From: Catajapyx aquilonaris
Taxonomy: Eukaryota
Assembly (NCBI GenBank): GCA_000934665.2
Contig: KZ537992.1
Span: 62,001-126,000 of the forward strand
Length of the DNA: 64,000 nt
Direction of reading: 5' to 3'
The notes under the pieces were generated by a model. The model was not told the DNA's origin. It saw only the letters and a program-made list of their open reading frames with translations, and did not search any database. Below are positions 1 to 64,000 of the stretch, one piece after another. A program made the position numbers and the translations under genes. How positions within the stretch are numbered: the first letter of the stretch is position 1; the number at the start of each line of letters is the position of its first letter.

Positions 1-2666
1 GTTTTGCTCAGTAATGTACATCACCGATCAAATCGCTCGCATGTAAACACGACATTACAGTGGTAATACAATATTGAAGGGACCAAAAAAAAAATTTATT
101 CGCTCATTTACAGTGGAAAGGCGTCCTTTCGTAATAATCAGGCTGGGGGGGTAACAAGGAGCAAAAATAATAAGGAAGATGCACTACACCGTGGTTGAGC
201 ACACACCTAATCTCAAAAAAAAAAAAGTTACACAATAAAATAACAAGTGTCCTTCAAATGACGACAAAAAAAAAAAGAGGTGTTACATGTAACCATATAC
301 TTTTTTTTAAAGCGGGGGTGGACCTAATTTGTCATTAAAAATTGCACTTCATTCCAAACGTATCGAACTAATATTACAGAAATCAAAAAATGTATTGGAA
401 CATGATTCATTAGGTTTTTTGTAGTTGTTACACTGCAAGTCAAGGATTTATGAAACCCAGGCGCGTTGTAACCACTATGTACAAATACTGATGTCAGGAC
501 CAGCCGCTTTTTTTTACGCAGCTATCAAATAGTCGTATGATTTAAAGGTATCCGCATCAGTGATGATTTCGCACTGTGCATCGATAATTATAGTGGAAGC
601 TATTCCCAATATTTAAAAATAATCGCAATAATAATATTAGATGAAAACACAAATCCTATAGTTTCTCAATAGCCGTTCCCCGAGATGCGAAGATCGAACT
701 TTGACATTACAATTTTTTCACCCTTGAAAGTGCTAAGGAACATAATTTTTCATTATAATTATTCTAGAAATGCACTCGCACCGATCCCGCTGTAACAAAC
801 ATTTAATAAAATCAAAGCTCATTGCAACAATTACAGCAACAGACGCCAAAAAAAACTGGGGTTCGCATTTTCATCAAATCGTATTGGGGAAACAACTTCC
901 ACTAAATATTATCGATGCACGGAGCAAAAGCCCGACGCTAGCTTCTCCCAAAGCCGTAAGCCAACTTGTCCTGCCATCACCCTTATTTTTTTAGTGCCGT
1001 TAAGCCTGTTTTAACTTTCCACACGTTAAAGCCTTTTGCACTACAAAAATGGCTGTGAAAATAACTCTTGCTCTTGTAGCATTGAGAAGCTATTATATTG
1101 CAAGAAAAACAATTCAGGCCAGTTCACAAAATGTGTGCGATTAGTTTTTTTTCATGAATGCGGATGGCAGTGCGTTGCTTCTAATCTCGTCGACTATTCA
1201 GGTGAAACCCTGGTGGAAATTGGAACAGCTTTTTTCTTTACGTATGAGACTTGCACTTGTCGCGCTGAACCAAAGTTTGTGAACTGGCCTTTACAAGTGA
1301 TAAAATGGCAGTAGACCTCCCATTTCACTGTCCTCCACTCCCACACACTTTAGGTACCTGGTGTTTTCAAGGATTGTTTTAGAAGCCTTGTTAGGTGTAC
1401 TCTTGCAACATCTCTTGATTGTTAAGAAAAAACCGAGACTAAAAACAGTTGAAATAAAAAAACGGAGGAAAGCATAGGTACATTTACACCATGAGTAGCG
1501 ATGTGGTTGAGAATTGTTACTGTCTCTTTGTACTATGAACGTGATCATGACACTATCTCTAAAGTGTTTGGCGAAACCCTGTCGTCATGCTAAACGGTGA
1601 CCTCAAATGCTTGTCACATGCATCTGCCGCAACTCAAATGTAATAATCTTAACACTCTCCAAGTTGCAAGTAAACATTACGTGTAAAATAGGGGAACTGT
1701 TTGCCTCCAGAAAAGCCCGAAGGCGACAGCTCCTTTATTAGTATATGCAATGAGAATATTGCATTCCAGTAAAATTTCGAATAGTGTCGATGCATCTCAA
1801 TGTGACAATTCATCAACCGCATCCATTATTTTTTTTGTGGTCCAATGCAAAAGTACCAAGCAAGGCGACTCGTAAAATCCTTTTTTTTTATGAAAATGAG
1901 GGAGACTAGACGACTTGTTAATGGTTTCTACAGATGATTGGATAAATTCATGTGATTACCAGGAACTCAACTCTAGGGATTTGTTGTTTTTTTTTCCTCT
2001 CTCTAAATGCTTACATATACTTTATGTACACACATACGTACAGTATGGGAAATATAATAATATGATAACCCCTATTGAAGAGTCTGCACAGATCCAAACG
2101 AGAAAAAAAAAACATGTGAAGGCCTCAGATCCTAACTCACACCACGCACACATCATATTTTAAATGTCATTTCATTAGTCTCTCTTCATGATATTTACAA
2201 ACGCAAAGATACACAAAGTACTCGCTTTGTATGCATTAAATTGTATGATAGTTATTCAAATAATGTAAAAACTCTCAATGAGGGCTAGTTGTATGAATGC
2301 AGGGAAAGGAAAAAAAAAAACGTCGGGTTGTGTACAGTGCATACCCATACGTAATCGATTCTCCATAATTTGCATTCACATATCCAGTCCTCACAAAATA
2401 AGTCACACTTTCTAATTATAAACCTAATTAGTCATCCATGATTAAAAAGGAGAAGGAAAAAAAAAATCTCAACCAAACGTTGTAATGTTCACTGAACAGA
2501 TTAAAAACCAAAGGTTGGCTTATGGCAGAATAAAGTAGTAAACATGAAGGTCACTCGTTGCCCCAATTTGCACACCATGACACCATCACTTGAGTCACTC
2601 TCTCGCTCATTTTTTTTTTTAAGCATGTGTATTTGTAACGTACAACAACGTTGCGGTGATTGCTAC

Positions 2667-5600
2667 TCACTCATGGTCGCTTTTATTTGAACTCTGCACA
2701 ACTTGTACCAAGCACTGTCCGAATTCTTCAAGGACCTGGTTAAACATGTCCTTGAAACTGGCACTATGCCTCTCCATCTCCTCCGCCCGGGCCAGCAGGC
2801 ACTGACAGGTTGCCTCCACGACATCACCAGTCACGAACATCGATGGAGGCCTATTGAGAAGAAGAATCATTAGACTGCACAGTAGTTGAAAAAAAAATGA
2901 TATGAAAGTAAATCCGAATAATCTTACTTAGTTCCAGTCATCAACGGCATAGGTGGCCTGAAGGCAATGTCCTGAATGTGTGCCGACAACTTGGTCTTTG
3001 CCAGGTTCTGTTGGAGCACTCTAACTTCCGCCGCATCAGCCAGGTCGCGAAGACTCTTCTGGTCGATAGCATCCTCAAAGTTCTTGCAGCCCATACATTT
3101 GCACATTGCGGAGCATGGAATCTTCGCCTGTTTGAGGAAGCCAACATTATAATTCAAGCTCGAAATTATTAGTTTCCCTTGACCATGGCAGGCAACAGGA
3201 AGCAGAAGAATTGAGCTACGTGCCCCAAACTGAGTTGCAGCTACACTGAAAAATACCTACTTTACTAATATTAATCGCACAGTTGCACGAATTAAAAGGG
3301 CGTACAGTACACAACAGACAGAAACTGGGAAGGTTATAAGGTACCAATTGCCAAAATAAAAGGCCATCAAAAAAAAGAATCTACTCGTACCATTGCATTT
3401 CCCAACAAAGAGGCAAGAAAAGTGTTCGCAAGAAGAAAACAAATTGCGTACCAATACTCTACGCAACTGTGTACTTTCATAGCATGCAGTTGTGGAAGTG
3501 TCACTTTCCATAATACGATTAAGTTATGTACAGGCTGAGAATCCTCTACCAGGAATGATTAGTGCTGACATGACGAGCCAGATGAGGTACAGCGAGTACT
3601 TTTTACATGTAAAAATCCACTAGCGTCATTAACTGTATCTGTACGTAACATTCACCTAAACCTATCTTCGGCATAGTTATCAAATGCAAATGGATAATGT
3701 CGGATGAAAGTGTTTCCCGTCCCATTCCATAGATGCAAAGTCCGAAACCACTTTCGGGTCACACGCATTTCCCATATAAAGGATTCTCAACCTGTACTGT
3801 GGATTTATCAAAATCATTTGTATCTAGTTACTTTGAAAATGTAACTTTCCAAACGGTGATGAGCACAGACCTCGTAGCACTCGCAGTAATTCTTGAGGCA
3901 CCCAGATCGCTTGCAGTTGCAGCCCTTATTGTGCCTCCTCTCTCTGTCCGCGCCCAAACCCTTCCCAATCTTCGGGCGGAAAGCATTGGGGTTTCGGTCC
4001 AGGCAGGCCTTTATAGCTTTCTGGCGTTCCTCCTCATGCACCAGATTGTTGTAGCAGTTGGCGCAGTTGCACAGGTTGCAGAACTCTCCGTTTGCAAAGC
4101 AGTCACAGTAACTGGAAGAAGAACGACATGTAGAATGACTCGATTTGAACCTAAAAGGCGAAGAGAAAAATCACACAAAATCAGGTTACTGTTTCCTTAC
4201 AAATTCTTGCTCAGCGGATTCACAAGTGGGTTGGATCAGGTCAGGCGTGGAAAGGGAAAGACGCAGGGTATCCTTGGGGTAGGGGGAAAGAAAATCACGC
4301 AGTCAGATATATGCAATGGAAAATTAATGCAAATGCAGGTAAAGTTTCGACAGTGGCGTAACACTCCAGCATGTAATTATGCTCTTGACTGGACATCATT
4401 GCTTAACAAGACTACTCCAAGTAAGCGAATTAAGATGTCAGGCAACAAAGTACATAATAAAAATAGGCTCACAGCTTCAAACACTGCGACTTGGTGCAGT
4501 TGCACGGCTTCCTTGGCCTGAGTCCATTTGGCTCCATGATGGTCCTGGTCATTGCGGCAGGGACAGGAGACGGCCTCACTATGGGAATGGGTGGGCCTCC
4601 ATTGGCCTCCAACTTCATCTGGGGTGACGAGCCAGAAGCTGAGGCTGCGTTCCTCGACTGCGATACCAACAGGCTCGTCTGGCTCTTTGCGGTGCTCATA
4701 ATGTTTGCCACCGTTCCTGTGGATCCTGTCGTTGCAGATGAAGCGAACTGCGCTGGGACTACCACTATATTGCTCGAACTACCTGCGCTACCCGAGGCAC
4801 CCGAGGAAAGTATTGTGGCACCTGCAGGGAGCGCCGATGCGACTGTGGCAGAGGGAGTGGCCCCGGATGACGAAGGTACGCTGGCAGGACGAAGCTGGGC
4901 CATAGCATTAGCTGGGACCAGGATTCGCTGCGTCTGACTCACAGTTCCCAGTTTAGTAGAAACCTTGGGTTGGACGGAGAAATAAAAAGTGAGTACATCT
5001 GCACGGAAGGTACTTATGGCATTCTTCTTACCATCCTGGTTCCCTGTGTGTTAGGCGCGATTGGAACCACTTTAACAGTGGTTCCCAGAGTTGTGCTGCC
5101 TCCCTGTGAACCCGATGCAGTTGAAGTGATGGGAATTATCTTGGGACTGACAGGAATTACTTGCGTCTGCTTGGCAGTGGTGGTCACCGTCCCTCCTGAT
5201 GTGGCCGTTGTCGACTGAGTGGCAGTAACGAGTCGGACATATTGGAACTGGCGCCCAGTAATGTGCTGCGCCTGCTGAGGCGTTGCAAGCCGAATAACTT
5301 GGCGATGAGTGGTCCCCTGGAGGGTTAGTCCACTCTTCAAAGTACCCTGAGGAGTCAGAAACGTTTGGGCATAAATATTTGTCAAGTGCGAATATCCTAA
5401 CGAAAGGGAGCAACATGTTAAATACAATTAAAATTCTTTACACGTACATGCAATAAGCCATCTTTAAAAGTACAATATATCCCACCTGCCAAAGGGCTTC
5501 GGTATAAAACAATGCAACCTAAACTGGGTCTCTTACCTGTGTTGCTTGCACAGTGGACGGCCTGATGATAAATCTGGGTTGCCCTCCGGAAGTACTAGTT

Positions 5601-6830
5601 CCAGCAGCCTTGAGTGCAGACGTGGGCACCACGGCTATTCCTGGTTTTTGCCCTGGAGACGTTGTTGTTGAAACTGTTGAAATGGGTGCAGGCAAGATCT
5701 TTGTTGGAGTTTTCATGACCGATGGTATGACTGTGAAGCGAGTCGGTGCCTTCAGCGGTGACACCACTTTGCTGATTATGACAGGTTTCCCCGCCGATGA
5801 AGTTGATGGTGAAGACACAGTCTGAAGCTTGGTGCCTGGAGCCAGTGTGATTGGCTTTCCTGAACTGGACATTATGGTTCCAGATGGATGGCCTGATATG
5901 ATTTTAATTCCGGACGATGCGGCATCCCCTGACTGGGACGTTGCTAAAATCACCGGCTGCGGGTTTGGCTGTCCTGTGGTCGGACTTCCTGTTATGATGA
6001 ACTTGGTGATCACCTGCCCTGGCTTCCCAGGGAATGGCCGCTTCATAGCAGAGCCCGAGTTGGCTATGGTGGTAGTCATCACCGGACGTGTTCCAATCTG
6101 CTGCAGTGTCAAAGGCCGTGACAAGGGTGTTAATGTCTTCATCGGCGCCTGCGGTTGCTGGATAACCAGCACCTTCGGACCCATAGGTGACGACGACAAT
6201 GTTGTTAGGGAGCTTGCCTGAAAAATGCAATAATTAAGTGCCTACAGAAACGAAGCAGACATGCACACATATTTCAAAAGCAATTCAGGTGCTAATAAAA
6301 TTTAAGTAGCTCTGCTCTGACTTTAATGTTTCACTTTGAGAGAAAGTTTAACCATACTAGTGGCGCGCACAAAAGGACTTGCCGCCTCAAATAACACAGC
6401 AAATCCATACACATACCGGAATGACAGTAGTCACAGTTGAAACAGTTGGCTTGGTCGCCAATGTCACATGCTGCACCTGCGGTCGTGTCTCGGGTGGAGT
6501 CGGGTCAGGCGTGAGTGGCATCTGGATATCGTCCATGGCCGAAGTCACGTGAATGTCTCCAACCACCTCGTCAGCTGCAATGACCATGTCGTCCACTCCG
6601 CTCACCACTTCCTCCTCCACCACTGAGAAGGCCAGTCCATCATCTACATGGTGCACCAAGGCATCCATTCCTGAGCCTTCCACTACTTTGATGCTGGCCA
6701 TCTTCTCTCCCCCACCCCCACCCAGCCCTTCTGGCTCAACCAATGTCCCTGAGTTGAGCCTGTCCAACTCCGCACAAATGCCAGCAAAATCCACGTTCCC
6801 ACCTGACCCAGGCGAATCCAACGGGTCCGT
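2667..6830 (-). CDS. LIN54: Lin-54/Mip120 homolog (tesmin CXC-domain subunit of the MuvB/DREAM complex), ~7 coding exons
   Basis: Two CXC domains ([25 protein letters not shown] and [26 protein letters not shown]) joined by the [10 protein letters not shown] hinge; C-terminal [21 protein letters not shown]. Exons approx 6830/6701-6417, 6217-5537, 5346-5032, 4962-4472, 4113-3870, 3128-2929, 2850-2667 with GT-AG boundaries. Start codon uncertain (see findings). Confidence 0.93.
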
Positions 6831-7510
6831 GGTTGACGTCTACTTCCTGTGAACGTAAAACAGAATAAATCAGATGTAAAAATGGAAAGGCTGCGGTGTC
6901 CAGTTAATATCTCATAATTTCCACCTATCACTGCAAATAGGAAAGTTCTTTAGGTGCAAAGCTGTTGACTCTACCCGGCCCTACTTCAAAACTTTGGGGG
7001 AAATCTAAGACGCTTCATGTATACACATATTCAGTAGCCTGCACTTGCTAATTACACTGTGCTAATTACCATGAAATAAAATAACAGTCTACACTCGAGG
7101 TAATTCAGGACAATTCTCCAACAATGTCAAGCAGTGCTCTTTGGAAGGAAGGGCCTGCATACCACAAGCGGTGTTAACAAGTCGACAGTACCACCTGCAC
7201 ACGACATGACAGCAGTGCTCTAAAGTCTACAGGACAATTCCACAGCCTTCGGCAGATGATGTGAAGAACTACAGACGACTCGACACTTGCATGTGTACAT
7301 AACTACTAAGAATCACGTTAATTCAACAATGTGGCTGTGTACTTAGACCCCTGGAACAACATTGCAGCTCTTGTCTCAAAATATCACCTCACAATTTGCC
7401 AATAAGCATAAATTCAAACTTTGTACTGTACTACGATCTGCATTACTCTCACCTCAGTACGAAACAAATGCGTACCGGAAGTAATTACATTATTAATCAG
7501 AAAAATATAC

Positions 7511-7720
7511 AGGGTGTTTCAACTTTTTTGCCCGAACAGTTATCGGAAATAATGCACTATAAGCTGCTACTTTGTAAGCAGTGACTTGCAACTGGTTTGT
7601 CGGAGGAATGGGGATTATTCCCTGCGAATCTTAGGTTGAAGTGGCATACACTGGTTACAAAGTAGCAGCTTAGTGCAACATTTCCAATAACTGTTTGGAC
7701 AAAAAAGTTGAAACACCCTG
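7511..7720. mobile_element. Tc1/mariner-type MITE
   Basis: TA-CAGGGTGTTTCAACTTTTTTG...CAAAAAAGTTGAAACACCCTG-TA, with long imperfect inverted arms. Confidence 0.8.
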
Positions 7721-7812
7721 TATTTAATGCTGGAGCGGGAAAGTCGGAAAATCGGGGTTCTACTCTGTCGTCCCAAGGTAAAACAGCCTAACATAAAAAC
7801 TAGTGAGGGTGA

Positions 7813-8051
7813 TTGGTTTGGTTTATTAGGAAGAAGCCAAAGCAACTGTGGCTATCTGGCTATAGAAGACGCAAAGATGGGACAGATGGAGAGACAAACG
7901 AAGAGAGGAAAGACTGGTATCCCTCTTAGTCTGTCTCCTATCCCAAAGACCTGTCCGGCTTGTAGACGAAGCTACTGCCGCCATAGCTCTTGGGGTCATG
8001 GGTGAAACGCAAACCCCACCACCACGATAAGGTGGGATACCATCGGGGGGG
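7813..8051 (-). mobile_element. Short non-autonomous RTE-derived retroelement, copy 1
   Basis: 11-bp target-site duplication agtgagggtga (7802-7812 / 8052-8062); aataaaccaaacc tail; homologous to 8333-8583. Confidence 0.75.
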
Positions 8052-8132
8052 AGTGAGGGTGAAAGTCGCACTAATCCCCCCTGACTCAGAGGGGATTAGT
8101 ACAGGGCATTGATGCATGCAACCTTCACCCTC

Positions 8133-8263
8133 ACTATAGATCGGTCACTATATGAACGCAACCAAGTGACCAATTTTATTACAGGAAGGAATACAGTTTG
8201 TAATAAAATTCCTGTAATAAAATTGGCCACTCGGTTGCGTTCGTATAGTGACCGATCTATAGT
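8133..8263. mobile_element. Palindromic MITE nested inside the 7763-8299 element
   Basis: actatagatcggtcactata...tatagtgaccgatctatagt, near-perfect ~55-bp arms. Confidence 0.65.
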
Positions 8264-8332
8264 TTTCAAGTTAGGCTGTTTTACATTGGGACGACAGTAC
8301 TGTATTATATAAGCGAAATTCCTAACAGCGAG

Positions 8333-8583
8333 CCCCCCGATGGTATCTCCACCTTATCGTGGTGGTGGTGGGGTTTGCGTTTCTCCCATGACCCCAAGAG
8401 CTATGCCGGCGGTAGCTTCGTCTACTGGTAGGGCCACCCAAGCCGGACAGGTCTTTGGGATAGGAGACAGAGAGATTTCCTCTCTTCTTTTTCCTCTTCG
8501 TTTCTCTCTCCATCTGTCCCACCTTTGCTTCTTCTTATAGCCAGATAGCCATAGTTGCTTTGGCTTCTTCCGAATAAACCAAA
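8333..8583 (+). mobile_element. Short non-autonomous RTE-derived retroelement, copy 2
   Basis: 12-bp TSD ccta(a/g)cagcgag (8321-8332 / 8584-8595); the 5' part ccaccttatcgtggtgg...ctactggtagggccacccaagccggacaggtc resembles RTE-clade (Expander/Rex3, BovB) 5' UTRs as recalled. Confidence 0.75.
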
Positions 8584-8649
8584 CCTAGCAGCGAGTGACA
8601 TACGGTTCAACACCCATTAATCGCAACACAGCATCAATAACCTACTTAA

Positions 8650-9120
8650 CCCTTAACTATGTAGGTGGAGCCTGAGAGGCTCCAAGCACTATTTAAACGC
8701 ATGTAACTTTTTCATTGAATTTTATTTTCCCCTGTCCTTCCGTGACTTTGTCAGAAAAACCTTCCTAATCATGGAAAGGAAAGAAAAATTTTTTTAGTCC
8801 CTACTGTTTGGTTTAAAAAAATTCGTAACGAGGAACAGGTCCCTCCTGGAACCGCACAGGCTCTATATCTCGTAGGTGAAGCCTGAGCGGCTCAAGCACG
8901 ATGTAACCTTTTAATTAAAAATTTTTCCCTGTCAGAATATGCTGACTAAGCGTGTGATTTTTACGTATTCGGAAGCCTAATGATCTGAACTGCACTTTCT
9001 GTACGTGAAAAGTCCAATATAACAATTTAGTTGATAAGCAGAAATTTAAATATACCGTTGGAGCCTCTCAGGCTCCACCTACGTAGTTAAAGGTGTTTCA
9101 CCCACCTACGTAGTTAAGGG
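8650..9120. mobile_element. piggyBac-type MITE
   Basis: TTAA TSDs (8646-8649, 9121-9124); TIR CCCTTAACTA(T/C)GTAGGTGG; internal repeats ggagcctgagaggctcc. Confidence 0.85.
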
Positions 9121-10259
9121 TTAACATCAAAACTCCGCACAATGGAAGTTGATTGCCACCACATACACCTTATCATACAGCGGACTTGGTCCCACTGTGA
9201 CTCAACATCCATTCAGTACCTTTGGGCCCACACACTCCTTCCCTGCCCCTGGGCCGCCCCCCTCCAAGTCCAGCCGGTGCAACGAACCTCCCTAGAATGA
9301 CTCCCCCAAATGCCTAAATTCGAACTCCTCTATTAATAGTGGTGGGTGCCGCCTTACTTCGAACTTTCGAACGCCGAATTCCGCGCCTCTTCCCTCCGCT
9401 TCCCCCCCAAAAAGCTCCCTTGTTCCTGGCGATCCTTCCTCCTCGAGCCTATCCCCCTGGTTCCAATCCGTGTCCGCCACCTAAGAAGTCGGCCGCATCA
9501 GACCCGAACCTGGCCCCCACAATCTGGAGTCGAAAATTCAAGCCATAAGCGCCGCCATTACTCAAACTAGCAAGCGGGAGGGTCTGGAGGGGAGGGGGGG
9601 GGGAAGGAATGAGAAAAAAAAGGGAGGGGGTGGGGGGCAGGGCGAAAACGATGCGCAACAAATATTAGCTGTTACTTTGGCTATAACTGTTATTCGCAAA
9701 TGTGGACCAATCGGGATGGGACGATTCGACTAATGTGGCTAGCTGCTATCTGAAACAGGGTGCATGTTCGTAGCTGCTGCGGTTTGTTCGACCCCACGGC
9801 CGCCTCAAAATGCCCGCCATTTTCCTCTGCCAGCGAAGCATTCCAAAATGCAAACACCCCTAGGGGCTACCCACCCTAGATGATCGGGGCGGATGAACCC
9901 AATGGCCCACCTAGGGGCAAGCACGGCTCGAATAAACCCCACTATTGGGGGAGGCGGAATATTCCCTTGAGATGATATGATGGGGAGGGGGGAAGGGGGA
10001 AGGGCGAAAACTTTGTCCGCTGAATTTGCCATATTGGAAGCACGAGCTTCAGCTTTGAAAATTCGAAATTTATTAGCGCTTTTTGACTCATCCTGTATGC
10101 CATATGTGACGCCTGATTGACCTTTGACCTTGTTCGCTGGGTCACACATAGGTCGCTGGGTCACATATAGGTCGCAAGGTGTAGCTTCCAACCAAAGCAC
10201 TACGTACCCCACACAACGGCGCTGACCATCAATTGAGAATAAAACTATTACCCTAATCC

Positions 10260-10314
10260 GTGTAATTACAGCGTACTGTAATTAGGCCCTAATTACAGTA
10301 CGCTGTAATTACAC
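10260..10314. repeat. Perfect 27-bp-arm palindrome
   Basis: gtgtaattacagcgtactgtaattagg-c-cctaattacagtacgctgtaattacac. Confidence 0.85.
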
Positions 10315-10402
10315 AGGTTAATGAGACATACACATTTGGAGACTTTTATGCGATTGAAGGCATAATATTATTTGTTAATGTTCAGCTGGGTTCATTCCCG
10401 CC

Positions 10403-10453
10403 TGCGTTTCTCCCATGACCCCAAGAGCTATGCTGGTGGTAGCTTCGTCTACT
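10403..10453 (+). mobile_element. Fragment of the RTE-derived element
   Basis: tgcgtttctcccatgaccccaagagctatgctggtggtagcttcgtctact matches ~8376-8426. Confidence 0.7.
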
Positions 10454-10636
10454 CGCATCCTCGGCCAGGTGCGCCACAAATGTCCAGTAATTCCTGTAGT
10501 GCAACAAATTGGCGCGGGGGCCTTTATGGTCGGGTCGCCGTAACTCTGAGACAGTGCAACAAATAGGTTTAGCAGCCAATGGTACTTTGTAGTTGATTCA
10601 AACTATGTAAAAACAAATCATATGAACCTGTCATAA

Positions 10637-10750
10637 TGCCGTCCCACGGATAAAAGCCATATCTGCAAAACCGTCGACTTTCCCACTCTAGAGCACTGGC
10701 AAGTCGACTCTAACGGTTTTGCAGATACGGCTTTTTTCTGTGGGACGGCA
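10637..10750. mobile_element. MITE-like inverted repeat
   Basis: tgccgtcccacggataaaagccatatctgcaaaaccgt ... acggttttgcagatacggcttttttctgtgggacggca. Confidence 0.7.
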
Positions 10751-11309
10751 GATATGCGATTGGCTGGCTGGCTCTACGTAATTTAAAAAGGGCATAGCTT
10801 ATACATGCGAATTACTCCCTGTCAAACAGTATAATTACTACTGGACCGCTAGTACTGGCTCAAGGCCATCATGCATGCTGTGCCACACCCTCGCACCTGT
10901 AAGTTCCAGCAATTATGAAAATCGTCGCTTGCATTACAAAGTGTCGCACCTTCAGTTCATACTGAAGCAACTGCACGCTTCATAAAAATGAGATTAAACT
11001 GCCCTTGGTTTACTCATCATGAGTGTGAACCTGTAGCTGAACAGTAAATCACAATTGGTTGGTCGCACTGCTGCCAGTATATGGAGCGTATGATAAATAT
11101 ATCGACACTAATAACCATTTTGAATAAATTGGCCCTTGCAGCAGTTCGACTGGAAGGTAGTCATACATGGCAATCAAATATTTATGGGACATCCCATTAC
11201 AGTAACATTTTGGGTACTTTTCCGTTTGCAAACCACATTGTTATTACAACTATTATATTTAAACTATGTCAGATTAAATTTTAAAAAATCACTGCTATAC
11301 ATGTATCAA

Positions 11310-11442
11310 CAGTGCAAAAAGAACTGTCCCAGTCATCCTGACGTGTGGGCTGGCCGCTCGACACACACCATGTAAGTTACATGGTGTGCGTCGAGCGGGC
11401 AGCACACACATCAGGATGACTGGGACAATTCTTTTTGCACTG
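11310..11442. mobile_element. Palindromic MITE-like element
   Basis: cagtgcaaaaagaactgtcccagtcatcctga ... tcaggatgactgggacaattctttttgcactg, fold-back over the whole length. Confidence 0.7.
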
Positions 11443-11999
11443 ACGATACGTTCCGAAGCCCAGTACTTACAGTAACATGACAATTTTTTTGAATTCTTCG
11501 GCAGATGATGTGACGACTCGCATGTACAAAATTTGCATGTGCACTTACCTACTAAGAATAACGTTAATTCAACATTGTGGCTGTGTACTTAAAGAGCCCT
11601 GGAACAACATTGCAGCTCTTGTCACTAAGCATTTGTACTGTACTCCGATCTGCATTACTCTCATTACAATGTGCATCTAACCTGTTGTTTCAATTGAATT
11701 GCTCTAATTACAATGTCCTTTTCAAATTTAAAAAAGGACACTTGTAAATCCGCCATTTTTTTTTTCGAATCCTCAAAATATTTCACTACATTTTTTTTTT
11801 CCATTGAAAATAATTATCCCCCCAAAATTTTCGTTCGTACTTTTCACCTCACCTCTTTTTTCTTCTTCTTCCCAACCCCCAATTATCGGAATTGCCAATT
11901 GCGCGCTACTGAAATTCGCCTTAGTGTTGTTTTTCGCACAAAAATGAGTTCCCTCCACAGCTGCAAACGCCCGCCGCCGTTTCTGATGCTTTTCAACTC

Positions 12000-12629
12000 A
12001 CCCCGACTTTCTTCACGTTCCAAAAAACAACAACAACCTCTCCAGCCTCCAGCTCAAGTCCTTTAGGAACTGTCCAGACGCTTCCTGATTTTTCGTTCTT
12101 GTTTTAAAATGAAAAAAAAGGAAGATTTTCGAACACGGGGAACAAGACGCCGATTTTTGTTCGACCAAATTTTTTTTCTTTTTCTTTTTTTTTCCCCGTC
12201 CCCTCCCCCCCTCGTCTTATTTCGCTTTTGCTTTCCTGCCCCGCAAAGGTTACCAGATGCGGAGGAAATGGAGGGAATTATTCCACGCAAGTAGCAAAGG
12301 TTGCCAGGTGAAGTCATGGATAAAACGGCAGCCATTTTTAGTCCCGAATAGTACTAAATGGAAGGACCAAACTTGCTCAATCAGGATGCCAATTTAACAT
12401 TACAGCACGGCACCGATCACGGATTAATAATTTACATCCAAATATACGTTAAAAAGTGCATATTGTTTAACTAAATCGGAAATGAATGCGATGGCGAGCT
12501 AAATTTCAGCAGATTTCAAAATGTCGATATGATTTGACCTTGCCAACCTTGACGGCGTATGAGCAAAAAAAAAAAGAAACAGATGACGATCTGACGGAAA
12601 AAAAAGAAAAAAAAAGAAAGAAGAAAAAG
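12000..12629. promoter_or_regulatory. Probable divergent promoter region for LIN54 (-) and COPS4 (+)
   Basis: Head-to-head gene arrangement; YY1-like gccatttt (12331) and aagatggcgg at the COPS4 start; GGTTGCCA motif at ~12299. Confidence 0.4.
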
Positions 12630-15533
12630 ATGGCGGCTTCAGTGAAGCAGCAGCTCTTCGCTTTGGCTTCTTCTGGAGGCTCCCACAAGGACCAGACGGA
12701 ACGGTGAGCATTCCAGGAAGATGTCGGAAGACGCAGGGATTCGGATGGAACTAGTTGGAACCGGTCGCGGTTTTAAAGAAGGGGTCCAGAAGAGCCTGGA
12801 TTTTTTTTTTTTTTTTGTTTCTTGGCAGGCAGTGTTCCTTTTCGAACATGTTTACACACTTGTCATACACTTGTACTAACTTGTACTAACAGTAAGTACG
12901 CATTGGCCTCAGGACACTAGTAAAAATAATGTATTAAACAATCGTCAGCTTGTGGATCCTGCAAGAGCAAGTGCCAAAGTTACTATCTACCTAAAAGGCG
13001 AAGTTGGTTTGTCCGTGGCAACGGTTGTTTGTTAAACCATGGCAACACTGCCACGGCTACAGGTCACAGCAACAATTGCTTGTTTGTCCATGGCAACTTC
13101 ATTATCTTCATTGCAACAATTGGTTGGCCGGGGCAATGCTTTACCATGGCAACAGATCTTAATGGCAACAATTATTATTGACCATGACTGGGGTTTACCA
13201 TGGCAACAGATCACTGCAACAGTTGCTTGTTTGTCCATGGCAATGCTTTGCCGTGGCAACAGATCTTAATAGCAACAATTATTTGTTTGCCCAGGGCAAC
13301 ATATCATCATAGCAACAATGGCCAGGGCAACAGATCTTCGTTGCAGCAATTGTTTGTCCATGGCAACAGATCATTGCAACAGTTGCTTGTTTGTCCATGG
13401 CAACAGATCTTAATAGCAACAATTATTTGTTTGCCCATGGAAACATATCATCATAGCAACAGATCTTCGTTGCAGCAATTGTTTGTCCATGGAAACAGAT
13501 CATTGCAACAGTTGCTTGTTTGTCCATGGTAACATCTTCATAGCAACAATTGTTTGTCCATGGCAACATATCTTAATAGCAACAATTATTGTCCATGGCA
13601 ACATATCTTCGTAGCAGCAATTGTTTGTCCATTGCAATGCTTTACCATGGCAACAGATCTTAATAGCAACAATAATTGTCCATGGAAACATCTTAATAGC
13701 AACAATTATTGTCCATGGCAATGCATTACCATGGCAACGTATCTTCATAGCAACAATTATTGTCCATGGCAACAGATCTTCATAGCAACACGTTTGTTTG
13801 CCGATGGCAACAGATCTTCGTGGCAGCAATTGTTTTGTCCATGGCAATGCTTTACCATGGCAACATGTTACTATGGCATCAAAAAGTAGTGTATTGTTCT
13901 TCATTAAATGACCATGGAAACAGGCCGTCGCCAATTATGAGCTACACTGCTAGTAAAAATTAATATGACTGAAGGCGCTGTATGGTCACAACCTCGCAAG
14001 GCGTTCCCGCCGTAATTCCTGCTTAATTAGCGTGATGGGCGGTAGAGTGTGGCTTATGCACGTTGCGATCTTTTCAGGTACCGGGCCATTCTGGAAGACA
14101 TCATATTGTCGCCTGAGCCTGAACTGATTGAAGGACTGAAGGCTTTCATCGAAGCCAGTAAGTTCGGCACTTTCGAAGCGATTGCGGCATTTTCGGCCGA
14201 GTCGGGGAGGTTAAATCGCACCTGTTGCTTTGCAGTTGTGAACGAGAACGTGAGCTTGGTGATATCGCGACAGATCCTGACTGACGTGAGCACACACCTG
14301 GGGAAGCTTACGGACGACGTGTCCAAGAATGTGTCCCACTTCACCCTGGACAAGGTGCAGCCAAGGGTGATCTCATTCGAGGAGCAGGTGGCTGGAATCA
14401 GGCAGCATCTGGCGGACATATACGAGAGGGAGCAGGCCTGGAGGGAAGCCGCAAACGTACTCGTTGGAATCCCACTTGAAACTGGACAAAAGTCAGTCAC
14501 CAATTTATTAGCGATTAGAAGCAGATTCATTGCTCTTTTGATCCGCAGGCAGTACACAGTCGAGTACAAGCTTGAGACCTACCTGAAGATAGCCCGTCTC
14601 TACCTGGAAGACGATGATCCGGTTCAAGCTGAGGCTTTCATCAATCGCGCCTCGTTGTTGCAGGTCAGTTGCTCACATCGTGCGACATTGGTAATGCCAA
14701 CACGGATTTCCTTTAGGCCGAATCCAAGAGCGAGCAGCTGCAGATCTACTACAAGGTGTGCTATGCACGTGTTCTGGACTACCGCCGGAAGTTCATCGAA
14801 GCTGCCCAGCGCTACAATGAGCTGTCGTATCGAAACATAATCCACGAGGACGAGAGGATGACAGCCCTGCGTAACGCCCTCATTTGCACTGTTCTTGCGT
14901 CTGCAGGCCAGCAGAGGAGCCGTATGCTCGGAACGCTCTTCAAGGACGAGAGGCTAGTAACTTCTTCCGTATTATTCGCTTCATTTTCACAACAATATTT
15001 TAATGCAGGTGCCAGCAGCTTCCGGCCTACTCGATCCTGGAGAAGATGTACCTAGACAGGATCATCCGCAGATCCGAGCTGCACGAGTTCGAAGCAATGC
15101 TGCAGCCGCATCAGAAGGCCACCACGACTGACGGGTGTTACAGGTCGACTATTCTGGATCGTGCGGTGATCGAGCACAACCTTCTGTCCGCCAGCAAGCT
15201 CTACAACAACATAACCTTCGAGGAGCTTGGCGCCCTATTGGAGATCCCGCCTTCGAAGGCTGAGAAGATCGCCAGCCAGATGATCACAGAGGGCAGGATG
15301 GACGGTTACATAGACCAAATCGATTCCATCGTGCACTTTAAGAGTGAGTCGTTTTTATTCACTTCGCAAATGGTTATAATTGGCTGTTATTATTTACAGC
15401 CCGTGAAGTCCTCCCGTCGTGGGACATGCAGATCCAGTCGCTATGTTTCCAAGTGAATCAGATCATCGAGAAGATCTCGGGAACTGCAATGGACTGGATG
15501 TGCAAGGCAATGGAAGAGCAGATGGTTCACTAG
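12630..15533 (+). CDS. COPS4: COP9 signalosome subunit 4 (PCI domain)
   Basis: [79 protein letters not shown]. Exons approx 12630-12703, 14079-14157, 14236-14491, 14549-14663, 14718-14952, 15009-15343, 15400-15533. Confidence 0.96.
12986..13953 (+). mobile_element. Non-autonomous Helitron-like element with an internal CCATGGCAAC minisatellite (COPS4 intron 1)
   Basis: A|TC at the 5' end (tatctacctaaaaggcgaagttggtttgtcc) and CTAG|T at the 3' end; no TSD; dozens of ccatggcaac/atagcaac units; related element at 63386-63986. Confidence 0.65.
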
Positions 15534-17109
15534 ACTCTGTAACGCTGAGTTGTTGTTTTTTTTTCTACTCGTTTTCATTAACTAAAAGCAGATTGTGAAC
15601 AATTGCGAGATTTTTTTTCTTGATTGCCAAACATCGACCGAATGGTATTGTTTCAACAAGTCGATGCTCACTATTTTCCAGTCCGCAGAGTACGATCTCA
15701 GCACATTACGAGCGGTTTTCTTTTGTTACATGCAAAAAAAAAAAGGCTTCGATGAAAAATAGCACGTAAAGTTTGCAACTTTCAAACACCCTTTATTTGG
15801 TAAATAACCACTGAATACTGAACACTGAATGTAAATACTGGAGGGGAAAAAAAAATGGATTTCAATCTCAAATGCACAATTTTCTTTTTATTACTCGTAA
15901 ATCTACCTTTCCAACGAAATGAATCGCATACTAAAAAAAAATTTGACGGGAAAGAAACAGGCTCAACTTTGCTTGCAAGTGAAACGTTTAATGCACATTC
16001 TAACAGTACGGGGCTGGATAAATGTTTTCTTTTTAAACTGTTTTGTTTTTAAAGACGTGTGAGGATCGCTCCCTCGCAATCCATGCGATGCAACGTTCTT
16101 TTCACTTTTTTACGTGATGAGATTTATTTTTCTTTTGAAACTATTACATGGTTGGCAGAGGACTGTGCTTTACTTTACATTTTCCAACCATTTGTTTTTC
16201 TTCTTAAAATTCACTACTAACAGGTGGCCAGTAGCTTCGCTCTCGCCACTGACCGTTTATCCAAGAAAGTAGGAGAAGGGAAACTGTGGGGGGAAATACT
16301 TTCGCACTACTCAACAATTCAACAATTCGCAGAGGACTGTACATGTTTTTTTTAGGGATAGATTTTAGCAGGTAGAGGAAGATTCGGTAGCCGATTTTCA
16401 AAAAAAAAGTGTCGCCAAATTTGCAGCTCTAATCCTTTATTACCAATTCATTCCTTGCAAAAGAAAGAAAAAAGAAATTCACTCTCCCTTTTAAAAAAAA
16501 TTAGCACTCCTGAATAGCATCATACGCCTCCCCCTCCAAAAAAAATATCGCCATGCACTACCATAAATAAAGCGGGGGGGGGCATCCTGTATAATTATCA
16601 CCACCTTGTTGGCTTCGTAAAGACACTGCGACTTGCAAGCGAACGCCGCACCGGGAAAGACCGGGAAAAAAAATCCGCTTGCAAATCGCCCGCCTTTTCC
16701 GCCAGGCACGAAGAAAAAAATCGACTTCACCGGACGTAACTTCGCAAGTGCCCAACACGGTAGCAGTAAATCGCACAAAATGGTTCGAGCACTTCCGAAA
16801 TCTGTCCGATGCAAAAAAAAAATAAATCATACAGAAAATCAGTGATAAAAAATTTATGTAAATGAACTTTTCTAAAAAAAATGCTGCGTTGCACATGATT
16901 ATTACTCTTAGTTGTGTAGGGGGGGCAATAATTTCTATTTTGTAATCGATCTTCCTCCATCTTTCGTTTTTTTAGCTTTGAGGTTTAGGGGAAAGGGGGA
17001 AAAGGATTTGTTTTTTTTCTTCAATCTTCCGGGGAGAGTTAAAATTTTAATCCGCCTTCCCCCCTTTTTTTTCTCTCTCTCGCATCAACCTTCGATTCCC
17101 ATTTTTTCT

Positions 17110-19916
17110 TTACGCTTCGAGGTCAAGCGCAATGCCGACCTTGTGGCCTCCCTGGTTGAAGTTCTTGCCGTCGATCATTGCGCACAGGGTCAGGGTCACA
17201 CCTGTTGGGGGGGAAACGGGACAGATTGAGCTACGTACAAATGGTCTCATGATGTAAAATTTTTAAGTGTATGACTCGAGCGATGTGGAGAAAAAGGCAC
17301 TGGTTAAGCCAACTCCACTGACGTGTGAGTCACACTTTAATCTGGCCCCCCTGTGATCCGGTCGTCGTCACATGCACGACAACGACCGTGCCTAGGCAAG
17401 GCCTCGACTTGAAAGAATCTACAAACGAAAGACGAGTTAGGAACTTACCATCGTGCAGCTTCTGCTGGTAGCTGAGCCCGACCTGGCTCGAGTTATTGAC
17501 CTTTGCTCTGACGGAGGCCTCGGGACTCAGGCTGTACTTGCAGCCGATGCCGAATTTGGTGGCGTTAGAGCCGGCAGTCCACGCCAGCTGTATTCCGGTG
17601 TCCAGCTTCTCGTTAACGCGCTGGTAGATGGACCCGCCGTATTCCTGGCCGTCGTTAACGTTGGTATGCAGGACGAACTCTCCTAGAAACGGCAAAGTCG
17701 GTCAAAGTTCACGCTTTGGCAGGGGGACGTACGACAGCGGAACTAACCTGCCGAGTATCCCAGCCCGAAATTGTTGCGGGTGATCTTGGATTTGGAGGTG
17801 TCGAAGCTGGCCTGGTAGCCCGCCAGCCAGCCGTTGTAGCCGACTACGCTGGCCCCGTGCACGACTGGTCCCTCGCCCACCAGGTCGATGTCGCAGTTGA
17901 CGGAAACTGACTCGTGCTTGAACTCCGACTTCACGCGGCCTGACTTCTGGCTGTGGATCGCGAGCAATACAGAGAGTCATGGCGTGCAACCCAGGGGAAA
18001 CTTCTCGGGGGGAAAAAAAACCGACCTGAAGCCTAGGAACGAGAAGCCGTCCTCTTCAGTCCTGCGCAATGTTTACATACATCTCATTTTTCGCAGCTAA
18101 TCTGGTGGGGGGGGAACTATTGCATCTATTTTCATTAAGTAAAAAAATTGCACAATGTTTGTCACCTAGACGTGACGTCCTCGCACGGGCTTTCATAAAA
18201 ACACCAGCCCAATTTTTTAAAGTGGGACTTTAAAAACCAGCTATAATTCTGATTGAAGCTAAAGACGCTACGAGCACGTTCATGCTAAAACCTATGAAAG
18301 ATCGGCGATACTGCTCGACACACTTGCCGGTTGGAAGCGCAATGTTGACCTGCACGTGACTGACGCCTCTTTCCATTGCACCACTCATTGTGTCAAGCAA
18401 TATTCCGACAAGCAAAAGTCGCAAAAACTTTCCCATGCTTAAAGAGCCAACGTCCACTCCATTCAACTTCTGTCGGGCATTTAAAAAATCTGGATTCTGA
18501 GCACTGAGAGGAGAAAGTCGGACTAACGCATCATTCGACGGGTTCTAAGACTGTGAATGGACATTGTTGCTGACGACTCTAATTAAAACCTGCACCGACT
18601 GCATTAGCAATGAGATGAACCTGAGAAATCCTCCATCGTACCCACTCGTTCCTTGGCATTTTTTTTTTGTGTAGCCATCAAAAGCGCACGCCACTCATCA
18701 CATTTAGCTACGAGACTAATATTGAGGAAGAAGAAAGTTTGGCCTCGGAAAAAAAAATGCGGCGTGAACAGGAACCTCGGAGGTTAAGGAGTTTATGGGG
18801 GGGTTTCTTAGGTTCGAAAAACTACAGGGAAGTAACACTGAGCAAGCAAGGACATGCGATTTAACAAATTACTTGCGCTAAGGACATGCTCATGCATAAT
18901 AATCCAACGTTCAGAACACATTAATGAAAAATGTGGGATTTAAGCGATACGGTAAGTCGCAAGCGTTGAAGGCAACTAAACCGTTGACGTGTGCAAATCC
19001 CACTTTAATCTAGGCCTGCCGTGATCCAGACGGTGCCTCTCTATTTGGGGGCAAAACCGTCTGTGCCTTGGCGGGCCAAACTGTGCCACATTTTGTTCTC
19101 AAGCAACGGTGGCAACGACAAGGTGCAACATTTTGTACATGCAATTATTTTAAGCATAAGCAGGGGGGGGGGTGTTTTCTGGAAAATTTTTACCCTGAAT
19201 GTGGGGCAAATGTGGTGTCAAACGAGACCTTGACACCTTTGGCCAAGGTGTCCTGCAAAGCGATCTCGGTGCACAGGAGGTTGTCGGTGTTCCACTTCTC
19301 GGTCAAGGTCACACCTGCGGGAGGGGGGGGGGGAAAAAAGTCGCAAATGGTCATCGCATGTACCAGACGTTCAATGCTGGTTGCACACGCAAAGTCCGGT
19401 GATGATCACACTATAGAAAAATGTACACAAAAAGTCATGTTTGTACATGACCTAATATTGAAACTGGTCAACAGCATGTGATTGCTCCAAAAAAAAATAT
19501 TTACAAAAAGCTTATCAGTCATCTAATCAGAAGCTTGATTAGCATGTGGCAACGACCCCCTCAAATGAGTCGTAAACAGCATGATGAAAACTTCTATTTA
19601 CTTGCAAGTACTCACATGACTATGAGCGTACGGATTTTTGCAAAAGGGGTCGGACTCCTTGATGCCAATTGTGTACAAGTAAAATTAATTTTAGATTAAA
19701 CGGCGGGGCCAACTCACCGTAGTCCTTGAGCTTGTATTTGGTCTCGAGGCTTCCGTGAATATTCCCAGTGTCCATGCAGCTGCTACCTCCGGCGGTGAAC
19801 TCGACTCCGCCTGAAGTCTTGGTCTTGCACTCGAGCTTGAGGAGCCCGAAGTGGTAGCCCTTGTTGAACACATCTCGACATGACTTGCCCAAGTCGGAGT
19901 ACAGAGGGGGACCCAT
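17110..19916 (-). CDS. VDAC: Voltage-dependent anion channel (mitochondrial porin)
   Basis: [88 protein letters not shown]. Exons approx 19916-19718, 19314-19194, 17951-17749, 17682-17449, 17202-17110. Confidence 0.96.
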
Positions 19917-21701
19917 GGCCTGCAGCAGTCGAGAGAGAAAAATAATCAAGGTCAAGGGTCAGATTCAATCCGATACGTTCAGATTAAGGGGAAGTGTGGA
20001 GGGGAAGGCAGTGGACTATTGATTAGTACTGTGGTTTTCTTTCCTTCTCCCTACCACCCACAATATGCAATTCAAATATCGGGTTACATCATTTCACAAG
20101 GTGAGTCAGCCTGTTCCTCCAAGTTCAATAGGTACGGATCAGCGACATCAGGTGCTACAAAATGAACCTAAATATAGGACACCTTCACACAGTCGCTACG
20201 GAATCCTTCATACATATTCATGACATGTGAACATGTTGATAAAATTTAAACAACTGAATTTTACGACTGCGCTCGGTTAATGTCGAGAGTTCAACGTTAA
20301 TGTTGAGTAATCAACGTTGGGGATGGAGTTGCAGGAAAAGAGGTTACCTGATCCGCCATGGCTTCAATGCGTGTGGAAGCAAAGGTTATGGGAATCCACT
20401 AGGAGAGGTAGTTGAGGTGTGAAGGAATTTTTTTTGATCTGGAAATCACAACAATTGGATTAGGGGGGGGATAACGGGATGGAAATCATACGACTTCCGC
20501 CAAACAAAAATTCAGTAAACCATTTTTGCTTACTTAAAGATCGAAATATATGTTCCAGAGAGTGTGACTTTCACTGGCAGACAGAGAAAACCATGGTAAC
20601 AGCCATTGTCAATGGAAATCCAATAATCAATAACAGCATCGTGGAAATAGCTAAAGTTCTTCACATCACCCGTGTTTTTTTCTAATACGAAAAGCTTGGA
20701 TAATTAAGATAATCCACACATTTACAATAAACATTTCCGATCGATTGATTATTTAAAATCCTAACCCTTCTTTGTTCAGTCATAACCTGCAATGGTGCAT
20801 CATAGTCTTAGGCTTAACGATGAGTTGACCTGAAGATAATGGTGCTAACGAATTCACACTTAGGCGTGACCCAGCAACGAAATGAATAACCTTGAGGCTA
20901 CAAAATGACGTTCACTTCATGTACAAGCACAATCTTTCCTAAGCCGAATGTTGCAGTCGTAAAACCGTAAGGAGTGTCGATAAGACCCCCCGGAAAAGAT
21001 TTCCCCATTTTTCATCACATCGCAATCAAATTCGCAATGTTCAAACCTGCGCTGTCATGGTTTACACAGATGACTAATTTTTTTCATTATTATTGAGAAA
21101 TTACCGGCATTGCAGATCATGGCTAAATCTCGCTGGTATCTTGTACAAGTTCAATTCTTATGTCTGCAGCGTAAATACGGTTGCTGTCCTTTCATGGCAG
21201 ATGGCTTTTTATTTCCTCTCCGTAAGAGTCATTTGGCCTCAATTAATTTCACTTGCATTTCTGCTAAATAGAAACAACTGTTCGCCCGTTTACGAGCAAG
21301 ACAAATTGTGCAATTTTTTTGTCGCCAGATCCGACGCCTTTCAGAGAATATACCGGAAGCTCCAGTGTTTTTTATAACTGTTTTTCATGATTCATAAACA
21401 TATATTAAATCATTGTAATCACCTTAATATAAAATGGACTGCATTTTTATACATCAGACGACTATTTTGCATTCATGACTCAAAGGAAAAGCAACATCAT
21501 TTCTTAGCTTCTTGTCACAAAATTTAAAGACTTTCCGGGTTATGCTTTGCAGTGATTTTCAATCATATTAATTACAATTATTTTCGGAGCTTGCTGTTCA
21601 CATCCATACAAGTGTTATGCCGAATGAACATTTTAAAATTGATTGATTTTAGTTTTACACTGATTTTTTGGCCTAGTAGCGCACCAACACATGACAAAGT
21701 A

Positions 21702-22223
21702 CAGTAGAATTCCGATTATCCGTCATCCACGGGAATGAGGCATTGTTGGATAACAGAAAAGGTCGGATAATCCGAGGAGCAAAGGAAAACGCAACAAAAA
21801 GCATTTAAAATATCATGAAATAATGTATAATATTATGGTTTTTTAAGAAATAGTGAAGTATTTATCTTTATCGTTAAAGTATTTATCGTCAAAGGAGTAA
21901 AGCAGTTTGTATTGCCTTAGTTAAATTTTAAACAGAGAAGTGTGTACATGAAGGTGCGTTTACATGTGAACGATTAGACGAGCGACATCGTTACCGAGAC
22001 TGAAATTAATAATTATATTCGCCTCAAACAATATTGGCTACTTGGGTTACTCACCCTAAGCGCTCGTTAAATCGATCACGTGTAAACGCACCTTCATGTA
22101 CACACTTTTCTGTTTACAAATTGAACTAAGGCAATACAAATGATTAGTAAGCCTGCTTTACAGTTGATGAGAAATTATATATTTATTTCTGGAGCTGGAT
22201 GTCGAATAAATCGGGTTTTACTG
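21702..22223. mobile_element. pogo/Tigger-like MITE containing an internal fold-back and a Harbinger-type MITE
   Basis: TA-CAGTAGAATTCCGATTATCCG ... ATCGGGTTTTACTG-TA; inner element AGGTGCGTTTACATG..CGTGTAAACGCACCT at ~21952-22093. Confidence 0.7.
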
Positions 22224-22859
22224 TAGATGGTTTTAAGGCCTTATATGTACTAGTGAGTGTAACACCTGCGATTAAACTGCGGTGTCCGGAATAATATTGT
22301 TCTGATAGCAAGCCTGTGTGAGAAAATCCCTGATTAAATACTGTGCTATTGCTGTAGGCCTACAGTAAAAATTTACCTCTTAATTTTTATAGCCAAATCC
22401 GGCCCAAAATTTGTGGACGTGTCCTTATCGGAACCGGTTTTTACTTCAACTGGACCCCCGTCCTCCCTTGCATTCCAAATGCTCAACCCCACCACCCATT
22501 AAAAGATTCATGTGCACTTCCCCATGACGAATGCACACCCTCCCCCCAACCATCAGACCCACCGAAGCAAGAAGTTCGTTGCACCCCACCCAGGGGCCGC
22601 CCCCGTGTCCTACAAAAACTTGAAAGCCCCCTGGAAGTCCCAAATTAAAAGCGGAGGGAATGGGAGGGCGTCGTCCCCCAACCCTTACCATCGCTAAATC
22701 TGGTGGATTGTTTCTGGCCCGATTCCAGAGATCTAGGGCCGGGTTCAGAAACGTTCGTTTTCACACACGACAAAAAGAAGAACCCCATCCTCCCCCGATA
22801 AACGCATGTCCTTTTTTCAGGAACTAAATAACACAGGCTTAGTAGGGGGGATACTCACT

Positions 22860-23075
22860 CTTTAAAGCTGCGAGGAAAGCAGGAAAAGGAAATCGAAATT
22901 CCCCTTTGGAACAACGAGGCGACCAGAGAGAGAGAGAGAGAGAGGAAAAGAGTCTCCCCTTCTTCTTTTTTCTTTTCTTTTCTTTTTTTTTTTTTTAAGC
23001 TCCACTTGAGAGGTTGGCCGAGTGGACGCTGAGGGGAAGCAGGCGCTGGTGTGCATCGATTGATGCGGGAGAGGA
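22860..23075 (-). promoter_or_regulatory. Probable non-coding first exon and promoter of VDAC
   Basis: Minus-strand GTGAGT donor at ~22859; pyrimidine-rich leader; ATCGAT (DRE core) at ~23056; GC-rich. Confidence 0.5.
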
Positions 23076-23154
23076 AGCGGAAGTCAAACACTGGCGACAT
23101 CTGGGCGGGGGTAACGGAGAATCACGCTTCATTCATGCCGCATATTCAAATGTC

Positions 23155-23690
23155 GGTTGGCAACATTGGAGCTCGGGTGGGGGGGGGGGTGGCTGGATGT
23201 TGGCAGCATTGGGTAGTGACTGGATGTTGGCAACATTGGGGTCTTGACTGGTGTTGGCTACATTGCAACACTGGGTGGTGACTCGTGTTGGCAACACTGG
23301 TTAGTGACTCGTGTTGGCAACATTGGGTTGTGAGTGGTGTTGGCAACACTGGTTAGTGAGTGGTGTTGGCAACTCTGGGTGGTGACTCGTGTTGGCAACA
23401 CTGGGTGGTGACTCGTGTTGGCAACACTGGTTAGTGACTCGTGTTGGCAACACTGGTTAGTGACTCGTGTTGGCAACACTGGTTAGTGAGTGGTGTTGGC
23501 AACACTGGTTAGTGAGTGGTGTTGGCAACACTGGTTAGTGACTCGTGTTGGCAACACTGGTTAGTGAGTGGTGTTGGCAACACTGGTTAGTGAGTGGTGT
23601 TGGCAACACTGGTTAGTGACTCGTGTTGGCAACACTGGTTAGTGACTCGTGTTGGCAACAATGGGTAGTGACTCGTGTTGGCAACATTGA
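23155..23690. repeat. 26-bp tandem array, ~20 copies of GTGTTGGCAACACTGGTTAGTGA(CTC/GTG)
   Basis: gttggcaac recurs every 26 bp (23287, 23313, ... 23677). Confidence 0.95.
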
Positions 23691-24221
23691 ATAGAACTGG
23701 AGTGCACTGCACCAATAGACGTCGTTGGATTTAAGCGAGTTTAGTTCGTCAGATGGCAGTGCGATCTGGGATTAGTGTGAATCAATATTAGAAAAACACT
23801 TATGATGATCTCATTTATTAATTATTTATTAGAATGAATTGTAACACACTTGCTACACATACTGAAAACTACGGGTATATGACCTCTTCATTCGCATCAC
23901 ATTAAAAAAAAAAAAAAGTGCATGAATGAGCACTGACAGCATGAATGACCCCCAAAAAATGTACCAATTTTAGTATGTGCCGTTGGGTGCCGTACAGCAC
24001 AAAAATATGTAAATCCGTAACAAATTGCAATTGAACAATGTTACTGAAGAAATATTGCCTCGCAGGTTCTGTCATATACGGTAATGCTGGACAAGAAATT
24101 ATTATAATGGTTAATTCACAATCATACAAATAAAAGGCTTTGCAATTGTTTGCTATTTTTTTGTAATTTCATGAAGTGATTAGACGGATTAGACCTTCTT
24201 TCCCCCTCTTCTCATGAACGC

Positions 24222-25289
24222 CTACTTTTTGCTCTCCAGCATTTTTCTAGCATACCTGCAGTGAAAGCAAGCTGATCCAGGTGGAGAGCTGACTCCCTTA
24301 CATCTATCATGGAGGTACAAGTTTTCCATGGGATACACCTTAGTACACCACGGCACCATAGGATACTCCCCTAATTTCGCTGCGCCTATACACAGGCTCG
24401 ATAGTTCAGTTTTTTGCAAAAGTTCTCTGACGCTCTGGATATCATGAACTTCCACAGTCTCAGTTAAGATGTCCCTAACGTACACCCTGCATACCAATTT
24501 GTCATCCAGTTTGGTGACCGACACCATCTTCTGTGCGACCACAGGAGCACAAGATATGTACGAATGTTTGCGTATCAATGGCGCATTATTCGCATCCATT
24601 CCAGCTTCAGCGCTTCCAAAATTGGACATGTACGCTGCAAATATAATAGTGTTCGGGTCGTTCTGAAGGTGGTGTTTTGCCCAACCCTTTGCTGGAGGGT
24701 CCAGGGCATGAATGGCCTCGACGGTAACTGCAACGCTTGGTTCCCCTGGGGCTGGATCAGACGCTATGGATATTGTGGCTCTCTTTTTGGGTGGTGACGG
24801 TGTGGAAGGTGTAGATGATGATTGTGCTGATTGGCTATCCTCAAAGCTATCGTCAAGGCTTGGTTCATCTGGGGCTGGTTCAGGTTTAGTTTTTTTCGGT
24901 TTCTTCTTAGGCGGTGCTGGTAGAACACCTCTAGATGCCCGTGACTTACGCTTCTTAGGTACCCGCTTCGTGTAGTGCTTCGGCAGGCTAGGAAACTTGG
25001 TTGGAACCGCATCGTTGGTGAGGGTCACCCTGCCTCTAGGATACAGCACTTCTTTACCACCAATAATGAACGTAAAATTCCTCACTATATGCTGCTCATC
25101 GAAATGCAACTCGCACAACACGCTCGACTCATCCAACTCCTTCTCTTTAAGCGGAATCGCCCTGTTCCACTCTTTCATACGAGCTGGATCTCGTGGCACT
25201 GAGAACAACGTCACATTCCTCTTGCCTTTGAGATTACCGGTTGGACAGCTCGGTATGAAACATCTGGAACTCGGCCATTTCCTACCCAT
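24222..25289 (-). CDS. THAP-domain protein (C2CH zinc finger), probably P-element/THAP9 transposase-derived, lacking the catalytic core
   Basis: CFIPSC...LFSVP..WNRAI..LCELHF..AVPTKFP is the THAP signature including the AVPT box; basic NLS-like stretch; intronless 355-aa ORF; splice acceptor at ~25393 upstream of the ATG. Confidence 0.85.
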   Translation of the reverse strand: MGRKWPSSRCFIPSCPTGNLKGKRNVTLFSVPRDPARMKEWNRAIPLKEKELDESSVLCELHFDEQHIVRNFTFIIGGKEVLYPRGRVTLTNDAVPTKFPSLPKHYTKRVPKKRKSRASRGVLPAPPKKKPKKTKPEPAPDEPSLDDSFEDSQSAQSSSTPSTPSPPKKRATISIASDPAPGEPSVAVTVEAIHALDPPAKGWAKHHLQNDPNTIIFAAYMSNFGSAEAGMDANNAPLIRKHSYISCAPVVAQKMVSVTKLDDKLVCRVYVRDILTETVEVHDIQSVRELLQKTELSSLCIGAAKLGEYPMVPWCTKVYPMENLYLHDRCKGVSSPPGSACFHCRYARKMLESKK

Positions 25290-25394
25290 AGCGGCAAATA
25301 CAAGCTCACACTTGATCCGGTTCAGACTTTGATGTACTAGTTCAGACTTGATTCAGCTTAATCCTGCAGGTTCCAGCAGACACTACACCACCTG

Positions 25395-26070
25395 TAAAGT
25401 AAGTAGAGTAGTAGAGTAAGTAGAGTACGTAAAGTACAGTAGAGTAAGTACAGTAGAGTACGTAAAGTACAGTAGAGTACGTAAAGTACAGTAGAGTACG
25501 TAAAGTACAGTAGAGTACGTAAAGTACAGTAGAGTACGTAAAGTACAGTAGAGTAAGTACAGTAGAGTACGTAAAGTACAGTAGAGTAAGTAGAGTAGAG
25601 TACGTAAAGTAGAGTAGAGTAAGTACAGTACGTAAAGTAGAGTAGAGTAAGTACAGTACGTAGTGTAAGTAGGGCACGTAAGTAGTAGAGTAGACTACTC
25701 TCCTCTCTACTCTACGTACTCTACTTACTCTACTCTACCTGACTCTACGTACTCTACTCTACCAAGAGCTAATGACTCTACGTACTCTACTTACTCTACT
25801 CTACCTGACTCTACGTACTCTACTCTACCACGAGCTAATGACTCTACGTACTCTACTTACTCTACTCTACCTGACTCTACGTACTCTACTCTACCAAGAG
25901 CTAATGACTCTACGTACTCTACTTACTCTACGTACTCTACTACTCTGAGTAATAAGAGTATGTAGAGTAAAGTACTGGTAAAGTAGTAGAGTACGGTACG
26001 TAAAGCAGAGTAGGGTAAGTAATAGAGTAAGTAGTAGAGTAAGTAGTAGAGTACGTAGAGTAAAGTAGAA
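25395..26070. repeat. Low-complexity GTA/GAGTA(C) microsatellite with inverted blocks
   Basis: agtacagtagagtacgtaa repeats and their reverse complement ctctacgtactctac. Confidence 0.9.
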
Positions 26071-26799
26071 GATTAAGTAAAATAAAATACATATGTAAAT
26101 CGAACAAGATAAAAACCTCCATTGCAGATGAGCATGTTCGAATAACTTGCGAGTGTCCTGCCACCTGGCGACCAATTTGAGCAGCACTCGAATCTCTTCG
26201 ATTTTTTTTATGTTAAATTGACCCCTTGTGAAAAGTAAAGGGGCCTTGCAAAAATTGTCACCCGGATAAATCCGGGATCCAAGGTAATAATTTTGGTGTT
26301 AGCAGCAATGCCCTCACTTTACGATCCCTGAGCATTGGCTTCCCCCAAGATAAGGACTGGTTGGACCGAATCGCGTGGATTGCAGGTCATGTTGGGAGAT
26401 CGGATGGTAGGGGTCAGATGCTGGGGGATTGGAATGCTGGAGAGATTTTGTATGGAGTCGTACTGGCCGAATGAGGATGGGGTTTCGGTTGTGGAAGGTC
26501 AATGTGCAATTTGCATTTGCGAATTTGTGCGGACGGTGTCGCCTAAAGGCGCTAAATTTTTGCGAATTTGCGAGTTTCTTGTTGGCGAGTGCAGGTCCAT
26601 CTATCGGCGTTTGAACCAATCAGTGACAATACAGTACTGTATTTATCATCTCATGTTACTTCAAGTTTTAATGCGAATAATTGATATTACCGGAATTAGT
26701 TCATTCATATTTCATTGTTATAAACTGCATTGCTATTAATTGGTTCATTAAATAGTTTAAGTATACTTTTGATAATTATTGTGAGTGTCTATGTATAAA

Positions 26800-27120
26800 T
26801 GCTGTAATTGCTGCAATTGTTTGCTGTACTTGCTGCAATTGTTTGCTGTACTTGCTGCAACAATAATTGCAGCGAGTACAGCCGTTTACAGTAAACAATT
26901 ACACCAAGTACAGCAAACAATTGCAGCAAGTACAGCAAACAATTGCAGCAAGTACGGCAAACAATTGCAGCAAGTACAGCAAACAATTATTGTTTGCTGT
27001 ACTTGCTGTAATTGTTTACTGTAAACGGCTGTACTCGCTCCAATTGTTTGCTGTACTTGCTGTTATTGTTTGCTGTAAACGGCTGTACTCGCTGCAATTG
27101 ATTGCTGTACACTGCTGCAA
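26800..27120. repeat. 22-bp minisatellite with an internal inversion
   Basis: gtttgctgtacttgctgcaatt units and reverse-complement aattgcagcaagtacagcaaac units. Confidence 0.85.
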
Positions 27121-28094
27121 TCGCACATTTGGAGACTACTTGTTGCTCCGCATAATTACACAGTGTACACCAAGCTGATCATACGTTCATCCATGTGGGC
27201 AGTACTGACATCGTAATAATGGGCAAGAATTACTGTCAACAGACGCTAACAATTAAAGAGCTTGTGATGTGAACAGCTCTGTAACGACTTATGTCAGTTG
27301 GATAAAACGAGGGGTTGGGGGAAAAGGGGTTGTAATATTTTAAAACCGTAAGTATGTCCCATAATCAATCTTTATTTGCAGTGACCAGGGCAGTGACATC
27401 GAATACAGCGTGTCATTGAGCATACATGGTACCGTCGTATACAGACAGTGGGTGAACGTACCCGAGAAGTAATACTGGTAGTGAACTGATCAACCCCACT
27501 ACTTTATGATCCCGCGTTTTAAAGCTAACATATGAGACAAAATATATATATATATTTTTAAATATCTGCAAGCTCAAATTGCAATGAGTGCGTGAATGCG
27601 AATGAGAAAGCTGAGCAAGAAGAGAAAAACCTAACATGGGCCAAAAAAAAACATGTAAGCAACAACAACTACTGCCGTTAAAAATTCCCCAGTTGTTACC
27701 ATAGGTTCACAAAAATATTGTTTCTGTGCTAAAGACTACTCTTTGATGCGACAGCCAAGACAATAAGTACCCAACTGGCCTCCTTTTGATCTGATTGTCA
27801 GCATTAAACATTATTTTAAATACGATTTTGGACCACTTTTCTACACACCACGTCAGATCTTCAAAAATAAAATCATCTCAGTCTTGGCAACTATAAGAAA
27901 GGCAATAAGTTCCTTTGATGTTCCCTCATCATTACAAAACTAGTAATTACGTCTAATTTTTCTTGCAGTCAGAATATTATTTGATCATGTACGTGTAATT
28001 ATATCAGTTTTTTTTTCAACACAGTAATGTTGTTCGTAATAATGGGAATCACATGAAATTAAAGCCTACCATAAAAATAACGGTTTCTCGCTAC

Positions 28095-30874
28095 TTAATG
28101 CTCAACCCCGCTGCGAATACCGTTCTCAATCCCATTCGTATATCTGTTGGTATGCTTAGAAGTGGCCTTCTTAATGCCGTTAATGCCAATCTTGTTGTGG
28201 ACGACTCCATTGCTGACTCCGTTGCTGACAACATTGCCGTTGAGATGCGCCACGTTCCTCGGTGCAAATGGCACCTTGACCTTATGCTCCAGGCCGATGT
28301 GGTTGACTGGCGGCAGACCTATGCAAGCACGGAACATGTTCTCGATGCAGGATCTCTGCTTGAAGAGGGCGTTTATGACTGGAGTTCCATGTGGAACAAG
28401 GGGAGCCTTGCAGAGGTAGCTCAGGATGGACATGATGCAATGGAAGCTGTCGTAATCCTTTCTGTCGCCAACCTGTTTCAAGAAACATGTCGGATGAGTA
28501 ATGGCCAACAAAAAATTATTTCGTGCAGACTCACCTTGAAAGAGATTCGCTGGCACACTTCAGCAAGAATGACCAGATCCAAGATGATGGGACTGGCCAG
28601 AAGGGAGTCCTCGCAAGTGTTGTGGATAACGATTGTGTTGTGACCACCCATCATTATCTCGGAAGTGTACTCGTCCATCGCACGCTTGCTGTCACCTGCA
28701 TGAAACATTGTTATTATTTAAAATTCTACCCTTGCAATTATTAAAGCGAGACACTTACCAACATATGGCACGTATTTTATGACAACGCAATGGTCTGGCT
28801 TCTCTCCCTTCTTGTACAAGATCGGATTGGACTCCACCATGTCATCCACAACGTTGCTCTTTGAAATCTCCTTTGACCTGAACTGCTTTGGTGCCGAGAG
28901 GTTCTTCCCGTCGTTGTTTCCCAGATGGTTGTAGCTCACTATAGACACAGGTTTCAGGCCAGCGCTCACCAGGAAGTCGACCAGAACCGACTTGATCTTG
29001 GTCTGCCCAGATTTGAAGTCATCACCGGCGATCGACACACCCTTGCGCTCGGCCAGCTCGATGCAACCAGGTACGAACGTGTTTTGAGGAGAGCCATTGA
29101 TGTACGTGACCTAGAAGGAAAAAATTTAGTCATTTACTTGGGATGTCATTTTGTAACAGAGTTTTTTTAAAAAACAAAGGTAAAACTAACCCCTTCCAAG
29201 ATGCAGGCAACTGCAAAGAGAGTTGACGGGGAGACTTCGCTCTTGTTTTTCCTTATGGATTCCAGCAGCGTATCAGCCGTATCGTTCAATCCTGCCTCGA
29301 CTAGGCTAAATCTCTCCGTGTTGGCAGTCCACAACACGATGACCTTGTCCACTCCCGACTTCTCCTTAAAGTCCCTGATGTCCTTCCTGATCTGATCCAC
29401 CTGCTCCTGCCTAGTGGATGCCTTCATCACGTTGTCAGCTCGGTCAAGTTGGTTGGCAGCGATGAAGTCTGGGTCGTATACGGAAGGACGGGGCACCATG
29501 GAGGCCATGTGGGGACGGAGCTTCTGCTGGAGATCCCACTCCAGCACTTTGGCACGCCCCATCGCATCGGCCAGGTTCATTGAGTTGATGTCCCAACCAT
29601 CGAACTCAATGTCATTAGGGTGGACCATCGGAAGCAAATCCTGGAAACAAAAGGCGATGAAGACAGTCGTAACTCGTAATTCCATAAGTTCTGACCTAAT
29701 AATGAATTTAATTAAAGATTTATCAGTATCACCAAATCCCAACCTTGAATGGAATATGGACATCCCCTTCAGGCCCACTTCCGATGCAGACGGTGGATGC
29801 CTGAGTGAGCGAGCCGTAGTAGTTGGCCGTCAGCTTCCCTTCCTTGGTATTCCAACTTAGCCGCATTCGGTTTGCCAAGACGGAGGCGGTCACAGTCGTG
29901 CCGTTGTTGCCTCCCCATCCCACCAGCATCACTCCAAGCTTGGGGACCGCTCGCTCGGTGCGAAAGTGGAAGCGAGTCTTCTGGGGTGACACCTGGTCAT
30001 GTCAACATGATCAGTAAAATATTATTAAGTGTTCCTTTCTCTTGTTTTGATGGGAGGGAGCCATGCAGAAATTGTATGGCACCATTAAAGCCTAAAGTAT
30101 GCAAGGGAAAGGTGGGCAGGATATGGTGCCACACTTTGCCTCAAGAGCGAGGAGTGTAAAATGTCCATCTAAGCGTTATGATTTATCCGGAACGCCACCC
30201 ATGACTTGAAAATATCAAGCGATAATATTGTGTGTGTATGAAGCATGGAAAAATAGGAAAATGAGGCATCACTTTCCAGAATAATTAGAAGAGAACGACA
30301 GCATGTGTGTAAGTTATATTCGAGGGAAAAAATGTCAAAAGCCTAAAATTATAGCGGCAAAATAAATAATTAAAAAAGGCAATTAACAAAGGAATCCCAA
30401 GACTTACACTACAGGTATCATGGTTCCGTGAAAGGCTAGGATACCATCAACAACCTGCGAACTTGGCGCTTTAATGACAGGTAAACAACAAAATATTAAG
30501 TTAATCACAAACCCAATCAGGACAAGTTGGCCGATAATCCGCAGAAAAATTTAGCATCACATATCATGAAAGGGTTCAAAAGCTGCTAAAAATATACTGC
30601 AAATGATTACTTCAAGGTTTGCCCTACTTGCAATCAACTAATTTTTTTTTGTGTGTATCCATCCAAGACTATCAGTGTTTGCATTTTTTTCTTTTTCTTC
30701 TGATAATATGTGTCTATTATAGAGACAACTTGTCTGGGAAAGCATTCAGTATCTCACCTTCAGCTGATCCCCAACCCGGTCAACTCTGGCGGTGTCGTAG
30801 TCATAGTCGGCTTCAATGTACTTCTCCGTGTACCTCACGTTGGGGCTGTCCACCTTGATCGCAGTACGTTCCAT
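28095..30874 (-). CDS. ISYNA1: Inositol-3-phosphate synthase
   Basis: [79 protein letters not shown]. Exons approx 30874-30758, 29992-29744, 29641-29190, 29110-28759, 28695-28535, 28472-28095. Confidence 0.96.
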
Positions 30875-33800
30875 TTTTTTGATTACTTCAAACGCCCTTC
30901 TCTAGCAGACGGATGTAGTCTGCAAAAACAAGAAAAAGTCATTAATATTGATTGAGAACTATCTATCGACATAGTTGGCAGGGCACCAGAATCAAACATT
31001 TTGACGCAACCCTACCTCAACCAGAAAACTAGTACAAACGAGTATGTCAGCTCTGAATGAAACTGGAGTAAAAAGCAGGATATCTGAAGATGACATAAAA
31101 CTTGTGTGGAATTTGTTTTTGCAACTTATGACAAAAGGTATAATCTTTGAAATAATTAAGTTAGAAAAGGGCGTAACAATGAGCGAAAAAATTATTTTTC
31201 ATAAAATGCACACAAAAAATCGGTCATATTTTGTGTACAGTTATGTACTTTAACATGTTCATTTTGGCACATAAATTCGCCAAAAAGTGTAAGTCTTTTA
31301 AAGCAAATATTACCCACCAAATAGTACCATTGTAACAAAAAAAATACAAGTGTTACAAAATACAAAATTCATTAAATTGAGAGAAAAAAATAGCGTAGAA
31401 GATACAAAAATAATAAACGTGCTGTAAATGCAGACAATTTCACTTAAATGTTGACAACTGCGTTCGGAAAAGTATTTAGCCCAAAAAAATTGAACGATAA
31501 ATTACATATGAAATCCCAAACTGCAAAAAAAAAATCAACAATTTGTCACATATATAAATGTGTTTAATTATTATAAAAAACTCAGCAAAAATGTAGAAAA
31601 AAGGGGCGAGCGCCAGTTCGAAAAAATTACGAAGAAGTCTACATAAAAATTCGACTTCTTCGCAATTTTTTGGACTGGCACAGTCCAAAAAATTGCGAAG
31701 AAGTAATTCCACAGGATATTTGGCTCAGTGTGGAAGCTGCTAGCAAATTTTTTTTTTTTTAAAACACACAATTAGACGAAAAATTACACGAATTCCCGCT
31801 CCAAAAATCCGCAAAGAAATTCAGCAAAAATGTAGAAAAAAAGGGGGATGCGTACCAGTCCAAAAATTTGCGAAGTCTCCAAAAAATGCGATGATTTAGG
31901 CAACTAGAGAGAAAAAGAAAATAAACGAAAAATTATATGAAATCCCACTCCCCCCAAAAAAAAAAAAAAAATGAACAATCTGCCACAGAAAAATGCGTAC
32001 ATGCTCTATTAACAAGCTCAAAAATTCAGCAAAAGTGTCGGCCTACCAGATCAAAAAATTGCGAAGAAGTATCCCAAAATAAAAAAATTTGCGAGGATAT
32101 TAGGCTGAATAATGTGGAAGCAACTAGTGTCTCCTGCTGACTGACTTTGAGTTGTACCTGTGGGGGTCTATTATATAGTCAGTTGGACACTTGGACTATG
32201 AAGTGACGTGTGCAAGACTTCTTCCAGATTCTTCTATATGTCACAAGACCTCTCTTGTGGTCTCCCCTGCCCACAACTCCGAACCTTCCCCTCCATATTC
32301 CTCCTCCAAAATTAATTATTGGTTACATCGACTGTCTTGAGAGGTCCAAGGACACTCTGGTCCACGCTTTAAACACATGCCACAAAAATCCAGAAGGTTC
32401 CTTTAATATACCTACGTACCATGTTGCTGATGACTCAATTTAATTTAATTTAAACAAAATATTTCGCCAGCAAAATGACTTACATATCCGCATTTTTTTA
32501 AGATAACGTTGCGATCCAAATAAAATATTATTGGCTAAAATGTGGGATTGACGCACGTTATGATTTTTATTCGAGATTGGCCAACATTAATATGTGCGTC
32601 AAATAAAAATATTGGTGTCAATGATAAACACTCGAAATTGATTTGCAATAGGACAATGACGCTCTCTTGATATACATTTATATATATATTTTTAAAATTT
32701 TTTATGCCGTCTGGATTGCTGTTGGTGTATGACTTTTCGATATGGGTTTGAGGGCAAACATATTTTAGTCATAGTCTCTATCTGATAATAAAAAAATCAG
32801 CAATGAGTTTACGATAGGTCAAGAACAAAATATAATGTTGTTATGATAGGGGTAAACTATACATACTTGGAAACACCGCTGGGAACATTTAACGACCATT
32901 GAATAGTTTATGCTGAATTTTATATGTCGAAGGTAACATTTGAATAATTATTGTCATCACACTAAAAATAAAAATAATTCAATAACAAAACATTGTTGAG
33001 AACAACAAAATAAATGCAAACCAAGCACACAATTGCTGAGTTCGCACATATGTATAAATAGAATAATTACAGTACCGTACTTAACTAATAATAAATTTTG
33101 TTGCGAAATTTCCTATCACTTATCGATTAAATTGGCCTTGGTAGGTCACTCTGATGGGGAAAATATTTCTCATGACAAACCCAGTCATGAATGAAACTGT
33201 GATAATAATTACAAACAATGAGAGGTAAAACCGTGCCCATAATTACACTTTTAATATTTAAACAGTTGACAAAAGAGGCGACCGATTATTTCCTCGCCCT
33301 TTGTGCCACTTGAAGTTATGGTCACATGCGGTAGGATAGTGACACTTCACACGTGATGTCCACTTTTTAGGCAGAAAATACTAGAACCATGTAGGTCCTG
33401 ACCTTCCAGAAAAGTCGGAAGGAATCGGCCGAAATGTGTATATAGATATTCATGTCGAATTATTGTTTACGCTAGATTAAAAAGGCATGTCAAGTGTAAA
33501 AGATAAAAACGATATCAGTGGAACTTTGACATCCCGAAGGCGTTATCCTTTCCTAGAGAGATTCATTAAATGTTGATGACACCGACTAAAGCTAGACAGA
33601 GAGACGACATTATAAGTAAATTAAAAGTACACAATTAAATCACGATCAGTAGTGTGGATGTTTATTCAGAAAAGAATTTAGCAAGATAACAGTATCAGCA
33701 ACCTCATCTTTTTTTTTTTTCTTGAAACATATTGACACAAAATATATAAAGCAAATTACATAAAGTGATGAAAAGTTATTATGTGAAGGTTAAAATTAAC

Positions 33801-35600
33801 AAGTTATATCCTTCAAGACTTCCCAATAGTTGCTTCATACACGTGCACTGTAATACTACCAGATGCCTTAACATTTTTTAAAAACTTGATTAGTTATCTG
33901 AAAGTCATTCAAAATTTTTGACTCACTGAATGACACAGCAGCAGGTCAACAAAGTATATCAAAAACACTCGTGTCTAAGTCACTGTTTCAAGTACTGAAT
34001 AAATCACAATTCATAATTTATCAACAGTGTACATATACTGCGTACTTGCGCAGAATTTCTGATTCTGTGCATACAAAGTTGACAGCGGACAGATCAATAA
34101 GCTCGATAAGGCACATGCTTTTCATTGTCAGTGAGTTTTACATTTATCTTAATTTTTTCTCTCATCTAATTGTTATAACTTCTGGGATATTTAACTGGCT
34201 GAGCACAAATAAAGTGCGAACAATAAAGAGAGAAGCATTACATGAGTCCTACTTCTTGACCTAATTATTTTTTAGCAGATTTAGCATCGCATGTTTTTTT
34301 TTCTTCAGAACAGTAATTATTCTGCGAGTAATTAAAAATCATCGCATGAGGTTCTATTAATACCGTGTGTCTGAAACCTCAAAGTCCATTTTAAAACGTA
34401 ATAATACTAAGATTATAAAATGTGTCCATGAACCCCACAGAGACCTTAGTAGATATGAAAAATGCTTATTCTGGGTAGATAATAAATATGCTGATAGGTA
34501 GATAATTTCATTATGTCGGTAAAATACATAGTTTGCATTATGATGCATTATATCCAGTACTTCTGGCTTTAAATTAAAACTTTTTTTAAAAAGTGCATAA
34601 AAGTGAATACTAAAAACTTTTAAAAAAAGTGAATAAAAGGCTGCTATGCACTTATTTTCATACCATACTAATCCAGACTCAATTTATTCAAAACTTGCAT
34701 CACTTTTTAAGAAATTATGACCTCTACTAATGTACTTGCATCAATTGCGTTATTATTGACACTGTATCATTCCCATAAGCTGTTGCGTGAGCCGGATTGC
34801 TTTACTTACCGGTACATATAAAGTAAGTAATTCTTCTGTGAGAAATATACATCCAGTGCGATTTCATACGTTATGTAATATTGCAATTATTGTACTGGCA
34901 GCAATTTTCTTCCCTATAAGTACTTACCTCAATGAGGTGTCTTGTTATACTTTGAGCCAAAAGGAACCGTCCTTTGCTTCCACTTCCTACAGCAGAATAT
35001 TTACGTCACCGGGGGACATGTGAGGTACACGAATCGACAGAATAAATAAAGAAGAAGAAGAAGAAAAAGAAAAAAAAGTTGTGGACGCAAGCGCTCTTTA
35101 TACACGGAATCGATCTGTCATCCGGTGGGGTAATACAATCACTCATGCATCACACGGTTCAATGAGAATCCGAGTCATTACGTGTGTCGACATGATTCAT
35201 GTTCATGGGAGAATGGTGACAACTTGGTGACAATTCACACGTGGGAAGACCTAAAAATGTGATAAAAATTTTTCGCGGTATTGGCCGCCATCTTGGAGCA
35301 CTTTGGCAACACCGCATTCCGATTCGAACTTAATACTAATTAACGATGACAATTGCGTGTAAGTTACATTGCTGAAAGTAAACAGATGGTGCGGTTTAAG
35401 TGTTAAATGTAATTAGCTGCGTTTCTAATTAATGCATGTCCGGCAGCCGTTGGGTGATAGGCTGTTTGAATCCGATCCTGCGATTTGATTGGTGCTGATG
35501 TTTCGTGGGCCTGGATGGTGTAAACACGCGGAGGTGCTGCCACCTGTCGAGTGGCAGCATGGCCCACTGCAGTGGCCTTTGATCTTCGGTCGGAAGGGTC

Positions 35601-38397
35601 ATGAGGCGCGTGTTTCGCTGCCTTTTGAACCCAGCCCGGTCCCTCTTCACCCCGGCGAGGAGCCTGCATGTCTCCCAGGAGAGGTAACGGGTCAGCATGG
35701 GGCGAAAAGGAAGGGGGGAAAAAGGGCTGGCTAAAATATAAGGCGGAAGAGTATGTGCCAGCTGTGCAAAAAGAAAGAAAGAAAGAAAAAAATGTAATGT
35801 GAAGGTCGTGGGAACCGGTTTTTAGCTGACGGGCTGCACATGCCATTTGCACGTTTTTATTATGCCTGTTCAATGCCAAGCTTCGTAGAAATTGTTTGGT
35901 TTTACTCTATAGCTGAGACTGGCCTTATGTCATCTTTTAATTACATGTTATGTAATATTATGTACATAATATCCATATAATTGCATGTATAATATGTAAT
36001 CTATATAGCCTACATCAAGAGCTCTTGCCTACATATATGGAAAATACATAATGTATAATATATTATGTATGTGGATCATCATCATCATCACATTCAGGGC
36101 GTTTCCCAAACAGATATGGGGTTGCCAGCAGATATAGAGGAGGTCCTCAATATCCTTGTATGAGTAGTATGACCAAATACATACACGCAAAAAATCTGAA
36201 ACCTGGTCAGGTACTCGCACATAATTTTTAACAGATGTATGTGGATAATATTAATATACACAATATGTATAATATACCAATAATAAAGTAAAATAGCAAT
36301 GAATAATAATTTAAGTAACTGATAAATTTAATTTAATTAATAACGATAAATTTATGGTAAGTAAATTACGTTAATTATGACAATTAATAAATAATGCAGA
36401 TTAATTACGGGTATGACAATAAATAATATTAAATTAATAAGGACCCTATGGACAAATAATAAATTAAGTAAATATTGAGTTAATAATTGCATAAATAAAA
36501 TACATTGAATTAATGCATAAATAAATTAATAAAATAAAATAATTAAGGTACCAGTACATAAATAAAATAATTAGTACATAAATGAAATAATAATTACATA
36601 AATAGATGACATAGTTAATAATTACACAAATAGATGACATAATTAATAATAATTATTAATTATTTCATCTATTTATGTAATTATTCATTATGTATGATAG
36701 TAATTATTACTATTAATGCCAACTATAATCTACATAGTGTATGATGTAGAGAAGTATAATGCATTCTTAAAAACCATGTTGGTTTCTGTGCACTTATTCA
36801 TAACAATAATGCATGTGCTCACTCTGATCTGAATGAACCTTGCATTTCCATTTGTTTGTATTTAATTTGCATTTTATACATTTGAGGATGCTTATTTTTG
36901 TGCACTGTTTGTTGACTGCATCTGATTGCTGTGCTGCTTTTTTGCCATTTCCAGCACGCAAAAGTTGTTGACTCTTCGCAGAGCGAGGGCGCAGATCATC
37001 GATGGGAAGCAGATAGCGAAGGATATCCAGTCCGAGCTGCGAGTGGAGATTGATGCTTGGGTGGCCGCAGGACACCCTCGCCCGCACTTGGCGGCTGTCC
37101 TAGTTGGAGATGATCCTGCCAGTGCCACTTACGTTCGGAGTAAGATGAGTGCGGCTAAGGCAGTGGGGATTAACAGCAAGACCATAAGGAAGCCCAGTAA
37201 CATCACCGAAGCTGAACTTGTCCGTCTAGTCGGGGAGCTGAACCAGGACGAGACAGTTAATGGAATTCTCATTCAAGTAAGGAGCATATTTTTCTAACTG
37301 AATTTTTTTCCTTCGCTGGAGAAGTATTTCGCAGTAATTTGTTATGCTATTCCAGGATCACAATCAAACGTCCTTGCTATTCTGTAATAATGCTATCATT
37401 ATGTGCAAGGCCATAAACATAATTTCTCTTTTATTCACAATAGCCATTACATTCCAAACCTTTTCTATGGATGATATCCCAAAATAGCCATGGATTCTGT
37501 GCCTTTCAATGCCTTTTGTGTCTCGCAGCTGCCGCTACCTGAGCACATAACAGAGAGAGCCATATGCAATGCAGTGTCACCCGAGAAAGATGTGGATGGA
37601 TTCCACATTACCAACGTGGGTCGCTTCTGCCTTGACATGAAGACCTTGCTCCCATGCACTCCGATGGGTGTGCAAGAGCTGATTAGAAGGACTGGGATTC
37701 CTACCTTCGGAAAAAATGCTGTCGTCTGCGGGAGATCCAAGAATGTTGGGATGCCCATTGCCATGCTGCTTCATGCAGATGGACAGGGTACACGACATTT
37801 GCATAAAAAGCCAAAAACCTGTCGTATCTAAAGAACTGCTAATTTTAAGCAAAGTCTAAAATTTGATAAAAGTAAACCTTACATTTTTATGCTTATGATC
37901 AAGGTGAGACTGGCGCAATGGATGCCACTACAACGATCTGCCATCGCCACACGCCTCCCGAGCAGCTGGCAGAGTTCACCAGAAGGGCGGACATTATTGT
38001 CTCTGCGGCCGGAGTGCCGAATCTCATCCGGGCCCATATGGTGAAGCCAGGAGCTTGCATCATTGACGTTGGAATCACACGTGTTAGAGACCATGACACA
38101 GGAGACACTAGACTTGTCGGGGACGTTGATTTTGAAGGTAAAAAAGTGACGACTTGTAGCATTGTTGTTACTGATTGGGATGAATTTGTTGAGCTGATTT
38201 AACCTGCTAAATATTTTCTACTCTCAGGTGTGAGTGAAATAGCAGGCTTCATAACTCCAGTACCAGGTGGAGTTGGTCCCATGACGGTGACGATGCTTAT
38301 GAGAAACACATTTATGGCAGCTAGAAGGGATGTCAGATACAACATTCTGGAGCCGGATGCTGTTCTGCATAAAAAAGCATCGCAGATTAAGCCATAA
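35601..38397 (+). CDS. MTHFD2: Mitochondrial bifunctional methylenetetrahydrofolate dehydrogenase/cyclohydrolase (MTHFD2/Nmdmc)
   Basis: Exon 1 (35601-35683) [25 protein letters not shown] resembles a transit peptide; [60 protein letters not shown]. Confidence 0.95.
36290..36720. repeat. AT-rich low-complexity intronic tract
   Basis: Repeated aattaataa/aaataa. Confidence 0.7.
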
Positions 38398-40332
38398 AGG
38401 AGGAGGAAAAAAAATCCCTTTTTCATATCGAAGGATTGCCAACTCTTTATTATCGACATTTTGATTCTACCAGTGTGTATTATACTGACGGTAATTTTTT
38501 AAAAAATTGAAGAATCTATCAGTAGCTGTGATACTTGGGTTATTAAGCCGTAGTAAATCTCCATAGAGTAATATTGGTGAGATGTAAATTGTATTATTAG
38601 TCAGACTTCAACTGAAAGTTGCAAAAGTCGGTGCTGAAACGCCTGTCAATATTTTCATCATTATTATTGTGATAATAAGTCGAACAAAATTGTTATGAGG
38701 AGGAATCACAGTTCTAATATCTCACCGTATGGAATAGCGGAAATCCTTTGCATGTGAAATTATGTGAAACTGATGGCAGCTTCGGTTCAAGTACGCAAAT
38801 GTTAAAATGTTGCTGATGTGTTTTTTTTTTCCTGCATCATTTATTTCATAAGATGTCTTGGAAATTTATAAATTACATGCACATGTGTTCATTACTAGGA
38901 GGAAAATGAGTCTCATGCATAACAAAACCATTCTGAACTGAAAGTAAAGACAACACATCTCAAATATTATTAACACAGTACCGTATGCAGAAAGACATGA
39001 CGTAAGATAAGACGACTGTAATAACTGTTTAACATGACTGCTTTTATTTTTAACTCTCGATTCAGTACTTAAGATATTTTTTGTTATTTTTTTCCTGTTT
39101 ATTTTCACCTACATCGTACAGTCACTGCCTACATTATTACCGATTTGTATTGGCATTATGGTTAAATCAAGTGTTTCTGTAGTATTTTACAAATGAAATG
39201 AATATTTGTATTATGAAAAATTAAACGCTGTGAAGGGGGGTGAGAAAGTGTCAGACGAGCGAAGAGTTGTATTGTACAGTGTTGTACGATAGAGATTATT
39301 ATCAGCTATGTCTGCCTTCACAATAAATTATTATCATTATTTTCGACACATTGGGCATTTTTCGTTGTCTTATTTCCCTGTAACGATCCCGCAGTCATTT
39401 TTAGAGTCGGTTCTACTTTTATGTTCATGTTCCAGTAAAACATGGCAGATTAATTGGTACGATCAACAGCGCAAAGGTAGGTTATTCCCACATAATATGG
39501 TAAAATATTGTACAGTAATTAATGAATATTACCTGCGATGCCACTCGCAGGTGTACACCGGAGTACCGAAGTGATTACCCACTTGGTTATTTGCATTGTG
39601 AGTCATGAATATGCTACAGTACACCTACACGTGCAGATAAGATTTATTTATCGCATATTTTGGTGTGCATTTATTAGAGAAAATATTTTGGTTGATAATA
39701 ATAAGTACTGACCCAGCATAATTTATTACTGTTTCAACTAACTGGATGTTTTTCCATGTCGGAAATTATTTGTGAGAAATATGACAATGATTTAACTTCA
39801 TTTAAATGAATTTAAAAACGCCATTAAAGCTTTGCATTAAAGATCGGAAAAAAAAAATTTGAACCGGAAGCTAACGTTCAAATTTCGCGGATTCGCTCTT
39901 TTAATTTCATTTATTATTTTTATTTACAAATGTATTGTGTGTTTAAAGCATAATTACAACATATGTGGCGCACCTTTAATTGATTGTAAAATATTGTTTA
40001 TGTTGTTGTTTTTTCCTTCGTGGACGGCGTCAACCTCGTGTGTATTTGAATGCCAAAAAAAATTGCATTATTTTCACCATATTTGCACGTGCTCGCGAAT
40101 GTTTGCATCGTCTCTGATTTCTGCAAGGATTCGTCCTTCTAGTAATAAATTTGGCTTATTTTATTATGCCATATACATGTGGCTGCGATGGAGTTATTGT
40201 TTGCTTAATGTAATAAAATAGCTTATATTTATAACACCATCATAAACACATTTGCCAATTATTTTTGCAGGTCTGGTGCGTATCTGGTTGTCTGCTAGTG
40301 TTGGACTGTCACGGCAGCAAACAAGAGGAAAG

Positions 40333-41752
40333 ATGAGCACCACGAAGCCTAAGATTCTGGTGACTCGCTCCAACATACCCGACTCCGCATTGGACATCAT
40401 GAGGAAGACGTGCGGATCACTTTATTAAAATAAATAAGATTTATTCATATAATAATGTATATACATTAAGCAAAGTTTGTTGGCTTGTTTGCTCAAGTTT
40501 GGTTAGCATATTGTTATTATCCGAAAGGTGCGACGTGGAAACTTGGGAGACGAGTACGGCGATGCCTCGAGACCGCTTGCTGTCGATGGCCAAAGGAAAA
40601 GACGGGATGTTCATCACTGTGTCTGAAAAGGTGGATGCGGAGTTGTGCGATGCGGCCGGATCGCAGCTGAAGGTTGTTGCCACCATGTCGGTGGGGCATG
40701 ACCATATCGATTTGGGTGAGGTAAAGAAGAGAGGGATCAAGATTGGATACACTCCGGGAGTGCTGACAATGGCCACTGCGGAGCTTACTGTCGCAGTTCT
40801 TCTTGCAACCAGCCGGAAGCTGTTCGAGAGCCACGGAGAACTCGTAAGGTGAATTAACCGCACTGTAACAATTGGGGTGTTGTTTCTATATAATTTTATT
40901 TCATTTGCAGTGGCGGTTGGACTTCATGGGATCCGTTTTGGATGGTCGGTCATGGATTGGAAGACGCAACAGTTGGAATTGTCGGCCTAGGCAGGATTGG
41001 GCAAGCTGTACTGAAAATGCTGCGGCCTTTCGGAGTCGCAAAATTCCTTTACCATGGCCACAATGTTAAAACAGAAGGTTTGTAGCGTGACATTTAGCTG
41101 TGTCGCACATTGATTATACGAGATATCAAATATTAGACTAAATAAAATGCTATGCGGCATGAAAGAACAAAGTAAAGATTACATGATAAACACAGATTTT
41201 GTACCGCAAAAATATATTTTCATGATTTAAGTTGATAAAACCAGGTGCAGTTAATTCAGCAGATGCACTTCTTACATTACAGGAACTGAGCTGGGAGCTG
41301 AATTTGTGTCGTTTGATCGCCTTTTATGTGAATCCGACTTTGTAATAGTCACCTGTCCGCTTACTGATGAGACAAGGGGCATGTTTAATGATTCCGCCTT
41401 CAAGAAGATGAAGAGGAGTGCCATAATAGTCAACACCAGCAGAGGAGGAGTGATTGACCAGGATGCGCTCGTGAGGGCTCTTAAAAATGGGGACATTGGA
41501 GCAGCAGGATTGGACGTAATGACTCCAGAACCGCTGCCTGTTGACCACGAACTGACCAAGCTTTCCAACTGCGGTGAGTATCAGAGAGCCTAATTACAAT
41601 GCAACTTATATGCGGCTCTTTCCTCTTCCACAGTTTTGATCCCGCACATAGGAAGCGGGACTATACAATCCCGCACCAAAATGTCCGTCTTGACTGCTGA
41701 GAATATCATCTGCGCATTGGAAAACAAGCCCATGCCGTGTCAGCTTTGTTGA
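40333..41752 (+). CDS. GRHPR: Glyoxylate/hydroxypyruvate reductase-like, paralog 1
   Basis: [65 protein letters not shown]; 5 coding exons. Confidence 0.92.
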
Positions 41753-42546
41753 TTTCATTTGGTAGTTAATATTGAACTTGTAACCCTGCAGTATTTGTTA
41801 CACCAAGTCCGTCGTCATGAGGTTGAGGAATGTTTACTCTGTTGCACTTGTTGAACTTGTTGGCACAAACATTTATTGAATTACCATCAAAAGAATGTTG
41901 CAATTATAGTCTTCCAATAAAAGCTACTGTCCCATATAGTCTTGTGAGCTACCTGTGATTGCATGATGTATTGTTATACTGTGAGCACTGATAGTGCGAT
42001 GGTCTTTTTGCGGTTTACGCGATGTAGGCCTCTACGTGAAAATAATAAAAATAATAAAAATTTATGTAAAACACTGCTAATTCGGTTTCTGACAATTTTT
42101 TTCACTTAATCAGCGACACCCATCAGTGTGCAGCAGTACTCTCAGTAGTCTGCAAGTGTGTTAGGTAGTACTCTCAGTAGTCTGCAAGTGTGTTAGGTAG
42201 CCCGGACATACAGACAAACTTTCTCATTTATATAAAATATATATAGAGAGAATCATCATTTTCACTGCATTGTTCTCCACCAATTGGTGAGTTAGCAAAA
42301 AGTAAGGACAATTATTTTTAGCACAAAAAAATATTTACTTTTGGCAAAAAAAATAATTTCGAGTTCAAAAATCGTGGGAAATCTGCGCAGGCGGCGTGTC
42401 CTACGAAACTTTTCGGGCGTCATCGGCGTTACTTATTTGGTCAAGGCTACATGAAAAAAAAATTGCGCAATTGTCGCACTTGTTGGGACCACCTGTTGCG
42501 TCGAGTATCTCTACATATTTTCAGCTGCCATAATTCAAGTACAAAG

Positions 42547-43953
42547 ATGAGGCCAAAAGTGCTGGTGACACGCTCCAACATACCAGAAGTAGCATTAGAC
42601 ATACTGAGAAAATGGTTTTTAAACAATATTTTTTTAACATAAAATATTAATTAGGCTAATTTTTATTATCCATGTTGCTAATTACTATCTTTTTGTAGTT
42701 GTGATGTGGAGGTGTATGATGGGATATATGCGATGCCGAGAGACCGTTTGCTGGAGATGTCGAAGGGAAAGGATGCGTTGTTTATTACCTCGTGTGAAGT
42801 GATGGACGCTGAGCTGTGCGATGCGGCTGGACCGCAGCTGAAGGTCATATCAACCATGTCGGTGGGTCACGACCATATTGATTTGGCGGAGGTCAAGAAG
42901 AGGGGGATCAAAGTTGGGTTCACGCCTGGAGTACTGACTCTTGCGACTGCGGAGCTCACTGTTTCGCTATTGCTTGCTACGACAAGAAGGCTCTTCGAAA
43001 GCCATAACGAACTTGTCAGGTAATTAATCGTTTTGTACAAATTACAAACCGAAGCTAACTGTTGCGTTTAATAAGGGGCGGATGGACTTCTTGGGATCCG
43101 ATGTGGATGGTTGGCGGTGGACTGGAGGATTCAACAGTTGGTATCGTCGGACTTGGAAGGATCGGACAGGCGGTGCTCCGAATGCTGCAGCCGTTTGGCG
43201 TGAAGAAATTTATGTACCATGGACATAGCGCCAAAAAGGAAGGCATGTAACGCACTTATGTGAGCGATTTGATCAGCGATGTAACCAATTGTTTGGAGCG
43301 AAAGTACCAATCGCTGATCAAATTAGATCCATGTAAACGCAGGGTATTTTAAAGTGCAAATAATGCGATGAATCGATACAAAGCTGTCCATATGTGTTCA
43401 TGACTTTATGTGCATGAAAATATACATTTAAAGGTTCAACGTGCGTGAATGTGTGAGCGTAACTAATGGAATTTTTTTTTGTGGCAGGAGATGATCTTGG
43501 AGCCGAGTTTGTTTCGCTTGAGCGTCTCCTTTCCGAGTCCGACTTTGTTGTTGTGAACTGCCCATTGACTGATGAGACTCGAGGGATGTTCGACGAGGCG
43601 GCCTTCAAGAGGATGAAGAAGAGTTCGGTCTTTGTGAACACCAGCAGGGGAGGAGTTGTGAATCAGGATGCGCTCATCAAGGCACTCAAAAGTGGCGAGA
43701 TCAGGGCGGCCGGACTTGACGTCATGACTCCTGAGCCGCTTCCGACTAATCACGAGCTTACCAAACTGCCAAACTGCGGTGAGGAGCATAAACTCGCTGA
43801 GTGTGTACATGTTGCTGATGTGTTTTTCTTACAGTGCTGATTCCACATATGGGAAGTGCAACAATACAGGCTCGCACTAAGATGTGCATTTTGGTAGCCG
43901 AGAACATAGCATATGCTCTGGAAGGGAAAGCGATGCCATCTCAGTTGCGCTAG
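42547..43953 (+). CDS. GRHPR: Glyoxylate/hydroxypyruvate reductase-like, paralog 2
   Basis: Same motifs and intron positions as paralog 1; one intron requires a GC donor (43243). Confidence 0.9.
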
Positions 43954-44162
43954 GACGGCTTCCATTTCGTAACGATAAGTGGAATACTTGCACTAACGCA
44001 TGCTTGTCAATACTCTTGAAATAAAGCGTTGAATCATGTTGGTGTACAGTAATTGTTGCATTGATCCCTCACTACAGTAGTTCTGTTTCCGTGGTATCTG
44101 TATGTTTACATAGCACGGTTCCAAAGAAGATGTGAGTTTTTTTTCCGTCCCTGCTGGTGAAC

Positions 44163-45469
44163 ATGGCTGAAGCAGTGGCGAAAAAGGAAGACAAGACGTT
44201 GACGGACAGACCCTGCGTCCTAGTGAGCCGGCGCAACTTCCCGGACATCGCGTATTTCCTACTGAGCGAATGGTTTGGCGACATTTTAAACTGATCATTG
44301 TTGCGGCCTTGTACACTGACTATTTGTTTCGTTGTATGGGTTAATAATTGATATGTTAACCCTCTTACAACAGCTGCGATTTGGATGTGTGGCCAGAATC
44401 AACTGCAATACCCCGAACGCATTTCCTCAAAATGTGTGAAGGGAAAACCGCCTTGTTCGTTTTGCCAAGTGAGAAGATAGACAGAGAGGTGTTTGTTGCT
44501 GCTGGACCGAAGTTAAAAGTCGTCTCCACCATGTCATTGGGTTATGACCATATCGACATAGCTGAGGCCAGGAAGAGAGGCATCAAAGTCGGTTTCATTC
44601 CGAACGTTTTAACCATGGCTGTCGCTGAACACACAATTGCGCTTCTGCTTAACACAACCCGAAGACTCTTTGAAGCACGTCGTGCTATTGCCGAGTAAGC
44701 TTTGTCTTAGTGTGTATTACATGAGAATATATGGGTTTGTCTTTCAGTGGACTGTGGCCGCAGGCTTTTGATCCCGAGTTCATGCTTGGTATGGGGCTGC
44801 AAGGCTTAATCGTGGGAATCGTTGGGCTCGGAAATGTAGGACAGGCTGTGGCCCGGATGCTCAAACCATTTGGAGTGCACCAGATTCTCTACACTGGACG
44901 CAGCGGACCTAAGAAAGAAGGTACAGGATTTTGATCACGCAGTTCGTTTACATTGAGTTATCATGTTAAACATGTTTCTTCGTAGGAGATGAACTTGAGG
45001 CTCTATTCGTTTCGTTTGAAGATCTCCTGAAGTCATCCGATGCCGTGCTTGTCACCTGCGCCCTGAACGAGCAAACCAAAGGCATGTTCAACAGGGCAGC
45101 CTTCAAGAGGATGAAGATGAACGCCGTGCTCATAAACACCAGCAGGGGAAACATAGTGGACCAAAATGCCCTCATAGAAGCCCTAACTAACAGGGATATT
45201 GCAGGAGCTGGGCTGGACGTCATGGTTCCCGAGCCGCTGCCGCTGGACCATGCACTCTCTCTGATTCCAAATTGCGGTCAGTTGTAATTTTATGTAAAAA
45301 AAAAATGTCTTTTAGCCTCTTATTTTTCCCCTCCATTTCAGTGTTGAGCCCGCACTTGGGGACTTCAACGATGCAGACTCGTCACCTCATGGCCACGGTG
45401 GCTGCGGACAACATCCTGTGCTGCCTGCACAAACAGCCCATGCCATTTCGGGTGTGCACATGCCAGTAA
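44163..45469 (+). CDS. GRHPR: Glyoxylate/hydroxypyruvate reductase-like, divergent paralog 3
   Basis: RPCVLVSR..TMSLGYDH..GIVGLGNVG..YTGRS..NTSRG..LDVMVPEP..PHLGTS..RVCTCQ*; same intron positions as paralogs 1 and 2. Confidence 0.88.
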
Positions 45470-45906
45470 CTCGGTTCGCTTGGTTCACTTTTTTAAAATT
45501 CCCTAGTCATTTCCAGACTTGCATGTGATTATACAGCTTTACATACGAGGCAAAACGCATAAATTTAGGCCTTTGCCGTTACCCTCAAGGTTGGAATTTA
45601 AACAGAGGAAATAGCGATTAACTAGGTAGTGTGTCAATAAATCTGATGTATAATTTGGCTTTAAACATTGATCATTTGTTTTTTAATGTCATTCACACTG
45701 CTCAAATTGCTCATATGTAATTTACGATTGCTTCGGTGCATTTAATCATAAGTCCAAACTCGCGTCACAACAGCCGTGATGGCGGGAAGGCCATCTGGAT
45801 TGCTGAAAAGCAAGAGAATGCAATGAGAATATGCGGATAAAACAGTAGAACACCTATAAAAAAAAGGACACCATCCATTACCACGTGGTACTTACTTAAT
45901 ATTTGT

Positions 45907-47774
45907 TTAATGGCTCATCTTCTTTCTGTGGCGAGTTAAATTTGACTTCACATTGAATGCGGTATTGCAAGTCGGGCAGTTGAAGGGCTTTTCCCCAGTG
46001 TGCTTCCTCGCATGCACAACGAAGTCGCTCCAGCTTGAGAAACTCTTGTCACACCGCTCACACGGTACGGGTCTGTCCTTCTGATGCACTCTGGAGTAGT
46101 GTTGCGTTAGATGATACTTCTGCTTGAACGTTCTTTCACACTCTTTGCAGGTGTAGGTCTGTCCACAGTCTCTTTCATGGGCTTTCATATTTCTCGCATG
46201 AGAGAAGTTTAGTTTACATTTGTCACAATGGTACTGTAATATTATTATTATTATTATTACGTATTCGTCGAAGTGTAGGTAGTGACAATCAAGTACCGGC
46301 ACAACTAGGGTCAAATGTAGAAATTTTATTTACCATAGGCTTGCCAGTGACTTCGGATCTCTTTTTTTTCTGCTCCAACTCCATATTTTCCTGTGCAGCC
46401 TTTTCCTTGTACACCTAAATGAAATAAAGTAAGCTTACAGTACAGCAAAATGATGGTGCACATTTTTTAGCAATTTGATACAAGTATCGCATGTGCTCAT
46501 AGTGGTGGACATGCATTGTTATGCTTTATTATTGTTCTTCTTCTTTTATATTATAATTATTTTACGAGGGTTATCTGGAAAGTAATTGTGCAGTGCATCA
46601 AAATGCGCACATTCAAGGCTGCCCAACTTCAGTCACTCCGCGGCGTTTACATGCGAGCGATTTGACGAGCGATGTCGTCACGAGCGGTAACATCACTGAG
46701 TAACCCAAGAAAGGTGAAAATCGATTGTTACTTTCACCTCAAACAATATTGGTTACTTTGCTCAGTGACGACTTCGCTCGTCAAATCGCTCACATGTAAA
46801 CGCACCTTTACGCAGTATTTGCGGGCGTTTGAAATTGGAATGAGAGAAGTTCCATTTGGCTGTAGAGGTGCAATTTTTTGTGGGGGATCAGAGCAGGGTC
46901 ATGTTTGTCGAATTTGTGACTTTCCAGATGTAATTTCACCCCTTGATCAGGGAGCATATACTACATAAGAGGCGCAAACTTCTGTCGGCGCCTTTGATGT
47001 CCGCGTCTCTCTGTTTGGGGCCGTTGCCAAGGCTGGCGGCCATTTTGAAGTGTGGGCAACGCCAACGAGGTATAAATAGAGTACAGGCAAAAATAGGGTC
47101 CGCCATCTTCGCCGTGTAGTTGCCATGGAAACTACACGGCAAGAACACGCGCGAATCAAAGATGGCGGACCATATTTTTTGCCTGTACTCTATTTATACC
47201 TCCTTGGCGTTGCCCACACTTCAAAACGGCCGCCAGCCTTGGCAACGCCCCAAACAGAGAGACGCGGAAATCGAATGTTTGCGCCTCTTAATATGTAGTA
47301 AATTCTCCCTGTCTTGATACACATCATACAAAAAGAAAAGGGCCAGTATACAGGTTTACATGCTTGGCTTCGGCGGACACGACTTTCCATGCTTTGCTGG
47401 CCTCCTTAGAAAGGGTTCCCAAGGTAGTTTCTGATGGTTGAGCCTGCAATATGGAGACGTTAGCATTATTTAATAATGATGCATGCTCGCTCTAATTAAA
47501 GAATTTGAGATGCACACTGCAATGCTCAAAAAAGTGTGCAGTGAATCGCAGGTGTTATTATTGTGTGGGTAAATAAATTACATTTAGGTACTCCTGGAAG
47601 AACACATTGTATCCTGATCTAGCCCTTATTCTCTTCTTCTTTTCCTTCTGTTCTTCATCACGCTGCAAGGAATCAAGGGCCGAAGAACATATTGAGCTGA
47701 GAATAAAAGTTGGGCAGGATTGGGCGGCCATGACACTTTCTTCTGGGTGCGTTGCGTTCGCAAAATACGCTCAT
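45907..47774 (-). CDS. HMG-box plus zinc-finger protein (one C2HC and three C2H2 fingers)
   Basis: Spliced exons ~47662-47582 (RDEEQKEKKKRIRARSGYNVFFQEYLN), ~47443-47360 (AQPSETTLGTLSKEASKAWKVVSAEAKH), ~46414-46334 (VYKEKAAQEN..PM) and ~46233-45907 (fingers, with HTGEKPF linker), all phase-0 GT-AG. Start ATG at 47774 is tentative. Confidence 0.72.
46641..46807. mobile_element. PIF/Harbinger-type MITE
   Basis: (G)GCGTTTACATG..CATGTAAACGCACC TIR family; relatives at 1-50 (partial), ~21952-22093, 50841-50962 and 58757-58901 (TAA TSD). Confidence 0.7.
46961..47298. mobile_element. Long fold-back MITE in an intron of the HMG-ZF gene
   Basis: ~140-bp inverted arms (ctacataagaggcgcaaac ... gtttgcgcctcttaatatgtag) around a central hairpin ccgtgtagttgccatggaaactacacgg. 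Confidence 0.8.
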
Positions 47775-48445
47775 TGAAGAGGGTGCGTTCTAACGTGCCA
47801 CATTTGTTTTCCAGTGTTGCCATTTTTATCCCCAACGTGCCCTTGACCTCCTTCCCACGTTTTCCGGCGCGCATTTACACAACTTCCGGCTGTAAATGCC
47901 CTGCACCGAATTAGTGCGTACCAAACAAAATTTAATTGCTGTCATTTTTTTCTCTCTGGGAGTTTGCTGTGTTTTGTTGAGTTTTCATGTCGCACCCACG
48001 CCGGTTTTTTGCGTCCAGTTTGGGTGGACACCGCAAGATGGCAGTGGCATCCAACTGTCACGCTGCGTCTGGCAACACTTCTACCGTATTTTGGGCCCAA
48101 CTGTCATGTGCAGCGTCATGTTGTCGCACTTGAAGCATCATGTTCAACTCGTTTAGCAATGGGGGTCCCAGATTACATTTTGCAAATACATGTAAAAATA
48201 AATTGCCATAATTTTAAAATATATTTTAGTGTTTTTTTGCTTGAAGAAATACGTCCAGTATTAGTTTTTGAGCTATTATCATTCAAAGGTCATATTAATT
48301 ATACGGTATCGTATTGCCTTCTGACGTCACTGTGGCTAAAAAGATAGGTGCAGAGGCAGGAACGCACCCGCGTGGCTCACTGTTTCTTTGCAGTAGTTTG
48401 TTTCTTTGGTTTGTTGATGGCGACCCAACGAACCATGCCTATTTG

Positions 48446-48493
48446 AATGAATGAATGAATGAATGAATGAATGAATGAATGAATGAATGAATG
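48446..48493. repeat. (TGAA)n microsatellite
   Basis: ~12 units. Confidence 0.95.
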
Positions 48494-48520
48494 CTAATAA
48501 TAGTAATTTTTAACCGCCTG

Positions 48521-48703
48521 TACTTCCGTCCCAAGGTAAAACACCCTAACTGCAAAAAAATTAGTAATGGGTGAAAGTCGCATGCATGCCCAGCACTAAT
48601 CCCCTCTGACTAAATACAGTTTTTTAAATAGTGCAGGACATGACTTATTTCGTCCTCATACTAGTTTTGCAGTTAGGATGTTTTACCTTGGGACGACAGT
48701 GTA
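48521..48703. mobile_element. MITE, same family as 7763-8299 (copy without the insertions)
   Basis: cgtcccaaggtaaaacaccctaactgcaaaa ... ttttgcagttaggatgttttaccttgggacgacagtg-ta. Confidence 0.75.
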
Positions 48704-48779
48704 GAGTTGACCTTGGCGGATAGAGTGAACCCAGAAAACAGGAAGTGGCTGGATCACCTGAGGTTATGGCCATGAAACC

Positions 48780-49620
48780 TATTTACGCGACGCTGAATCC
48801 GAATCCGAAAACCGTTTGTCCTTATCTCTTTGCGGTTTAGTGATATGATGCATGTTCACAGACAGACGGACAGAGCCAGACTTTTTTAAGTTAAAAATTT
48901 AAAAAATTCATTAGAAAATCAATTAATTTTTTTTTTACGTGAGTTTTCAAAAGTAGGCCTACCTATTTATACGCGACGCTGAATCCGAATCCGAAAACCG
49001 TTTGTTCTTATCTCTTGCGGTTTAGGGATATGATGCATGTTCACAGACAGACGGACAGAGCCAGACTTTTTAAAAAATAATTAGAAAATGCCTTAGAAAA
49101 TTCATTTAAAATGATTTCACGTGGGTTATTTTCAAAAGTACCTATATTTACGCGACGCTGAATCCGAATCCGAGAACAGTTTGTCCTTATCTCTTTGCGG
49201 TTTAGGGATATGATGCATGTTCACAGACAGACGGACAGAGCCAGACAACTCTGAATCCGAATCCGAAAACAGTTTGTCCTTATCTCTTTGCGGTTTAGGG
49301 ATATGATGCATGTTCACAGACAGACGGACAGAGCCAGACGACTCTGAATCCGAATCCGAAAACAGCGGTTTGATGCATGTTCACAGACAGACGGACAGAG
49401 CCAGACGACTCTGAATCCGAATCCGAAAACAATTTGTCCTTATCTCTTTGCGGTTTAGGGATATGATGCATGTTCACAGACAGACGGACAGAGCCAGACG
49501 ACCTTGAATCCGAATCCGAAAACAGTTTGTCCTTATCTCTTTGCGGTTTGATGCATGTTCACAGACTGACGGACAGAGCCATACTATTTTTTTTTTTTTT
49601 TAATGGCTTAGAAAATTAAT
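48780..49620. repeat. ~90-bp tandem repeat (~7 units), probably internal to a Helitron/Helentron-like element
   Basis: Unit gaatccgaatccgaaaacagtttgtccttatctctttgcggtttagggatatgatgcatgttcacagacagacggacagagcca; (CAGA)n(CGGA) microsatellite typical of DINE-1/HINE-like elements. Confidence 0.8.
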
Positions 49621-50505
49621 TTAAATTTATTTCAAGTTTGTTTTCCAAAAGTACATTATGTTCCACTAGTGCCAATTGGCCAATGACGTCTCCTGCATGA
49701 GGCACATGATCAATACTTACCGTAATCCCACCTGGCAACCCTTGCTGGCTACCGTATCCTCTTCACCCCACATGAACATCCGGGTATTCACCACCCGCCG
49801 CTTCCAGTGTTGCCAACAGCACCATGCCGAATGCGCAGTGGACATCCGCGCATCCTTCCCCTCCCCTCCCCCTTCTCTTGTCATCCCCCCCCTCCCCCCC
49901 TTTTTGGAACACCACAAGGCCGCCGCAAGAATTCGGCGTGTGTTCTGTTCTCCCGCCCCCGTGAGAGGAACTTCTTCGGAGTTTTAATCCAGGCCCTGCA
50001 CTTGCACTACCCCCAAAAACCAACACAGAGGAAACCCGAGCGTCCGATGGTCGACGGGTGAGTGTTTAGAGGAACCCCTCGGGGCGGCCCCCACAGGCCC
50101 CAGAGAGAGACCGAGGGGAGAGAGGGGGAAAAAGGAGCGTGCGTTCCTTTGTGCGTGAAAAGGGTGGGAGTTTGCAGGGGAGGCACAAAATAAGGGGGGG
50201 TTGTTCTCTCATCGATTCTATGCCGGCTTTTCTTTTTTTTGGTAACGTTTTTGGGGGTTAAATTTTTAGAAGGATTATCTGTTGGAATGGATTTGGTTTA
50301 GTTTGGTTGCAGAGGAACATGGGTGGTTGAACCGGATTAAATTTGTTGTGAAATCATGTTGGAATGGAATAGGAGTGTTGTAGCGAAGCGTTTTTATGGA
50401 ACATTGTACGTTACGTTTGCAGACGGCGTGGATTTCAGCGTAGTGGAGGAGCGTATTGGAACGTTAAATTTGAAAGTCTGTTCATTTTTATGTAATATCA
50501 GGTTA

Positions 50506-50746
50506 TGGCCGAGTGGTTAGCGCCGCGGCCTTCCACCTCTTAAGGTCCCGAGTTCGATCCCCGTGTCGGATGGAGGATACTTATGTGGATAGATTTTCGA
50601 TGGGTTCTCTCCGTGTTCGCATGGATTTTCTCGGGGTTCTCCCGCTATCAAAATCCATCACAGCGCAGGCAAATGATCAAAGTCGGATATTCAAAAGATG
50701 ATCCCCTAAGAGGCCCAAGGGGCCTATCACGGGGTATCCATTATTA
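50506..50746 (+). mobile_element. tRNA-derived SINE
   Basis: A box tggccgagtgg; B box gagttcgatccc; (tta)n tail; 17-bp TSD tatgtaatatcaggtta (50489-50505 / 50747-50763). Confidence 0.85.
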
Positions 50747-53717
50747 TATGTAATATCAGGTTACATTTCGCATTAAATTCAATGTTGCGGAGGAAGTTTG
50801 TGTTGAACCACACATTTTACATGTAATTTTGGGACTCTAAAGGTGCGTTTACATGTGAGTGAGTAACCAATGTTGTTTGCGGTGAAAGTCAGCTGGGTTA
50901 CTCAGCGATGTTACCACTCGGTGAAGACTTCGATCGTCAAATCGCTCGCATGTAAGCGCACCGTGCAGTTAAATCTTCTGGAATGGATCAGGTTACATTT
51001 CGCTGTTGTGCTGGAACTTGGGGTTCAACTGAAGCGTTGGAACATTTTACGTTCAATTTGGAACCATAATTCGTTGTGAAATCTGCTGGAATGGATCAGA
51101 CTACATTTAACTGTTGCGGAGGAACTTGTGGTTGACCCTAATTGTTGGGTGGAACATTTCGAATTAAATTATTTGGTGTAAAATCATTGGCTTCGGCTTT
51201 ACTGTTGCAGAGGAACTTGGGATTGAACCGAAGCATTTACTGTCTTGTAGCACTGGCTGTTTACCAAGAGAAAAATACCAAGGGCACTTACGGCAAAGTG
51301 GGGGAATGGGGTGGGCTAGGATATTGATTGCATACACTATTCAGATAATTGCCTCTACTGGCCTGCGTAAACTGAGGCCAAGTACAATGTTTATGCCGTT
51401 TCGCTAGTAGTGGAGGTATTTTTCATTCAGTGCTTTAAGACATGTTCAAGGTTGTCAGAAATCATCGTAGGTGCATTTTGCAATAAATTGTAGAGACAAT
51501 TTAGTCATTCATAGAGGAATTACAGTGCCTAAATTAATATCTTGTGTAGTCCATGTAATGTGGGCTGCAGGACCTGAAGGTTGGGTGAGCCCGTATCCTC
51601 TTTCAAGTCCATGTAATGTTGGAATTAGGTGCAACAATGTAGAAGGGAGACAAGAGGCCTAAAGTTTGAAGCATGAGGTCATGGCACAAGGGAAATCCCC
51701 TCTGTAGTTTGATCTGATAAAAGTCACTTGTGATAGTGACGTAAAACCTGAGTCGACAATGCGCTATTGGTGGGACCGTATTCTGGGGGTACGGAGTTGT
51801 AAATATTTACTTAGCATTACAGTTTTGATATGCTTGCAAGATAAATTTTCATTGGCTACAGTACACAGTATATGTTGGCAGAAATATACAGCATTTTGTT
51901 GCAGGATTGAACTTTCAGATGTAAAGAGTTTGAGCACTATGCTGGGGATGAGATGTAAAGGAAAATCTTGTCATTGTAACATGTCCATTTGATTGATGCA
52001 GTCGGCTCTGTGTGAGAATTATCTTAAGGTTATTTAGTGCGTACTCACCAAAACGCAAGCAATTTTAAGAAGTATATTGACATTGTTGCTCACCTCATAA
52101 AAACGCATCACATTTTTATAAAAATAGTAGGCAAGGAATATGATTGCCTTTACATAACAAATAAGGGAACGCACAAATATTTAAAGAGCAAGCAATAGTG
52201 CTACTGTATGTCAAAATGTTATAATAATACTAATCAATATGACGGAAAGCAAAAATGCTTGAGCGTACAAGATTGTCAGAGGTTTTACAATGAATTGATG
52301 ATGGGAATGATTGATCTGTGTGATGAAAGGTTTACAGTCACGGCTTTTGACCAAGCTGACCACCTCTGGGTTCCAAGGTTCAACATGAGGATAAACCAAA
52401 TCATTTTCCTTGGGTAATGAGTTAGATAAGGCCTCTGCTGCCTTGTAAGTTTGTCGATTTCCTTCCCTTTAAGATTTTGTGTTACGAAGATGGGGGTTGT
52501 AAGGGGGGAAAATAAGTATCAAAAGTGCCCATTCATTATAATTAATTAAAAATTGAAATTCATCCTATAACTGGTGCTAGTCCTAATGGACCTTTTCACG
52601 TACACCTGTAATCAAATTTAAATTGTTTAATGCTCGCTGGTTCCAGTTTATCGCATGACTATTTCTACCAAGTCATTTTCAAGTCGAAATAGGTCTCCCG
52701 AAATTTTTTGCCAGCTGTTTCATTTGATTTTTTTTTAACTGGTGAATCATAGGTGTGTTCACAGTTATATGTAGAACATGATGAATAGTACTGTTGGGAT
52801 TACTGTCTGGTAATTTTAAAGAGTGAAACAGATTGCGTTTTGCATAAGATGTGATTGCTGCATGTCCGATTGGAAAATGGGACTTGCTTCGTGGTGGGCG
52901 TGCCTCTCAGATTGTCTTGTAAACATGGAGAATGGTTGACTCGAACGCAATTATCAATGCAGAATTGGCAGTGTGCAATTCAGAGCGATTTATTCTCGCT
53001 GCCAAATCGATCTGACTGGCAGACAGAAATGTTCGAGCTTCCGTGAAGTGTAATTGACATAGTTAAAAAAATTAATGACAGAATGAGTTCGTTTTACTTA
53101 AGGTCCGTAGCCAACTAGAAACATCCAGCCTTGCTTGGGTGTTGTTGAGGTGTGGGAATTTCTTGAAACTTGATTTGAAAACGTGCATGAGGAAGTTGAG
53201 TGGAAATACCTGATAACAATTTGTGCATCACCTGCTATCTGTTTACAGATGTGCTTATCTTTTTTTTCCCCACTAGTCCGTGAAAGTTCAGCTCCCAGTT
53301 GAGAAGCCCCAAAAACTGCCGGACTCTCGAGGTAAGAGTTTGACCTTCACTTTGGTTGATGGCCCTCCCTTACTAGCTTACCTTCCTAAATACAAAAAAA
53401 AAAAAGGACCACTACCACCTACACACAAAAAATGGTTCTGCATCATTCAGTGTCATGGCCTTGGGCGTAGTAGTGGGAGCTTGTCTCACTTAGGGAAATG
53501 TTAATGTGTACATCGGTTGCATACGAGAACACTTGGCCTGATGATTTCATCTTCTGTTGTGCCGATCTGATCGGTGTTTTAATAATTTTTCAACCACGTT
53601 TTTTGTTGTTTTTTTTCCAGAGCCGGTGGTCCAGTAGTCGTGCCCCTCCAGGCCAGACAGTAAAGCTGTCTAGGATTATTTTCACGAGGGTAAGCCAGAG
53701 CGAAACATCTTGGGGAA

Positions 53718-56700
53718 ATGGTCATGGAAGAAACACCGAGCCCACACTTGGTCGGCATTGAATTTGTGCGGCAGTACTACACGATGCTCAACCATGCCCC
53801 GCTGCACCTGCATCGGTAAGGCTCCTTTTACGAGTGTTTTCAAAGGCAGTGTAGCACTAAATAAAAAGCACGGCCAACCATCGCATGTTATGTTCGCAGT
53901 ATGTTTAATTTTGTATCATTGAGCTGCCGATTTATGTAGTACCCATAACTTAACCTTGTTCCTGCCTCTCCTCAACAGATTCTACAATGACAACTCGTCA
54001 TTTGTGCATGGCGGCATGGACACGGTTAACCGTGAGGCTAAGCCAGTGTATGGCCAGCATGATATCCACCAGAAGATCATGCAGCTGAACTTCCGTGACT
54101 GCCATGCTAAGATCCTGCAGGTGGACTCGCACGCGACCCTTGGGGATGGCGTTGTGATTCAGGTCAGCGGCGAGCTGTCCAACAACGGGCAGCCGATGAG
54201 GAGGTTCATGCAGACCTTCGTTCTCGCTCTGCAGTCGCCCAAGAAGTACTACGTCCACAACGACATCTTTCGCTACCAGGTATGAGCATTTGAAGCTCAT
54301 TAACAGTTGTTGAAATGAAATTTTTTTAAAGGATCCTGAGTGCCTTCTGTAACTTTTTGAAACCTAAAAATATTGTCAGGTGGCCCGATTTTTCCAATCA
54401 GGCAGTAAGCACTGCATGACCATTTTTTAAATGAAACAGTTCGGAACAACATGGATATTAAAAATTATTATTGAACGGCATGACAAAACTGGTCCTGTTT
54501 GTGTCGTTAACCAGTTTCATGCAGGTAATTCGTGAATTTTGTCCATACCAACCAAGAGGAATGATACGAATGAAACGTGTAATGTACGGAAAATGAGAGA
54601 ACGATCTGAAGGTTTCCGTGGAAATACCCTCACAGATCAATACGAGTAAACAGTGTCAACAAAAAGCAACGAGGGAAGAAACTATGACATCAGATCGTTC
54701 TCTTGTTTTCCGTACATTATTAATGCAGCTGTCTGAATCAAGACGGACAGGTACGCATTGTTCATGGCAAGGCCTTCCACAGCCAAGTGTGAAACAGCAG
54801 GGTTGAGACCTTGCGTGGTGCTCTAGTGAGCTGATAGGTCTACGACCTGAGGCCTCTCGGGGAAAACATAAATGCATAAAACTGTTATGCTTGATTACTC
54901 TGAAAGGCTTCGTACACACTACTTGCCATAAAATATGGCAATGCAAGGGATTACAAATACATAATGAATTATTAATGCTTGTGTTACATGCCGCCGAAAT
55001 TAGCTCACTGTTGTACAGAACAAAATGTCGTGATTGTGTGTAAATCATATAAATCCTGCTACGGTACTAGTGGGAAGGGTATTGCCTTCGATTCTCCTGC
55101 CTTTCTGCTACGTGACAGGTATTCTCATGTGCAAAATAGCTTGACCTTGACATAGTTCGCAAACTATGTCAATGTAGATGTGGGCTAACTTCGATCTATA
55201 TTATGCATGGCAAAATCATTAAGTACATTTATCGTATTTGATTGCATACAAGTGCACTGTCTTCCCTGAAAAATGACTCAAATAATCGCATCGTAATACG
55301 AATGTGCATTATTATTATTATTTTTTTTTTTCCTGAATATGATCTGCTGAAATGGATATGCCGGCAAATGTGGTACTTTCGAGCCCAATCAAGTTGAACA
55401 TGGTCGCCCAACAATAAAGAATAAGGGGTTTTGGCAGTGCTTGTGCTTCACCGCCGCAATCTCCACTGTTTAAAACCACATATGCTTATGATATGTCTTG
55501 TCCCCAGATTATGACCCGAAGTGTGAGTTTTCCCTTCTCTTTTTCAGGACGTTATCTTTGATGATGAGGAAGATGAGGAAGGGGTAGGTGCTGATCAAGG
55601 CGGTGTTCGCTCTGAGGGAGAGGATCCTGAAGATGAGATCCCTGCCACGTCCGCACCCCCTGCAACCATGGGGGCTGCTCCTCAGACTGTGGGGGCCACA
55701 CCCGATGCTGTTCCGGCGCCAGCTCCAGCCCCTGAGCCTACTTACTATGACTCGGCAGCCCAGCAGGCTCCTGCTCCAACGATGAACGGCTCTGCCCACC
55801 CTGATGACTCCCACCATCTGGTTTCTGCCCCTGCGCCGCCTGGGACGAGCCAAGGCCAGAGGGGAGGGCAGATTGGAGCCGTGGCTGTGGTGGCCCCGAT
55901 GCCACCAACTGCCCCTGCTCCCGCTCCAGCCCCTGCCCCAACTCCCATCGTTGGGACTGTTGCACCGATGCAGCCCAGAGTGCCCCCCCAGGTGAGCTCA
56001 TGTGTGGCGTTTTGGAATGAGCCTATTAATAATGATGGCAATGCCGGAGTTACTTACAATTTTGTGCGTGATGACAGCAGGTGACGCAAGTATCGTCCAG
56101 CTCTTCGAGCTCGTCCTCAAGCTCGCTGACTTCATCCCAGGGGCAGGCCATAGCTCCAACTATGACCCAGCTGGTGCCAGGTGGTGTTGCCGCTAGTGCA
56201 GCGTGCCAGGCTCAGGATGACCAGAAGGGAGGTGACGCCGTCAGCAGCAATGCTAGGCCGCACACACCAGAGCCAATCGAGGAAGTGCAGCAGGAGCCAG
56301 GTAAAGAGGGAACCTTGGATGACTCTTTCAGAAGCTCAGTTGTTTAAAGTTGTCAGAAATTCTGGGTTGTTGGTTCCAAGGCTGATGGTCCGAGTTAAAT
56401 CTAGAGCAAGGGATTAATCTTAAGTGAGTAATATGCATAACCACTTGTTTTGGATTACTACATGATTAGTTTGCTGCGTTGCCGTAGCGCAAATTGTAAA
56501 GCTGCCTACTACTAACGCTTTTCTGTTCCAGTGTCGAACGAGCCCAAGACTTATGCTAACCTGGTCAAGACTGGAGGTGTGTTCAACAGCGGCTTTTCGG
56601 GAGGTATCTCCGCTCCCGCTTCGTCAGCAACATCAGCATCCATGGCTGGAAAGATGGCAGTCTCTCCTGTCAGTGGGACGGTATGTGTCAGCAGTGGGAA

Positions 56701-59266
56701 ATATTCGAGTGGTGTGGATGGCGAAATTGCATATCAAATTAATTTGGTCCCGCTTTTGTAAAGTATGGGTAAAAATACGTATGTGGCATGAACTGTTTGC
56801 CAGCCAGTCGACATGTAGGTGGAACAGTGGGAGGAGCAGCACAAGCAAATTCGTAGGGTGTGATGACACTGGTAGAATATTTTTTCCACTGCATTCTTCA
56901 TCCAGGAATTTGTGATGAAGCATTATTGAGATTAGATCTAGCAACTTGGCAGTTCCTAGAGGCAAACAGGATGTGGCTTGTTGGATGCTAGCCGTGCTTG
57001 CTTGCTTAATAAAATATGGTTGTGTTGCAGAACTCTGAATCTGGCATGCACACGCTCGGCCAGACCATGTCCCGCATGGAGCTGAAGGACGTGCCTGTTG
57101 GCGGAAACACTGGAAGCAGCCCTGGCGCAGGTGGCATGGGAGGCGGCGGAAGTGTGGGCGGCAGCAGCACTGGAGGAGGTGGCGGCAGCGTTGGAGGGAG
57201 CGGAAGCGGGGGTGGATTTGGGATGGGAATGCAGGGCCCCCGCATGCCCAGAACCAGGGGTGGTCCTGGGGGAGGTGGCCCCATGAGGGGAGGCCTCAGG
57301 AGTGACAGGGGCCCCGGAAGGGGGAACCCGGATGACGGAGGGGACAACTGGATGAGCCTCGGTGATTCTCGTCCCCAGAATAATTACGGTAAGGGTGTTT
57401 GGGATATGGGCGTCACACTTGACTGATGCATTAGTGATGCTAAGCTCCCTCTGAACCCTCCGAGGCAATGCTTTATAAATGGCACCTTGGTTTCCTATGT
57501 GGGAGAGAGTAAAATCGGTGGGAATAGTCCGACTAGAAGAGGCGTCAGCTTGCTCAAATCGCTCATGCCTTGTCGGCTAATCCTTCCACATGTCATTCTT
57601 GTCTTAACGTAACATTGATATAAGAACAAACGCAGCTTACTTAATGGGCTTCTTCAGTTGTCCTGCTGTTTTAAAGCAGAGGTTAAATTGAAAAGGCAAG
57701 GCTTCAGAATTTCTGAAATAGGAAGTGCTGAAGTTATTATCAGTACAAGATGTGAGTGGATAAAGCGGGTTGGTGATCCTGCTCTCATTCTTTCCTGGCA
57801 GGGAGCTCCAGCGGTGGTGATGGTGACAGGCGTCGCAGCGTGAACAGCGGCCACTTGTATGCCGACAGCCAGCAGCTCTTTGTGGGGAACCTCCCGCACC
57901 ATGTGGGACAGGACGATCTCAAGGTGAGACCCAGGAATGACGAAAGAGTTTGTGCCAACATTTGTGTCACAAGGTTCAAAAGGGGACAACATTATTTTAA
58001 ACTTGGGAGATAGTAAGTTACCATGTACTTCTCTGATCACAGGAATTGTTTGGGAGGTTCGGCACTGTCCTGGAGGTTCGGATCAGCAGCAAGGCGGGAA
58101 TGAAGACGGTTTCTGGCGGCAGGGTCCCCAACTACAGCTTTGTTGTCTTTGACGACGAGACGACAGTTCAGGCTGTGCTTAACAACAAGGTAGGTCGTCA
58201 CTAGAAATATATTACGTAAGCTAAGGACACCTGCCTAATCGAGTTTCTACATTCTGCGGGAAAAAAATTACTGAACGCCTTTGGTTTTTTTGTACATCAG
58301 TAGGGGACAAGTTTCCACTGCAGGCGATTAGATGTAGGGTGAAGTGTGCTAGGCTCCCTCTGAACCCTCCGAGGCAATGCTTTATAAATGGCACCTTGGT
58401 TTCCTATGTGGGAGAGAGTAAAATCGGTGGGAATAGTCCGACTAGAAGAGGCGTCAGCTTGCTCAAATCGCTCATGCCTTGTCGGCTAATCCTTCCACAT
58501 GTCATTCTTGTCTTAACGTAACATTGATATAAGAACAAACGCAGCTTCCTCAATGGGCTTCTTCAGTTGTCTTATTACGCTGCTGTTTTAAAGCAGAGGT
58601 TAAATTGAAAAGGCAAGGCTTCAGAATTTCTGAAATGGGAAGTGCTGAAGTTATCATCTTATAGCCATGGTTGTTTTGACTTCTTCCTAATAAACCATAA
58701 CTCGGTTACATACAAAATATGTAAGATGTAATGGATTTTTCATTTGTGTCCCCTAAAGCCTCATTTACATGTGAGCAATTCGCTCAGCGAAGAGTAGCAC
58801 TGACAAGTGAGTGATGAATCCAATTGTTTGGGGTGGACGTATCAATTGATTTTCGACCCCCCCAAACAATTGGATTCGTCGCTCACATGTAAATGCAGCC
58901 TTAATGGCTTGAATGGCTAGTTGTGACAGCAATGTTTTCATTTTGCAGCCCTTCTACCTGAAGAGTCTCCAAGGCCAGGACCACAAGCTGAACGTGGAGG
59001 AGAAAAAGACACGGATGCGCAACGAGGGAGGAGGTGGGGGAGGGATGCGGATGGGCGGGGGTGATCCCAATCGCCCGCCGATGGGACGTGTCGGAGGAGG
59101 GATGGGAAGGGGAGGTGGGATGGGCGGAGGTGGAATGAGGGGCGGGAGGGGAGGCGGAATGGGAGGAGGTTACGCAGGTAGGGGCGGAGGAGGAGGAGGA
59201 AGCGGAGATGGGCGTGGGGGCATGCGAGGCGGCGGTGGCGGCTTCAACAACCGCCAGTCTCGCTAG
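53718..59266 (+). CDS. G3BP: G3BP/Rasputin stress-granule nucleator (NTF2-like, acidic, Pro-rich, RRM, RGG)
   Basis: [78 protein letters not shown] tail. Exons approx 53718-53815, 53980-54279, 55548-55991, 56081-56300, 56532-56668/56680, 57031-57388, 57802-57923, 58043-58189, 58949-59266. Probable 5' UTR exons near 49900-50058 and 53277-53331; AATAAA at ~61792. Confidence 0.95.
57445..57593 (+). ncRNA. Candidate box H/ACA snoRNA, copy A (G3BP intron)
   Basis: Hairpin 1 CTCCC..GGGAG with upper stem CCGAGG/CCTTGG and an open pocket; H box AGAGTA (57506-57511); hairpin 2 CCGAC/GTCGG; ACA followed by 3 nt at 57588; sense to the host gene. Confidence 0.7.
58354..58502 (+). ncRNA. Candidate box H/ACA snoRNA, copy B (a later G3BP intron)
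   Basis: Identical by eye to 57445-57593. Confidence 0.7.
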
Positions 59267-60313
59267 GAAGCGCATTAGTGCATTTTTTTTTTTTCTCCCC
59301 CATGCCTGCCACACCTTTTTTGAAGGAAGGGCGCCTTTTTATGATGGGGGGGTTCGCTTTGAACGCTCTGGAGAGCACCACTGGTGATCACACACCCAGC
59401 TGCGTAACATATCGGCAGAGTGCAAGGAGTAACTGCATACATGCTTTTACTTGAATATAGTACGGTTATTTCTTGGGCTGCGCTTGATAGGTTAATCATC
59501 GGCTGTGGAAGTGGTCGAAATAAGGAGGCTCTCAAAGCGTTCAAATGACGGCACTTATGCACTTCAATGGAAGGTGTCCTTTCCCACCCATCTCTACCGT
59601 TCTTTTTTTTTTTTTTGTAATTGTATTTTTTGTTCTCTGGCCTGTGCATTTTTTTAATTTTTTTTTGTAGTTCATGGGCCATTTTCCCCCATCCACCTCT
59701 CCTCCAAAAGCGAAAGCTGGACTTTTTACAAGTTGATCACATAGGACTGAGGTGCAGCCATATTTATGTTGCAACTTGAATCATAACAAGTGAAAATGAG
59801 GTTTCTGTTGATTTTTATAAAAAAAAAAAACAACGTGCAGAGGGGGAAGCTGGGGGGGGGATCGTCGTTTCGCAATAGAAAATTGCTTGCGGCTGGTACC
59901 ATTCAATAGAAATTGACATTGACCAAGGACTGCTCAGTTGTGTGGTGATTTTCTTTTTTGGTTCCTCTCTCGACTCTCTCTACATGTACGCTGGGGGGGG
60001 GAAAAGCCAACCCGGAACTCTTTCATGTACGGAAAAAAGGATAGTGCAAACCCGAACACAAACTCACTATGTACGACGAAAGGGGAAATTATTAAGGTGC
60101 TGTGTGATTTATTTTGTGTGTGTGTTGTTGATGTGTTTTTTTTGTTGTTTTTTTTTGAGGGGAGGGGTGGGTGGGGAAAAAGGGGCTTGAGGGTAACTAC
60201 AAAATGATGCCAAAATTTTTCTGTTTCCTGGATTTTGTGTTTTAATATATTTTTTTTTCCCTCGATGCTGTGAAAAACACTCACTATTATGCAATTTATG
60301 TGTTGTCTATACT

Positions 60314-60370
60314 NNNNNNNNNNNNNNNNNNNNNNNNNNNNNNNNNNNNNNNNNNNNNNNNNNNNNNNNN
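60314..60370. other. Assembly gap (N run) next to a (TC)n repeat
   Basis: Run of Ns. Confidence 0.99.
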
Positions 60371-62057
60371 TCTCTCTCTCTCTCACATTAGTGTGACCAA
60401 CATGTGTCTTTTTATACCCGCTCCCGCCCCTCTCTCCTCAATCCTTCGTCACACCAAATTCCCATCCCTGCCACTTACGACCTGTTTAGATTTTTAAATG
60501 AACGATGGCCTGTTGTGAGTGTGAGATTTTTTCGTTAATTTTTATATTGAAAAGAAAAAAAAGTTAGGTAGATTTGTTTCCCCCCCCCCCTGGCCCGCCT
60601 TCGTGTTAGTTTTTGTTTCCCTCCCCCCAATCCCAACGTAACTTTATCAAGTTAGTTTTCCTGACATCTCTCATGTAACTAGTCACAACCATTGCTTCCA
60701 TCAGTGCGTTGGGACAGGAATGTAAAAGTGCGATGACTACTACAACAAAAAAAAAACCATGGTTGTTTTTGCCTCCGCCCAAGTCCCTCAGTGCCGACAG
60801 AAAAATGCTTAAACAAAACATAATAATAACTAGTCTGAGATAAGTAAAATAGTGCAGGAAATTTACCAACAAATAAGTTTGAGCCCCCCCCCCCCAATTT
60901 TTTTAAGGAAAACCTAGCGTGAATGTGTGATGTTTTTTTATTTCACGTATTGTAATGCGGATTGAGAAGGTTGTCCCATATTTTTTGCGATAAAGGTGGT
61001 TTTTTTTTTCGGCCTTTTGCTAAAACGTGGAATGATCTTCGCCGGTTCACCGGTTACATTTTTTTTTCACACAGTTCGTTGCGAGAACCTCCCCCGCTTG
61101 TGAGGCAGGAGTAAATCCAGTTGGAATGCAAGGAACCGACAACCAATATTAATTTTTTTTTTTGCAATTGCGGCTTAGTGTATGGAGTGTATTTATTGTT
61201 GTTTAAAAGTGGGTTTAATTTTTTTTGTCGTTTCCCCGTTTTTATTTTATATTTCCTCCCACCGCCCCGTCCCCAGTGGTTGCTTGCATGCCAACTTGCG
61301 GATTTGTCCGCCTCTTGCGTCCTCCTTATTTTCTCCGCCTCCCCCCACCTTTTTTTGTCCATTAAACGTCGTGGATTATTCAGTTGCCCTCCACCAGTAC
61401 TGCTCTTAGTGTACATAAACGAAGTTATTTTCCACATGCTCCTGCTTTTTTTTTTAAATATACATAAAACAAAGAAAGAAAATTCTGATGTCTGTCTGGA
61501 TTACTACAGTTAATATTTTATACCTGTTCCTTTTTGATAACGGTGAGGGGTAACTGCAGTGTGATAGCGTGCGTGTGTGTGTGTGTCGAATGCCGGGGCG
61601 TACTGATGGGGTAATAAGCTGGGTGGGGGTTCGGGAGGGCTTAGGGAGGAGGCAGCAGGGTATTAATCGAATAAGTGGAAAAAAGAAATGGACATTGTTG
61701 AGTTTTTTTTGGTTGGAGTGATGGTGAAGCGCAACTTTTTTTTTTTGTTGTCTTGAAGCGACCTTTTTTTTTTTTGTCATGATGGACTTTCAATAAAAAT
61801 TCCAGTTGTAAAGTGCTGGGTTTTTAATCAAGTCGATTCGTCAGGAGTTCTCATTACCAAGTTCATGACCTCCCCCCCCCATCCCGGTTGTATGATTGTC
61901 GGCTGGGGCATAACCTCTTCACTCTTGTGTCCGCTACGTTGCTCAGCGGATTGGTAACATTTCGTGCAAATTGTCTGTGACAACGGCCAGACACTGCGAC
62001 GTTGCCTGTTGGCATGTTCATTTAATAAGAAATAACTGAACATGCCAGCAAGTGTGC

Positions 62058-62352
62058 ATCTACACAAATAAAAGGCGAAGTTTGTTTGTTTATCAATTTC
62101 ATACCCATTTTTTAAGTTTTCTAATAGAATTATTTTATTGGAAAACTAAAAGTGGGTATGAAATTGCCAAACAACCTTTGCCTTTTATATGTGCACTACT
62201 GGCATGTTCAGTTATTTAGACTCAAATGGATATGAAGTTGTCCAACAAACAAACGTTGCCTTTTATACGTGTAGATACACACTGCCATGTTCATTAGTGA
62301 CTCATATGGGCATGGTCCAAACGAACAAGCTTTGCCTTTTATATGTATAGAT
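62058..62352. mobile_element. Cluster of Helitron-like 5'-end fragments in both orientations
   Basis: atctacacaaataaaaggcgaagtttgtttg (+), and reverse complements aaacgttgccttttatacgtgtagat and gctttgccttttatatgtatagat, similar to the 12986 terminus. Confidence 0.5.
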
Positions 62353-63385
62353 GCAGACTGGACACTTTGCAGCCATATATTTCTTCCTCTTGCAAAGTGG
62401 AAGATATTGTGTGATGTGTGGAAGTGTGTGTGGGTGGGTGGCCACGTTGGCACTTGGCACACACCCAGTCTTTTTTCCCCTCCCAGCTCCTCCTCCTCCT
62501 CCAGAGCTGCAGACTTAACCTTAAACGCCCCACGCCCAATGCCACACCAATCTTTGAGCTGAGGGCCACTCTTTTGCATAAGCCAGAATTAGATTCCGTC
62601 CTGAAAGACCCCCCCTGGTCTCAAGTAACGGGGGCAGACGTGAGCACAGATTCGATTTCAAACAGAGGTCACAAGGGTCATGCCATTCTAACACCACCAC
62701 CCACCCAACGAAAAATACTAAAAAGTATCGGACAATGTGTAGAATTGGCACTCTGTCCGCGGCGAGTCATCACATGCCCCCCCCCCTGAGAGTGGCAATA
62801 CGGCTATTCAATACGCCATCTTTTGTGATGGTTATGGTACAGTGTTGGCCAATAGTATAGGGATAAAAGAAACCTAAAGGGCCCATCTGCATCCAAAGGA
62901 ATGCGAGCAGAAAATGCATAAATAGGAAATGACACATCCTTCTTTTATTTTTTGCGAGCGAAATCTGCGCTGCTTGGAATCTGAAGCAGCTTTATTTTTT
63001 GTGTGTCTCCAGCCTGTGGCGGCCTCTCATCCTTCAGCTTCATATGGGCTGCACTGCCAACCAGGGTTTGACCTCACACCCTCCAAGCAGCCACGCCAAG
63101 CCCCCCACCAACCACCACCTCCAGTCCTCCTCCTTCCTTCCTTTTTTTTTTTTCCTCCACATCTTGGATGTTGTATCTTGAGGACACTCTCTACTAGTGG
63201 GAGAGCAGCAGTGCGAAGGAAAAGTTCAAGCTCACTTTCCATCCCGCATAGCCGGGGAATAACATCCGGATCTTCTGCCCCAATAAAAACTGTAAGTAAT
63301 TTTCATTTCAATTTGTCACATGATATAATCTGCAAAAAATGTAGTTTTTGAAAAAAATTAACAAATCATTATTAACCGAAAATAT

Positions 63386-63986
63386 TTAGCGCGTAGCTCA
63401 TGGTCAGAAAAGGATATCGTTTCGTTTTTACTGCGCTTTTTGGGATAGGATAGGAAATGAATTCGGCGGCTGTGGCCTATTATTTAAGGAAACAACTCCG
63501 GAATTCTCCTGGAGGAACCGTGGGAAACAACAGAAAGCCAGAGTTGCCGGCACCGGGATTCGAACCCAGGACCTCCCGATTAGCAGTCGGATACCATATC
63601 CCCTCGCGGCCACCACTGCTTCGGTGTTGCCATGTTAATAACGGTAGTGTTGTCATTGTAGCCCGTTGCCATGCAAACTTTGTTGTTGCCGTATTAATAA
63701 CTTTCTCGCCTTGGCAACCAAACCGAGCTATCACGGCAACAAGTTAACATGGCAACGGATTGCAGTGCTAACTTGCGCTGTTGCCAACAGGTTAGCTCAC
63801 TGCAATCCGTTGCCGTGTTAAGGTGTTGCTTTGGTGGCCCGCCATTGGGACCATGGGAAGATGTTGCCATGATAAGCGGTGTTAACTTGTTGTTGCCATG
63901 TCCAGTCCGTTGCCATGGTGACAAAACGTCCTAACCTGGACAAACAAACTAGCGAATCTCTTCGTCTTTTATAATATAACAAGAGA
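63386..63986 (-). mobile_element. Helitron-like element related to 12986-13953
   Basis: Minus-strand 5' A|TCTCTTG..ATAAAAGACGAAG..TTTGTTTGTCC; gttgccatg repeats; 3' ATGAGCTACGCGCTAA resembles ATGAGCTACACTGCTAG. Confidence 0.55.
63430..63619 (-). mobile_element. tRNA-derived SINE inserted in the Helitron-like element
   Basis: Minus-strand A-box-like gtggccgcgaggg; B box GGTTCGAATCCC (63555-63566); non-tRNA body. Confidence 0.75.
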
Positions 63987-64000
63987 TTTAAGGTAATGTT

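Follow-up and report, generated by a model that had tools for sequence, protein, structure and literature searches.

Animal intron-encoded box H/ACA snoRNAs share a common layout, and the pair of predicted RNAs described here resembles them in the succession of hairpin, ANANNA, hairpin and an ACA placed three bases before the fold ends, over some 150 nt, in a two-sided pocket placed 15 nt from a box, and in bipartite rRNA complementarity around an unpaired U-N. They also lie, like such snoRNAs, in sense within introns of a protein-coding host, where the paralogues occupy separate introns of a single gene. According to the excerpted text of a study of vertebrates (Deryusheva et al. 2019, PMC6984369), the order, intron position and copy number of snoRNAs vary between taxa, and an antisense element can pass from one guide RNA to another that is not homologous to it. 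Among the described RNAs close to our locus is vertebrate SNORA61 (RF00420), for which the excerpted supplement of Jorjani et al. 2016 gives a 28S-2495 guide in the 5' hairpin, a 3' hairpin without reported target and a range of tetrapods and teleosts only ('Tetrapodes and Teleostes').

The window analyzed here, that is, the whole stretch of 64,000 nt from Catajapyx aquilonaris (GCA_000934665.2, contig KZ537992.1, positions 62,001 to 126,000, forward strand), contains a gene of the G3BP/Rasputin type, and it seems likely that each of two of its introns encodes one canonical box H/ACA snoRNA of about 150 nt, the 5' hairpin of which would guide pseudouridylation of a uridine in 28S rRNA. What is new is a genuine-looking, unannotated box H/ACA snoRNA of the ordinary kind, predicted in two intronic paralogues and without a match in Rfam. 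The host gene, the introns and the duplicated block are as follows:

53694..59266, + strand: host gene of G3BP/Rasputin type (the part within the window), from stop-to-stop open reading frames, Pfam and closest relatives
57389..57801, + strand: intron with copy 1, GT at 57389 and AG at 57800-57801, junctions and phase checked
57438..57741, + strand: duplicated block, copy 1, from repeat search and local alignment
57594..57741, + strand: co-duplicated 3' flank of copy 1, holding four of the five substitutions and the 8-nt indel
58190..58948, + strand: intron with copy 2, GT at 58190 and AG at 58947-58948
58347..58658, + strand: duplicated block, copy 2, from repeat search and local alignment

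The exons of the host follow the order NTF2 exons, an acidic and proline-rich exon, a glycine-rich exon, two RRM exons and an RGG tail. Pfam finds NTF2 in it at 95 bits and RRM_1 at 20.7 bits, the latter score being equal to its cut-off, and its closest named relatives are arthropod G3BP/Rasputin proteins, with at most 84% identity on the NTF2 exon; judged by these matches, the host is a protostome-type G3BP. The exon upstream of the first intron ends in phase 1 and its last codon is completed by the exon at 57802-57923. Within these two spliceosomal introns, which have GT/AG ends and keep a consistent reading phase, each copy has the orientation of the host, a gene of expressed type. An earlier reading of this DNA, made from the letters alone (hereafter the sequence-only reading), had placed the candidate in two introns of a G3BP gene, and the domain matches, the acidic and RGG-rich exons, the relatives and the splice junctions all bear this out. 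Among the matches listed from open-access full text, none was found to describe G3BP as host of a snoRNA; of two matches there for Psi28S guides together with rasputin, the one listed concerns other hosts.

A block of about 304 bp is present twice, on the + strand in both cases, with 299 of 312 aligned columns identical in the local alignment of the two copies. The differences consist of five substitutions (57443 A/G, 57639 A/C, 57642 T/C, 57720 A/G and 57738 T/C, copy 1 first) and an 8-nt insertion in copy 2 after 57662, leaving the 195 nt from 57444 to 57638 without a single difference. The recurrence of a block of roughly 300 bp in two introns, the identity of its first 150 nt or so and the substitutions and indel downstream had all been noted by eye in the sequence-only reading, and the alignment agrees on each point. 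With none of the five substitutions inside the predicted 150-nt RNA the hypergeometric P is 0.032 (0.016 if the indel is counted as a sixth event), but the identity extends 45 nt beyond the ACA box, to 57638, so that the core may owe its lack of changes to gene conversion or a recent duplication no less than to selection. For the 3' flank itself, folding gives z = -2.48 (+ strand) and z = +0.20 (- strand), and there is no Rfam match of note.

Two occurrences within 1 kb might also be expected of a dispersed repeat, either a transposable element or a family of snoRNA-derived retrocopies, and snoRNA retrocopies do occur in other animals. In all four DNA runs examined (X1-X4), the contig of the shared block has about twice the word depth of its flanks (68.9 versus 34.1/36.5, 38.6 versus 21.3/18.6, 66.2 versus 30.9/30.8 and 47.8 versus 25.4/26), although these runs represent one sample from one study, possibly the sample behind the assembly, and contig depth is not a copy number. 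This is unlike the repeat at 58755-58900, 100-250 bp downstream of the block, which is truly dispersed and where numerous contigs end loosely. With up to three mismatches allowed, a 21-nt probe taken from the 5' hairpin finds two sites in the 64-kb window, which are the two copies (0 expected from 100 shuffles), and neither a poly(A) tail nor a target-site duplication is visible by eye at the block ends. Dispersal had been named beforehand as an outcome that would count against a snoRNA, and with a depth of about twofold rather than tens-fold we regard it as very improbable.

The same reads bear on the possibility that the second copy is an artefact of assembly around a single real copy, as near-identical repeats 909 bp apart can result from misassembly. 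A 2147-nt contig enters copy 1 from the left flank and reaches 57473, a 693-nt contig bridges 57690-58382 and with it the end of copy 1, both RRM exons and the start of copy 2, and further contigs leave copy 2 from 58607. The variant paths of both copies are seen, X1 and X2 keeping that of copy 1 and X3 and X4 that of copy 2. The read graph is independent of the assembler, though the reads may be the assembly's own. The check on misassembly proposed by the sequence-only reading is therefore also negative, and an artefact is hardly credible; double depth and bridging from copy 1 to copy 2 together indicate that the block is neither a dispersed repeat nor a product of assembly, and that its copy number is two.

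Within each block, the predicted RNA and its elements are the following (the elements are given for copy 1):

57444..57593, + strand: predicted box H/ACA snoRNA, copy 1 (150 nt), from fold and descriptor match
57445..57505, + strand: 5' hairpin, -20.3 kcal/mol by RNAfold of the isolated hairpin
57450..57459, + strand: 5' strand of the pocket, UCUGAACCCU, from the fold
57491..57500, + strand: 3' strand of the pocket, UUUCCUAUGU, from the fold
57506..57511, + strand: H box AGAGUA, which fits ANANNA, directly after the 5' hairpin
57517..57587, + strand: 3' hairpin, -28.9 kcal/mol
57588..57590, + strand: ACA box, abutting the base of the 3' hairpin and followed by UGU at 57591-57593
58353..58502, + strand: predicted box H/ACA snoRNA, copy 2, identical to copy 1, with H box at 58415-58420 and ACA at 58497-58499

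Both the minimum free energy (MFE) structure and the centroid of the + strand give the order hairpin, AGAGUA, hairpin, ACA and UGU. The MFE on this strand is -53.3 kcal/mol (z = -2.95, with one of 200 shuffles as good), whereas the - strand of the same region folds with z = +0.22, so that the hairpin-H box-hairpin-ACA fold claimed from the letters holds on the + strand only. The 5' hairpin comprises a lower stem (57445-57449/57501-57505), two upper helices (57460-57465/57485-57490 and 57469-57472/57481-57484) and an apical loop at 57473-57480. Its pocket opens so that the 3' strand, starting at 57491, lies 15 nt before the H box at 57506, inside the canonical 14-16 nt and exactly as had been read by eye. 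In the 3' hairpin, by contrast with the 5' hairpin, the would-be pocket is closed in the MFE structure, which has only a 5-nt bulge (57534-57538) in place of an open two-sided pocket; the upper stem ends 16 nt before the ACA, and no supportable target was found for this hairpin. The apical loops UUAUAAAU (57473-57480) and UUGCUCAAAUC (57550-57560) contain no CAB box UGAG, the consensus that characterizes the H/ACA scaRNAs that act in the Cajal body as guides for snRNAs. As the two copies are identical throughout the RNA, comparing them is uninformative on pairing, and 57444-57593 aligns to 58353-58502 with 0 differences.

The specificity of this architecture was gauged with a generic H/ACA descriptor, which asks for ANANNA, ACA, two single hairpins that each reach -18 kcal/mol or lower, and a two-sided pocket at a distance of 13-17 nt from a box, with thresholds that were set after the candidate had been seen. 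On both strands of the window the descriptor matches exactly twice, at the two copies, and none of 14 shuffled versions of the whole window, made with dinucleotides preserved, gives a match.

Evidence on the target comes from a human 28S reverse ChIP primer, ATCTGAACCCGACTCCCTTT, printed in the excerpted Table 2 of PMC10461479, from which the human 28S sequence AAAGGGAG-U-C-GGGUUCAGAU can be derived (as DNA, AAAGGGAG-T-C-GGGTTCAGAT). When the pocket is set against the complement of this primer, U-C remains unpaired exactly between both arms. Nucleotides 57450-57458 form nine of nine Watson-Crick pairs with GGGUUCAGA of 28S (duplex energy -14.1 kcal/mol), and 57491-57496 pair with AGGGAG, for which the energy model gives five pairs, with a G-U in addition at the terminus, the 3'-arm duplex being weak (-4.1 kcal/mol, with one to two G-U pairs). 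The estimated chance that a random pocket would match such a site in about 7.2 kb of rRNA is 2.7e-5, the complementarity itself being to one 20-nt human 28S sequence. The predicted substrate is probably the U of the conserved 28S motif AGGGAG-U-C-GGGUUCAGA, in LSU domain III. The sequence-only reading had proposed a 28S target of similar form; its shape is real in the human primer, but the AGGGAA that it gave for the 3' arm implies one G-U pair, the strict Watson-Crick complement of UUUCCU being AGGAAA. Between 28S-2236 and 28S-2619, the excerpted supplement of Jorjani et al. 2016 lists a single pseudouridine, 28S-2495, and by that list the predicted U may be unmodified in human.

In metagenome sequences, the 17-nt motif derived from the pocket strands occurs at no fewer than 115 loci, the flanks of which look unrelated; the four most rRNA-like loci (L103, L061, L037 and L009) have no Rfam match, and for the remaining 111 the flanks alone were considered. 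A motif lengthened by five bases is found at a single locus in genome contigs, which is not rRNA (L116), and at none in viral contigs. In the open-access literature, the sense orientation returns only unrelated siRNA, miRNA and primer strings, and the antisense orientation returns, among six matches, the 28S primer and an E2F7 primer. The name Psi28S-1837, which we take to be that of a fly snoRNA possibly directed to the targeted 28S region, is absent from open-access full text.

These observations can be weighed against the possibility of a neutral, recent intronic duplication that resembles an H/ACA snoRNA by chance, or of a decayed and unexpressed pair of snoRNA pseudogenes. Such an origin would be compatible with two copies that differ by only five substitutions and one indel over some 304 bp, with an identity that continues past the predicted RNA and with the want of a family match. 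The boxes and stems are, however, intact in both copies, the descriptor is met nowhere else in the real window and in none of the 14 shuffles, and the chance expectation is about 3e-5 for a bipartite 28S complementarity of 14-15 bp that leaves a U unpaired at the canonical distance. A neutral or pseudogene pair thus appears quite unlikely. In its more general claim of a duplicated H/ACA-type guide, the sequence-only reading finds support in the architecture, the box spacing, the strand specificity and the rRNA complementarity.

The relationship with SNORA61 is less straightforward. The predicted RNA is directed to the same short conserved 28S stretch, and it recalls the SNORA61 layout in having a pocket in the 5' hairpin and no evident guide in the 3' hairpin. 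By eye, and against the printed SNORA61 sequence, the two RNAs also have in common the string UCUGAAC, an ARAGUA H box, a pyrimidine-rich/purine-rich lower stem and, in the 3' strand of the upper stem, CUUGG. Nonetheless, the membership in SNORA61 suggested by the sequence-only reading is not supported, as three Rfam scans return neither RF00420 nor any other H/ACA family at gathering score, nor at E<=10 on 421 nt or 158 nt. The missing Infernal match, the taxon range and the host all speak against membership in the SNORA61 family.

Orthology with SNORA61, in which case the RNA would guide the equivalent of human 28S pseudouridine 2495, is a separate matter. The shared 28S segment, the hairpin layout and the short strings common by eye would speak for it; the three scans without a family match at E<=10 and a reported range of tetrapods and teleosts, as opposed to a protostome-type G3BP host, speak against it. 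The host of SNORA61 is moreover the non-coding SNHG12 and not G3BP, although a host is not strictly defining, given that hosts change in evolution (PMC6984369, excerpted text). In the printed SNORA61 sequence, the canonical pocket has by eye a 3' strand that starts 14 nt before the H box and a 5' strand that carries UCCCUUUC. UCCCUUUC is complementary to GAAAGGGA, and the nucleotide that it would bracket, in this register read by eye, lies about 12 nt to the 5' side of the U in the Catajapyx pocket; UCUGAAC of SNORA61 lies near the apical loop, outside the pocket. We consider orthology unlikely on these grounds, and the two RNAs probably address the same 28S segment at a different uridine. The shuffling of antisense elements described in the excerpted vertebrate work (PMC6984369) fits an unrelated scaffold, in a different host, that addresses the same rRNA neighborhood. 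No paper was found in open-access full text that mentions SNORA61 together with the 8-nt antisense string. In contrast to catalogued box H/ACA snoRNAs, the Catajapyx RNA is a predicted one, matches no curated family and has its pocket in the 5' hairpin only.

For the favored reading of a canonical intronic guide, a mechanism can be proposed from established knowledge of intronic H/ACA snoRNAs. If the host introns are expressed and processed, dyskerin/Cbf5, Nop10 and Nhp2, and later Gar1, would assemble on the G3BP pre-mRNA while it is being transcribed. Once the intron has been spliced out and debranched, exonucleases would trim it to the protein-protected hairpin-H-hairpin-ACA core. In the nucleolus, the internal loop of the 5' hairpin would pair with large-subunit rRNA on either side of one uridine, provided that the site exists in C. 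aquilonaris, and dyskerin would isomerize the bracketed uridine to pseudouridine, the 3' hairpin serving mainly as the ACA-proximal half of the particle. The two copies would have arisen by duplication of an intronic segment of about 300 bp within the G3BP gene.

The locus would thereby add an unannotated predicted pseudouridylation guide to a lineage with poorly catalogued snoRNAs, and it points to one particular uridine, within a conserved region of large-subunit rRNA, the predicted modification of which can be tested. It also offers a clean example of a snoRNA paralogue pair that may have arisen through a small duplication inside one host gene, and suggests that in a distant animal a scaffold apparently unrelated to vertebrate SNORA61 addresses the same 28S stretch as SNORA61 does, in another register. 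The understanding of H/ACA guides is left unchanged. A bolder and rather improbable combination would join a lineage-specific pseudouridine, at a 28S U apparently unmodified in human, to shared ancestry with SNORA61, the apical region of which still carries a 10-nt complement to the same 28S stretch, and to a G3BP-coupled dose. Were it true, no more than about 12 nt would separate the predicted U from the 2495 site of vertebrates, and the guide, while changing hosts, would have 'slid' along a single rRNA segment between protostomes and vertebrates. The location of both copies in introns of G3BP, a nucleator of stress granules, would then tie the dose of modification to G3BP transcription.

A block of about 304 bp occurs as a direct repeat in two introns of a G3BP-type gene, and each occurrence opens with a predicted 150-nt box H/ACA snoRNA (57444-57593 in copy 1, 58353-58502 in copy 2). 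Most probably the two are paralogues encoding a working box H/ACA snoRNA that lacks annotation; it would be released from the G3BP introns, and its 5' pocket would guide the pseudouridylation of a single uridine in a conserved LSU motif. The stop-to-stop frames of the + strand between about 53.7 and 59.3 kb begin with an NTF2-like N-terminal part, pass through one acidic exon rich in proline, one rich in glycine and a pair that jointly read as an RRM, and close with an RGG tail. Pfam reports NTF2 at 95 bits and, from a single exon holding part of the domain, RRM_1 at 20.7 bits, exactly the cut-off. When searched against longer proteins, the NTF2 exon retrieved 1442 proteins at E<=1e-10; among the best 120 of these, most of the named proteins are G3BP or Rasputin, identity is 84% in cockroach and termite, 78-80% in spiders and centipede and about 65% in fish, and the species' own protein is absent. 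These relatives and identities make the host gene a protostome G3BP orthologue, with an arthropod as its most likely source. Together with the frames and the NTF2 domain, the following introns and exons, all with consistent splice sites and phase, bear out the location in two G3BP introns proposed by the sequence-only reading, and both copies are sense to the host gene.

57389-57801, + strand, intron with copy 1
57438-57741, + strand, copy 1 of the directly repeated block
57802-57923, + strand, exon
57924-58042, + strand, intron of 119 nt without a copy
58043-58189, + strand, exon
58190-58948, + strand, intron with copy 2
58347-58658, + strand, copy 2 of the directly repeated block

A search of open-access full texts turned up no publication that names G3BP or Rasputin as host of a snoRNA, which is not surprising because host turnover is described as common among snoRNAs (PMC6984369).

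Repeat search and alignment agree with the initial description of a block of some 300 bp with an identical first half and a flank carrying substitutions and an indel. The copies are identical in 299 of 312 columns, differing by five substitutions (57443 A/G, six bases into the block, and 57639, 57642, 57720 and 57738 in its 3' part) and by 8 extra nucleotides that copy 2 has after 57662, with no difference across 57444-57638. A 21-nt block probe, with up to three mismatches allowed, matched the window twice against none expected and revealed no further copies. The four DNA runs containing the block, compared over 57200-58900, come from one sample of one study and may be the reads behind the assembly. 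In them, a 2147-nt contig enters copy 1 from the left and ends at 57473, a 693-nt contig starting at 57690 spans the two RRM exons and reaches 58382, within copy 2, and contigs exit copy 2 from 58607. The shared core forms a contig of its own, as the copy-1 variant (276 nt) in two runs and as the copy-2 variant with the 8-nt insertion (284 nt) in two. Word depth of the core against its flanks is 68.9 versus 34.1/36.5, 38.6 versus 21.3/18.6, 66.2 versus 30.9/30.8 and 47.8 versus 25.4/26, that is, about twofold in all four runs, contig depth not being a copy number. This graph of flank, core, bridge, core and flank with a twofold core is the expectation for two copies, unlike that for one copy or a dispersed family. 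Hence, it is very improbable that the duplication is an assembly artefact of a single copy, given the bridging contig and the doubled depth, and equally so that the block is a dispersed repeat, which the merely twofold depth and the restriction to two places in the window contradict. By contrast, the stretch 58755-58900, in the same intron as copy 2, appears in the DNA runs in several unrelated contigs at raised depth, with many loose contig ends, as in a genuine dispersed repeat. The two 43-nt arms of an inverted repeat in this stretch (58797-58839 and 58854-58896) are 84% complementary, and a variant in which 58790-58883 is swapped for 31 other letters occurs in four of four runs; these features resemble a small dispersed element of MITE type that has a variant form, either allelic or paralogous.

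The fold of the candidate on the + strand reproduces the layout first seen by eye, with two hairpins, an H box between them and ACA-UGU after the second:

57445-57449 / 57501-57505, + strand, lower stem of the 5' hairpin in the predicted fold
57450-57459 (UCUGAACCCU) and 57491-57500 (UUUCCUAUGU), + strand, predicted internal loop (pocket) of the 5' hairpin
57460-57465 / 57485-57490, then 57469-57472 / 57481-57484, + strand, predicted upper stem of the 5' hairpin
57506-57511, + strand, H box AGAGUA, between the hairpins
57517-57587, + strand, 3' hairpin, the stabler of the two (-28.9 kcal/mol)
57588-57590, + strand, ACA box after the 3' hairpin, with UGU next

The test stretch of 164 nt folds at -53.3 kcal/mol (z = -2.95; 1 of 200 shuffles equally good), and its minus strand folds no better than shuffles (z = +0.22). 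The 3' strand of the pocket begins 15 nt before the H box (57491 versus 57506), as had been claimed, within the canonical window of 14-16 nt. The upper stem of the 3' hairpin ends 16 nt before ACA, and a two-sided loop is absent from the minimum-energy fold of this hairpin. Neither apical loop contains UGAG, the motif of Cajal-body guides. A generic H/ACA descriptor was also applied, demanding two single hairpins of -18 kcal/mol or lower whose stems abut the boxes, ANANNA in the hinge and ACA behind the second hairpin; one or both hairpins had to carry a two-sided loop with no fewer than five bases on each side, 13-17 nt away from the respective box. Its only matches on both strands of the window are copies 1 and 2, and 14 dinucleotide-preserving shuffles of the window gave none; its thresholds were chosen with the candidate already seen, making this a control and not a blind test. 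The 150-nt RNA itself is free of all five substitutions (P = 0.032; 0.016 if the indel is counted as one more event), a pattern that is only suggestive of selection on the RNA because the identical run continues 45 nt past ACA. The co-duplicated 3' flank (57594-57741) also folds, on its + strand, somewhat more stably than shuffles do (z = -2.48, equalled by 3 of 200), with a 34-nt hairpin near 57701-57734; its minus strand folds no better than shuffles. Since the indel and four of the substitutions lie in it and no Rfam family matches it, it is regarded as passenger sequence.

The two strands of an H/ACA pocket flank the target uridine on the substrate, the 3' strand pairing on its 5' side and the 5' strand on its 3' side; for the pocket strands seen here, the site expected under this rule is AGG(A/G)A(A/G)-U-N-GGGUUCAGA. 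Full-text search with the antisense string of this site located ATCTGAACCCGACTCCCTTT, the reverse primer of a ChIP pair for human rDNA that Table 2 of PMC10461479 labels as 28S. Its complement, AAAGGGAG-T-C-GGGTTCAGAT, fits the predicted form and provides a counterpart to the AGGGAA-U-N type of target envisaged initially. Against this complement, 57450-57458 forms nine Watson-Crick pairs with GGGUUCAGA (-14.1 kcal/mol) and 57491-57496 forms five energy-model pairs plus a terminal G-U with AGGGAG (-4.1 kcal/mol), leaving U and C unpaired at the pocket top. The expectation for a random pocket finding such a site in ~7.2 kb of rRNA is roughly 3e-5. Because the predicted motif occurs in a 28S gene at so low a chance, this comparison with a human 28S sequence strongly supports the candidate as a genuine rRNA guide, and suggests that the conserved target stretch may be unchanged, or almost so, in Catajapyx aquilonaris 28S. 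The same figure, along with the absence of descriptor matches in shuffles, makes a chance or dead look-alike unlikely. Scans of sequence collections with the target motif yielded no rRNA; they returned at least 115 loci with unrelated flanks in a metagenome collection (four checked against Rfam, no match), one bacterial MAG locus without an Rfam match among genome contigs, and none among viral contigs.

The likeness to SNORA61 drawn by the sequence-only reading holds for the 28S segment addressed and fails for family membership: Rfam release 15 gave no H/ACA family match over the whole window at gathering score, nor at E<=10 in pieces of 421 and 158 nt around the candidate. In print, SNORA61 is the guide of human 28S pseudouridine 2495, encoded in SNHG12; one published account names 2495 among 'human-specific' sites, and PMC6984369 enters it across vertebrates. 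In the main supplement table of Jorjani et al. 2016 (PMC4914119), the 5' hairpin of SNORA61 has 28S-2495 as its reported and 18S-918 as its best predicted target, the 3' hairpin has none reported, conservation is given as 'Tetrapodes and Teleostes' and the host as SNHG12. Both RNAs thus have their reported or predicted guide pocket in the 5' hairpin and none in the 3' hairpin, a layout in favor of strict orthology, which the Rfam scans render improbable, and less likely than an unannotated snoRNA. In human SNORA61 as printed in that supplement and read by eye, the lower stem spans 2-7 / 56-61, the upper stem plausibly about 19-25 / 41-47, and, with the H box at 62, the 3' strand of the pocket begins 14 nt upstream of that box. 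The 5' strand holds UCCCUUUC, complement of GAAAGGGA, and the pocket would bracket a nucleotide 2-3 bases 5' of the AAAGGGA opening the primer-derived stretch. On this reading by eye, the nucleotide would lie ~12 nt 5' of the candidate's U, and the two RNAs would address one 28S segment in different registers. The same printed sequence also contains GGAUCUGAAC, a 10-nt perfect complement of the 28S stretch GUUCAGAUCC, near the apical loop and outside the pocket; GUUCAGAUCC lies a few bases 3' of the SNORA61 target region, and GGAUCUGAAC could serve for additional pairing or be left over from a different register. As 2495 is the sole pseudouridine between 28S-2236 and 28S-2619 in the corresponding passage of the PMC4914119 modification table, the predicted U may be unmodified in human.

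Elsewhere in the window, shortly after the G3BP gene, a run of N at about 60310-60370 (X in translated frames) marks a gap in the assembly. A tRNA-like element at 63545-63619 (-) narrowly passes the Rfam tRNA threshold (33.1 bits versus 29); ARAGORN called no tRNA gene in the window, this element included, which may represent a decayed tRNA or else a repeat of tRNA origin. Tandem repeats at about 48800-49600 present the same translated unit of ~30 residues several times. Finally, 26244-26360 (-) carries a full-length gene for the minor-spliceosomal U4atac snRNA (RF00618, 66.1 bits versus a gathering score of 53, E = 5.9e-09), and the organism therefore has a minor spliceosome.
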